The notes under the pieces were generated by a model. It was not told where the DNA came from and searched no databases. It saw only the letters and a list, made by a program, of their open reading frames with translations. DNA of 64,000 bases from positions 992,001 to 1,056,000 of the forward strand of contig CATNEN010000041.1 of assembly GCA_950097015.1 (NCBI GenBank), in the 5' to 3' direction. The DNA comes from Macrostomum hystrix. Taxonomy: Eukaryota; Animalia; Platyhelminthes. Below, one piece after another: positions 1 to 64,000 of the stretch; the stretch's first letter is position 1; each line of letters begins with the position of its first letter. Position numbers and translations under genes: made by a program.

Positions 1-214
1 TACATGCTTGTATGCTCTATAAGCTTCGACTGGAACCGGGTGCCAGGAATAGCAGAAATCTTGAAATAAACATTTGGACCGTCCATTGATACCTGTAGGA
101 CGGATAATAGTGGCTGGTTTTTTTTAAACGAAGTCAATTGTGTCTTCGTAGCATTAGAATTTCTATATAATTAATTGGCTAGAGTCAGTTTTCCGTCAGT
201 AATTTTCAGCGGAG

Positions 215-2723
215 ATGTCAGGCCGGGCAGCGCCATCAAAGCCTTCGGCCTTGGTGTCGGCGGCTCTCCAGCAGCACCTGCTGCAGCGGATGGGCGACTT
301 CGGTAGCAGCGGTATGCCGTTCCGCCTGCCCAGCATCAACGCCAGGCCCTGGGGCGCTCAGGGACCATCCAGCGGTGGCAGCAGCAAGGCCAGGCTGAAG
401 GCCGTGAAGCCTGTGGTCGACACCGGACTCAGTGAGTTGCTGTGGATTCCTGAAAACAGGACCCTGAAAACAAACTCGCCAACATTGAAAGCCGCTCTCT
501 TAAATAACAGTTTGTTTATAATGAATAATGCCTAATATAAACGTGAGAACTATGCTCAACTTGGCCTGCAAATCATTCCTTTAGGAAAGCCGCGCCGAGA
601 GAAGCCCAAAGACGACCCCAGCGCGACATTTGCCACGCAGCTGCTGCTGAGCAAGAAGGAGAAAGTGCTGGACGCGAAGCGAGTGGAAAAACCAAATTTA
701 GGTAGGACCTGATTGAAAATTGTATCAGAAAATTACTCCCAGATCCTAGCTGGTTCTGTAATTAGCCATTCCATCCCTTGAGATCCTTCGGCTTTAGTTA
801 CCTACCAGACCGAGTGCTGAAAGTTTAGGGTTCAGCAGCCCCACTCCCAGATCCCCAGGTTGTAGCTGCCACACTTCCAGATCCCCAAATTGTAGCTGCC
901 CTACTCCCAGATCCCCAGGTTGTAGCTGCCCCACTCCCAGATCCCCAGGTTGTAGCTGCCCCACTCCCAGATCCCCAGGTTGTAGCTGCCCCACTCCCAG
1001 ATCCCCAGGTTGGAGCTGCCCCACTCCCAGATCCCCAGGTTGTAGCTGCCCAACTTCAGATCCCCAGGTTGTAGTTGCCCTACTCCACGATCCCCAGGTT
1101 GTAGCTGCCCCACTCCCAGATCCCCAGGTTGTAGCTGCCCCACTCCCAGATCCCCAGGTTGTAGCTGCCCCACTCCCAGATCCCCAGGTTGTAGCTGCCA
1201 CACTTCCAGATCCCCAGATTGTAGCTGCCCCACTCCCAGATCCCCAGGTTGTAGCTGCCACACTTCCAGATCCCCAGATTGTAGCTGCCCCACTCCCAGA
1301 TCCCCAGGTTGTAGCTGCCACACTTCCAGATCCCCAGGTTAATTACGCTGATTTAAGCATGCCCATCTTTGTTCGCAACTTGAACAGCCCAGAGACTCGG
1401 TCTGGTGGAGTACGAGCGTCCGCAGGCTCTGTCCGAGGAGGCCTGGCAGTCGCTGAAGCGTCGCCCGAATGTTCAGGACGCCATTCAGGAGCCCTGCGTC
1501 ATCTGCAAAGAAGACTTCGGCCTGCAGGACCAGGTGCTGCTGTCTTGCTCGCATGTGTTCCACAAGGTGAGTCTACGTATCCAAAACGGAGTATATTTGA
1601 GTATCAATCGGTCTCTTGATCATGATTATATCCCGATCCCTATTCAGGAATTCTCCCGATTTCAAGCCTCCGGTGGGATTTATCCCTTATCCCCTATTCC
1701 AAATATTTCCGGCAGGAGTTCCCTCATCTCGCGGTTAGTGACCTGCCCTGATTCCCACTCTCTGTTTCGATCCATCTGTCAGGCCTGCCTGGAAGCATTC
1801 GAGCGGTTCTCCGGCCGCAAGTCCTGCCCGATGTGCCGCAAGGAGGCTTACGAGAAGCGCCAGATCTACGACGGCGAGTATCAGCACCTGGTCAGGTGCG
1901 CCACAAGGTAAGGAAATTGGGCTCTGGGTGATTGTTTGATGGACATTGAGAAACACTTGCACCGGTGCTCCCTGGCTTCGCCTCGCAGAATCCAGGCCGC
2001 ATGGCGCGGCTACGTTGCCCGTCGTCTCTACCGGCAGCTGCGACGCCTGCGGCCGCCGACGGACCCCCGCCTGAGGCGCCGGTTCTACGAGGAGCGCCTG
2101 GCCGAAGTGTCCGACCGGATGGTCCGCTGCTGCGACCTCGGCGTCAACGACTTCCTGGCCGACATCGACCGCTGCGTGGCGGCCAGCCGGCGGGTGTTCC
2201 AGGCCTGGTCGGGCGCCGGGCGGGACCTCACCGAGGAGCAGTGGGGCGAGACCGCCGGCAAGGTACTGATGGAAAACCCGATCCCTAGCAGTCATCCCTT
2301 AAATATTTATGGTTAAACTATTGATTAAAATATTTGTGTCGTGAGTAATTTTCCGGACATCTCATAAAGTGGTGAGTGAGAAGTGAGTATTAGAACAGTT
2401 AGCAATTAATCTAAAACCTATTTTTTATCCCAGCTGCGAAATCCCAACCCTGGCTCCTCCAGGCCATTCGCCGCTGCGACGCCGACTGCCCGATCTGCCT
2501 GCTGCCGTTGGCCGTGCCCGCCTCTGCCGTCAGCGCCGCCGCCGCCGCCACGGCTCTGGCCCGCCCGGCCGTACTACTCTCCTGCTCGCACGTCTATCAC
2601 ACCGTCTGCATCGCCACCTTCGAAGAGCTGGTTTGCGGCGCCCCGGCCCGCCTCTGTCCGGTGTGCCGTGCCCCGGCCTATCAGAAGCGGCCCATTGACC
2701 CCAACATCCTGCTGCCCGGCTGA
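215..2723 (+). CDS. RNF32: RING finger protein 32-like (two RING-H2 fingers flanking an IQ motif), 6 exons, ~390 aa
   Basis: Exons 215-431, 585-701, 1388-1566, 1783-1907, 1989-2262, 2463-2723, all GT-AG and phase-consistent (1173 nt). RING1 CVICKEDF..LLSCSHVFHK|ACLEAFERFSGRKSCPMC, IQ motif RIQAAWRGYVARR, RING2 CPICL..LLSCSHVYHTVC..CPVC. AATAAA at 2889-2894. Confidence 0.9.
835..1340. repeat. 30-bp minisatellite (CCCCACTCCCAGATCCCCAGGTTGTAGCTG) in RNF32 intron 2
   Basis: About 17 tandem copies read directly; explains the ORFs at 794-1323. Confidence 0.95.
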
Positions 2724-2989
2724 GACCGCCTGCTGTGCCTGCCCTGCATTATTCCGTCCAAGCTGTGATATGCGAAAGCCTTCTTTATACTGGGGATCTG
2801 TTGATCTCATACTCGTACAAGCTGTTTATAATGGCACACCTAAACAAACGATAAAATACTTTTGATACCGCGGATGTTTGATATTTTTAATAAAAGACGT
2901 GATATTTTACTGTCTTATTCTGAGTGGGATCGCAGTGAGGAGAACTCCGGTTAAATGGGATTTGATTCGCTGGGATTCTAGTTGCATGT

Positions 2990-3585
2990 GATCAGAGTGA
3001 GTGGGATTCTAGTTGGATGGGATCAGAGTGAGTGGGATTCTAGTTGGATGGGATCGGAGTGAGTGGGATTCTAGTTGGATGGGATCAGAGTGAGTGGGAT
3101 TCTAGTTGGATGGGATCGGAGTGAGTGTGATTCAAGTAGATGGGATCAGAGTGAGTGGGATTCAAGTTAGATGGGATCGGAGTAAGTGTGATTCAAGTAG
3201 ATGGGATCGGAGTGAGTGTGATTCAAGTTGATGGGATCAGAGTGAGTGTGATTCAAGTATATGGGATCAGAGTGAGTGTGATTCAAGTAGATGGGATCAG
3301 AGTGAGTGTGATTCAAGTAGATGGGATCAGAGTGAGTGGGATTCAAGTTAGATCGGATCGGAGTAAGTGTGATTCAAGTAGATGGGATCAGAGTGAGTGT
3401 GATTCAAGTTAGATGGGATCGGAGTGAGTGTGATTCAAGTAGATGGGATCAGAGTTAGTGTGATTCAAGTAGATGGGATCAGAGTGAGTGGGATTCAAGT
3501 TAGATGGGATCGGAGTGAGTGTGATTTAAGTAGATGGGATCAGAGTGAGTGGGATTCAAGTTAGATGGGATCGGAGTGATTGGGA
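2990..3585. repeat. 30-31-bp minisatellite (GATGGGATCAGAGTGAGTGTGATTCAAGTA) between RNF32 and MIGA
   Basis: Tandem copies with two sub-variants read directly. Confidence 0.95.
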
Positions 3586-3680
3586 TTATAGTTTAATGGC
3601 ATGGGATCAAAGACTGTTGCCTCAAGGCATGTCTCGTATTGCTTGCAGACGTAGAACTCTCGAGCCGCAGTGCACCAAGA

Positions 3681-6027
3681 ATGGCATCTCTGGTGGTGTC
3701 CCGTCGAGCCCTTCAGCTGGCTCTGGCAGGCGCCGGTGTGTCAGCCGCCCTGCTGGCCTGGTACCTCCGCTGGCGCGCCGCCCGCAGGCAGCAGCAGCGA
3801 CGCAGCCGTCTAGACCACGACGGCATCGGGGGCAGCGGCGACCTGATGTTGGACTATCCGCCAATCAATGGCTGCTGCGGCTGCGCCTGCCACCAGGTCG
3901 TGCTCGGAGGCGCGGCCACCCCAGCTGCAGTTGCAGCCGCCCCACCCACCTGCGGCAGCCGTCAGAGCCGCAAGTTCAGCAGCAAGCGAGGCAGTGTCCG
4001 CAGCGGTGGCAGTCATCGCCGACTGCGGCTAGACGAAGTCGACATTGTCGCAGCCGAGACTTGCAACGGCCTCGATGGAACACGTTCGGGTATCGAGGCG
4101 CTGCACCGAGTCATCGCCGACCTCGAGACTTCGCTTGAGAGCTTTGATGGACTCTCGAGTCCCGCCGGCGCCTTTGATGGTGGCAGAGGCGGATCCGGTG
4201 GCGAGTCGGAGCTTTTGGCCGAGCTGCGCAACCTCCTGGAGACGGCCTACCGCATCCGGGAGAGGGCCAAGCAGCGGGCCCTGGCTGTCGACGAAGCCTA
4301 CCTGCCGTCCACGGACGTCAGTGACGAAGACAGCGACGCCGATTCGTTTGTCAGCGCATTGGAACAGCTGGACATCAGCGATCTGGATGATCAGGTCTGG
4401 CTGCGCATCCTGGGAGCCATCAACTTATTAACTCCAATTTCAACTGATCGAATTCTTCTTCACCCCCATCTTTAATTGATCCCATCCGTCATTGATCCCA
4501 TTCATTATTGACCATATCCTTCATTGATCCCAGCCATCATTGATCCCATCCTTCATTAACCCCATCTTTCATTGATCCCAGCCGTTATTCATCCCATCCT
4601 TCATTAACCCCATCTTTCATTGATCCCAGCCGTCATTCATCCCATCCAGCATGGATCCTATCCTTCATTGATCCCAGCCGTCATTCATCCCATCCAGCAT
4701 GGATCCTATCCTTCATTGATCCCAGCCATAATTTATCTCATCCATCATGGATCCTATCCTTCATTGATCCCAGCCATAATTTATCCCATCCATCATGGAT
4801 CCTATCCTTCATTGATCCCAGCCATAATTTATCCCATCCATCATGGATCCTATCCTTCATTAATCCCATCTTTCATTGATCCCAGCCATCATTGATCCCA
4901 TCCATTATTGATCATATCCTTCATTGATCCCAGCGATCATTGATCCCATCCGTCATTGATCCCAGCCATCATTGATCCCATCCGTCATTTGGGATCATTT
5001 TAGGATCCCATTCATCATTGATGCCATCCTTCGTTGATCCCATCTTCATCGTGCATTTATCCCATCCATCCTAGATCCCATCGCTATCATTGCTCATCCC
5101 ACTGTTGAATGCCCTCAGATGCGCCTGGCCAAATGTGACAGTGCTCACCTGTACAGGGCGGCGCTGCTCGAGCTGGAAAATGGCAGCGTGCCGTTCAGAA
5201 AGCTGCGCACCGGCACGCTTGGCTGCTCAACGGACACCGAGTACTTGGCCAGGCTGCACTGCGTCCGGCTGGCCATGGACCAGCTCATGGCCGACAGGTG
5301 CGCGCTGCCTATCCTGCTACTTTTGCTTTGGCATTTTGCTTATCTGCATCTACTGCAAGTAGCATTAAATGCGCACGTAATGACTTTTCCGCTACTCGAA
5401 TCCCGCAGGGCCAGCGCCAACTGGTTTCGCGTGACCGGCCGCGAGCTGGGCGCCCTCCTGCTGGACCGGCTCGGCTGCGATGTACAGCCCTTCGAGCTGG
5501 CCTACCGCGAGCTGCTGCAGTTCCTCGACTCGCCCGAAGCCGCCGAGGCCATTCGGCGCGACCTCTCGCCCAAGGGTGTGCGCGTGTTCGGCCTTTACGA
5601 CATCGCCTTCGACTACATGCTGCTGGACGCCTTCGAGGAGCTGGCCAGCCCGCCGCCGTCCATTGTGTCGGTGCTGCAGAACCGCTGGCTGTCGGCCGGG
5701 TTCAAGCGCTCCGCACTGGACAGCACGGTCTGGACTCTGGTGCTGGCCAAGCGGAAAATGCTGGGCGGGGCGCGGGGCTTCTCCTACCACTTCTACGGCC
5801 TGGTGGCTAGCCTGGGCCCCGCGCTGGCCTGGGGCTTCCTGGGCCCCGACCAGCGGGCCAACAAAATCTGCGAGGCGCTGCGCAAGGCCGCCACACAGTT
5901 CGCCGAGGACGTGTTCAGCCCGCAGCGGGTGCGCTTCACCACCGTGGACGATCTGGCAGACGACGTCATGACCTGCGCCCAGCGCTCTGTCAGGTCCCTG
6001 CGGGAACGGCTGGCCGAGTGCGACTGA
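3681..6027 (+). CDS. MIGA: Mitoguardin (MIGA/FAM73), mitochondrial outer-membrane lipid-transfer protein, 3 exons, ~503 aa
   Basis: Exons 3681-4394, 5119-5297, 5409-6027 (1512 nt, in phase). N-terminal anchor ALQLALAGAGVSAALLAWYL, FFAT-like DSDADSFVSALE, conserved C-terminal motifs YLARLHCVR, YDIAFDYMLLDAFEEL..PP.SI.SV.QNRWL, LAWGFLGP. First donor (GTCTGG) is weak. Confidence 0.88.
4470..5045. repeat. Compound CATTGATCCCA-core tandem repeat (~48-bp higher-order unit in the centre) in MIGA intron 1
   Basis: Repeated CATTGATCCCA / ATCCTTCATT blocks read directly. Confidence 0.9.
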
Positions 6028-6759
6028 ACTCAGAATACTCAAATCTGATTTGGATCTGTCGTATTGCCCATTTATCCCAGTTATCCCATCTCCCATTCGC
6101 CCTTCCCTCAACTTTGTACCACCGGCTTTCCTCTGCCATCTGCATCTGACACACCTGTCTCATCTGCCCCTCATTCCCCACCTGAGTCAATCATGAGCTC
6201 ACTGAGCTGGAGTGTCCAGTCATATTGAGGCTAGTTCTAGTTGCCGGTAGAGATCTGACAGCTTATGCGTGCAGGCACAGTTATTTTAGATCGCATGCTA
6301 CTTTGACATTGCTAATTATTTAATTAGCTTAGTGACGTCATTCCACTGGAAGTGTTTTATTTTCTCTATTTTTATGAAGTCGCACGCACGCAGTCCCCCC
6401 CATTTTATTACTGAGAGGTGGACTCTGTTGCCATGCCTTACCAGCCTTTCGTTTTGTCCTTCTCAACCTGCGCAGCCGTGAAAGGGCCAGGCATCTTTGA
6501 GAAACTTGTTTAAAGGCATTCTGCGGAGTTCTCAGTGTCGGATCTGAATGTCCAAGAAATAGAATCTATGCTTTTTTATCTGTTTGAAAACGTGTTTCAC
6601 AATTTCAATCTAAATGTTTACAGTGAACAGTGACAAGCTTTGTCAGATCCCTAAACATTCTCTGTTAGATTTGCAGTACTGAAATATTAATGGAATCGCC
6701 GTTTCTCTTTTCATTCTTTTGAAGTAGCCCTTTAAATTAGTTTTTAAGTAACAACATTC

Positions 6760-7210
6760 AAGGGTGGGAAGGCGACGGAAATGAAGGGTGGGAAGGCGAC
6801 GGAAATGAAGGGTGGGAAGGCGACGGAAATGAAGGGTGGGAAGGCGACGAAAATGAAGGGTGGGAAGGCGACGGAAATGAAGGGTGGGAAGGCGACGGAA
6901 ATGAAGGGTGGGAAGGCGACGGAAATGAAGGGTGGGAAGGCGACGAAAATGAAGTGTGGGAAGGCGACGGAAATGAAGGGTGGGAAGGCGACGGAAATGA
7001 AGGGTGGGAAGGCGACGGAAATGAAGGGTGGGAAGGCGACGGAAATGAAGGGTGGGAAGGCGACGAAAATGAAGTGTGGGAAGGCGACGGAAATGAAGTG
7101 TGGGAAGGCGACGGAAATGAATGGTGGGAAGGCGACGAAAATGAAGGGCGGGAAGGCGAAGGAAATGAAGGGTGGGAAGGCAGCGGAAATTAAGGGTGGG
7201 AAGGCAGCCG
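6760..7210. repeat. 24-bp purine-rich minisatellite (GAAATGAAGGGTGGGAAGGCGACG)
   Basis: About 18 near-identical copies; gives the MKGGKATE and antisense FPPFISVA ORFs. Confidence 0.95.
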
Positions 7211-7450
7211 AAATGAAGGGTGGGAAGGGTGGAGATATAATTTCACGAACAATGAGACGATTGTTGAAGGCAGAGGGACAAAGCGGGATTCTCAATTCTC
7301 AATTGGTTGGCTGTCTGAATTGCCATTGTGAATTGGTGAAATTCAGATTGTGGAATGCGCGACAGTTAAGTTTTCTACTGCTATAAACCGATAGAAAATA
7401 CATGAAGGCTTAACGAGTCCTGAGGTCGCTCAGTTTATCCGAAAATCAGC

Positions 7451-7463
7451 TTTATTGAATAAA
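7451..7463. terminator. Back-to-back poly(A) signals TTTATT-G-AATAAA
   Basis: TTTATT 7451-7456 (AATAAA on minus, ~340 nt after the mucin stop) and AATAAA 7458-7463 on plus. Confidence 0.5.
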
Positions 7464-7791
7464 TAACAAATAACGGTCAATGATTGATTTAACAGAGTCG
7501 GTTGGTTACACGGGCAGTGGAGACGCAACCGCCCCATTGAGCAGCTGATCTGCTGCTCTTAATCTTGTAGAATTTTCACTTGAATTTCGAAATTGTGCTA
7601 ATTTTTTGTCATTCAGTTGGCTGCCGCGGGGCGGAGAGGTCTCAAGCTTACTGCGCGCATTCACTTGAAAGCAAGTCAAAGTTGCCGTCTATGTCTATAA
7701 TTGGATAGGGGGTGCGCTAAATATTTAATAAAGTAATTTCTGTATTGCGCTAATCCGGCATCCGGGAACGAACAGTTACAGTAACGGCCGC

Positions 7792-10700
7792 TCAGGGCCC
7801 GCTGCAGGGCTGGCACTGGCACGACTTGGCGGTGCGGAAGTTCCTGGTGTGCACAGACTTGTCCGGGCAGGTCAGCTTCACCGGCCTGTTGATGGTGCTG
7901 ACGGCCTGGCAGCAGTAGTGCGAGCTGCCCTGGTTCAGGTACAGGTCCTGTACCCGCTCCGCCATGGTGGGCTGGCAATAGCCGGAGCAGTACTGCAGGT
8001 CCGGCACCACCTCCACATTCGCGCACTCGGCGCTGTTCACCTGGGCCTTGAAGATGCCGATGGTGGTGGTCAGCGGGGAGTAGGTCTTGATCGTGCAGTT
8101 CGTGCATTCGTCAATGGCTGCGGAGGGGCGGTTGTTGGATTAGTTAGTTGCTAGGAGCAATTTACATCCAAGGAGTAATGCAGTTCTGCAAAGCGCGCAA
8201 ATGATTCTCACAGGGCAGGCGGCAAGTCTCGCAGCACTCGTCTGGCTTGGGCAGCTGGCCAGGCCTGCAGAGCTGCACAGGCGGACACTTGATCTGCTTC
8301 TCCTGGACTCGCAGCTCGCCATTCGGCAGCTCAGCGCACTCGGACTCGTAGCAGTCCTGCTGCGAGGGGATCTTCTGCCCGATTTCCACTTCGGTTCCGT
8401 TAATGATGCAGCACCTGTGTGTGTCCACTTCAATCACGCGGTTGTAGTAGTCATCCTCGTCCGGGTTGCGCTCGCAGCGAACTCCGCGACAGTTGCTGAG
8501 CCAGTGGGTTTCACCCTCCTTCAGGTAGACCGACGAGCCCTGCACTTTGATCTCGCAGCGGCACTTCTCCACGTTGGGGCAGCACTCTCCGGGCTGGGCT
8601 TTGGGCTGCACCGCGCACTCGAAGTCGCGGATGGGCGGGCAGTGAATGTCCTCGCAGACCAGCTTCGGCTCCTCACCCGGCTGCTCGTAGCAGATGCAGA
8701 CCCGGCACTTGCCCTCCTTTCGAACGTCGCCCACCTCAAGCTCAATTCGCACCAATTCAGTCGGCCGATTGTTCGTGTTGTAGACATTCTCCGTCTGATT
8801 GCTCAGGTAAACGCAGACGCGTCGAGGTTCAGTGGTTGTGAACGTCGGGCCGGAGCTCGTGCTCGTGGGGAAAACACTAATGGTGCTGCCGCTGACTGTA
8901 CTGCTGGCACTGGTGCCGCTGACTGTGCTGCTGGCACTGGTGCCACTGACTGTGCTGCTGGCACTGGTGCCGCTGACTGTGCTGCTGGCACTGGGGCCGC
9001 TGACTGTGCTGCTGGCGCTGGTGCCGCTGACTGTTCCGCTGACTGTACTGCCGCTGATGGTAGTTCCTTCCTCGCACTCGCACTCACAGTTGGGCGGGCC
9101 GGAACTGATGGGGCCACGGCCAGGCGGACAGCTCGGGCAAACGAAGGGGGCGCAGTGGTAGACGCCGTGCTGAATGCAGGTGCACAATTGGCAGTCTGAC
9201 GTCTTGATAACGTGTCCAGGCTGCAGGTTGTGTAAAATCTTATGAGTCTGCTTGTTCTGCTGTGCAATTCAGACTAACGCTCAATGTGGCAAACCTTTAT
9301 CCTGCGGCCCTCGATGATGCAAGGACAGTCCTCAACGCAGCTGAGCCCATCGCACATGAGAGGCGGAGGGCAGAACATTGGGCACATCGACGTGTCGTTG
9401 ACCCCGGGGCAGACACGCGGCTTTGGTGGCGTCGGAGGAGTAACAATCTCCCGTGTCACAGTCTCGGGCGCTGAGGGTTTCAAAGGTTGAATGTGATTTT
9501 CGATAGCGATTTTAATTTGATGGCTAGTCTGTTAGTCTTGATCTGATACGAGATTGGGTAGTTGCTAAATATTCTGATAACAGCGGAGATTGCATATCAA
9601 GAACGAATCCACGATGCCGCTTACTGAATTTGTTCGTCTGTGTGGCTGAAATCAGAATTGAAAACAAAAAGGAATCAATTATGCATAGAAGAGTAGGAGG
9701 AAGAAGCACAGAATCAAATAAAATCTAAACAAAACTCCTACCCTCCGTCGTCCTGTTCGGCTCAAGAGTCGCTGAAAAAAAGCGAAATTTATAGTTTCGC
9801 AGAGAACAGAACATATTTCAAAGTAAAACAGATATTAAAATTCAAGCAAACATCAAATCGGATGATACTCACCGAAGCACTCGCAGAAGTATCGGACCTC
9901 GTAGTCCAGACACTTGGTGGGGTACTGGTTCTCGTTCTTGCACACCAGGCCTTCGTTCACATCGCAGATGAGCTCCTGGGGAATGTCGGTGACGTCCTTC
10001 TTGCTGTCCGAGTCTCGGCACTGGATGCTGATCGGGTTGGGACAGAATCCAGGCCAGCGGTCTCTGGCCTTCTCGATGGTCTCGATGTCTCCGTCACCGG
10101 TGGACGGGTTGTCCAGATTGATCCAGTCGGTCCATTCCTCACAGACGGTGGTTTGTGTGCTTGGGACAAACGTGGTTTCCTGGGTCGTTGGTCTCGGAGT
10201 CCTTGTAGTCTCTGAAGGAGTCTCCGAGCTCGGAGTCCTTGATGGCTCAGACGGAGTGGGTGGGCTCGGAGTCCTTGATGGCTCGGATGGAGTGGGTGGG
10301 CTCGGAGTCCTTGGTGTCTCAGACTGAGTGGGTGGGCTCGGAGTCCTTGATGGCTCGGATGGAGTGGGTGGGCTCGGAGTCCTTGATGGCTCAGACGGAG
10401 AGGGTGGGCTCGGAGTCCTTGATGGCTCGGATGGAGTCGGTGTTTTTGGAGTCCTTGATGGTTCTGACGGAGAGGGGCTAGGAGGTGACGGCGCTTCGGA
10501 TGTCGCATTTGTCTCTGGAATTGTTGGAGTCGTTCGTTAAATACGATTGCAGCTGCTTGTATGTTCATTGATTCAGCATTTTATTTTGCAATAACTATAA
10601 GCTGCCAATAAAAATGCGTGATACGGTAGGATTTTGTAGTTTCTTCTTGTCTGCTGCTATTGTTTACATTAAAAACTTTTTAGTGGTGTATAGTGGTCGT

Positions 10701-13700
10701 TTTCTAAGCATTGCCACAAATTCCTTGGCTTTGCTGCGCTGTTCGAAGTGTTGTCGCAAACCGAAGTTCATTTGACTTTTACGATGCAAGTAGCCAAAAT
10801 AACTTTGAGGTTTCCTTCATTTAAAGTCTCACATTTACTGCTTCGCAAAGGTATAGCGAAATGGGCCAACCACACCTTCCCACAGTGTCCACAAAATCGA
10901 TGTTAAAAACAATGACAGGACTAACCACACTACAAGACAGTCTCTCTTACCAAAGCAAGCACAGTAGAATCGAACTTCATAGTCATTGCAGATGCTTGGG
11001 TATTGGTTCTCATTCTCGCACAGGAGTCCATTCTCCAGGTCGCAGATCAGCTCCTGGGGCAGCTGATCAACTGACTCTTTGCTCTGTGAATCGCGGCACT
11101 CGATTCCTTTAGGTTCTGGGCAGAAGTTCGGCCACTTTCGCCTTGCTTTCTCTATTGTCTCGACATCGCCATGCCCAGTGCTAGGCCGATCCAGATTGAT
11201 CCAGTCGGTCCATTCCTCACAGACGGTGGTTTGTGTGCTTGGGACAAACGTGGTTTCCTGGGTCGTTGGTCTCGGAGTCCTTGTAGTCTCTGAAGGAGTC
11301 TCCGAGCTCGGAGTCCTTGATGGCTCAGACGGAGTGGGTGGGCTCGGAGTCCTTGATGGCTCAGACGGAGTGGGTGGGCTCGGAGTCCTTGATGTCTCAG
11401 ACGGAGTGGGTGGGCTCGGAGTCCTTGATGGCTCAGACGGAGTGGGTTGGCTCGGAGTTCTTGATGGCTCAGACGGAGTGGGTGTGCTCGGAGTCCTTGA
11501 TGGCTCAGACGGAGTGGGTTGGCTCGGAGTTCTTGATGGCTCAGACGGAGTGGGTGGGCTCGGAGTCCTTGATGGCTCAGACGGAGTGGGTTGGCTCGGA
11601 GTTCTTGATGGCTCAGACGGAGTGGGTGGGCTCGGAGTCCTTGATGGCTCAGACGGAGTGGGTTGGCTCGGAGTTCTTGATGGCTCAGACGGAGTGGGTG
11701 GGCTCGGAGTCCTTGATGGCTCAGACGGAGTGGGTTGGCTCGGAGTTCTTGATGGCTCAGACGGAGTGGGTGGGCTCGGAGTCCTTGATGGCTCAGACGG
11801 AGTGGGCGGACTCGGAGTTCTTGATGGCTCAGACGGAGTGGGCGGGCTCGGAGTTCTTGATGGCTCAGACGGAGTGGGCGGGCTCGGAGTTCTTGATGGC
11901 TCAGACGGAGTGGGAGGGCTCGGAGTCCTTGATGGTTCAGATGGAGTGGGAGGGCTCGGAGTCCTTGATGGCTCAGACGGAGAGGGTGGGCTCGGAGTCC
12001 TTGATGGCTCAGACGGAGAGGGTGGGCTCGGAGTCCTTGATGGCTCAGACGGAGTGGGTTGGCTGGGAGTTCTCGATGGCTCAGACGGAGTGTCTGGGCT
12101 CGGAGTCCTTGGTGGTTCTGTCGTAGAGTTGGTCTCTGAAATTAAATATATATTCTCGTGAGCCGAAGTCTTCTTCAATTATCGTTCTATTTAATTTCAG
12201 AAATATTATTCTACGCTTTTTCAAAACTTCATGCGTAACTTAACGTGCTTTTCACTATAGTTTTAGCACTTTGCTTATATTCTTCTGAAGACATATAATA
12301 TGGCGTCAACAGTATCAATAAACCATTGCCAGAATTTAAGGTCTTTAAAATACCATTCCACCAGCAATAAGGCTCATGACTCACCAAAGCACTCGCAGAA
12401 GTATCGGACCTCGTAGTCCAGACACTTGGTGGGGTACTGGTTCTCGTTCTTGCACACCAGGCCTTCGTTCACATCGCAGATGAGCTCCTGAGGAATGTCG
12501 GTGACGTCCTTCTTGCTGTCCGAGTCTCGGCACTGGATGCTGATCGGGTTGGGACAGAATCCAGGCCAGCGGTCTCTGGCCTTCTCGATGGTCTCGATGT
12601 CTCCGTCACCGGTGGACGGATTGTCCAGATTGATCCAGTCGGTCCATTCCTCACAGACGGTGGTTTGTGTGCTTGGGACAAACGTGGTTTCCTGGGTCGT
12701 TGGTCTCGGAGTCCTTGTAGTCTCTGACGGAGTCTCCGAGCTCGGAGTCCTTGATGGCTCAGACGGAGTGGGTGGCCTCGGAGTCCTTGATGTCTCAGAC
12801 GGGGTTGGTGGGCTCGGAGTCCTTGGTGGCTCAGACGGAGTGGGCGGCCTCGGAGTCCTTGATGGCTCAGACGGAGTGGGCGGGCTCGGAGTCCTTGATG
12901 GCTCGGACGGAGTGAGTGGGCTCGGAGTCCTTGATGGCTCAGACGGAGTGGGCGGGCTCGGAGTCCTTGATGGCTCGGACGGAGTGAGTGGGCTCGGAGT
13001 CCTTGATGGCTCGGACGGAGTGGGTGGGCTCGGAGTCCTGGGTGATTCTGTTGTAGAATTAGTATCTGAAAAAGGAAATTTTCCGTAACTCCATGAGCCT
13101 TTCTGTCAAAGAGTGTTTTTTAATTTCGGGTAAATTTAAATTCGGGAGAAGCATCTAATGTCATTGTATTCTTAATAGGCATGTTATGTTTCAAGAATAG
13201 TTTAATCACTTATCTTTTTTTGGGGGAAGACGAGAAGTACATCGTCATACAGTATATATCCGCTAATCATTGGCTAAGTTTTAGATCTGAAGAAAGTTAT
13301 TCCTCTAGCAAAAAAATTATTAACCTACCAAAACACTCGCAGAAGTATCGGACCTCGTAGTCCAGACACTTGGTTGGGTACTGGTTCTCGTTCTTGCACA
13401 CCAGGCCTTCGTTCACATCGCAGATGAGCTCCTGAGGAATGTCGGTGACGTCCTTCTTGCTGTCCGAGTCTCGGCACTGGATGCTGATCGGGTTGGGACA
13501 GAATCCAGGCCAGCGGTCTCTGGCCTTCTCGATGGTCTCGATGTCTCCGTCACCGGTGGACGGATTGTCCAGATTGATCCAGTCGGTCCATTCCTCACAG
13601 ACGGTGGTTTGTGTGCTTGGGACAAACGTGGTTTCCTGGGTCGTTGGTCTCGGAGTCCTTGTAGTCTCTGAAGGAGTCTCCGAGCTCGGAGTCCTTGATG

Positions 13701-16700
13701 TCTCAGACGGAGTGGGTGGGCTCGGAGTCCTTGATGTCTCAGACGGAGTGGGTGGGCTCGGAGTTCTTGATGGCTCAGACGGAGTGGGTGGGCTCGGAGT
13801 CCTTGATGGCTCAGACGGAGTGGGTGGGCTCGGAGTCCTTGATGTCTCAGACGGAGTGGGTGGGCTCGGAGTCCTTGATGGCTCAGACGGAGTGGGTGGG
13901 CTCGGAGTCCTTGATGGCTCAGACGGAGTGGGTGGGCTCGGAGTCCTTGATGGCTCAGACGGAGTGGGTGGGCTCGGAGTCCTTGATGGCTCAGACGGAG
14001 TGGGTGGGCTCGGAGTCCTTGATGGCTCAGACGGAGTGGGTGGGCTCGGAGTCTTTGTTGGCTCAGACGGAGTTGCTGCGCTCGGAGGCGATGGGTATTC
14101 TGATGTCTTGTTTGTGTCTGGAATAAATGTAATAATTAGTCTTGTCTGTCAGCATGACTGCAAGTCCCTGAAAGTATAGAACAAAGTAACAAAACCTTTG
14201 GTCTGGCTCAAAAGTCACTAACTTCTGAGGAATGTAATCTATTCCATTTGCATTTGGCACTGTCCAAATTTTCGATCTAAACAATTTTCACATTTAAGTA
14301 ATAGATCTTGTCCGAAAAATGTCTACCTTCCATGTTTAAAAAAAATTTAATCGGTTGTATGATAGATCGCATTATTGCAGATCACACTCGGCCCCGCAAT
14401 TTAGGCATCGGCTTTTGCTACTTAATGCTCTCTCCAGACTCATTTTGTGTCATAACGTGAGTGCTGCGAATTACCGAAATCGGCAAACGTGCATTGAAGA
14501 TGCAATTTTAAATTTAATGAGTGAGTATTAAATTAAATATTCAAATGAGTCGATATCTCACCGAAGCACTCGCAGAAGTATCGGACCTCGTAGTCCAGAC
14601 ACTTGGTGGGGTACTGGTTCTCGTTCTTGCACACCAGGCCTTCGTTCACATCGCAGATGAGCTCCTGAGGAATGTCGGTGACATCCTTCTTGCTGTCCGA
14701 GTCTCGGCACTGGATGCTGATCGGGTTGGGACAGAATCCAGGCCAGCGGTCTCTGGCTTTCTCGATGGTCTCGATGTCTCCGTCACCGGTGGACGGATTG
14801 TCCAGATTGATCCAGTCGGTCCATTCCTCACAGACGGTGGTTTGTGTGCTTGGGACAAACGTGGTTTCCTGGGTCGTTGGTCTCGGAGTCCTTGTAGTCT
14901 CTGACGGAGTCTCCGAGCTCGGAGTCCTTGATGGCTCAGACGGAGTGGGTGGGCTCGGAGTCCTTGGTGGCTCAGACGGAGTGGGTGGGCTCGGAGTCCT
15001 TGATGGCTCGGACGAAGTGGGTGGGCTCGGAGTCCTTGATGGCTCAGAAGGAGTGGGTGGGCTCGGAGTCCTTGATGGCTCAGAAGGAGTGGGTGGGCTC
15101 GGAGTCCTTGATGGCTCAGACGGAGTGGGTGGCATTGAAGTCCTTGATGGCTCGGATGGTGTTGCTGTTGATCCGGGTATGGTATCTGAAATTGTGATCG
15201 GGTTTAATTAAGAGGCTGTGAATTCAAATTTTCTCCTTGTTTTTGCTTCGAATTTTATGAGTGCTGCGGAAGGAGCGGGACTTTTTCAATACAGTGTTGA
15301 ATTTATCAAGGAATTAAAAGAGTTGTATTACATATATATATTTTTTTTGAAGCACTGAACCTTAATGTCTCATTTTTTCGAAATTTAGTAAGCTACCAAG
15401 CTAGTATGGGACCTCTGAGGGCAGAGCATATGAGAATTGGATGTGGATGAGGCTAAGCCATCCCATCAGAAAGTTCATCCCGAGTGTAATGTTAAAATTT
15501 GCTCTCTTTATCTGTGTGAGCTTTGTTTTTGTCCATGGACTTCACAGTCATGGTTAAAAAACGAGCTAAAGAGCACTCATAGAAAAAATTCCGGCAGTTG
15601 ATGAAAGTTGTCGAAAGAGTCGTCCAGAACTTCCCCAATGGCCAACTGCCTACTGTAGCTGAGCTGAATCATCCTTTAGTGCATTATATCGAAGATTTAC
15701 ATCTTTGCTTCATCAAACTGCGAGTGGAGATAGTCTTTTAGTTTGCCTTTTTGCGTTCGGTTTTGAGACTTGCAGTCGCAAATCCGTCCTAACCTTGTCC
15801 CATCAGACTCAGGAAGAGCTAAGAGTTTTGGAAAATGCCATAATCGGCCTGTACCAGCGCTTTTACAAGGCAAAAAAACAATGTAATTGTCGTTTGCGGT
15901 CATTCGTGCGGGAACCAAAGGGTAGCTGAAAGGAGCGTTTAAGTTGCATCACAGAGTCCCAAAGCCATGGATTTTCTCCAGTCTAATTTCTGAGGAGTTG
16001 CAGTTATTCTGATCCCCAAATTTCCAGACCCGGTGAAAGAAAGCTCTACACTAAAGCGACTTTCTTCCGCTGTCTGGACCATTTTACAGTCTGGCTGAGC
16101 CTATAAGAATAATTCATTGCGATGAGATTTCTATAGAATTAGAGCAATGGACATGACAACTGCTGCCATCATATTATTTTCGAAGATGAAAATTTTACTT
16201 TAAGAAACTGATACTTTATGCTTCAACTTTCTATGAAATTTGTGGAAGATTTCTAGAAACAGATCGTAGAAGAAAAGTGTTTTAATAAAAGCCAATTCAA
16301 TGCGGGATCAGCCGTCTCGAAAAAGTGGCGAATTATCATCAACATCGCGTTGAAATAGAATAATGATGAAATTTCAGTTTAACTGCATAGTTTGCATTGA
16401 GTTTAAACGGCCTGACCCTCACATTTGACTTTAAGTAGAGTCTTATATAATAAGTGGCAACTCACAAACTGTTGAGGAGCCTTCTGTAGAAATTCCTGTT
16501 TGTGTGGACCGTGATGGCGAGAGGCTAGCCTGGCTAGATGTCCCCGGCGGTTGGGTTGTCACAGTTGGCAGCGGTGGTTTTGTTGGTGTGGCATTCTTGC
16601 AGTGGTCGTAGTCTAACCAGCATGACAAAGTAATTTGGAATGGTGGACACTCAAACTCAAGCTGTTCATCGTGTTTACAAGAGAACCCAATTTTTAAGCC

Positions 16701-19700
16701 GAAAAGGACTTTAAGTTCAGCATTTGCTGTTCTCTTTGGCATGTAGTCAAGACTAGTGACGTGGTCGCATTTTAAGCCACTTTTCTTTACCAAACTTGTA
16801 ATGCTCTCGTAGTAGCCTGAATCGGTCTCTTCTGGGACAATGGTCGCCGTTCCATCACAGGGAACCAGCGTATCTGTTATCAAGCCTGGTGAGGTTACTG
16901 TGTAGTTTTTATCCACACCCACAGTTGACGACACAGTGCTGTGAACTGTTGGCTGCGAAGTAGATTTATCTAAAAGTCAGAAAGATTCACGCTGGTAGTT
17001 CTTGAAGTAGACCGCGAATTTCGACCGTAAAAACCAATATATATATATATATGTGTGTAAAACTCTTGAAAAAGTCAGGAGCAACCTACCAGTAGCTGCT
17101 GTACTGGTGCTGAGAGAAGCTGAAAATAAGAAAAGGATATATATTCGTATTTACTCTGCTTTTGCATAAAAGTGCTTTTACTTAAAAACTCACCGAAGCA
17201 CTCGCAGAAGTATCGGACCTCGTAGTCCAGACACTTGGTGGGGTACTGGTTCTCGTTCTTGCACACCAGGCCTTCGTTCACATCGCAGATGAGCTCCTGA
17301 GGAATGTCGGTGACGTCCTTCTTGCTGTCCGAGTCTCGGCACTGGATGCTGATCGGGTTGGGACAGAATCCAGGCCAGCGGTCTCTGGCCTTCTCGATGG
17401 TCTCGATGTCTCCGTCACCGGTGGACGGGTTGTCCAGATTGATCCAGTCGGTCCATTCCTCACAGACGGTGGTTTGTGTGCTTGGGACAAACGTGGTTTC
17501 CTGGGTCGTTGGTCTCGGAGTCCTTGTAGTCTCTGAAGGAGTCTCCGAGCTCGGAGTCCTTGATGGCTCAGACGGAGTGGGCGGGCTCGGAGTCCTTGAT
17601 GGCTCAGACGGAGTGGGCGGGCTCGGAGTTCTTGATGGCTCAGACGGAGTGGGTGGGCTCGGAGTCCTTGATGGCTCAGACGGAGTGGGCGGTCTCGGAG
17701 TCCTTGTAGTCTCTGAAGGAGTCTCCGAGCTCGGAGTCCTTGATGGCTCAGACGGAGTGGGCGGGCTCGGAGTCCTTGATGGCTCAGACGGAGTGGGCGG
17801 GCTCGGAGTCCTTGATGGCTCAGACGGAGTGGGTGGGCTCGGAGTCCTTGATGGCTCAGACGGAGTGGGCGGTCTCGGAGTCCTTGTAGTCTCTGAAGGA
17901 GTCTCCGAGCTCGGAGTCCTTGATGTCTCAGACGGAGTGGGTGGGCTCGGAGTCCTTGATGGCTCAGACGGAGTGGGTGGGCTCGGAGTCCTTGATGGCT
18001 CAGACGGAGTGGGTGGGCTCGGAGTCTTTGTTGGCTCAGACGGAGTTGCTGCGCTCGGAGGCGATGGGTATTCTGATGTCTTGTTGGTCTCTGGAATAAA
18101 GGTAATAATTAGTCTTGTCTGTCAGCATGACTGCAAGTCCCTGCAAGTAGAACCAAGAAAGAAAACATTTGGTCTGCCCCAAAAAGTTACTTTCTTCTGA
18201 GGCATGCAATCTATCCCATATTCGTGTAGCACTGTCCAAATTTTCGATCTAAACAATTTTCACATTCAAGTAAAAGATCTCGCAAAAATTTCTGCTTGCC
18301 GTGTTTTGAAAAAAAATATTTAATCGGTTGTATGATAGATCGCATTATTGCAGGTCACTCTCGGCCTCCCAATTTAGGCATCGGCTTTTGCTACTTAATG
18401 CTCCCTCCATACTCATTTTGTGTCATAACGTGAGTGCTGCGAATTACCGAAATCGGCAAACGCGCATTGAGGATGCATTGTAGCATCTAACGAAAGTTAT
18501 TAAATTCTACCACCCAGATCATCTGATCAGAGGCCGTCGATATCTCACCGAAGCACTCGCAGAAGTATCGGACCTCGTAGTCCAGACACTTGGTGGGGTA
18601 CTGGTTCTCGTTCTTGCACACCAGGCCTTCGTTCACATCGCAGATGAGCTCCTGAGGAATGTCGGTGACGTCCTTCTTGCTGTCCGAGTCTCGGCACTGG
18701 ATGCTGATCGGGTTGGGACAGAATCCAGGCCAGCGGTCTCTGGCTTTCTCGATGGTCTCGATGTCTCCGTCACCGGTGGACGGGTTGTCCAGATTGATCC
18801 AGTCGGTCCATTCCTCACAGACGGTGGTTTTTTTAGTCCAGTCGGTGCCGGCTGTTGTCGGCGCTCTAGTTGTGGGCTGACATCCGGGAATGACAACCTC
18901 TTCAACGGTATTGTTCCGGCACGCCTTGTACTTGCACTCCTCGACTCCCCAAATTGTTCCTGGCGGCACTTCCCGGCCTTCGTCGTCCATGCACGGGCAC
19001 TGCTCCTCGCGGACGCACTCGTCTCTGCTCTTGTAGAATCCGTCCGGACAGTCGATCGTCTTGCAGCCGGGAACGCAGTTGGATGAGTTTGTGTTACAGT
19101 ATCCGATCTCTTTCAGTTTCGAATCGAAGTAATGACAAATCAGAGTACACTTAATGGCGCAATCGTCATAGTAACAGGACGTCGGACGTGTAATTTCACT
19201 GGTCGTTAGAGTTGCGGTACCCGTAGTTGCAGTGGATCGGTCTTCTGCAAGTAATGAGTAAGGTTGATATTGTTTTTTTAATTGCTTTGCATTTAAAATT
19301 GAGTAGACCAACTCAACTTACCGCACTGAATTAGGTCCAGCCGGACACTGGCTGATCCGTAGAAGCGCTTTGGATATAGACGAACGCATTTCGCGTTTAC
19401 TGTCTGGAGGTCCGGCGTAAAATAGTTGGTAACAGCCGTGTTCTGGTCGATGTTGGCGTCAAGCTCCTGAAAGGGGTAAAGGATGGGTGAATTTAGCTCA
19501 TTTTATAACTTAGCTAATTTAGTTTCTTGTAGGTTCTCAACCACTTGCCTTGCCACCTAAGATTGGGCGGAATGTCTTGCAATCCTCGCTGACTTGCACG
19601 GTGAATTCGTTGACGAATTGGTGCATGTCCTCCCGGCCTTGGGTTCGCATTCCGACGAACTGCAGGGCCTCAGGTACTTGAACTTCAATCCATGGAGTAG

Positions 19701-22700
19701 CGTCCTTTGTATCAGCAGTCCACGCGCCATAGCCGGAGCTGTCCTTTTTAGTGTTGATCCTGGCTCGCTGGGGTCCGTGCATCGGGTCCTTGCCCCGGAA
19801 GCTGCTGGATGCAAAGGCGGAGTCGCTTAACTCCCAGACGATGCCCTTTTCCACGGTTGGTGGCGGACAAACTTTGGACGAGCATCGGCAGAAAAATCGA
19901 ACCTCATAGTCGTAGCACTGCTTCGTGCTGGACAGTCCCGACTGATCTTTGTTCAGGCACTGAAGTCCGCTCGCGAGTGAGCACTTTCCGAACTGGGTGT
20001 TGAAGCCAATGTTCTGCTTGTGAACAAACACATCGCGGCATTGAATCTGCTCGATTATTCCATCGCCGCAAATTTTGCCTGTCTGCTTTTCAATCTCAGC
20101 CACAGTTTCCGAGTCGCCACCCTGGAGACCTGTGGTGGGCTTGTTTAGGTTGATCCAGTGCGTCCAACCGTGCACACAGTCCTTTAATTTTGGTGTGGAT
20201 ACTTCAGGAGTAGTCGTTGTTGAGGCTGGGGTTTCAGTGCTCGTCAGCGTTGGTTCTGAGCTAGTTGTTGTCCAGATGTGAGAAGGGCTTGAACTTTGTG
20301 TTGTAAAAGTTCCTTCAGTCGGTGAAGGACTGAAGGAGGAACTAGAGGTAGAATCCCACGAACTCGTAGAACCACATACACAATAAAACCGAATGGCGTA
20401 GTCAAAGCAACGACTGTGTGCAATCTGCTGGCTGTTCTTGCAGACAAGACCGACACTTTTGCCAATCTGCTTCACCTGCTTGTCAATCTCGGCTGGGTCC
20501 GCTGCTTCCAACGTCTTGTACTCAACTTTAGAAATATCTTCAACTTCGCAGAACTGGTATTTGCGCCTCAAGTTGGGAATGATCTCGTAGTCTCCATCGC
20601 CGGTTGTTGGCGAGGATGTGTTCATCCAATCGGTCCAGCCAGTGACATCGCAGAGTGGCGGATACGGAGCACCTGTGCTTGTGGTTGCACCAGGGGTCGT
20701 CGTGGAGCAAGGATCACCAGTTTTTATCAGAGTGTTATTGCAGCCGCAGAAGCAGTTCTGACACGGGTCACAAACGTCGGGATCTGTGATGCGCTGGCCT
20801 TCCCCGTAGTCTCGTCCGTTGAAACGGCAAGTACACTCGCATAAACTTTCATTGATGCATTTGCCTTCGTGTAACACAGTTCCAGGAGGACACGGCTGCG
20901 ACTCACAACCCTCGATGCACATCAGGTCCTGACATGCGGTTTCTCTCAATTGTTCGGCGTGCTTGTCTTTGTTATCGCATGTCTTCGGCGGACAAACTGA
21001 TTTGCACGGAGTGACGTGGTCGCAATCTTCATCACACTGCATCGGGCAGACAGACTGTGTTCGCCAGTGTACTTGGAGTCCAACCAGGTTGCACTTTTGC
21101 ACATAGTGAGCCACGTTAGCGCAGAAGCACTCGCAGTCGCCGCCCTTGTCACACAGACAAGAGTCCTGCACGCATTTATCATAGAAGGGCTTAGGATCAA
21201 TTAGTGCGTGGCACTTGCTCATGTTGACGTGATCAAGGAGGATCTCTTTACACCTGGCTTTCGCCCAGATTTCCCTCTCCTTAGCTGAGTCGCACGTGTC
21301 AACTAGCAAATCGGCATTCGGACAGGCAGCTCGGGTCTTCCACTTGTCGACGAATTCAGGCACCCGGTCAATGATCATGTTGGATGATGGGCCGACAAAG
21401 TCAGTCTTCTGGTCGTTGTCAAAAGTGCCACAGAGTCCACGAACTCTGTCGCGATGTCGTTCATCAAGTGAGATGTACACCCTGCTCTGTTGGTCAAAGT
21501 ACACAGTCACACCGATGTCCAACAGGTGAACAATGTTAAACAACTTGTCCGAGGTGTGACGAAGAACTGAACCATGATCGTGTGTCAGGCTGCTCTGTGC
21601 ATCGTCCCAGATCATGTTGCGTGAGCGCATAGAAAACGACTTAAGAATGAACGACTTGGCCAGCTTGTACTGCACCATCACGTAGCCGATGCACGTGGCG
21701 CCTGATGTACTGCAGCTGGTGAAACTGGCCAGAATACGGAAGCGCATCTGGTCAACGCTGCCTGAAGTGTCCCAGTCAGCTGACTGTGTCAGCACATACT
21801 CGCAGCGACCTTTTACGCTGTACGTGGCGCCGTCAAATGTCTCAAAGTGGCCGAGGCCCCACACGCTGCACATGGAGGCGCAAGTGGGTCGCCTGCCACA
21901 GTCCCACTTCGATCGCTTGCAGACGCTGAATTGATGTTTATGCGAAAATGCATTCAATGAGACCGAAAATTAATCCTCGATAACAGATACGGATATATAT
22001 ATACATATTATTTTTGTTAAATACTCACCATTCAATGCAGGATGGATGCTGGATAACATCGCCCTCCTTGTAGTCCTTGCCATTGTGCGTGCAGATGCAG
22101 TCTTCCGGCCGCTTGCACTGGCCGTTCACGTCTTCCACCATGCCAGTTGGGCACTGGCAGCCGTCCCGGTCGCAGGTCTGGTTGCAACCAGCTCCGCCAA
22201 GGCCTGTGGCGCAGGTGGGCGGACAGTTAGAGCGACAAGGGGTGTACTCCTTGCCGGCGGAGCAGATCGAGTCGCAGCCGGGACACGGGCCAGGCTTGCA
22301 ATGCCATTTACCGTAGTTGCACTGGCTGATTAAGGGATTTGGTGTTGTAAATGACGAATATGAAGTCTTGATGTGGTTTAAACGAAAAGTACATTGATTT
22401 TAATAATAAATCCGAGCGGTGTTTAGCGCGCCTCACACTTTACTTGCTTGAATATAGTACAAATCTTAACTGCGTCTTATTTATTGATTCTCTTCGATTG
22501 TATCTTTCGGATCAGAAAGCCTACAGAATATTTTTCTAGGAGATCCTACTGATGAGTAACTGTCAATACAAGTACTTTAGCGCACATTAGCGACCTGCCC
22601 TCATCAGTGCAGCCATATTTAATCTGCAGGTAAAAATGCAACATAAACGTCTGTAAAAATAGATGGCCAAGCGCGCGAGCACTCAGACCCTCACCAGGTC

Positions 22701-25700
22701 TCGGAGCCCTTGATGACGCTGGTTCCTGGAGGGAACTCGCGTCCATCGAACTCGCACTTGCACTCGCTGACGCTGACGCAGCGGCCCTCGTGCTGTACAT
22801 GGCCGTCGGGGCAAGCGCAGCCGGCCACGCAGACCTCGGAGGAGTCGCAGCGGGCGCCCAGGCTCAGCGCGGAGCACGAGTACTTGCAGTAGTCCACGCA
22901 CGGTTTCCACACCATGCCACTCGGACAGCTGCCACCTGAAATCAGGAGAATCTTGCTTTCTTTTTCTAGCAGACACCGATCTGCATGAGACTGACTTGCT
23001 ACTGCGCACTGGTCTAGTCACCAAACTGCTTGTGACTTGCTACTGCGCACTGGTCTAGTCACCAAACTGCTTGTGACTTGCTACTGCGCACTGATCTAGT
23101 CACCAAACTGCTTGTGACTTGCTACTGCGCACTGATCTAGTCACCAAACTGTATCAGACTTGCTACTGCGCACTGATCTAGTCACCAAACTGTATCAGAC
23201 TTGCTACTGCGCACTGATCTAGTCACCAAACTGTATCAGACTTGCTACTGCGCACTGATCTAGTCACTAAACTGTATCAGACTTGCTACTTCGCACTGAT
23301 CTAGTTACCAAACTGTATCAGACTTCCTACTTCGCACTGATCTAGTCACCAAACTGTATCAGACTTGCTACTTCGCACTAATCTAGTCACCAAACTGTAT
23401 CAGACTTGCTACTTCGCACTGATCTAGTCACCAAACTGTATCAAACTTGTTACTGCGCACTGGTCTAGTCATCAGACCTGGTATTGCACGCTGATCTCAT
23501 CAGAAGTTTAAGTAGACGCAAATGCCTTGCACAATGCTTTGCTCTAGTAGCTTTATCCCCCAGATCCCACGAATTTCTAAAACAAAATGAGCTCAGGCAG
23601 GCCTACCGCACTCCGGAATCTCTTTCTTCCAGTCCACAATGATCTTCCTTGCGGCGCACATGTGTCCTATGTGGCCGTAGAGGCCGCACAGGCAGCTGTC
23701 GTCCGACTTGGTGCAGGCGCACAGGTCACCCTGACACACCCGAGCGAAGTGCTCCCGCTCCGCGCCGCTCAGACAGTTGCCGAACAGTCCGCCCATGAGC
23801 TGGTCCTTCATCTGCTGGCACAGCATCTGTACCTGCTGATGCCGCACTGGGCTCAGATCGCAGCTGCTGGGTACTTGCACCTCGGCGTTGTCCTCGCAGA
23901 TTTTGTCTTGCTTCCAGGAGCGCATGAAGCTCATCGGCACATCATCGATGTCGCCATCTGGCTTAAGGAAGTCAGTGTTCTTGCTGCCGTCGTAGGTGCC
24001 ACAGAGGCCACGCAGTCGCCGACCCTTCAGGTCTGCCGCGGCATGAACGTACAGCTGGCCGCGCCGGCTGAAGGCCACGATCGGACCGCCGCGCGGCTTC
24101 ACCTTGGATCGGGAAATTAGGAGCGAGTCTTCGAGTTGCGGTTTTACAGCACCTGGGTGCCTTAACGGGAACGCACTCTCAATATTTTCAAGCCAGCCCA
24201 AGTGGCTCGTCTTTCATTTCCGAGAATTCACAAGAGCTCACCACTACGGCATTCTGCATGACAAACACAGTGAACTCCTTAGACTCGAAATAGGACTTAA
24301 TGCTGTTGAACGTTTGCGCGTTGAAGTTGATATTGAACTCTGAGGCGGCGTCCCTAGTTATAACGACGCGTTCTGATTTGCGCCGGATGTCCACAGATCC
24401 GACGCACGTGACCTTGGAGTTAAACGCGCACGGCTGGTTGATAACGTCAACGCTCAGAGATCCGTTCGCAATCTCAGCGTCAACCATTCGAAAGGTGCAC
24501 TTCGCCTGTGTTAGTTAAAATTTTGAAAAGCTTTTCTTTCTAAACGGAGACCGAACAATCACAAGACGTCAGTGACACTTACGTTAGACGAATAGTCTCT
24601 GCCGTCGAAGGTCTGGTAGTGAATGTCGCCGACAGCGTGGCAGACGGCCAGGCACTGCTCGTCCTGGCAGACCCAGTCGCCCTGGCATCGGCAGAGCTGG
24701 CAAGCCTGCCGCAGCTCGGTCCCCGGTGGGTAGAAACGGCCGCCGTGCTCGCAGGGGCAGTTGCTCTCGACCACACAGCGCTGGCCGTGCTCGTCCCACA
24801 GTTGGCCGCGTGGGCAGACGCAGCCCTCGATGCAGAATTCCATGTCGCAGTTGATCACTCGTTGCGTACAGGTCCGGCTGCAGCTCTCGCCGCAGATGTC
24901 GTACTGCCGGCCGTGGGTGCACTTGAATGCTGAGGAAGTTGTTTAGAATTCATTTTGAGTATGCAAACCGTTTTAACTGTCTCATCCTAGAACCTATCCA
25001 AAAATTCTTAGAAACGAACTTTGACTGCTTTCAGATAAAACTTAATCTAATAATTTTGAATAAGTTGATTTATTGGATGAATGAGTGTCGGAATTCCAAG
25101 CGCGAAAACGACTCACGGCAGCGGGTGCTTGTTCTCCAGTTAACTGGCTGCTGCTTCTCAATTTTACAGTGCTCAGCGTAGGCCTGCAGAGTACTGCAGA
25201 CGCAGTTCTCGGGGTTGGCTGCCATTGTGGCGGGGTCGCAGTTGCAGGCCTCTCGGACGCAGGACTCGATGTAGTCCAATGCGTTGACGTCGCGCTGGCA
25301 GTGGGCGAACGCTCTATCGTTCAGGAGAAGCCGCTGGCACATGCTCCTAGCCTGCTCTCGAGTGTCCGTCAAGCAGGTATCCCTATTTGAGGTTGCAGAA
25401 GAGCACCTAGGCTATTACTGTCCCGCTTTGTACACGTTCGTATCAGTTATTGTCAAAAGTACAAAAACAGTACAAAAGGCCTCCCCAACCCGTTGAACTA
25501 GCTTCCATTTACCCTCGAGTACGAGAGGTAGGACCATAGTAATTAGAAAAATGCGTGATCATCAATGCCAACTCACGGACATCGGCTGCCCCTGTGACAG
25601 ATGTCACTGCGATCCTGCAGCGCCCAGCTTCGTCCGAATTCATCGGGAGTAGCGGCTAGGTCCCCTCCCGGTGTGGTGAAGTCGTCCCTCTGGTTGTCAC

Positions 25701-27584
25701 TGTAACGGCCACAGAGGCCGCCTGTCCGGTGCTTGTAGCGCGCGTCCAACTCGGCTTGCACGTATAGGCCGCCGTCCCAGCGCAACTGGAAGCCCAGCGA
25801 GCTGCGAACGAGCACCCAGGGCCCCGTCTGGGTCACCTCGACGTTGCTGGCTGCGAACGGCATGTCGCTGCCGCGTAAGTCGGAGCAAACGTCGTGCCTA
25901 CCGCAGTTAAGCGAGTAGTCGAGCTGACGACGGTTGCGAAGCTCCAAGCGGACGAAGCCAACCTGGATGGTGATTCGACGGCTGCACGCGGTGGCGTTGC
26001 ACTCAGCGTCAGGATTGTGCAGCGTGACCTGGAACTGGTTGGAGTGCAGGTCGGCGAACAGCTGGTAGCTGCAGTGGCCGCAGAAGGAGAACTGTGAGCC
26101 GTCGAAGGTGCGGTAGCTGGACTCGCCCCAGACAAAGCACCAGGCTGAGCTTGTGTTGCGCTGCGGTGGAGCTGGCGTGGTGACCAACTCCGTGAACGTT
26201 GTGCGCGTACTCACGATCACTGGCAAAGAATTTTTAGGCGATGGGGTTTCATTGGATCTTTGTAATATTCGTGAGCATGTTTTCAGTCAGCGCTGCAAGG
26301 TAGTCATAGCAGCCACTCACCGGTCTCGCAGTACTTGCCGATGTAGCCGGGCGGGCAGCGGCACTCGTCGGGTGCCTCGCAGACGCCACCATTTCTGCAG
26401 CCGGGGCTGCACTTCGGTAGGCAGTCGCCAACGTCTCTGTCCCACTGGAGGTCGTATTGCGTGCAGGTCGCCACCTCTTTGGTCTGCTCACTTTCGAACC
26501 AGTAGCCGGCCTTGCACGTGATAGTGCATTCGCTGAATGAGGAATATTTAAGAATATGAGTTACTTGAGGCTTGAAGCCTTTGAGGCTGCTCATAGGCTG
26601 TGCTAGACCCGCACCCAGCCTACTCACAGTAACACATTGAACTGGTCCTCGCATTCGATCCGCTCAGCGTTGAGCACAACAGGCGGTCGGCACTCTCCCG
26701 GTTTGGCGGTGACGGGCGGTCCTGCATTGCGGAACGGCAAAGAGCTCAGCGTGAGACTCAGTCTCAGGAGAGGGCGAGACGCACTACAGTGCTCTGTTGC
26801 CCCTGACAACAGGCTGCAGGGAGTCTAACCAAGCCAAAGGCAGCCCCAAGCCAGCCAACCCGAGACACGCTGTCAAGGCGTGGCACGTAGGTAAAAAATA
26901 ATGATTAACACCGGCTTATCTTTACAAGTGTGGCATTGAGTCGCAGCAGAGCTTCAACCCTCCGATCTCTCCTTCCCTCTCTCTATCTGTCGTGTCCCTG
27001 TAGTTTTTTCGCTTTAATTTTGATTCGGTGTGAAATAATTGAGCAGACGGATTGGAGCCACGGCGGCCAGTCTGGACTCAAGTTGGACGCCGGTTAAAAT
27101 GCTAAATTGTTGCCATTTTTTTAGTTAACGAAACTTTTCAGATAAGCCGGGACTTGCTTTATCGGCTCTGCTGCAGTGAAAGAATTCTGTCACAATTGTG
27201 TCGTGAGCGGTTTCTGGGCGGTTTCTGGCTGGTTGCTGGGCATGTTTTAGGCTGCGAGTTTGGCTACAAGGACTGGGAGACTGTAAATATAAATTTTATT
27301 ACTTCAACCACGCCTTTTAATATATAAAAAGTGGGTCAACTAGTTATTCCTGCTGACGTTTGAAGTCGATTTTTTAACGGAAATGCAACAGCACTGGATG
27401 GCAACTCACTGACGTGACCCTGGCCGCTCACAGTTCTGCAAGAAAAAGTTAAGAGCAATGGTGCACGAAGATGAAAGCTGGAAAGTATGGAATTTTCCAC
27501 GTATTTCGCGCAGCTGGAATGGCCAACTCACCTGACTGAAATCAACAGGGCTGCAATCAGCAGTGACGCCACCCTGAACTCCAT
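7792..27584 (-). CDS. Giant secreted gel-forming mucin / hemocytin-like protein: signal peptide, sushi-like, EGF, 3x(VWD-C8-TIL), CysD(WxxW), F5/8 type C, PTS-CysD modules, VWC-like, C-terminal cystine knot; 25 exons, ~4,339 aa
   Basis: Exons 5'->3': 27584-27532, 27435-27410, 26721-26628, 26532-26321, 26219-25577, 25382-25117, 24929-24583, 24505-24242, 24102-23607, 22935-22695, 22325-22029, 21925-19549, 19466-19322, 19244-18549, 18090-17194, 17119-17090, 16969-16466, 15185-14562, 14117-13329, 13065-12385, 12135-10951, 10514-9873, 9470-9295, 9220-8212, 8117-7792; total 13,020 nt, every junction in phase. Signal MEFRVASLLIAALLISVRTVSG; VWD starts CFVWGESSYRTFDG, CHAVGDIHYQTFDG, CSVWGLGHFETFDG with GLCG motifs; CDKGGDCECFC as in MUC2/5-type D3; WTDW CysD domains; CTCK CSGYC..CC..C..C.C. 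Confidence 0.9.
9873..18090 (-). repeat. Coding 36-bp tandem repeat (SRTPSPPTPSEP, PTS mucin domain) in six exons, each followed by a CysD domain
   Basis: Plus-strand unit GGGCTCGGAGTCCTTGATGGCTCAGACGGAGTGGGT read in exons at 9873-10514, 10951-12135, 12385-13065, 13329-14117, 14562-15185, 17194-18090. Confidence 0.93.
15590..15760 (+). mobile_element. Possible decayed hAT transposase C-terminal (dimerisation) fragment in the largest central mucin intron
   Basis: Plus-frame translation PTAYCS*AESSFSALYRRFTSLLHQT resembles the hAT motif P.TS.S.ERSFS.L; in-frame stop; no terminal inverted repeats identified. Confidence 0.25.
22985..23470. repeat. 41-bp minisatellite (GACTTGCTACTGCGCACTGATCTAGTCACCAAACTGTATCA) in a mucin intron
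   Basis: About 12 tandem copies read directly. Confidence 0.95.
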
Positions 27585-27764
27585 ACTGCCAGGGCGTGCT
27601 TGGTGCGACTGGGAATCTGAAAGTTTTTTTAACGTAGCTTTTAGCGACTCCACTTAAGAATGATTTACAAACTGGGCGGCCTGGGCAGCATACTGCCGTG
27701 CGTGGCCTGCGAATGAGAGACTGGTAGAATGAGAGGTAGACTGGGCTTTCGGGTCAGAGGGCAC

Positions 27765-29370
27765 GGTGGGGTTTAGTGTGAGCTTTAGGGTGGGGTTTAG
27801 TGTGAGGTTTAGGGTGGAGTTTAGTGTGACGTATAGGTTGGGGTTTAGTGTGAGGTTACTGTGGGGTTGGTTTAGTGTGAGATTTAGGGTGGGGTTTAGT
27901 GTGAGGTTTAGGTTGGGGTTTAGTGTGAGGTTTAGGGTGGAGTTTAGTGTGAGGTATAGGTTGGGGTTTAGTGTGAGGTTACTGTGGGGTTGGTTTAGTG
28001 TGAGGTTTAGGGTGGGGTTTAGTGTGAGGTTTAGGTTGGGGTTTAGTGTGAGCTTTAGGGTGGGGTTTAGTGTGAGGTTTAGGGTGGAGTTTAGTGTGAG
28101 GTATAGGTTGGGGTTTAGTGTGAGGTATAGGTTGGGGTTTAGTGTGAGGTATAGGTTGGGGTTTAGTGTGAGGTATAGGTTGGGGTTTAGTGTGAGGTTT
28201 AGGGTGGAGTTTAGTGTGAGGTATAGGGTGGGGTTTAGTGTGAGGTATAGGTTGGGGTTTAGTGTGAGGTTTAGGGTGGAGTTTAGTGTGAGGTATAGGT
28301 TGGGGTTTAGTGTGAGGTATAGGGTGGGGTTTAGTGTGAGGTTACTGTGGGGTTTAGTGTGAGGTTTAGGGTGGGGTTTATTGTGAGGTTTAGGGTGGGG
28401 TTTAGTGTGAGGTTTAGGGTGGAGTTTAGTGTGAGGTACAAGTTGGGGTTTAGTGTGAGGTTTAGGGTGGAGTTTAGTGTGAGGTATAGGGTGGGGTTTA
28501 GTGTGAGGTTTAGGGTGGAGTTTAGTGTGAGGTATAGGTTGGGGTTTAGTGTGAGGTATAGGTTGGGGTTTAGTGTGAGGTATAGGTTGGGGTTTAGTGT
28601 GAGGTTTAGGGTGGAGTTTAGTGTGAGGTATAGGGTGGGGTTTAGTGTGAGGTTTAGGGTGGAGTTTAGTGTGAGGTATAGGTTGGGGTTTAGTGTGAGG
28701 TATAGGGTGGGGTTTAGTGCGAGGTATAGGTTGGGGTTTAGTGTGAGGTTTAGGGTGGAGTTTAGTGTGAGGTATAGGGTGGGGTTTAGTGTGAGGTTTA
28801 GGGTGGAGTTTAGTGTGAGGTATAGGTTGGGGTTTAGTGTGAGGTATAGGTTGGGGTTTAGTGTGAGGTATAGGTTGGGGTTTAGTGTGAGGTTTAGGGT
28901 GGAGTTTAGTGTGAGGTATAGGTTGGGGTTTAGTGTGAGGTTTAGGGTGGAGTTTAGTGTGAGGTATAGGGTGGGGTTTAGTGTGAGGTATAGGTTGGGG
29001 TTTAGTGTGAGGTTTAGGGTGGAGTTTAGTGTGAGGTATAGGTTGGGGTTTAGTGTGAGGTATAGGTTGGGGTTTAGTGTGAGGTTTAGGGTGGAGTTTA
29101 GTGTGAGGTATAGGTTGGGGTTTAGTGTGAGGTATAGGGTGGGGTTTAGTGTGAGGTTACTGTGGGGTTTAGTGTGAGGTTTAGGGTGGGGTTTATTGTG
29201 AGGTTTAGGGTGGGGTTTATTGTGAGGTTTAGGGTGGGGTTTAGTGTGAGGTATAGGGTGGGGTTTAGTGTGAGGTTTAGGGTGGGGTTTAGTGTGAGGT
29301 TTAGGCTTACGGTGGAGTTAATGGTGGGGTTTGGCGTGAGGTTTAGGGTGGGGTTTAGGGTGATGTTTGG
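27765..29370. repeat. 1.6-kb G-rich 24-bp minisatellite (GGTTTAGTGTGAGGTTTAGGGTGG and variants) containing TTAGGG/TTTAGGG
   Basis: Roughly 65 units; explains the FRVGFSVR ORFs at 27766-29461. Confidence 0.95.
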
Positions 29371-29694
29371 GGTGGAGTTTGCAGGGTTCCGGTTTTCTTG
29401 TCAAATAAACGTTTGCTATGTTCAACGAATTTTGAGAAATATCGATGCATTGTTGTTTTAAGTGGGTAAAACTGCATTGAAATACTCTTGAAATTTTTTA
29501 AAGGCTCAATATGTTTGAGCAGGCTCTTTGGATTGTCGATTATCCTTAGCCTTGAGATCCTAGGTATACTATAAAGGCGCTGAGGTCCGAGTGTACTACT
29601 CTCAGTCATCACTCCAGGAGACTGAATTCTTCATAAAGAGCCGAAACAAATTCTTCGAAAATCGGAAACATTACTGCTAGTCGGTTTTCGTTTG

Positions 29695-29970
29695 TGTCGG
29701 GTCGCAGGGTGCGGGGTAGAGGTCCCAGACGGGTCGCAGGGTGCGGGGTACAGGTCCCAGACGGGTTTCAGGGTGTGGGGTAGAGGTCCCAGACGGGTCG
29801 CAGGGTGCGGGGTACAGGTCCCAGACGGGTCGCAGGGTGCGGGGTACAGGTCCCAGACGGGTCGCAGGGTGCGGGGTACAGGTCCCAGACGGGTTTCAGG
29901 GTGTGGGATAACGGTCGAAGACGTGTTGCAGGGTGCGGGGCTACAGGTACCAGACGGGTCGCAGGGTGCG
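29695..29970. repeat. 32-bp minisatellite (GGGTCGCAGGGTGCGGGGTACAGGTCCCAGAC)
   Basis: About 8 copies read directly. Confidence 0.93.
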
Positions 29971-30184
29971 TGGTTAAGCCAGCATTAAGTATGGCAGAAT
30001 GGAATGTCAATGCTTACCAGGAGCTCGGCCTGAGTTTGCTGAGTTTCAAAGCCGGCGCGCTCTTGTAGTGGAAAAATCTGGCACGCCTACGAATAATATT
30101 TGCGGCGGCCTTTTGAATGGACTGGGCCGGGCGGAGGATGGGGTGGCTTGCCCCCTAGAGACGTCAGCGAAAAAAAGAGGCCCC

Positions 30185-30198
30185 GTTGTCATGACAAC
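30185..30198. promoter_or_regulatory. Perfect palindrome GTTGTCATGACAAC resembling an RFX X-box
   Basis: Close to the X-box consensus GTTGCCATGGCAAC; lies in GC-rich intergenic DNA between the divergent mucin and 8-TM genes. Confidence 0.35.
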
Positions 30199-30689
30199 TG
30201 TCGGCTTCTCGCCTGTGGAGCCGTGTCAGCTCCAGATAGCAGGAGGGGCTATCAGCGAGCGCGCATAGCTTTCCGAGTGTTTTGACAAGGGAGGCCCTGG
30301 GCGCAACAGCTCGGGGGGTTCGCTGTAGGGCGATAAGATAGGGCTGGCTTGGCCCGCCATTCTGAGCATTCCTGGCCTGAGTTGTCTGCAGCTGGGCGGC
30401 TGATCTCAGAAATCCAACTGAATTGAAAAAAAACTTACTTTTTGCAGGCAGCTGTTTCGCTTCTACGCATTTTTTCTGTAAAATATCTGAGACAATAATG
30501 CTCTATCTAGCCAAAAATGATAAAATTCATGTTTTGAAGACGCAGTTTGAAAGCTTGAACTTTTCAGAATAGCTTGTGGCTCTGCTTTATCTCACGTTTC
30601 CGAGTATCTTTTCGGGCATGTAATTTGTGACTCCTAATGTTAAATTTCTAATTGCTAAATTAAAGGCCAACTAAGATGCCTATCGACTG

Positions 30690-31130
30690 GCCTGTCAATC
30701 AGAAGGCCAACCAAAAGGCCAACCAAAAGGCCAATCAGAAGGCCAACCAAAAGGCCAACCAAAAGGCCAACCAAAAGGCCAATAAGAAGGCCATTAAAAA
30801 AGGCCAATAAGAAGGCCATTAAAAAAGGCCAATAAGAAGGCCAACCAAAAGGCCAATCAGAAGGCCAACCAAAAGGCCAATAAGAAGGCCAACCAAAAGG
30901 CTAATCAGAAGGCCAACCAAAAGGCCAATAAGAAGGCCAACCAAAAGGCCAATCAGAAGGCCAACCAAAAGGCCATTAAAAAAGGCCAATAAGAAGGCCA
31001 TTAAAAAAGGCCAATAAGAAGGCCAACCAAAAGGCCAATCAGAAGGCCAACCAAAAGGCCAATAAGAAGGCCAACCAAAAGGCTAATCAGAAGGCCAACC
31101 AAAAGGCCAATAATAAGGCCATTAAAAAAG
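30690..31130. repeat. 12-bp A-rich minisatellite (AAGGCCAACCAA / AAGGCCAATAAG / AAGGCCAATCAG variants)
   Basis: Tandem copies read directly. Confidence 0.93.
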
Positions 31131-32815
31131 CCAATGCCAATTAAAGAATGAGGAGGCCTGATTCCTATAAATGAAAAAGAAGATGAAAGTTTTCAAAATG
31201 CATTAAAAAAGCGATATCATGATATCGGGCCTCATTTTCCGCAGACTTGATTGCGTATCGCAGACACAAGCCACTTTGATCTGCTCGGCGGCAAACACGC
31301 TCACGGAGTGCTGGGTCCGGTGCCAGATGGACCAAACAGCAATTTCCGTTTCGGGGCTGGAAATGAATTCCCAATGGAACCCGTCCTCTCTGCCCCCCTA
31401 CCCCTGCTGCTCAGCTCGGAGCGGGCCGGCGAGCAGGCACTGTCCGGCAGTTTGTTTGGTAAATTGTCTCTTTTGCCTAAACCGCGGCTTTACTTTATGG
31501 TCGCTGGGGACTGCCCCCCGACCCCAGGCCTCGGACAGCTTCTTGCTGGTATGGATAAAAGTTTTTTAATTATTAATTCGCCTGATCGCCCTACTCAGTG
31601 AAGCTGAGCAGTGAGCAGTGTGTGTGTATGTGTGTTTGGGGCGTCCCTTACTTTCCCTCCCTACTCAAGCCCAGCTCATCTTTTCAATCATGGCCTGAGT
31701 TTGCTCTCTGCAACCCCCCCCCAGTCCGCACCGTGACGCCCTAGGCTCGCCTGTCACAAGCAATACGCTGGGAGCAACTGGAAAACTCTGGCAGCGACTC
31801 TTCTCTGATGCGGGATACGAAAGAAGACTGGCGCAGAGCAGCTAGAACACTGCCAGCTGTTTATGGGGCTCTGCTAAAATATTAATAGTCTGCTTGAAGG
31901 GGATCGGTCACCGCACCGTTGGTTCAATGGGGGCCGAGTTGACAGCTGACCGCGGCAGTTCCGAAACTCCTCATTTTGCGGGCCCAGTTTGGTAACAATG
32001 TGAGATCGACAATCCACTCGGCACTCGACTCCATTCGAATTCCACTCGAAATTGCACTTTTATTTCTCATGTTTTTAGCCTCGCGTCCTCACCCTGCTTT
32101 GAACCGCATTCTCTCACCCTCCGACTCTCGTGATTGGCTGCAACCCTTTCTTGCTGTACCCACCCCGACGCCACTCTTACCCTGTGCGAATTTTATGCAA
32201 GCCTGATATGCCCCGTATCGCGTAACGCTACTATTGAAAGGTCGTCTCTTACCGCAAGACTCAATTTAGTGCAAAAAACATAGCGAACAGCTGAAGTACA
32301 CAACTAACTAAACTTGGTCAGAGGTCCGAAGCTCTATCCTCTAGGCTGCAAGCTGCCATGCATCCAACCCATGCCAAAACATGGAAAAGTGCTTGAGTAG
32401 AGCAGTTTCACACTCTGGGGTTCCATGGCGATGAAAGAAACAGGCAGAACTTTGAGCCCAAGGTGAGGGTTGCCCACCACGCTCTGATTGACAGTGCATA
32501 GAGTGTTGATGAGGCCTGAGCTGCGTCAATGAAAGAGTGCAGGACAGCCTTCAGTTGAGGAACGCAATTAGAATTGAGTCGCATAGGCCTTATGAAACAA
32601 TGGCCGCGAGATGGCCTGTCAGTTCCACTGGCTTGGTCATGTGTGCGCGCCAGCTGCTTGTCGACCGGAAGCAGCAGAACCTGAATTGAGAAACAGAGAG
32701 AAGGGCGGGTGGGGAGAGGCGGCCGTTCGCTTCCAAGTCTCCGCGGCTCTCTCCGTTTTCCCAATCTGAGTCGCGGCAACGAGAGGTCTCACTTAGAGGC
32801 TGCTGGCCCTGCACT

Positions 32816-32838
32816 TGTGTGTGTGTGTGTGTGTGTGT
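32816..32838. repeat. (GT)n microsatellite
   Basis: Pure GT run. Confidence 0.9.
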
Positions 32839-33470
32839 GAGTGTGGGTCCTCCATCACCTTGCATGCAGCTGCTCCAGGCTCCCCACCCCAGTATTTCTC
32901 CCTCTCTCCTCGCTGGAGAGGACGAGCAAGGCAACAGCCTCCCCTGCGCCTCTGCCTGCCCTCTCGCTCCGTCCTCTCAGCCTAGTAGCTGAGGTGGGAC
33001 GCGGGGCTGGCCGCTGAGCTGAGGTTGCGCCTGAGGCTGAGCGGAGCAGGCCGAAAAGCGTACTCAGAGGACAGCCTGGTCAGGGACAGAGGTGGAGTGA
33101 GAGGTGAGGCGGCAGGGTATCGATTTGGCGGGCCATCAAGACTGCCTGCGTGAGTATTGGGGGAGAGGGGAGAGGGGGAGGCAGCCGGCTCACAAAGTCT
33201 CCCCCGGTGAGTCTGGCCAGGTCGCGGCTGAGTTTTCTGACCGGGCTCGCTGTGCCGTGAACATTTCGCAGCCTCCTTCGGCTCCGTCTGCAGCTCTGTC
33301 ACCCGACACAGAAAGGCATTGTCCGCCGCCCACAACTGTCAGCGCTGCGTAGTTGTCCGCCACCCAAATCCGCCCCTGTGCCGTCTCTACGGCCTCGATG
33401 CTGCGGCCACAGCGGAGCCGCGCCGGAAGGAATGCTAGTCACGTGACCAGGGCCGGGTGACCCTCCGGCT

Positions 33471-34556
33471 ATGCAGGCGCTGCCCGGACAGTTCCTGGAC
33501 CTGCCGGGGCTGCTGACCTCGGGCACCGTGCTGGCCACCGGTTCCATTCTGAACGGCATGAACATCTGCCAGCTGCCGGAGCTGCTGGTGCGCCAGAACC
33601 ACACCCGCTTCACCACATTCTTCTCCGTGCTGCAGTTCCTCTGCGGCCTGCTGTCCATCCTGGTCGGCTTCCTGGGCATCATCGTTTCCACCATCCGCAT
33701 CCGCAAGAAGTCCATCATCAGCAACCTGCTGTTCGCCTCCGCGCTGGCAATCCTGTCCGCCATCTGCCTCACAGTCGGCGCCCTCGAGACCAAGGAAACC
33801 TGGAGCGACGCCCGCTCCTCCATCGACAACTTCGCCAAGATTCTCATGAACTTCGTGAACACAGTGTGCTCGGTGTGTCTCTGCATCGCCCTAACCAGGC
33901 GAATTCACCGCTACCGCGACTACGTGGTCTGCCGCTTCGAGAACTTCCGCCTGCCCGTGGTCGTCTGCACCGCCGTCATCATCACCACCTCCATCGCCAG
34001 CCTGAGCTCGTTCGCCTCCGGGGTGCTGCTCTCGGTCAGCAACAAGACCAACTACGCCGGCGGCCTGCACATGGGGATCCTGGGCCTGGCGCTGGGCCTC
34101 ACAATGGTGCTGAACCTGAAACTCACCGTACACCAGAGCAGCACCATCGCCTGCCTGCTGCTGGCCGCCTTCGCCCTGCTCAGCTCCGGGGCTGCGGCAT
34201 ACACCGAGAACCTCGAACTGGAGGCCGTGGTCGGTCGCAAGAAGACTCAGAAGCTTCAGTACGGCTTCATAATCAAGGCAGCGGTGGTGTACTTCTCCGC
34301 CCTGCTGAACATCACCACCATCGGCGCCCTAGTGCCCTGCCAGTTCCTCAGGCTCTGGCACATCGCCGTCATCGAGCGCAGCCCGTCGGAGCCGGAGGAC
34401 GGCAACCTGCCGCTCCAGTCCTTCAACCAGCCGGCCTCTCCGCAGCTGCAGTTTGACCTGAACGCCTCCGCCAATCACAATGACCTGCTGCGGCCAAGCG
34501 GCGGCCCGGTCCGCTGCCAGCCGCAGTTGGTCCCCGTGGGAGCCGCTGCCTACTGA
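33471..34556 (+). CDS. Intronless multi-pass membrane protein (~8 TM, 361 aa), possibly two tandem CD20/MS4A-like four-helix modules
   Basis: Single ORF with the same strong C/G third-position bias as neighbouring genes; eight hydrophobic segments and a Pro/Gln-rich C-terminal tail. Family inferred only from G-rich TM2-like motifs. Confidence 0.8.
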   Translation: MQALPGQFLDLPGLLTSGTVLATGSILNGMNICQLPELLVRQNHTRFTTFFSVLQFLCGLLSILVGFLGIIVSTIRIRKKSIISNLLFASALAILSAICLTVGALETKETWSDARSSIDNFAKILMNFVNTVCSVCLCIALTRRIHRYRDYVVCRFENFRLPVVVCTAVIITTSIASLSSFASGVLLSVSNKTNYAGGLHMGILGLALGLTMVLNLKLTVHQSSTIACLLLAAFALLSSGAAAYTENLELEAVVGRKKTQKLQYGFIIKAAVVYFSALLNITTIGALVPCQFLRLWHIAVIERSPSEPEDGNLPLQSFNQPASPQLQFDLNASANHNDLLRPSGGPVRCQPQLVPVGAAAY

Positions 34557-35804
34557 GGACAGGTCCTCAGCTGCTGCTCATTGTCAGACTCTTCCCCCGC
34601 CCATGTTCTGTTATTTAATCCCCAGCTTTTTGTCCCTCATTTTCACCTCCCGCTTTCTTCTTCAGCGCAGAAGCGTCGCGCCGCTCTTGCAGCAGCTCAG
34701 CTCCATGTCACCCGCCTCATCGCCTGTCTCTGGTACGAGTTACTCTCGCTTCCCGAATTGCTAGTCTATGTTAAATTGGGCATGCTCTGCCTGTGTTTGC
34801 TAACTACATGATAACAAATGCTAAGATTATGTACACACCTGCACGCGACACTAATTCATATCCCAATTAGATTCAACAGAAATGGCATAGTATTTAAGCT
34901 TAGAAATTTGTCAAATTCTCTGCTGCCTTTGTTTCTGTTTTCTCTGCCAGAAAGCGGCCAAACTGCCGAGATTTTTCAGCTCCAGGCGGCTCAAGGCTCT
35001 GCGGCTGAATAAGCTGCTGGAGGGGGAACAAAGGGAAAATATTTCAGACTGGGATAAGGGAGGGATGGACGGTGGCTGAGGGAATGAACAAAATCAATGC
35101 TAAGTGCCGAAAATCAATGCTCATTTCCCGTCTGTAAGCTCTGGGGAGTTTAATCCCCCTGCGTAACTGGGCTCATCAGCACGGAACTGGGGGCACAGTT
35201 CCCAGTCCACCTGGCGGGCTTGTGAAGCAATCCGAATGAAAGCAGAAAGTCTTGGGGCCTCCAATCTCTGGCTGTCTTTGAAGTCCCGCTCTCAAATAAA
35301 TCAGCGAGCCGCGGGCCCGCTGCACTTTCCACTTTCACTCCCAGCAATGACCCGGCTTGGGCGGATCAGGGCGGAAGGCTTCTTAGGGAGAAAGGGGGCG
35401 AAATGGAAAGTTGGGGACCGTGGCGCGGGTTCTGCCACTCAATTCTAATAAATTGAAAACCCTCCGGACAGGCGCCAAAGCAGCCCCGGCCGAGACCCGG
35501 GCACGAGAATTGGACTTGCGGGCTCAGATGAAGTCGCCTCAGTCTATAAATATCCCCTCACCACTTCCCAGAGACCACCCGCCCCTCCCTCACTCTCATC
35601 TTCTCACTCCCCATCCGGGAGAGCGGAAACACGAGAAGCTGCGCGGAGTTGAGAATGAAAATGCGACTCAAAAAATATTGACTTCGCTGTTGCTGCACAG
35701 CAAGCGAAAAGCCGGTGACCGAAAAAAGCTGCGCTTGAGAACTGCGGCTGAGTCCACGTGCTCTGAAGTGCAGGGCTCTTATCTTGCTTATTGTGCTCGG
35801 GAGA

Positions 35805-36880
35805 TGAGACTAGAGTGGGAGATTAGATGGGAGTGGAGTGGGAGATTGGATGGGAGTGGAGTGCGAGATTGGATGGGGGTGGAGTGGGAGATTGGATGGG
35901 AGTGGAGTGGGAGATTGGATGGGAGTAGAGTGGGAGATTGGATGGGAGTGGAGTGCGAGATTAGATGGGAGTGGAGTGGGAGATTGGATGGGAGTGGAGT
36001 GGGAGATTGGATGGGAGTGGAGTGCGAGATTGGATGGGAGTGGAGTGCGAGATTGGATGGGAGTAGATAAGGGGATTGGATGTGAATAGAGTGGGAGATT
36101 GGATATGAATAGAGTGGGAGATTGGATGGGAGTGGAGTGGGAGATTGGATGGGAGTGGAGTGGGAGATTGGATGGGAGTAGATAAGGGGATTGGATGGGA
36201 GTAGAGTGGGAGATTGGATGGGAGTGGAGTGCGAGATTGGATAAAAGTGGAGTGCGAGATTAGATGGGAGTAGATAAGGGGATTGGATGTGAATAGAGTG
36301 GGAGATTGGATGGGAGTGGAGTGCGAGATTGGATGGGAGTGGAGTGGGAGATTGGATGGGAGTAGAGTGGGAGATTGGATGGGAGTGGAGTGCGAGATTG
36401 GATAAAAGTGGAGTGCGAGATAAGATGGGAGTAGATAAGGGGATTGGATGTGAATAGAGTGGGAGATTGGATGGGAGTGGAGTGCGAGATTGGATGGGAG
36501 TGGAGTGCGAGATTGGATGGGAGTAGATAAGGGGATTGGATGTGAATAGAGTGGGAGATTGGATGGGAGTGGAGTGGGAGATTGGATGGAAGAAGAGTGG
36601 GAGATTGGATGGGAGTGGAGTGGGAGATTGGATGGGAGTGGAGTGGGAGATTGGATGGAAGAAGAGTGGGAGATTGGATGGGAGTGGAGTGGGAGATTGG
36701 ATGGGAGTGGAGTGGGAGATTGGATGGAAGAAGAGTGGGAGATTGGATGGGAGTGGAGTGGGAGATTGGATGGGAGTAGACTGGGAGATTGGATGGGAGT
36801 GGAGTGGGAGATTGGATGGAAGAAGAGTGAGAGATTGGATGGGAGTGGAGTGGGAGATTGGATGGAAGATGGGCTGGGAA
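35805..36880. repeat. 23-bp purine-rich minisatellite (GAGTGGAGTGGGAGATTGGATGG)
   Basis: About 1.07 kb of tandem copies with variants. Confidence 0.95.
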
Positions 36881-37329
36881 AGAGATTAGGTGGGAAGAGA
36901 TGTGATGGGAAGCGATGCGGTGGTTAGAGCCATGTTGGGAAAGTTGGGGAAAAAGCTGAGCAAATGCCTTGTCAAAGAGAAATGACGGTTCACAAGGTTT
37001 TTGCAAATATTTTATGGATAGCTCAGCAAGAGCTGCTCTGTCACTAGGAGCGCATTGTCCAGTTAATAATGCACCGAGGCTCCGCTCGGGCGCACAAGGA
37101 GCCCACAACGACAACAGAGCTCGAGCATTCGATCTCAGACGCGAGCTCCTTGACCCCAGACGCCCCGGTGCCACGGCATGCGAAGCAATTATGCCGCACC
37201 GCCGGCGGAGTGGAAGCTCCTCTCCTCGCAGGCAGCCGAGCGCCTCATTCATCTGCCGCTCTGCCTTATCGCTTCCCCTGTCCTCTCGGCCTCCCAAACA
37301 CAGAATTTCTGACTTCTGGCCGCGAGCCC

Positions 37330-37620
37330 CTCCCCACAACCAATCAGGCCCGGAAACCTCTGAATCCTATCGATCGCACTAAAAGATGCGACAAGATTCC
37401 CTCTCCGTATGGGAGCTTTTAGAGGGCCAGCGAAATCCAATAAAGGCCTGCTCTGTGCGTGTTCTGCGGAATTTCTCACGGGTTCGTGAGCGAAAGGTTC
37501 GCGCCGCCGGATCTGACGGCCCCCCGGGAGTTGCTTGCAGCTTTCTATAAAAAGAGGCAAACCTTCTGAGCCGCCGGCACTTTTATTAATTGCTGCACAC
37601 TTCCGGGAAAAATGGCGCTC
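37330..37620 (+). promoter_or_regulatory. Promoter-like motif cluster: CCAAT boxes (~37337, ~37438), TATAAAA (~37545), ETS-type CTTCCGG and YY1-type AAAATGGCG (~37600-37618)
   Basis: Motifs read directly in canonical order; the downstream transcript is not identified. Confidence 0.35.
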
Positions 37621-37794
37621 GATACGAAAAAGGTTTCATGAACTATACGTGATCACGTGACCGTATAGTTGTGTTAGGTCTTAATCCTTGATCTGCCTAA
37701 GGGATCACTTGATTGTTAAGCCTCGTAGTCTCATTGTCCCATAATCTTCATCGAGTCACTCTGCTATTCTTGGTGTTTTTCTTTTGTCCTCTAA

Positions 37795-38012
37795 AATGAT
37801 CACGTGACCATCAGGCGCCCAGTGTTTTTGTTTCATAAAGATCACGTGACCATCGGGCGCCGTGTTTTGGTTTTATAAAGATCACGTGACCATCGGGCGC
37901 ACAGTGTTTTTGTTTTATAAAGATCACGTGACCATTGGGCGCCGTGTTTTTGTTTCATAAAGATCACGTGACCATCAGGCGCCGTGTTTTTGTTTTATAA
38001 AGATCACGTGAC
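37795..38012. repeat. 40-42-bp tandem repeat, each unit containing GATCACGTGAC (E-box/CLEAR-like)
   Basis: Six units plus a seventh ATCACGTGAC near 37652 inside an inverted repeat. Confidence 0.9.
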
Positions 38013-38874
38013 TATTTAATTTGCTTAGTCTTCGAAATTAAAAGTCTATAAGCGAAAAAGGAAATTTCAGGCAGCATTGAAGTGAACTTTTCAACGTATA
38101 ATTTTTATATTTATTCCCAGAAATCATTGAACTCAATGCAGCAGCAGCTCAGTCAGTGAGTACAAAAAATTTAAACAGCAGTAGGCGAAAAGCGCAGGTG
38201 CTGCAGAAATTGGCCAGCAAAGCAAAACAGGCAGCGCAGGAGAATGAAGCTGAAAGTTGAAAAAATGAACAGAAATCGGAAAAAAAATCTAGAGGAGATA
38301 AGAGCGGAGAGGCTGGGGAGCTGAAGCGAAGGGGGATAAAGGGATAAATGAGTCCGGGGAGCAGGTTGGTGAAACACTAGACAGACGGGAGGGGGCGGAG
38401 CGAAGCGGCGCTGCAGAGTTGTGAGCCGGGCTGAGTAGGGCTGAGCAGGGCTGAGCAGGTCTGAGCCGTGGCTCAGTTTGCAAAGCCAGGGATTTGCAAT
38501 TTGCCAGCCTCACAAAAAGGCAAGTCTATCAGTGCCTCTCTTCACCGCCACCCCACTCCGCTGAGAGCTCCTGCTGGCCTGAGCAAACAAGGCGGGGAGG
38601 AAAAGAAGTCCCAGGTGACATTTCGCACGAGTGCGCATTTCCTCAGCGGCGGGGAGAGGCCACAGTTGCCAGCGAATTGCCGAGGGGAACCGAGGGAAAC
38701 TTTCACTTTCAAGCAAAAGTAAAATATGCTCACAGCGGGGGCTTCCCGCAGCCGACAACTCTGAGGGCTCGAAATCTTGCGGTTCTCATACTTTTGGCTG
38801 CATCAGAGCTCGGAGAGGGGCAACAGGGGGTCAGAAGCCGATGAGTCAAGTGGGTCATGAGGGGTCAAATGGGG

Positions 38875-41089
38875 TCAGGGGTCATCGGGCCTGGACTCGC
38901 CCGACCTGGCCAGCAGTTCGTGAATGTAGGTGTCTCCGGAGTCCTCGGCCAGCTGGAGGGCCGTGCGGCCGCCCATGCTGAGCCCGGGATCAGCTCCGTG
39001 CTCAAGCAAGTAGGAGACCAGCTGGCTGTGGCCTGCGGGCGGCGGGGTGCAAGGTTTGTGAGTCTTCTTCAGCTTTCCGCTCACACTTCCCCGCTTCTCC
39101 CCTCACACTCTTCCCCACTTCTCCCCTCAAAATTCTCTTATTTCTTTCCTAATTGCTAATATATTATCTTCCCCAAATATCACCTTTCTGTTCTAAAATT
39201 CTCCCATTACACATTAAACTACTTCTGTATTCTTATCCCAAATTCTCCCCTCATAGTTCTAGAATTCTCCCCTCATAGTTCTAGAATTCTCCCACTGTTT
39301 CTCATCCCCAACCAGAGCACTGACCGTACATGACGGCTAAATGCAGCGGAGTGCAGTGGTCACAGAGCGGGTTCGCCAGGTTCACGTCGGCCCTGCCGTG
39401 CTGGACCAGCAGCTCGGCCAGCTGCAGGTTGCCAGCGGTGGCCGCCAGATGAAGGGCGCTGTTGCCGGTGTCCGAAGGGGCGTCAACTGGCGGGTTCGGC
39501 TGCAGACGCTTGAGCAGGTACCTGAGCGTTCTCATCTGGGGCGCATTGTCCTTGCTGCGCTGGGCGCAGGTGACACTCAGGAAGATGAGGTTGCGGCTCT
39601 GCCCATCGCGGAATGTCATCGGGTCGATCTTGCCGCTCAGGCAGAAATAGTGCAGCACTTCAACATAGCCTTGCCTGCAAAAAGTTTTAATAATTTTTGT
39701 GAAATTAGCAATGCATATTCTCTACTTGCTACTGCCGTAGGTCAGTAAAGTATTCTGACTTTCGACGCGCATTAGATTTGTTTGGAGACGACAAACTCCC
39801 AGGGTAGTAATTCTTAATGAAGAAGGAATGCACAAGCAGATATCAGTCACAATGTGACCTACTTACTCAACGCACACATATCTGACTGTGTGCGTTAACT
39901 GACCCATTTCAAGAGATAAAAACCACTAAGGCACTTGAGTTTTAGCTTTCAACCTTTTGAGTTCATTTTTTGCTTTTAAATCGAACTCTGCTGACAGATT
40001 TTTCTTCGGTTTGTTAAGAACAAACTGGCAAAGCCAACTACGAGCCAACTCGTAACATTCAACTGGGATTTTAATTGGACACAGTGGGAACAAAGACTAA
40101 TTTGGGATTCTGATTGGTCACAGTGGAGAACAAAGACTCATTTGGGGTTCTGATTGGTCACAGTAGGAACAAAGACTCATTTAGGATTCTGATTGGTTAC
40201 CGTGGAGAACAAAGACTCACTGGACGCAGCGGACCACTCGACCCTCCAGCCGGTCGCCGAAGCCGGGCACTTCAGTCGGTGGCGGCCGAAAGTCGCCGCG
40301 ATCGACCACAGCCCGATAAAAGTCGGCCACGGCAGTCCAGACGGAGCAGAGGGCGAAGCTGCGCAGGGCAAGCAGCCACTCGACGTGCTGCCGGACATCC
40401 GTGGCCAGCCGGACGTCGGTGAGGAGTCGGCGACAGTCGGCGTGCGACCGGCCGGCGGTGAGGGTGTCCAGGTGGTCCAAGAAGGTGTGCGCGCCACGGG
40501 CCGACAGCAGGCGGTCGGGGAATTCGCGGAACACCGCGGACAGAAGGCGGCGCAGCTCGGACTGAGGTACCGGGGCTCCAGAGCCGGCCTTGATGGCGAA
40601 GGCCAGCTGGTCCAGCAATAAGCTGTGCTCCAGGCTGAACAGCTCCCGCTTCCTCTGGTCGGGAAAGGCGGTGAGCCAGAAGTGCGCCAGATCGACGAAG
40701 TGGTCGTCCCGGAGGCACCAGTCGGAGAGGCTGGCCAGCTGGCTGTTGGCCCGGCTCAGCAGTTGCGCAACACAGTCCGCATCGACTCGAACCAGCAGGC
40801 TGGCGAGGCTGTCAGAGGTGGCCACCGGTGGCAGCAGCTTCTTGGCGGCCGCAGCGGCGCCGGGGGATTTCAGTTTAGCTTTGCTGACTCTTTGCTGGGG
40901 CAGCGGCGGCGGCGATGGCGGTGGCTGCGGCAGCAGCGGGTGGCGCGCGCTGAGCACGGTGTCCGGCCGCAGGATCGACGCCGCGTAGGCCTCGTTGTCG
41001 TCGGAGTCGCCGGAGTCATCGGACAGGCCGCGGCCGGCCAGGCGGGACACGCAGATCAGCTCGCGGAGGTCCTTCACGCCACGGCTCAT
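38875..41089 (-). CDS. Uncharacterised protein with an N-terminal helical domain and C-terminal ankyrin repeats, 3 coding exons, ~458 aa
   Basis: Exons 41089-40221, 39674-39325, 39032-38875 (1377 nt, in phase). Ankyrin motifs GNSALHLAATAGNLQLAELLVQHGRADVN, TPLHLAVMYGHSQLVSYLLEHGADP, GRTALQLA. Start GCCATG at 41089 assumed; a splice acceptor at 41221-41222 lies upstream. Confidence 0.82.
40075..40220. repeat. ~40-bp tandem repeat (about 4 copies) starting exactly at the splice donor of ankyrin-gene intron 1
   Basis: Unit CAGTGGAGAACAAAGACTCATTTGGGGTTCTGATTGGTCA; the last copy ends GACTCAC, the functional GTGAGTC donor. Confidence 0.85.
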
Positions 41090-42354
41090 GGCTAAGGCGC
41101 TGGGGATCTTGTTTGGGGGGCTGTGGCTGTGGGAGCGGTCTGCCCTCACGCGGTCGGAGATTGGCGAAGTTGGCAACGGCGGCGACTCGCGCCGGGCCCG
41201 AGATGGCTGGGCCGGTGGCGCTGCGGAAGAAAAACAAATTTGACACAAATATAAACTTAATTAATTAATTTCATTCATTAAAGTAAATAGTTGTCAACTA
41301 CTGACAGTAGCTTGAATGGATATTTAAACCTGACAAGTAGCATGAAACTATGTTTCTTTAAGCTCCCGTGAGCAGCTAAATGGGAAAGTAGTAAACCTAG
41401 TAAAATAGGCTTAACATGCGCAACATCTATGCCAACTACTGACAGTATTTTAATAGGTTTTTTTAGGGATATTTTAAGCGGTAGTACCGCGAAAGAAGAG
41501 ATTTAAAGTCAATTATTGTAGACAGATTAAGAGACAAAGGAATTTTGATTCAGCACTTTACTTCTCTGTTTTTATTCTCAGCATCATCCATTGGCTAGTT
41601 GTCACAAAGTTGTTAATTGTTTTGCTGAAAGTCCAATTTAACGTTAATCTTGAGTAAAAATTATTCAGAAATTGTGTGCAAAGCCACAGTTTAAAGTGAC
41701 AAAAATTTAAGACAAAAAATAATATTTTAGAGAGTGCAGCAGATGACGGCCTATTTACAATGCGCAGTTGCGATTACAACTCGGGTAACATTGTAACAAG
41801 GTCGGTTGGGGCAACAGAAATTATGGAACACCTCAGCAGACGGTGGATATACAATTGCATGAGGCTTTGACGACATCAACATAAGCATTGTGATGAACAA
41901 CTGCATAGCAACAGAATGGCTGCGCCAGACAAGTCAATGTGAAAAATAATAATATAGGACAGCAACAAGATCTAAAATTTGAAAGATTGAACCTCTTGGA
42001 TTTTTATAATTAGTTTTAGCCCGTATACACAAATCATGAAATAGAAAAAGAACACTATCCAGGCTCTGGAGTTGCTAAGCGTGCTAGTGCTAAAAGTACA
42101 TTTGTTTGGTTTGCCACTCTTTACATTCGATAACCGGGCGGCTGAGGTCATCCTGGATGGCAAATTAGAGGCGGCTCGCACGGATTGCTCATTGGTGACG
42201 CAAAATTATGCCAATTAACACCTGACTGACCTCACGGGTTCAAGAACTGCCGACTAAGGACTTAGGGAGGCCAAGGTAACTTCAGGTCTTTCAGGTAACT
42301 TCAGGTCTTTCAAGTAACTTCAGGTTCACCTCATGGGATCTGAAGGTCAGCAGC

Positions 42355-43902
42355 TTAGAGGTCGCGGTCTGCCAAGTCCTGCTCCCTCGGAGGCGCATCT
42401 TCATCGCCGTAGTAATAGTACGACGGCGACGGCGAGGACGGCGACGACGAGGACGGCGACGGCGAGGACGGCGACGACGGCGACAGCGACGGCGAAGATG
42501 GCGGTGACGGCGAGGCGACACTATCAGCGTCGGCGGCGATGGCAGATTCGACAGCGATTATCGAACTGTTCGCAGCGCTAGTTGGGCTGTCGGCACTGAC
42601 GACCTGCTTGGCTATCGGGCCGGCTGCACTAAAGTCCACGGCGGGTTTCTCCGCTGCGCCGGCGGCGGTTAATGATGCTTCCTCGGGCGAGGCGGCGAGA
42701 ATCCGTCGCCCAGTGGCTGGTCTGGCGGCGGCGGTCGCCGGATCGCCAGCACCCGGACCGGCTGCCAGCAGGGGGCCGAGCTGGGGAGTGAGGAACAGGG
42801 CGAATGACAGGCAGAGGATGAACAGGCCAGTGCCGGTGGCTTTGCCAGCCGTGGAGGTCAGGCTGAGGCCGGAGCAGCGCAGGAAGGCCTGGAGACGCCG
42901 GACAGCGCCAAGGAGGCGGCGGTTCTGCTGCTCCAGGCCCGCACAGCGGTCGCGGAGGGCGGCGTTCTCCACAGCCGAGCCTTTCACGCGGAGCTCCAGA
43001 CCGCGGACATACTCCTAAGGGTCAGGGGCGGGGTCCGTCAGGTTACTCGGAATGGTGGGTCAGTTCAGCTGTGAGCAGCTTCTGAAAGCCCAGCAGCTGC
43101 TCCTCACCTGCTTCTTGGCGCGGCTGTTCTTGGCGGAGATTTTGTTCCGGATCTTCCGCCGCACCGTCCTCAGGACGCGCATCTCCTCGCGGGTGAGCGG
43201 GAAGTGGCTGGGGAGGACGGCGCCCAGCTGCCTGGCCACCCGCTGCTCCTCCGCCGTCAGCAACAGCGGCTCGCCGGGCCGGCCCTCAATTTGGCCACCA
43301 CCAAGGCCGGAGCCGTCATCGTCATCGCCGTCGTCCCAGGTGACGCCGCCACCTCCGTACAGGGCGAGATCGTCGTCTTCGAGATCGCCAATCGAATAGG
43401 GCAGCTGGGCGAGCTGCCGCTTGCGCCGCTTGCCCCCGCTGACGCTGCCGCCGGCACCGCTGCCGATGCCACCAGTGACGCCGCCGCGCAGCGGACCCGG
43501 CGAGTGATTTGAAGCCTCAGGCGGCGGGCCGAGCTCGTAACTGGCATGCCCGAGAGCCTCAGCGCCCGACAGGAACGAGTCCAGGTCGAAGGGCAGCAGA
43601 TCGTCGGAGCCGACGCCGGCGCCGCTGGCACCGCTGGAGGAGCAGCCGGCGAAACTGCCGAAGGCACTGTCGCTAGCGCTGCCGCTGCCCTGACTGTCTG
43701 GCGGCGAGGGCTCCGGCTGCTGGCTGAAGTCGTTAAGTACATCGAAGGCGGCATCGACAAGGATATCGTCCTGAACGGCATCAACAGTAGCTGACAGGGC
43801 CTGGTCGCAGGCCAGAATTCCATCCGCCTGATTGAAGAGCAGATGGAGAACGTCGTCTGTGGTTGCCGCCGATGCAGACGCTGCCACAGCGACAGAGGTC
43901 AT
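42355..43902 (-). CDS. CREB3: CREB3-family ER membrane-bound bZIP transcription factor, 2 coding exons, ~484 aa
   Basis: Exons 43902-43108 and 43014-42355. Basic region FPLTREEMRVLRTVRRKIRNKISAKNSRAKKQ|EYVRGLE, leucine zipper, TM GLFILCLSFALFLTP, luminal RRIL (RxxL site-1 protease motif). Paralogue-level identity not resolvable. Confidence 0.87.
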
Positions 43903-46900
43903 GCTGGGTGCTGGGATTTTCTTCCTTATCTGTTAGGATGCAGTTGAAGATATACAAGAAATGTAATGAAATGTCTTTTTTGTAACAGCCATTTACTTTT
44001 TCAACTAAAGGTCATAAATCTGGAAGGACAGAATGAAACTATTTGTAATTATATGGTTTACTAACAGTATAAACAACCTGTGGTTTCAAGTAGTTAACAG
44101 GAAATAATGTTAATGGCACAAACACATTTTTATCTAGCTTATAATGTGCACACTTTAGTCTTAGGAATACGCAAGTGTTTTTCCAACAAAAATATGTTAT
44201 AAATATTGATTATGAATATGACATAATTCTAGTTTCTGACACAGATTCAATAATACCAAACTCTAATTTGTATTAAAAAATAAACAAATGACTTTTGATT
44301 TAGCAAGTATAGTTTTGTACTGACTCAATACAATCAGCAATTTTTTTAAATTATAAATCTTAAACAGAACTGATATATGTATTGTTTTGTCCAATTTATC
44401 ATTCCTCTATATCCTCCATTCTATATATGGTTTCAAATATCAAAATGTAGTTGAAATAATGATACTGTTGAATTACTGAATGCCTTCTATATTTTCTGAA
44501 TGATTTAGAAAATTTTCGATGAGCTCAAATGGTTCGATATTGTGATAGTACTTAAAACTCTATTAGTCCAAAGCAAAAAATGAAAATGTAAAAAAACAAA
44601 TTATGTTCACTCATTGTAGTTGTACGTTGCTATAATCAACTATTCAAGAATAATGAATACAACTTCATATGATTTACTCTTTTCTTCATTTTTAATTATT
44701 TCTTAAAACTGATTACTTTCACTTTGCATGCAACTATTACAAAATCACTCAAAAGAAGAAAGTACCCAGTCCCCCTCAGACTGATAAATTTTCAAATCGA
44801 TTTACAAATACCTTGATCTTTAGATCCTAAACGTCTGTCAGACAGGGGTGTAACACAGAAGTAAATGTATTAAAAAGGAAGCTTTTTATTGTGTTATCAA
44901 AAATAAAGTTATCTCAGTGTAAAAATTTGTTCATTGTGTATTTCTTTTAAAGTAATGGGAAGTTTATGAAACTTGCTGTCGTAACAGAAAGTCAAAATGT
45001 TGGAATGTTTTCATGAGAGACGATTACGACGAAACAGATAAACAAATCTAATAAAATAAAACCATTAAAGACTGGCCAAAAATCCGAAAAAGTTATAAAC
45101 ACATAGAACCTTATTTACGTTTTTTTTCTTTTCAAATAAAGAAATTTTATGTGGCTGCAATTACTAAAGGGTGAGTACGCATATCATAAATAATAAATGA
45201 GTGACCTCTAAATTACTTTTAGGGGGTCCAAAATGATATTTTAACTTCGCATTTAAGCTTTGCGCGATATAGACAAACTATTTCGGAATTAAGTTCAATC
45301 GACAATACCACAAAGGTGTTCGTACATACTCGTCTTTTATGCTCGTGGAAGGGGCGATATTTATTCTTTGAAAAATTGTTGTGCAACAACGTGTAAGCTG
45401 TCAAGATAGAAAACGAGTGTCTTAGTGCACGCTTCAGAGCCAGTGCGCAAACGAAGGCCACACCGTCTGCAGAGTTGGAGGCCAGCGTTAGGCAGCAGGC
45501 AGTCAACGAGGCGCCGAATTCGGGTCATAAATGACCATGACAATACTAAAACATTTTCCCCAAGATTTTTTGCAATCTTATCAGTCGCAAACGATTAAAA
45601 ATCGAAGAGATTGTGTAGACAAATCTCGATCAGAAATATCAGAATACGGACCTTAATGATAGCCACTTTTAGAATCAAACAGATCAATCTGTCGATTGTG
45701 CAGTCGGCATTGCATTCAGCACGCACAGCGATGGCATGTGCAGACATTTATAATGTAATTTATTGGGATGTGATTGATATATCAAAACAAATAGTCCATA
45801 AATGTATAGTGCTTCTAAAGCCTGCAAAAAAGTAATATGATAAAATAACTTTCATTTGACATGTTTCTTATGGCGCTATAACTTTTTATGGTTTGTTAGT
45901 TTCGATTCAAAGCAAATAACTTAAATTAGAAAATTTCTATGATATTCACTTAAAATCGTAGACGTAAAGTACGTATTTGCGACAGATCGCAGTTTTAACT
46001 CTTTTAGCAACCATCCATTTTCTGTCATTTGGTAGGCGATAAGCTAACTGATGCACAGTTTTCATTTTCAAGTTATTTATTAGTATATTATTCAAAAGTA
46101 AATTACCATTCTTACAATATTTCACTCCTATTGTTTACTTCTAGTGTTCAGTTGGAATAGATTAAAAAAACTCAGTGCGAAAATTGTGCTCTCCTCTCAT
46201 TCCTACATATTTTATATAATACACTAAAAGCTTTAAATGAAACTTGAGCCTTTATCTGTCCAATATGAAATTAGTCTCAATATATGAAATAGAAATAGTA
46301 AAACCCATAGACTATAAAATCATAAACTTGTTTTTCATACTTTTGAGAAGAGTTTTTGGTTAGAAATAGTACAATTTGTCATGTGATTGTACTAGTATTT
46401 ATATATAATTCTATAATTGTGTTATTAAAATATTGTTCATTAATGAAAAAAGTATAGGTAATGTTATAATGTATTCTACTATTGACTGTATTTGAGGCAG
46501 TGGCAAATGAAAAAGAGAAATAAATAGTTTTTAATGTTTAGCATAGAAACTTTCCTTTTCCCATTCATTCTGAATAATTAAGACTAAATATTCATTTTTC
46601 AGAGCTTTTGACAGTTATTGTTATTAATGCAATCAAACCTTCACAAAACTTGTGAAGTTTGTCACAAAACCTCAGATATTTTCGTGTAGCTAGTAGTAAG
46701 ATAAGTGGTAGAATGTTTAAGATTAGACAAACAAATGCAGTTTTCTATTTTTAGCTAAATGTGCAACAGTTTCTGATCCACTGGCATTAAGGGCTGTCTT
46801 GATAAATAGGATCGGCACTATGAGCTGAGACTGAAGATGATCTGTGAGCATGTGCTAAATAATGTTATTATGTATGTCTTGGTCCATAATATTCATTCAG

Positions 46901-46932
46901 GTTCTGAACCAATTCTGAATTTCCACTTCCAG

Positions 46933-48058
46933 GCGTCGTTACCCGCTTTCGAGTTTGAGGTGTGCGTGGACAGCCTGGAGGGCGCGATGGCAGCTGAGTC
47001 TGGTGGCGCGGATCGCATTGAGCTGTGCTCAGCGCTGAGCCAGGGCGGCCTCACGCCATCGCACGGCCTATTCGAGTCAGTGAAGCGGGCGGTGCGCATC
47101 CCAGTGTTCCCCATGCTGCGACCCCGCCCAGGCCACTTTGTGTACTCGGCGGCTGAGCTGGCCGTGACTGGTGCTGACGCTGCCTACTTTGCCAGCGCCG
47201 GAGCTGAAGGCCTGGTCTTCGGCGCACTCACCCTGGACGGCCGGGTGGATGTGGCCGCCTGCCAGGCTGTCTGCGGTTCGTTAATTTGCAGCTTGTTCAG
47301 CTTAGAGCACTCGGGGAGGGTGTAAATCAGTGCCAGGTTTGCCATTGGCCTTTCTACACAGCAGGAGCCTGCTCTGTCACTTGTTGTGCAACTTACGTCC
47401 TCAGAGTACCAATCCCCAAGGCACAGCGAGAGCGTACACAGGGTAGATTTACGCACCAGTGTGTGCTTGAGCTCGTGTCGAGTATCGAGTGCGTGTGTAC
47501 AGGGGATTATCATTACTGACTCGAAAAAATACACTAGGAAGTGGGAAATCATCAAATCACAGATCCCAAATCTTGCACAGAAAATCCCCGCCGCGCGCAG
47601 CCAGCGCCCCCGGCCTCGCTTTCACCTTCCACCGGGCGGTGGACGTGTCCTGCGACCCGCTGGAGGCCGCCGCGGACATTCGAGACTGCCTGCCGCCGGC
47701 TTTCACCCGCCTGCTGTCCAGCGGCGGCGCCAAATCCGCGCTAGCCGGGGCCGACCGCCTGCGGGAGATGCGGCGCCTCCTCCACGGCAGCCGACTTCGT
47801 CTCATGGTCGGCGCTGGCGTCACCGCCGCCAACTTGCCCGACCTCCTGCGCGTCACTGGCGTCGATTCCTTTCACGCGTCGGCCAGTGCGCCGGGCCCCG
47901 CGCTGCCCGACGGCGCCTTTCTGCACCCCAGCATCGGCTTCGGGTCCAGCGGCCTGCCCGAAGACGACTGGCGGCTGCTGCGGGTCACCGATCCACGCGC
48001 TGTGGCCGAAATGCGGACAGCCGCTGAGCAGTTTTTCCAGAATCGGCTGGAAGCATGA
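46933..48058 (+). CDS. CUTC: Copper homeostasis protein CutC (start codon/first exon unresolved)
   Basis: Exons 46933-47275 and 47601-48058 join as [24 protein letters not shown]. Motifs [45 protein letters not shown]. Possible ATG at 46837. AATAAA at 48726-48731. Confidence 0.9.
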
Positions 48059-48089
48059 AAATGAGAGTTTTAACTCCTTTATTCATTCT

Positions 48090-48420
48090 TGATTCAGCAG
48101 ATTCCTGATTCAGCAGATTCCCGATTTAGCAGATTCCCGATTTAGCAGATTCCCGATTTAGCAGATTCCCGATTTAGCAGATTCCCAATTTAGCAGATTC
48201 CCAATTTAGCAGATTCCCGATTCTGCAGATTCCAGATTCTTCAGATTCAGCAGTTTCCAGATTCAGCAGATTCCTGATTCAGCAGATTCCCGATTCAGCA
48301 GATTCCCGATTCAACAGATTCTCGATTCAGCAGATTCTTGATTCAATGGATTCCTGATACAGCAGATTCCTGATTCAGCAGATTCCTGTCCTGAATCAGC
48401 AGTTTCCTGTCCTTATTCAG
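48090..48420. repeat. 16-bp minisatellite (AGCAGATTCCCGATTT) in the CUTC 3' region
   Basis: Tandem copies begin ~35 nt after the stop codon. Confidence 0.92.
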
Positions 48421-48859
48421 CAGATTTCTGATATTGCGGAATCTAAATCTAAATCTTAATCTAAATCTTGATTGTTCATCATATTCTCGTTTCTAGAAAA
48501 ATGTCCTAGAAACGAACAAAAATGTGCATGTAAAGCTTCAGGTATTGCCTAGTTACTGTTATTTTATTACTCAATGCGGAAATTTGTAATAACAGACATA
48601 ATGTACTCGTATAAATAGTCTACATGCAGTGGTGAATAGAAATTACTTGTACTCGGTGCAGATTACTCTACTTATTATTGTTAAGCTTTTCAGAAAGTAC
48701 TGCCATTTTCTCCGATTTCAAGCCAAATAAATACCAACTAGTTAGGCTCGTAGGATGCGCGCGCCAACACGTGTGCTGAGTTTTAATGTTCACTTGATAC
48801 TACGAGCGTATAATCACTGTTTGCAAGCGGAAATGGAAAAATGGACATACGTAAAAAAG

Positions 48860-49415
48860 ACATTATCCGTATCTGTTAGATCTGTTAGACAGGATCTGTA
48901 TCTGTTAGACAGGATTCGCATGATCCGTATATGTTAGACATTATCGTTATCTGTAAGACATTATCCGTATCTGTAAGACATTATCCGTATCTGTTAGACA
49001 TTATCCGCATCTGTTAGACATGATTCGCATCTGTTAGACATTGTCCGTATCTGTCAGAAATTATCCGTTTCTGTTAGATCTGTTAGACAGGATCTGTATC
49101 TGTTAGACAGGATTCGCATCTGTTAGACAGGATCCGTATCTGTTAGACAGGATTCGCATCTGTTAGACATTATCCGTATCTTTTAGACAGGATTCGCATC
49201 TGTTAGACAGGATTCGCATCTGTTAGACATTATCCGTATCTTTTAGACAGGATTCGCATCTGTTAGACATTATCCGTATCTGTTAGACAGGATCCGTATC
49301 TGTTAGACAGGATTCGAATCTGCTGGACAGGACTCGCATATTTTATTTAGCAGTCGTATCTGTTAGTTATTATCCGTATCTGTTAGACAGGATTTGCATC
49401 TGTTAGACAGGACTC
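48860..49415. repeat. 20-bp minisatellite (ATCTGTTAGACAGGATTCGC / ATCTGTTAGACATTATCCGT)
   Basis: Two interleaved variants read directly. Confidence 0.92.
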
Positions 49416-49994
49416 ATGTCTGCTCAACATGCTGCATCGTTGTTATTCCCACCCAGCATCACTGCATGCAATGCAACCGCAAAGAAATGCAAATAGGATC
49501 AAGGCTGAGCAGTCAATTGAGCTGACAAGTCTCTGGTTCGATTTTCTCCCTGAAAACACGAGCTCTGCGTCGCCAGCGCAAGGCCGCCGAGGCCACGGCA
49601 ATCAAGTGTGTATTACAAACATAAGTAACACAAAATCATGGAAAGGAAAGCTTTGGCAGGAAAAGAAAGTTTGTAAAACAAATCAGAGCCACTTTTCCTG
49701 CTGAAATGATTTCATTGTTCTCAAATTTACCAATTCACCGTAGAAACAGTTTGTCAAGCAAATTTAGATTTTATCAATCAAGCTCCCAGCTGAGCAAACT
49801 TGCCAGAGAGGCAAAAATACAAAATCTGCTTGCAATGTCAAGCGGTTATGATTCTATAACAGCTTTCGGGACATCGGAATGGATTGTTCTTTAGCTTCGA
49901 TATCAAGACTTTCGGAAAAGTGAATAGTCGAAATAGGAAAAAATCGTTATGCGGAATTTTGGATTTAAATATTCCGGATCGGGAAAATCGGGAT

Positions 49995-50425
49995 GAATAT
50001 CTGGGATCTGGAAAAGTGGGATCTGAGTATCTGGGATCTGGAAAAGTGGGATGAGTATCTGCGATCTGGAAAAGTGGGATCTGAGTATCTGGGATCTGGA
50101 AAAGTGGAATCTGAGTATCTGGGATCTGGAAAAGTGGGATAAGTATTTGGGATCTGGAAAAGTGGGATCTGAGTATCTGCGATCTGGAAAAGTGGGATCT
50201 GAGTATCTGCGATCTGGAAAAGTGGGATCTGAGTATCTGGGATCTGGAAAAGTGGGATAAGTATTTGGGATCTGGAAAAGTGGGATGAGTATTTGGGATC
50301 TGGAAAAGTGGGATGAGTATTTGGGATCTGGAAAAGTGGAATCGAGTATCTGGGATCTGGAAAAGTGGAATCGAGTATCTGGGATCTGGAAAAGTGGAAT
50401 CTGAGTATCTGGGATCTGGAAAATT
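49995..50425. repeat. 28-30-bp minisatellite (ATCTGGGATCTGGAAAAGTGGGATCTGAGT)
   Basis: Tandem copies read directly. Confidence 0.93.
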
Positions 50426-51029
50426 GGCATTTGAATATTCAGGATAAAAAACTGGTATGCCAATATTCGGGACCTGAACATTAGGATTTAAAATATCCGG
50501 GATCTGGAAAACTAGGATTTCGGTTTTTCGGGTCATTGTAAGTTGAAATCTACAGTAATAAAATGAAGCAGTATACCTATATCATACTTCTAGAAGTAAG
50601 GCTGCCAGAAAAGAATGGAAATTATTTTCAACAATAGCAACTGTGGACGAACTGATATTTAGCTTATCAAAATACTAAACAAAGAAAAGAACAGACAGGC
50701 CGTGTGGGAACCGTGACAAATACAAAAGCAGATTAGCACACAAAGCAGCATGCCGGAAGGTCAAAACATATTTTATTCCCAACCAAAGCTATTCAATTAT
50801 CGTGCATAATCAGCAGCAGGGTTTAGAAAATGAGGTTGGTACCTTGGCAACAGCTGCAGGACTGCTTTAGAAAATAAACTAACACTGTTAGCACTAGCAA
50901 CGAAAGATGCGGCTGAGTTTTGTGGCTTTTAACGTACTGAGCATTGTACAGCTACTCACAAGTCGTTCGCGGTAATTTCACATGTAGATCGTAGTCTCCC
51001 ACGATATTTTTGCGTTTATAACCTTCCGT

Positions 51030-51860
51030 GGTCATTCAGTAGGCTGGTCATATTATTAACGGTCATTCAGTGGGCTGGTCATATTATTAACAGTCATTCA
51101 GTAGGCTGGTCATATTATTAACGGTCATTCAGTCGGCAGGTCATTATCTAAACGGTCATTCAGTGTGCTGGTCATAATCTGAACGGTCATTCAGTGTGCT
51201 GGTCATAATCTGAACGGTCATTCAGTCGGCAGGTCATAATCTGAACGGTCATTCAGTCGGCAGGTCATTATCTGAACGGTCATTCAGTCGGTAGGTCATT
51301 ATCTGAACGGTCATTCAGTCGGCAGGTCATTATCTGAACGGTCATTCAGTCGGCAGGTCATTATCTGAACGGTCATTCAGTGGGCAGGTCATTGTCTGAA
51401 CGGTCATTCAGTGGGCAGGTCATTGTCTGAACGGTCATTCAGTGGGCAGGTCATTATCTGAACGGTCATTCAGTGGGCAGGTCATTGTCTGAACGGTCAT
51501 TCAGTGGGCAGGTAATTATCTGAACGGTCATTCAGTGGGCAGGTCATTGTCTGAACGGTCATTCAGTGGGCAGGTCATTGTCTGAACGGTCATTCAGTGG
51601 GCAGGTAATTATCTGAACGGTCATTCAGTGGGCAGGTAATTATCTGAACGGTTATTTAGTGGGCAGGTCATTATCTGAACAGTCATTCAGTGGGCAGGTC
51701 ATTATCTGAACGGTTATTTAGTGGGCAGGTCATTATCTGAACAGTCATTCAGTGGGCAGGTAATTATCTGAACGGTTATTTAGTGGGCAGGTCATTATCT
51801 GAACAGTCATTCAGTGGGCAGGTCATTATCTGAACGGTTATTTAGTGGGCAGGTCATTAC
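51030..51860. repeat. 31-bp minisatellite (GGTCATTCAGTGGGCAGGTCATTATCTGAAC)
   Basis: About 26 copies with a gradient of variants. Confidence 0.95.
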
Positions 51861-52514
51861 GAGTCATAAAGCGGCCTAAATCGCCAGCAAGATGGTGGGA
51901 TTGGAAATGCAGAAACGTGAAAGCGAGCTATAACAAACTTATACATGTACAGTTGCGAGGAAAATATACTAATATCTTAAATAAACAATTTGATTTAAAT
52001 GAAGCATTCACAGTAACTGGGCATGTGAAAGCATTCACAAGTAGAAATACAAATATCACTAGATGTCTAACAACCAATAAAATGGCTAATTGACACGGAA
52101 GCGGTCAGACATGGAACTCAGATTAGCACTGCTCAGCGCAATACTCCCGTATAGAATTATTCCTAGATTATACATAGGGCACAATGTTACAGTCGCAGTT
52201 AGCACGGAAAGGAATTTCAAATGACAAAACAATGGAGTTCGAAATCTCAGAAAATCGGTTTGCTATAAAATATTTGATACAATGCATATGCAAGTAGCAC
52301 TACTGAAAGTAGCCACCAACTAAAGAAAACTATTATTTTTTTATTCAACAAACAAATACAAACGCGCTATTCAGAAGGAAAATAATTGCGAGAGATGCAC
52401 AGCACGGTTATTGGAGAGGCGACTCTGACTTATAACTTATACTTATAAACATGATCAGCACAGATAGAGAAGCTTAACAAATGAAAATAATGCTCATTTA
52501 ATCTGGGAGAACAA

Positions 52515-55500
52515 CTACTGCCTCTTCTGCTGATGAAATCTGCTGCCGTCTCCGGCGCCGCTGCCACCTCCTCGATGATGGCCGCTCAGGGGCTGCTGGC
52601 CCCGACTATAAAGAGCCTGCCTGGCATGCTGCGGCAGCTGCTGCCTGTGGGATCCGTTGCGGCCGGACGTTGGCAGCGACTTCCTTGCCGTGTGGCCGCG
52701 AACAAAGCTGGACGCGGAGGTGACGGTGCCGGCCGCTGACACCGGGTGATCGCTGGAGCTGCGATGAAATCCGACCCCAGCGGCTGCGGCCGCGGCGGCG
52801 GCTGCGGCAGCCCAAGCAGTGGAGGACGAGGCCGATGAAGACGTAGCCGAGCGCCAGGAGTCCGTGGGAGACTGGGCCGGGTCCGAGGTCGACGCGGTTC
52901 GCTGCACAATCTGGGCGAATGTCGGGCGTCGCTCTGGCTCCAGCGCCGGGTGGCTGCAGCCGGGGTACAGCAGGTGCTGCTGCAGCGGCTGGCCGAAGCG
53001 GCCTTTTAGGGATAGGCAGGACAGCGACTCCACCGTGGCGGTGATGGATGGCGAGGCGGATGCCTCGAGGACAAGGCCGCTGACGGCATCCTCGTGGTAG
53101 TAGCCGCCGTTGGTGGCGTCCGGTGTGGCCGCAGCGGCTCGACAGTCGGCCAAGCTGAGCTGCAGCAGCTGCTCGATCACTGTCCAGTCGCGGGACCAGA
53201 GGCCGGGCAGGGCCAGGCTGAGGTGGCTGGGCTCGGCCACCAGGCGGGGCCGGAAGGCGATGCGGAGGCCGGCGGGACCGGCTGCCGGGGTCGGCGACGC
53301 CAACCAGTCGGGCATGACGAAGGTGCAGCCTGAGCCGTCGGGCGTCGGGGCAGGCAGGAGGCGGGCGGACACGATGGAGTCGCCGAATCGTAGTTGGACG
53401 GATTCCACCAGCTCGTGAGGCCCTGGGAGGCCGGGGCCGGCGGCGGAGTCGCGAACTACGGCGGCATCGACCAGGAGCTTCCGCGGACCGGGCAGGACGC
53501 GGCCGGGTCGCAGCAGGCGGTGAACGGTCAGGGTGAGAGCCACTGACAGGCTGTGGCGCTGCTGCTGCTGATGCGCCTGTGGCAAGGTGGGACAGTCCAC
53601 CCTGAGCGAGCACAGCGAGTTGTCCGCAATGGTGCCCAGCTTAGGAAAATGTCTGGGCGAGTGTTGGTTGTGTTGGGAAATTAAGGCTTATTATAAAAAA
53701 CTTCCTTCATTAATATTCCCGAACTTCGGAATACTACGGATTTGAAAATTTCGGTTCCAGAAAACCAAATCAGCAAAAACGCTTTCTGAAAAAAATGAGC
53801 TAAAATGCCATATTAAAAGATAATGAATCCATAGATCCCACCCAGCTGAAATCCATAGATCCCACCCAGCTGAAATCCATAGATCCCACCCAGCTGAAAT
53901 CCATAGATCCCACCCAGCTGAAATCCATAGATCCCACCCAGCTGAAATCCATAGATCCCACCCAGCTGAAATCCATAGATCCCACCCAGCTGAAATCCAT
54001 AGATCCCAAACAACTGAAATCCCTAGATCCCACCCAGCTGAAATCCATAGATCCCACCCAGCTGAAATCCCTAGATCCCACCCAGCTGAAATCCCTAGAT
54101 CCCACCCAGCTGAAATCCATAGATCCCACCCAGCTGCAATCCATAGATCCCACCCAGCTGAAATCCATAGATCCCACCCAGCTGAAATCCATAGATCCCA
54201 CCCAGTTGAAATCCATAGATCCCACCCAGCTGAAATCTATAGATCCCAAACAACTGAAATCCCTAGAACCCACCCAGCTGAAATCTATAGATCCCAAACA
54301 ACTGAAATCCCTAGAACCCACCCAGCTGCAATCCATAGATCCCACCCAGCTGCAATCCATAGATCCCACCCAGCTGAAATCCCTAGATCCCAAACAGCTG
54401 AAATCCCTTGATCCCAAACAACTGAAATCCCTAGATCCCAAACAACTGAAATCCCTAGATCCCAAACAGCTGAAATCCATAGATCCCACCCAGCTGAAAT
54501 CCCTAGATCCCAAACAGCTGAAATCCCTAGATCACAAACAACTGAAATCCCTAGATCCCAAACAACTGAAATCCCTAAATCCTGAGCAACTAAATTCTGA
54601 AAAAAACCAAAATGAAAAATCGCCGCACCTGTCGGCGTGGCTGATCCTGCGCAGTCGCTCCCCGGCCTCCAGAAGGTCTTTCCTGTGCCCGTAGGACTTC
54701 ACTCCCATGGCCAGCAGGTCCGGCCCGGTAAGCGACATGAAGGCAGCGCCGTCGACGCCGCGCTCGAGCATCACCCGGCCGTACTGGGCGAGGTCGCCGC
54801 CGCCGCTACCGCCCAGCCGGCCAGTCAGCCAGTGGCAGAGGTCGGCAGCTCGCCAGGCCGTCGGATCCACGGCGTTGAGCCGCAGCAGCCGCAAGTTTCC
54901 GGCCAGCTCGCTGCGCCGAACACCGTCAAGGAGGCGCCGCTGGGCGCGCAGAGCCGCCTCCGTGTGGCGCATGCGCGCCAGGGCGGCGTCCAGCCAACCG
55001 CGCCAGGCTTCGCGCTGCCGACTGAAGGCGTCCAGCGCCGCCCTCGTCTCCGGGTCGGTCAGCTTGTCCAGCTGGTGGACAATGCTCTTGAATGTTGGCC
55101 GCCTGGCCGGGTCCTCGAACCAGCACTGCTCCAGCAGCAGCGACAGGCCGGCCGGGCACTGGGAGGGCACCGGAAGGCGTTCGCCCCGCTCCACGACGGA
55201 GTACACAATCTGTAGACAGGGTAGCGGGTGCATTGGCTGGAGCTCACCGTTATAATCTCACCAATATATCAAGTACTAGATAAGATATTAAATCTCATAG
55301 TGGGCGAACAGAATCTCACCATTAGATTGGTAGATTATATACAGAATCTCACCACTAGATTGGTAGATTAGATACTGAATCTCACCACTAGATTGGTAGA
55401 TTAGATACAGAATCTCACCACTATATTGATAGATTAGATTCTGAATCTGATTGAAAAGTCTCACCCTCCGATCTCACCTGAAGCGGCTGCAGGCCTCGGA

Positions 55501-56755
55501 ACGGCACCTGCCTAGTCAGCAGCTCCCACAGCACCACGCCGTAGGACCAGGCGTCGCACGGCTTGCCGGCAGGCCGGTCGCCGCGCAGCATCTCCACAGC
55601 CATCCAGGCCGGAGTCCCGGCCAGGGTAACGCCGGAGCTGCCGAGGACAACGCGAGCAGCGCCGAAGTCGCAGATTTTGCACACAGAATGATCAGCGGAT
55701 AGTACCACATTCTTTGACTTCAGATCTCTGCGGACAGTGCGACAAAATTCAGTGAGCGTTCAGGCCCTTCAAACTGAATAAAGTATGACTTCAGATACAG
55801 GAATCATCTGAACTACATGCACAGACTGTGACTACATGGAATAGTTCGTGACGATACATTTGTTGAAGCCATGTAAAACGCAAAAGCCAAAAAAGGCTGG
55901 GCGGGAAAATGTTGATTCAAGATAGGGAGACTGGCCTCACCCGGGGCAGCTCATTGCCTTGGACACAGCAGGTAGGCTTATCTATTTGAGCGAGCTAGCT
56001 CATTGCTCCGACTCCTCATATATGCTGATTAATAAACTACACAGGCAACGGTGTCAGTTAACCTTTGAGGATCTGGGAAGGTACGGTACGAATCTGAGGA
56101 TCTGGGAAGGTACGGTACGAATCTGAGGATCTGGGAAGGTACGGTACGAATCTGAGGATAATGGAAGGTACGGTACGAATCTGAGGATAATGGAAGGTAC
56201 GGTACGAATCTGAGGATAATGGAAGGTACGGTACGAATCTGAGGATAATGGAAGGTACGGTACGAATCTGAGGATCTGAGACGGTGACGCTAAGAATTCT
56301 TACCTGAGGATCTGGCAAGATAACAGTATAAATACGACCGCAGCACACTTAACCCCTCACGTCCCTTACCTATGCACAATGGGCTGGGGCGCCTCATCGT
56401 GGAGGTAGCGAACACCGCAGGCGATCTGCTTGGCCCAGTCTAGCAGTCGCTCGGGCCCCAGATCCCGCCCGCCGTCGTGCAGATAATCGTACAGGGAGCC
56501 GCCCTCGGCTAGCTCGGACACGATGCACTGGTTGGGCCGCTGCACCACAGCGCCCAGCAGCTGAATGATGTTCCTGTGCCGCACCTGGTTCAGCATGGAA
56601 GCCTCTGACAAGTCCAGGTCCAGCAGCTTCTTGGCCGCTACCTGGCGACCGCCCTCACTTTTCCACGTGGCCCGATAGACGCTGCCCTTCGAGCCGGTGC
56701 CAAGGAGTTCATGAAACTGCAGGTCTGCATGCTGAATCTGGCGAATGCCATGCAT
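52515..56755 (-). CDS. MAP3K20: ZAK-alpha-like MAP3K (kinase, coiled coil, SAM, putative YEATS-like domain, low-complexity tail), 4 exons, ~767 aa
   Basis: Exons 56755-56370, 55727-55478, 55209-54629, 53601-52515 (2304 nt, in phase). Kinase motifs LQFHELLGTGSKGSVYRATW, VAAKK, HRDLKSKN, KICDFG, CDAWSYGVVLWELLT; SAM WRAADLCHWL..VDGAAFMSLTGPDLLAMGVKSYGHRKDLL. Minus-strand AATAAA at 52340-52345. Start assumed at 56755. Confidence 0.85.
53825..54580. repeat. 24-bp minisatellite (ATCCATAGATCCCACCCAGCTGAA) in ZAK intron 3
   Basis: About 31 copies read directly. Confidence 0.95.
55310..55440. repeat. 33-bp repeat (4 copies) in ZAK intron 2, each with GGTGAGAT on the gene strand
   Basis: GAATCTCACC at 55311, 55344, 55377, 55410. 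Confidence 0.88.
56080..56280. repeat. 29-bp minisatellite (GAGGATCTGGGAAGGTACGGTACGAATCT) in ZAK intron 1
   Basis: About 7 copies read directly. Confidence 0.92.
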
Positions 56756-58630
56756 CTGGAGTTGCGTTCCATGCGACTTTTGTGAGACGGTGAGATCATT
56801 TGAATTTGTATGAATGAATGAATGCTCAATCACTTATTAGGTTTCTAACATATATTAGGCTGACAATGAGAGCAGATGTACACACCTGTGTGAGCATGTG
56901 CCTGCATACAGTATCTGTGTGTGTTTATGTGTGTTGTTGTGTCTGTGTGCTCAGGAGCCAGTGAAATGGGCAGAATTGCCTCCTTGTTGGCTGTGTGTCT
57001 AGTGACACCAAATGTTGTGCAATTTCCCACAGCCCTCATGCAAATATTATTTTTTACAACACTTCTTGAAAACAGGTGATTATAGTTCATTTAGCAAAAA
57101 GTTATTGTCTAACTAATAGTTTAGTACAACAGAGCCTATACTCTGCTTACTTAATTTTATCTCCTCTAGCCCTTTTGATATGCTGTGGCTACCCACTGTC
57201 TACCCAGTCCTCAGTTTAATTAGCATTTAAAATATATAATGTTGAATAATTTTTCTGGGGCTATCTAGTAGCCAAAATGACTTGCTGTTGGCCAATAGGT
57301 AGTGTTACAACATACTAATGTTAAAACAGTGGTTACAATAATTTATTGGGTCTTCGCTTCACTTAAATACAATTTATTGCATTCATATTACATAAACTAC
57401 ATTATGGCCTTATTTTATAGTTCTGGTAAAGATTACTTATAATTCACCAGAATAAGCCATACTAAAATATTATTTGATATATTAAAGTTGAGTACTTAAA
57501 AATTACCAATTCTATAGAACTCTTTTTGAATATAGTCTTTGGGTGACTATTTGCTAAGTGATTTAAATTGTTTCATTTTTGTTAAGTTGCTAATCAATGC
57601 AAGTCATTAGCTATACTATAGTACTAATCTATATAGTCTATAGCCCAAGAGCTAAAATATCAGTTGGCAGATCTAGGAAATCTAAATTATAAAACCAATT
57701 ATTTTACTATTTTAATTAAATCTAGGTCAAAGCCTCTAAATATGCCTTATGCTAAATTTAATAATACAAATCTGTTTCAAATTTATTCAAATATTGGATT
57801 CCAAACTGATTTCTAAACATAAATACATAGTTTAGTTGCATACAAAAATTAAGGTTGATTTGATGATTGCTCAAGCCAGCTTATCTCCATGAATCTGCCA
57901 TAGAACAGCTTAAAAATCTAGGCAAGAAAAGAAATATACCAACGAACTAGACATAGTATATTGCAAAAAACAATTAAATATTAAATATGATTGCATATAG
58001 GATTATGAAACTTTTTAATAGTTGATTAATTTGCTAATCTGCAAAAATAGTATTTTAGGGCTATCATCTTATATTGGTGCAACACCTAATTTTAACTCAG
58101 TATTCTAGTCTCACTCGTATATTCTATTAGCCCCATGAAAAATTCAGCTATCCTGTATAGGTTCTTATTGAATATTGATGCTATATTTAGCATCCATCGA
58201 CTGAACTTAGACTGGTATGAAGAAAAAAAATTCATAAAAAACTACATCAGTACCTTAAAATTTACTGCAGTGAAAATGTAAATTTTATCAGCCACAGTCC
58301 GCGCTAGTAAAATAACTAATAAAAGCAAGAATGAGATTATATGCAGTCACGATTTAGGCGACGAAGTTGTGAGGCATGGTCAACTGCAATAAGTTTTAGC
58401 GTATCAGTCAATATTTCAAATTTTTCGCTGCTAACATCAATTCCTTTTCTCCCTTTTAACAAAATTTCTCGCAAAATGTACGGCACATAATAATTTAGAA
58501 GAAGATCGTGACAAATTAAAAAACTTTGATTATTTCATTTATATTGCATACTTGAGCTTCTTGTAATTTTGATACTTAAAGAGTTAGTTGGTATTTTCAA
58601 TATCGCATAACTGCGAGATTTTTTGCGTAC

Positions 58631-61600
58631 ATGGACTCAGACGAGGAAAGGCAAGGGACTGTAAGTGCTCACGCCTGACAACCCTTGAAATTATTAGTTT
58701 TTTTTACATATTTTTTACTTTCTTTAAATTCCTTTTATTTTACGAGACATAAGCATTATCCTCTAGCGCTCACTTCTTTCAGCGGGTCTAATTGCACAAA
58801 GTGATCAGCATAGTTTTTTATGTTGCTTGCAATACGCAGAGTTCAGTTTTAAGCAAAAATAGTTTATAACAGAACATCTGGATGGAGGACTCACAGGCAA
58901 GAATTTTGTTCTCAATTTATGTTTTAGCTTTTGTTAAAGGACTTTTGGCTTGTCGACAATTTTTTATACCTTTTACAAAAGCGTTATATAAACTTCCAAA
59001 TTACCGTAAGAAAGATTATTATGCAATACAAAATTAAGACTATTCTTGGTTTGCTTATTAGATTCTAAATTATAACGTTCAAATTTTGTTTAAAAAAGAT
59101 TTGTGCTTTTCCGTGCTTTGTTACAAAGAGACTTGAAAATTTCAATGTATCTTTTTGTCATTTGCCAGAACAAGTCCATTTTCCACAATCAGCCATTTGA
59201 TGAATCACTTCAAGTGTCTGACCCAGAGGACGTAGAGAGTAATTATGAGCCAACTCCACGCATAGGAGGAGGTGAGGATTGTGGCTTTCAGATCGCGTCC
59301 AGATACGAACGCGTACGGCGTATTTCAGTACATCGCGAACTACCTTCTGACAATGTCAGAAACTGCAAGAAAGTTTTTAACAACAATAGCTGTGCAATAC
59401 TTATCTCGATCTGAATCTCCGCTTTAGAAAAATAATTCTATTAAAAAATAATATCAATATAGTCCAGAATTGCGTTGCCTAACACCGTGTTCTGATTGCT
59501 TGCTGACATTCATCTAGGCGCTTTGCAGTGCCAAAAAGTGATCAAAGTTTTTCTAATCTACTTATTTTAGCTTTCATAGACACGCACAGCTAATTTCTGC
59601 TCGCCGCAAAATCCATTCCGAATTCGCGCAGGAAAACCTTCACAGTAACAAACCCTACGACGAGTCTATTGACATTCCCGACACTGAGGACATAACCACA
59701 CCTAGAGTGCCATCGTTCCGTAAGAATTTACTAACTAGCTAATAACTTATTTTCCTTCTTCCCACGTCACAGTCTGTCGAATCTCGCTACTCAATCCTCA
59801 GTTACCAGTAGTATATTGAGAACATACTGAACACACAATCCTCTTTTTATTGCATTGGTTGCTCGATGCCTAAATGAATGAAATTTGCGTACAAGCTCGA
59901 TAGCTGTGACTCTCACACATAAACAAAGCGTGCACCAATAGTATTTCTTCTCTTGCACCTCTGCAGCTCTATTAGCGAAATTAATTCTGTTTGCTTGCGC
60001 TTATCAAATAAATAATCTATGTGTGACTGCCTGTGTTGCACTTAATCATCTCCAGCTGCAATCTCTGTTCACTAATTGCTTTGCTCCGCCACCTGCTATT
60101 CCCATCCGGTCCTCCCCAACCCGGATTCCCATGCGAATGAGCAGCTACTCAATGTGCTCAAAAAGACGGACAAAGCGCCTCGCCTACTCATCGCAGACCC
60201 TCGCAAAACCGTAATTAGAGCCTCGGGAGCAGCTTAGGAACAGTCTTTCTATCATTTCTTCCCCTGTATTCAATCTCCCCTCGCCTCGGACTCGCATCCC
60301 CACAAACCCGCAAGTCCCAAATCTTTCCAATCTTCCGTTCCCAGTCCCCGCCGAACCCCTAATGAGCACCTGCCGTCCCTATGCACCTGAGGAAAACTGC
60401 GATCAGGGGGGGGAGTTTGGGCCGACAAGGAAATAAGAGAGGATCCGAGCGAGCCTCCGAGTTGGCAGCGATTCCACAATATCCCACTGGACAATGTCCA
60501 GTCCGAAAGAGCAGCCTCACTTGTGGTTTGGCGGCTCCACCAGGCCTGTCCCGGAGAATTTCCCAGCGGAGGAGGCGGCCAAACTGTCCCGGCCCCGCCC
60601 ACCGGCTCGGCTGAAAATTCTCGCCTCAAAAAAATCGCTACGTGAATCCACAGGACCGGGTCGAACCCCAGACAGCAGGCAGCAGCAGCAGCAGCAGCAG
60701 CATCTCAGGCCGGGCTCGGAGGAGAGCGGAAGCGGAAGAGCTCAGAGAATGGTGAGCGATTTGACAGCTTGGTTTGCAGATTCATCTAAAATTCAGCTCG
60801 GGGCTTCAATTGTGCTTAAAAATCGCTGTTTTCAACTCTTCAATGCAAAAAATGCAACTTTAGCAGCAGCAGCCGCCGCCGCCACGTGGCGCCGCGCCGG
60901 CCCACTCGCCAACCGAGGAGGACGACGACGAAGAGACTGGCACGGAGAGCGGCGAGGAGTCCGAGGACGACGATGAGACCCAGCCGATTGAGGGCGCCTA
61001 CAACCCGGAGGATTATCGCGACGTCAGCGCCAACCACCCGGACTTTGCCGAGCTGTTCGACTACATCAAACGCTACACGCCACAGCACATCGAGCTGGAC
61101 CACCGGCTGAAGCCTTTCATCCCGGACTTCATTCCAGCCGTCGGCGACATTGACGCGTTCATCAAGGTGCCGCGGCCGGACTCGAAGCCTGACCAGCTCG
61201 GATTGCGCATGCTGGACGAGCCCTGCGCCAACCAGTCCGACCCCACCGTGCTGGACCTGCAGTTGCGGGCTGTAGGAAAACTGCTGGTGTCCAAGAAGAC
61301 GCAGGTGTCCCGGGTGGAGAATGCCGAACGGAACCCCCACGCCATCGAGAAGTGGATCTCGAGCATCTCGGAGCTGCACAAGCACAAGCAGCCGCCAACT
61401 GTGAACTACTCGAAGCCGATGCCCGACATCGAGCAGCTGATGAGCGAGTGGCCGCCGGAGATTGAGGAGCTGCTCAAGGAGGTCGGCCTGCCCACCGCTG
61501 ATCTAGAGTGCGACCTGCCAGTGTTCTGCGATGTTGTCTGCGGTGAGGCCATTCTGAAAATTGTCTAGAAATATTTAGCCTTGCACACAGCGGTGCATTG

Positions 61601-62204
61601 CTTTGAATAGGCTCAATTTAACCTCTTGTATGCCTTCAAGGTGGATATTCTGAGTTGTGATATGTGACTTGCGCCTTGAAGGCGAGGCGTAAAACCTTAT
61701 AGCTTCTCGCGCGAGAGAGTGTCCTACAAAGACTTTCGGGGAGGGGGTATTCGTAGTGTGCTACAAAGACTTCAATCGGGGAGGGTGTGGTGTGCTACAA
61801 AGACTTCAATCGGGGAGGGTGTGGTGTGCTACAAAGACTTCAATCGGGGAGGGTGTGGTTTGCTACAAAGACTTCAATCGGAGAGGGTGTGGTGTGCTAC
61901 AAAGACTTCAATCGGGGAGGGTGTGGTGTGCTACAAAGACTTCAATCGGGGAGGGTGTGGTGTGCTACAAAGACTCAAATCAGATACAGCTAGAGAAACT
62001 CCACAACGTGCCTCTCCAGGTCTGCTAGACATCCCAGTCTACAAGAGCCGAGTGCAGTCGTTGCACGTGCTGTTCACGCTGTACTCGACCTTCGCGAACT
62101 CGCAGCACTTTCGCAGCCTGGCCGAAGGCAACAAGCTGGACAACCGGCTGAAGCAGGACCAGCAGCAGCAGCGGGAGAACTCAGACTATGACGGATTTAA
62201 CTGA
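58631..62204 (+). CDS. IFT46: Intraflagellar transport protein 46 (IFT-B core), at least 5 exons, ~364 aa
   Basis: Exons 58631-58660 (MDSDEERQGT), 59169-59271 (HNQPFDESLQV), 60654-60751, 60864-61542, 62020-62204, in phase. Core motifs EGAYNPEDY, LFDYIKRYTP, LKPFIPDFIPAVGDIDAFIKVPRPD, LDEPCANQSDPTVLDLQLR, WISSISELH, LLDIPV..SLHVLFTLY. The three 5' exons are less certain than the last two. Confidence 0.9.
59632..59719 (+). CDS. IFT46: Candidate alternative IFT46 exon (ENLHSNKPYDESIDIPDTEDITTPRVPSF), paralogous to exon 59169-59271
   Basis: AG at 59630-59631 and consensus donor GTAAGA at 59720; 88 nt, phase 0 to 1; repeats the NxPxDES..D.ED motif. Confidence 0.6.
61715..61975. repeat. 34-bp minisatellite (GTGCTACAAAGACTTCAATCGGGGAGGGTGTGGT) in the last IFT46 intron
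   Basis: About 7 copies read directly. Confidence 0.93.
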
Positions 62205-62944
62205 GCGCACTTGGTGCAAAGCAAAGCAAAGGGACCGATTTTGCCTTTGCCTGGTTTACTTCTATTACTGTTCTGTCATTTCCTTTCCTCAGCAGAAAAC
62301 TGGGAACTAAAATTGACACTAAATTCAATTTCGTGTCACAATTTACTTCTTGAATATATATTAATAATTATGACAGCAAGGTCATGAAAACTGCAAGTTG
62401 ACTTACAGGCGCAAAATACGGATTGTCTTGCTTGGTTAACTTTTTGTTTTATTGAACTCGAAATTAAAATAATTTATTTGTGACAGGTTATAAAATCAAG
62501 ATTAAAATTAGAGGCTAAAGGAAGAAATTTCTAAAAAATGAAAATAAATGCTGATGAGAATTGCGTAAATTTTAATTATTATATTGCTACTTAAAGTAGT
62601 GCAACCAGAAGATGGACTTTCACTATAAAAATTATGCTTTTCAAAAGCGTAGAGGTAAAGTGTTGAGGCAGTTGAACTGGTTCGGCATTCTCACAGCCGG
62701 TAATCGGAGAGCCTGCAGGATACTCGGAAATGAAACCCTGCCGGACACTTTCGGGACTTCACTCGGGAAGAAACTGGCTGGGAATTCGCACCTAAGGCTT
62801 CCAAACCGGTTCTGTTATGCCAATGAAAGCAGCGGGCTCGCTTTCGGATGCAAAGCTAGCGGAGAACTTTTCTGCAGCGAGTAACACTTTAGAAATTTTG
62901 TCATGGGCCGTTACTTTTGGTAATAAGCTGCTACTTTTGGTCAA

Positions 62945-63315
62945 AGGATGCACGTTTTGGTCATAAGCTGTAAGCTTTGGTCACGGGCTGTAAGCTTTGG
63001 TCACGGGCTGTAAGCTTTGGTCATAAGATGTAAGCTTTGGTCATAAGCTGTAAGCTTTGGTCATAAGATATAAGCTTTGGTCACGGGCTGTAAGCTTTGG
63101 TCATAAGCTGTAAGCTTTGGTCATAAGATATAAGCTTTGGTCACGGGCTGTAAGCTTTGGTCATAAGATGTAAGCTTTGGTCATAAGCTGTAAGCTTTGG
63201 TCACGGGCTGTAAGCTTTGGTCATAAGATGTAAGCTTTGGTCATAAGCTGTAAGCTTTGGTCATAAGCTGTAAGCTTTGGTCATAAGATGTAAGCTTTGG
63301 TCACGGACTGTAAGC
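62945..63315. repeat. 20-bp minisatellite (GTAAGCTTTGGTCATAAGCT, variant ..CACGGGCT)
   Basis: About 18 copies read directly. Confidence 0.93.
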
Positions 63316-63704
63316 TCGAATCGACCTTTGCATCCCAGTTTTGTGTCTGAATTGGTCCCACTGAAAGGCCCCACGCCACGCTGCACAACAAGCGGCCCGT
63401 TTAAATCAAGCGACAATGCCAATAAATCGAAGCAGAATCCGCGCGGGGGGACTTCCTTGAGTGGCCAGTTGATTTACTCGGCAGAATTCACTTCCCTAGT
63501 CCTGCGCTCCCCAATCAACACTGGGTTGTCATAGACATGAGACAGAGACATGGGATTCCGGCTAGGTGAGTTGATGTGTTCTCAACTCATGTGTTCTGAA
63601 CAAATCTACTAAATTTCTACTGATTCTATACTCGTACATGTCTATTTAGCTGAAGTGTCTGTCATCCTGTTCACACGATAATCCTTCGTATGTACTAAAA
63701 CTAA

Positions 63705-64000
63705 TATAATCCAATCAGATAGTCTATCAGATAATCTACTAGATAATCCAATCAGATAATCTACTAGATAATCGAATCAGATAATCTACTAGATAATCCA
63801 ATCAGATAATCTACTAGATAATCCAATCAGATAATCCACTAGATAATCCAATCAGATAATCTACTAGATAATCCAATCAGATAATCTACTAGATAATCCA
63901 ATCAGATAGTCTATCAGATAATCTACTAGATAATCCAATCAGATTGTCTATCAGATAATCTACTAGATAATCCAATCAGATTGTCTATCAGATAATCTAC
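63705..64000. repeat. 25-bp minisatellite (AGATAATCTACTAGATAATCCAATC), running off the window end
   Basis: Tandem copies read directly. Confidence 0.92.

Follow-up and report, generated by a model that had tools for sequence, protein, structure and literature searches.

Can a ciliated animal change the way in which a core protein of intraflagellar transport (IFT) docks its cargo while leaving the rest of that protein as it is? This question is raised by the IFT46 gene of the flatworm Macrostomum hystrix, which lies in the window analysed here (the whole stretch of 64,000 nucleotides) and carries, close to its 5′ end, two neighboring exons, A and B, each encoding a predicted docking peptide for a dynein-arm adaptor. 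The proteins of the IFT-B core are commonly regarded as machinery that does not vary, and the adjustment of cargo loading onto IFT trains by cells is largely an open question. In Chlamydomonas, residues 23-44 of IFT46 (CrIFT46) bind in the cleft of ODA16 with a Kd of about 1 µM, the ODA16-binding core being 29-Nxxx(D/E)E-34, and either D33K or the replacement of HDEE by AAAA abolishes binding, while mammalian IFT46, which is devoid of the motif, does not bind ODA16 directly (PMC11879689). Transport of both dynein arms and ODA16 requires the IFT46 N-terminus (PMC5576905). The docking peptide was defined biochemically only in 2025 (PMC11879689).

The gene occupies positions 58631-62204 of the plus strand (Table 1). 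Its assignment to IFT46 follows from matches to the Pfam domain IFT46_B_C (PF12317) in exon 4 (E=3.7e-77, 259 bits against a gathering cut-off of 22.2) and in the last exon (E=2.3e-8), and from the top database match, Macrostomum lignano PAA50422, which is 96% identical in amino acids, the remaining animal IFT46 proteins reaching 60-69%. A SAM-domain protein kinase gene lies upstream on the minus strand, both in the window and at all three M. lignano loci, so that synteny is kept. On re-checking, the coordinates and translations originally given for exons 1, A and B were exact; the 3′ part of the initial gene model was amended, exon 4 ending at 61542 and being followed by a last exon at 62020-62204. 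The resulting full-length models are all open through to the stop at 62204 and measure 364 aa when exon 1 is joined to A, 359 aa when the alternative upstream exon e1' is joined to A, and likewise 359 aa when exon 1 is joined to B. An additional open frame 5′ of exon 3, with an ATG at 60494, was considered as a start for a motif-less protein and set aside, as it is covered at intron-level depth only and does not align with M. lignano.

Table 1. Features of the M. hystrix IFT46 locus (positions in the window)
Feature	Position	Strand	Description
Exon 1 (e1)	58631-58660	+	30 nt; ATG and nine codons, MDSDEERQGT; exit phase 0; donor GTAAGT
Exon e1'	58867-58896	+	alternative upstream exon, probably real; RNA shows its 3′ end only; GC-AG intron to 59168
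Exon A	59169-59271	+	103 nt; phase 0 to 1; cag/gtgagg boundaries; predicted docking peptide NKSIFHNQPFDESLQVSDPEDVESNYEPTPRIGG
Candidate bridging micro-exon	59518-59537	+	20 nt; unsupported
Conserved intron stretch 5′ of exon B	59605-59631	+	blastn match with M. lignano
Exon B	59632-59719	+	88 nt; phase 0 to 1; cag/gtaaga boundaries; predicted docking-peptide variant ENLHSNKPYDESIDIPDTEDITTPRVPSF
Exon 3	60654-60751	+	98 nt; phase 1 to 0; common to both isoforms; CAG/Gln run
Exon 4	60864-61542	+	acidic linker and most of the IFT46_B_C domain
Last exon (e5)	62020-62204	+	end of the IFT46_B_C domain; TGA stop at 62202-62204

Exons A and B are adjacent, homologous and paralogous coding exons of IFT46. 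Their peptides align locally with a BLOSUM62 score of 61, a value reached by none of 5000 composition-preserving shuffles (22.8 +/- 4.8, maximum 55), and each finds the other by reciprocal tblastn at E of about 2e-5. No third copy of the motif exon was found when Macrostomum and Capitella peptides were run by tblastn over positions 55000-64000, where A and B were the only matches. Recomputing the phases gave the same result as the original prediction, in that both exons are entered in phase 0 and left in phase 1 and either can be joined in frame to exon 3. Also as predicted, direct joining of A to B leads to a stop within five codons: translation of the e1-A-B model reads GKPSQ and then terminates at codon 50. 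A transcript going straight from exon 1 to exon 3 is likewise out of frame and reaches a stop at codon 125. As A and B together, or neither of them, break the frame, we infer that only mRNAs including a single one of the two would be productive.

The original prediction had referred to an NQPxDE motif at the IFT46 N-terminus, known from Chlamydomonas, and to the binding of ODA16 by that terminus. This motif is real (PMC11879689), and its core is present as NQPFDE(S) in exon A and as NKPYDE(S) in exon B. As in Chlamydomonas IFT46, the peptide is located near the N-terminus and the critical Asn, Asp and Glu are kept in both exons, these core residues being invariant across the alignment (A1) in which A and B are included; in both, the core is followed by an acidic, strand-like stretch. 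The peptide of exon A (HNQPFDESLQVSDPEDVESNYEPTPR) corresponds to the canonical long form, whereas that of exon B (SNKPYDESIDIPDTEDITTPR) differs from it in two respects: it has a Lys for the Gln beside the key Asn, the usual Tyr being kept, and it is without the five residues preceding the TPR (the 'AS.Y.P' segment), which are conserved across animals. Judging by sequence, each exon encodes the docking peptide in full, though in a form of its own. A single copy of the motif is present in Chlamydomonas and in the other organisms for which a description exists, in contrast to Macrostomum, in which the exon is duplicated and two alternative docking peptides are predicted.

Whether the two exons are used in turn was addressed with assembled RNA contigs from four runs (X1-X4), and it should be kept in mind that contigs drop minor paths, give no ratios and cannot prove absence. 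Run X1 has no intron coverage and thus behaves as RNA. In this run, a 212-nt contig is composed of 58638-58660, 59632-59719/20 and exon 3 up to 60751, with a GT..AG joint from 58660 to 59632, meaning that exon 1 is spliced to B and B to exon 3 with A skipped; exon A has zero coverage in X1. This B contig is a single one of low depth (2.6), and fewer than 31 letters lie on the upstream side of its joint. In X4, where spliced contigs have a depth of 83-97 and intron contigs of about 8-10, a 134-nt contig spans A at exon-level depth, and beyond 59272 a loose end continues with the initial 27 letters of exon 3, which places A directly before exon 3 and leaves B out. Exon B occurs in X4 only within an unspliced 686-nt contig, at about a tenth of the spliced depth, and exon 1 has no coverage there. 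The remainder of the gene model is borne out by a GT..AG joint between exons 3 and 4 in X4 (60750/1 to 60863/4, that is 60751 to 60864), by loose ends behind 61544 in X3 and X4 that read the last exon, and by contigs covering exon 4 in all of X1-X4. An A-to-B joint was not reported among the RNA contigs, although rare co-inclusion could lie below contig resolution. Taken together, mutually exclusive use of A and B, as had been proposed from the exon phases, is supported. Among the junctions listed in the original prediction, 58660-59632, 59271-60654 and 59719-60654 were seen; the one expected between exon 1 and A was replaced in X4 by a joint between e1' and A. The outcome that the prediction had set against itself, B never being spliced in, is countered by the in-frame splicing of B in X1. 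That X1 and X4 differ hints, at most, at a dependence of isoform use on the sample.

The same joints bear on the alternative offered with the prediction, in which a micro-exon at 59518-59537 would bridge A and B, restore the frame and place two docking motifs in tandem in one mRNA. An AG-N20-GT site with an open frame does exist at this position. Such sites arise by chance, however: the A-B intron holds a second one at 59277, M. lignano has one that is unrelated, and the intron itself is unconserved and unalignable between the two species. A micro-exon joint was found in none of the runs, while direct joints from exon 1 to B and from A to exon 3 are present, and two motifs in one protein occur nowhere among 125 animal IFT46 proteins. 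We therefore rejected the micro-exon, and consider tandem docking motifs to be extremely improbable.

The upstream side of the joints calls for a different consideration. In X4, A is preceded not by exon 1 but by 58867-58893 (plus three letters shared at the joint), joined to 59166/9-59272, and the skipped piece can be read as a GC-AG intron at 58897-59168 with the donor CAG/GCAAGA. The exon so defined, e1', contains an in-frame TAA at 58867 and an ATG at 58882, from which MEDSQ would be read in frame with A, giving a protein of the same length as that made from exon 1 and B. Exon e1' is probably real, because its joint falls exactly on the acceptor of A, although it rests on 27-30 letters of one X4 contig and has no counterpart at any of the three M. 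lignano loci examined. One may then ask whether the choice between A and B is made at transcription start rather than by splicing, with an internal promoter at e1' leading to A and an upstream promoter at exon 1 leading to B; two docking variants would still be produced. The X4 contig, in which A is joined to e1' and exon 1 is uncovered, and the X1 contig, in which exon 1 is joined to B and A is uncovered, agree with this possibility, as does the presence in e1' of its own ATG preceded by an in-frame stop. On the other hand, M. lignano is devoid of e1' and its gene models join exon 1 to A, showing that exon 1 can pair with A, and a minor path from exon 1 to A in M. hystrix could have been dropped during contig assembly. 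Choice by promoter seems to us rather unlikely as the whole explanation, and splicing choice between A and B is the reading followed below, with the proviso that in M. hystrix the choice may depend in part on which 5′ exon or promoter is used, e1' going with A and exon 1 with B.

If exon B were a rarely used leftover of the duplication, included through splicing noise and functionally irrelevant, so that the A isoform alone mattered, one would look to comparison with M. lignano to reveal it. All three M. lignano gene copies keep both exons (106 nt for A, 88 nt for B) with intact splice sites and the same phases, so that the duplication, which the original prediction had suggested looking for in further genomes, is found in a second species of the genus. 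At the M. lignano locus L001, exon DNA identity amounts to 85-93%, exon 1 being found at 6025-6054 (89% over 37 nt), while intron identity is close to that of shuffled controls and no intron aligns. Exon 3 also matches the M. lignano IFT46 proteins. Exon A is 87% identical, with 10 of its 14 substitutions silent (binomial P=7e-5), and exon B is 91% identical over 97 nt, with 8 of 9 substitutions silent (binomial P=2.8e-5, given about 21% silent sites) and a single amino acid change in 29 residues. Nei-Gojobori pN/pS values are 0.17 for A and 0.09 for B. Since changes in the exons are mainly silent and the introns have fallen to shuffled-level identity, the substitution pattern indicates that both exons are under purifying selection at the protein level. 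That B is mere noise could be argued from X4, the best-covered run, where A alone is spliced and B is confined to the low-depth unspliced contig, and from the five animal-conserved residues missing from B. Yet frame, phase, splice sites and 28 of 29 residues of B have been kept between species whose introns no longer align, nearly all of its substitutions are silent, it is spliced in frame in X1, and it retains the invariant Asn, Asp and Glu. It is thus very unlikely that B is irrelevant.

Conservation also extends somewhat beyond exon B. Around B, the match found by blastn begins 27 nt 5′ of the acceptor (at 59605), as compared with 4 nt for A, and the conserved stretch 59605-59631 probably holds a branch point, a pyrimidine tract or a regulatory element. 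Among the M. lignano gene models, P0123 and P0124 join exon 1 to A and A to exon 3, and P0125 (UniProt A0A1I8IRV3) starts with exon B, joined to exon 3. P0125 is fragmentary and out of frame at its end (TPECH); it may be a prediction made on a faulty assembly and is weak evidence when taken alone. A word search with residues 1-40 of P0125 gave no candidate for other B-type N-termini, a result that carries little weight because B isoforms are concealed within clusters that an A-type protein represents.

Outside the genus, the docking peptide is strongly conserved among animal IFT46 proteins, with the consensus ..NQPYDESLEV.D.EEVAS.Y.PTPR, and 85 of the 125 proteins have exactly one motif. When IFT46 loci were scanned in six frames, Lottia, Lingula, Owenia, Tubulanus, Saccoglossus and Paramuricea each proved to have a single motif exon. 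A further case of duplication was found in the annelid Capitella teleta (KB300512.1, around 223.5-224.3 kb), with three tandem motif exons as compared with two in Macrostomum. These are located at 3285-3393, 3490-3619 and 3780-3891 of the locus examined (L004; 109, 130 and 112 nt), have pyrimidine-rich acceptors and GT donors, all run from phase 0 to phase 1 and each encode NQPYDES...; the first of them has a shortened form, like Macrostomum B. The Capitella gene model includes the middle copy only, the other two being candidate exons read from the genome as ORF segments. Since the other spiralians sampled have one copy each, it is simpler to assume that the exon was duplicated separately in the annelid and in the flatworm.

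Annotated isoforms from ten invertebrates (Branchiostoma, Liolophura, Babylonia, Littorina, Mya, Gigantopelta, Asterias, Apostichopus, Patella and Saccoglossus) did not include a second version of the motif; the isoforms differ by cassette exons located after the motif, by their first exons, or by absence of the motif. For eel, axolotl, chiton and feather star, short IFT46 isoforms are predicted whose translation begins beyond the motif, at an internal Met corresponding to the N-terminus of mammalian IFT46. In many animals, the docking peptide is therefore optional. In this respect Macrostomum resembles the species with motif-less isoforms and the mammals, the peptide behaving as an optional N-terminal module. 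There the alternative is between presence and absence, however, while in Macrostomum it is between two versions, and skipping both shifts the frame.

Mutually exclusive exons that originate from tandem duplication, and in which frame incompatibility prevents joint use, are well known. Like known pairs of this kind, the Macrostomum exons are adjacent, homologous and of the same phase, have lengths that are not multiples of three, and appear in transcripts carrying a single one of them. Unlike such pairs, they differ in length from one another, and one of them can take its own upstream exon. Pairing between docking and selector sequences in the RNA, as in insect Dscam, was not detected in Macrostomum IFT46: a search for such pairing found only short AT-rich inverted repeats, none of them common to both species, and duplex-energy scans of the intron ends singled out one region pair among 15 in L001 and no pair in the window, a weak result from two species. 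Frame incompatibility, probably together with nonsense-mediated decay, would enforce single inclusion, and productive mRNAs would carry exactly one of A and B.

The scheme that we favor, and on the present evidence consider likely, is that the exon encoding the short linear motif at the N-terminus of IFT46, a motif which inserts into the cleft of the adaptor ODA16/DAW1, has been tandemly duplicated, with one copy or the other being taken into each productive mRNA. The two proteins would share an identical IFT-B core and have different docking peptides. Because the isoforms differ in the docking peptide alone, they should differ in how they handle dynein arms bound to ODA16/DAW1, and the change of peptide would adjust the affinity for these arms, their regulation or their release, depending on the ciliated cell or the stage. 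That the alternative docking ends serve different types of cilia, as the original prediction had envisaged, is plausible. More tentatively, isoform switching could constitute a regulatory layer of dynein-arm import, in which A and B differ in affinity for, or release of, ODA16/DAW1, or in the adaptor itself, according to ciliated cell type or stage, with an independent counterpart in Capitella; we see this as possible though still doubtful.

In our literature search, no paper was found on alternative docking exons in IFT46. What the locus offers is a known mechanism, that of mutually exclusive duplicated exons, in a new location, at a site of a core IFT protein whose role in cargo docking has been defined functionally. 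Nature provides here an IFT46 in which only the docking peptide is exchanged, the remainder of the protein being unchanged, and the natural pair of A and B peptides can be compared directly for binding. The genus includes the laboratory model M. lignano, for which RNAi, in situ hybridisation and transgenesis are available, and a tuning of dynein-arm import by cell type is in this way approachable. The worm can make two predicted versions of the docking site for a dynein adaptor, and if switching between them is true, with an independent case in an annelid, the IFT46 docking exon would be a recurrent evolutionary hot spot for diversifying the selection of IFT cargo.

The arrangement of IFT46 and its upstream neighbour, a SAM-domain protein kinase transcribed head to head with it, recurs at all three M. 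lignano IFT46 loci (L001, L002 and L003), so that the synteny is conserved. Among these three copies exons A and B, the paralogous exons carrying the ODA16-docking motif, are almost identical, and intron 1 contains an indel of about 160 nt (348 nt in L001, positions 6055-6402, versus about 512 nt in L002 and L003). The kinase and the repeats lying in and after the M. hystrix gene are listed below.

Features in and around IFT46 in the window
Feature	Window position	Strand	Location
Protein kinase with SAM domain	53800-56833	minus	upstream neighbour, head to head with IFT46
34-nt unit, 6.5 near-identical (97%) copies	61756-61975		IFT46 intron 4
Satellite-like array, 20-nt unit x 19	62916-63303		downstream of IFT46
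Satellite-like array, 25/37-nt unit, reaching the window end	63706-64000		downstream of IFT46

Base composition shifts sharply inside this single gene (57000-62204). In the 5′ part, comprising exon 1, the alternative upstream exon e1′, exons A and B and the introns belonging to them, G+C is 27-41%, with the exons there at 45-53%; from about 60000 on, intron and exons have 52-65%. The intron between exon B and exon 3 also holds an open frame that starts at an ATG and runs directly into exon 3 with the coding frame kept (60494-60653). This frame is probably due to chance, because it fails to align with M. lignano and its coverage is no deeper than that of introns.

In the annelid Capitella teleta (KB300512.1, L004:3285-3891), the IFT46 motif exon is present three times in tandem (109, 130 and 112 nt), all three copies entering in phase 0 and leaving in phase 1 and having good splice sites. 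The gene model takes in the middle one only. These copies make up a putative three-way cluster of mutually exclusive exons. In many animals, moreover, IFT46 isoforms are predicted that start at an internal methionine 3′ of the ODA16 motif (P0057, P0054, P0043 and P0131, as against P0065, P0085, P0037 and P0130), and the N-terminus of these short proteins, MA/S/T-D/E-x-S-D-D-E, agrees with that of mammalian IFT46, which is without the motif. Judging by such predicted isoforms, the docking peptide of IFT46 seems to be an optional module far outside flatworms too.
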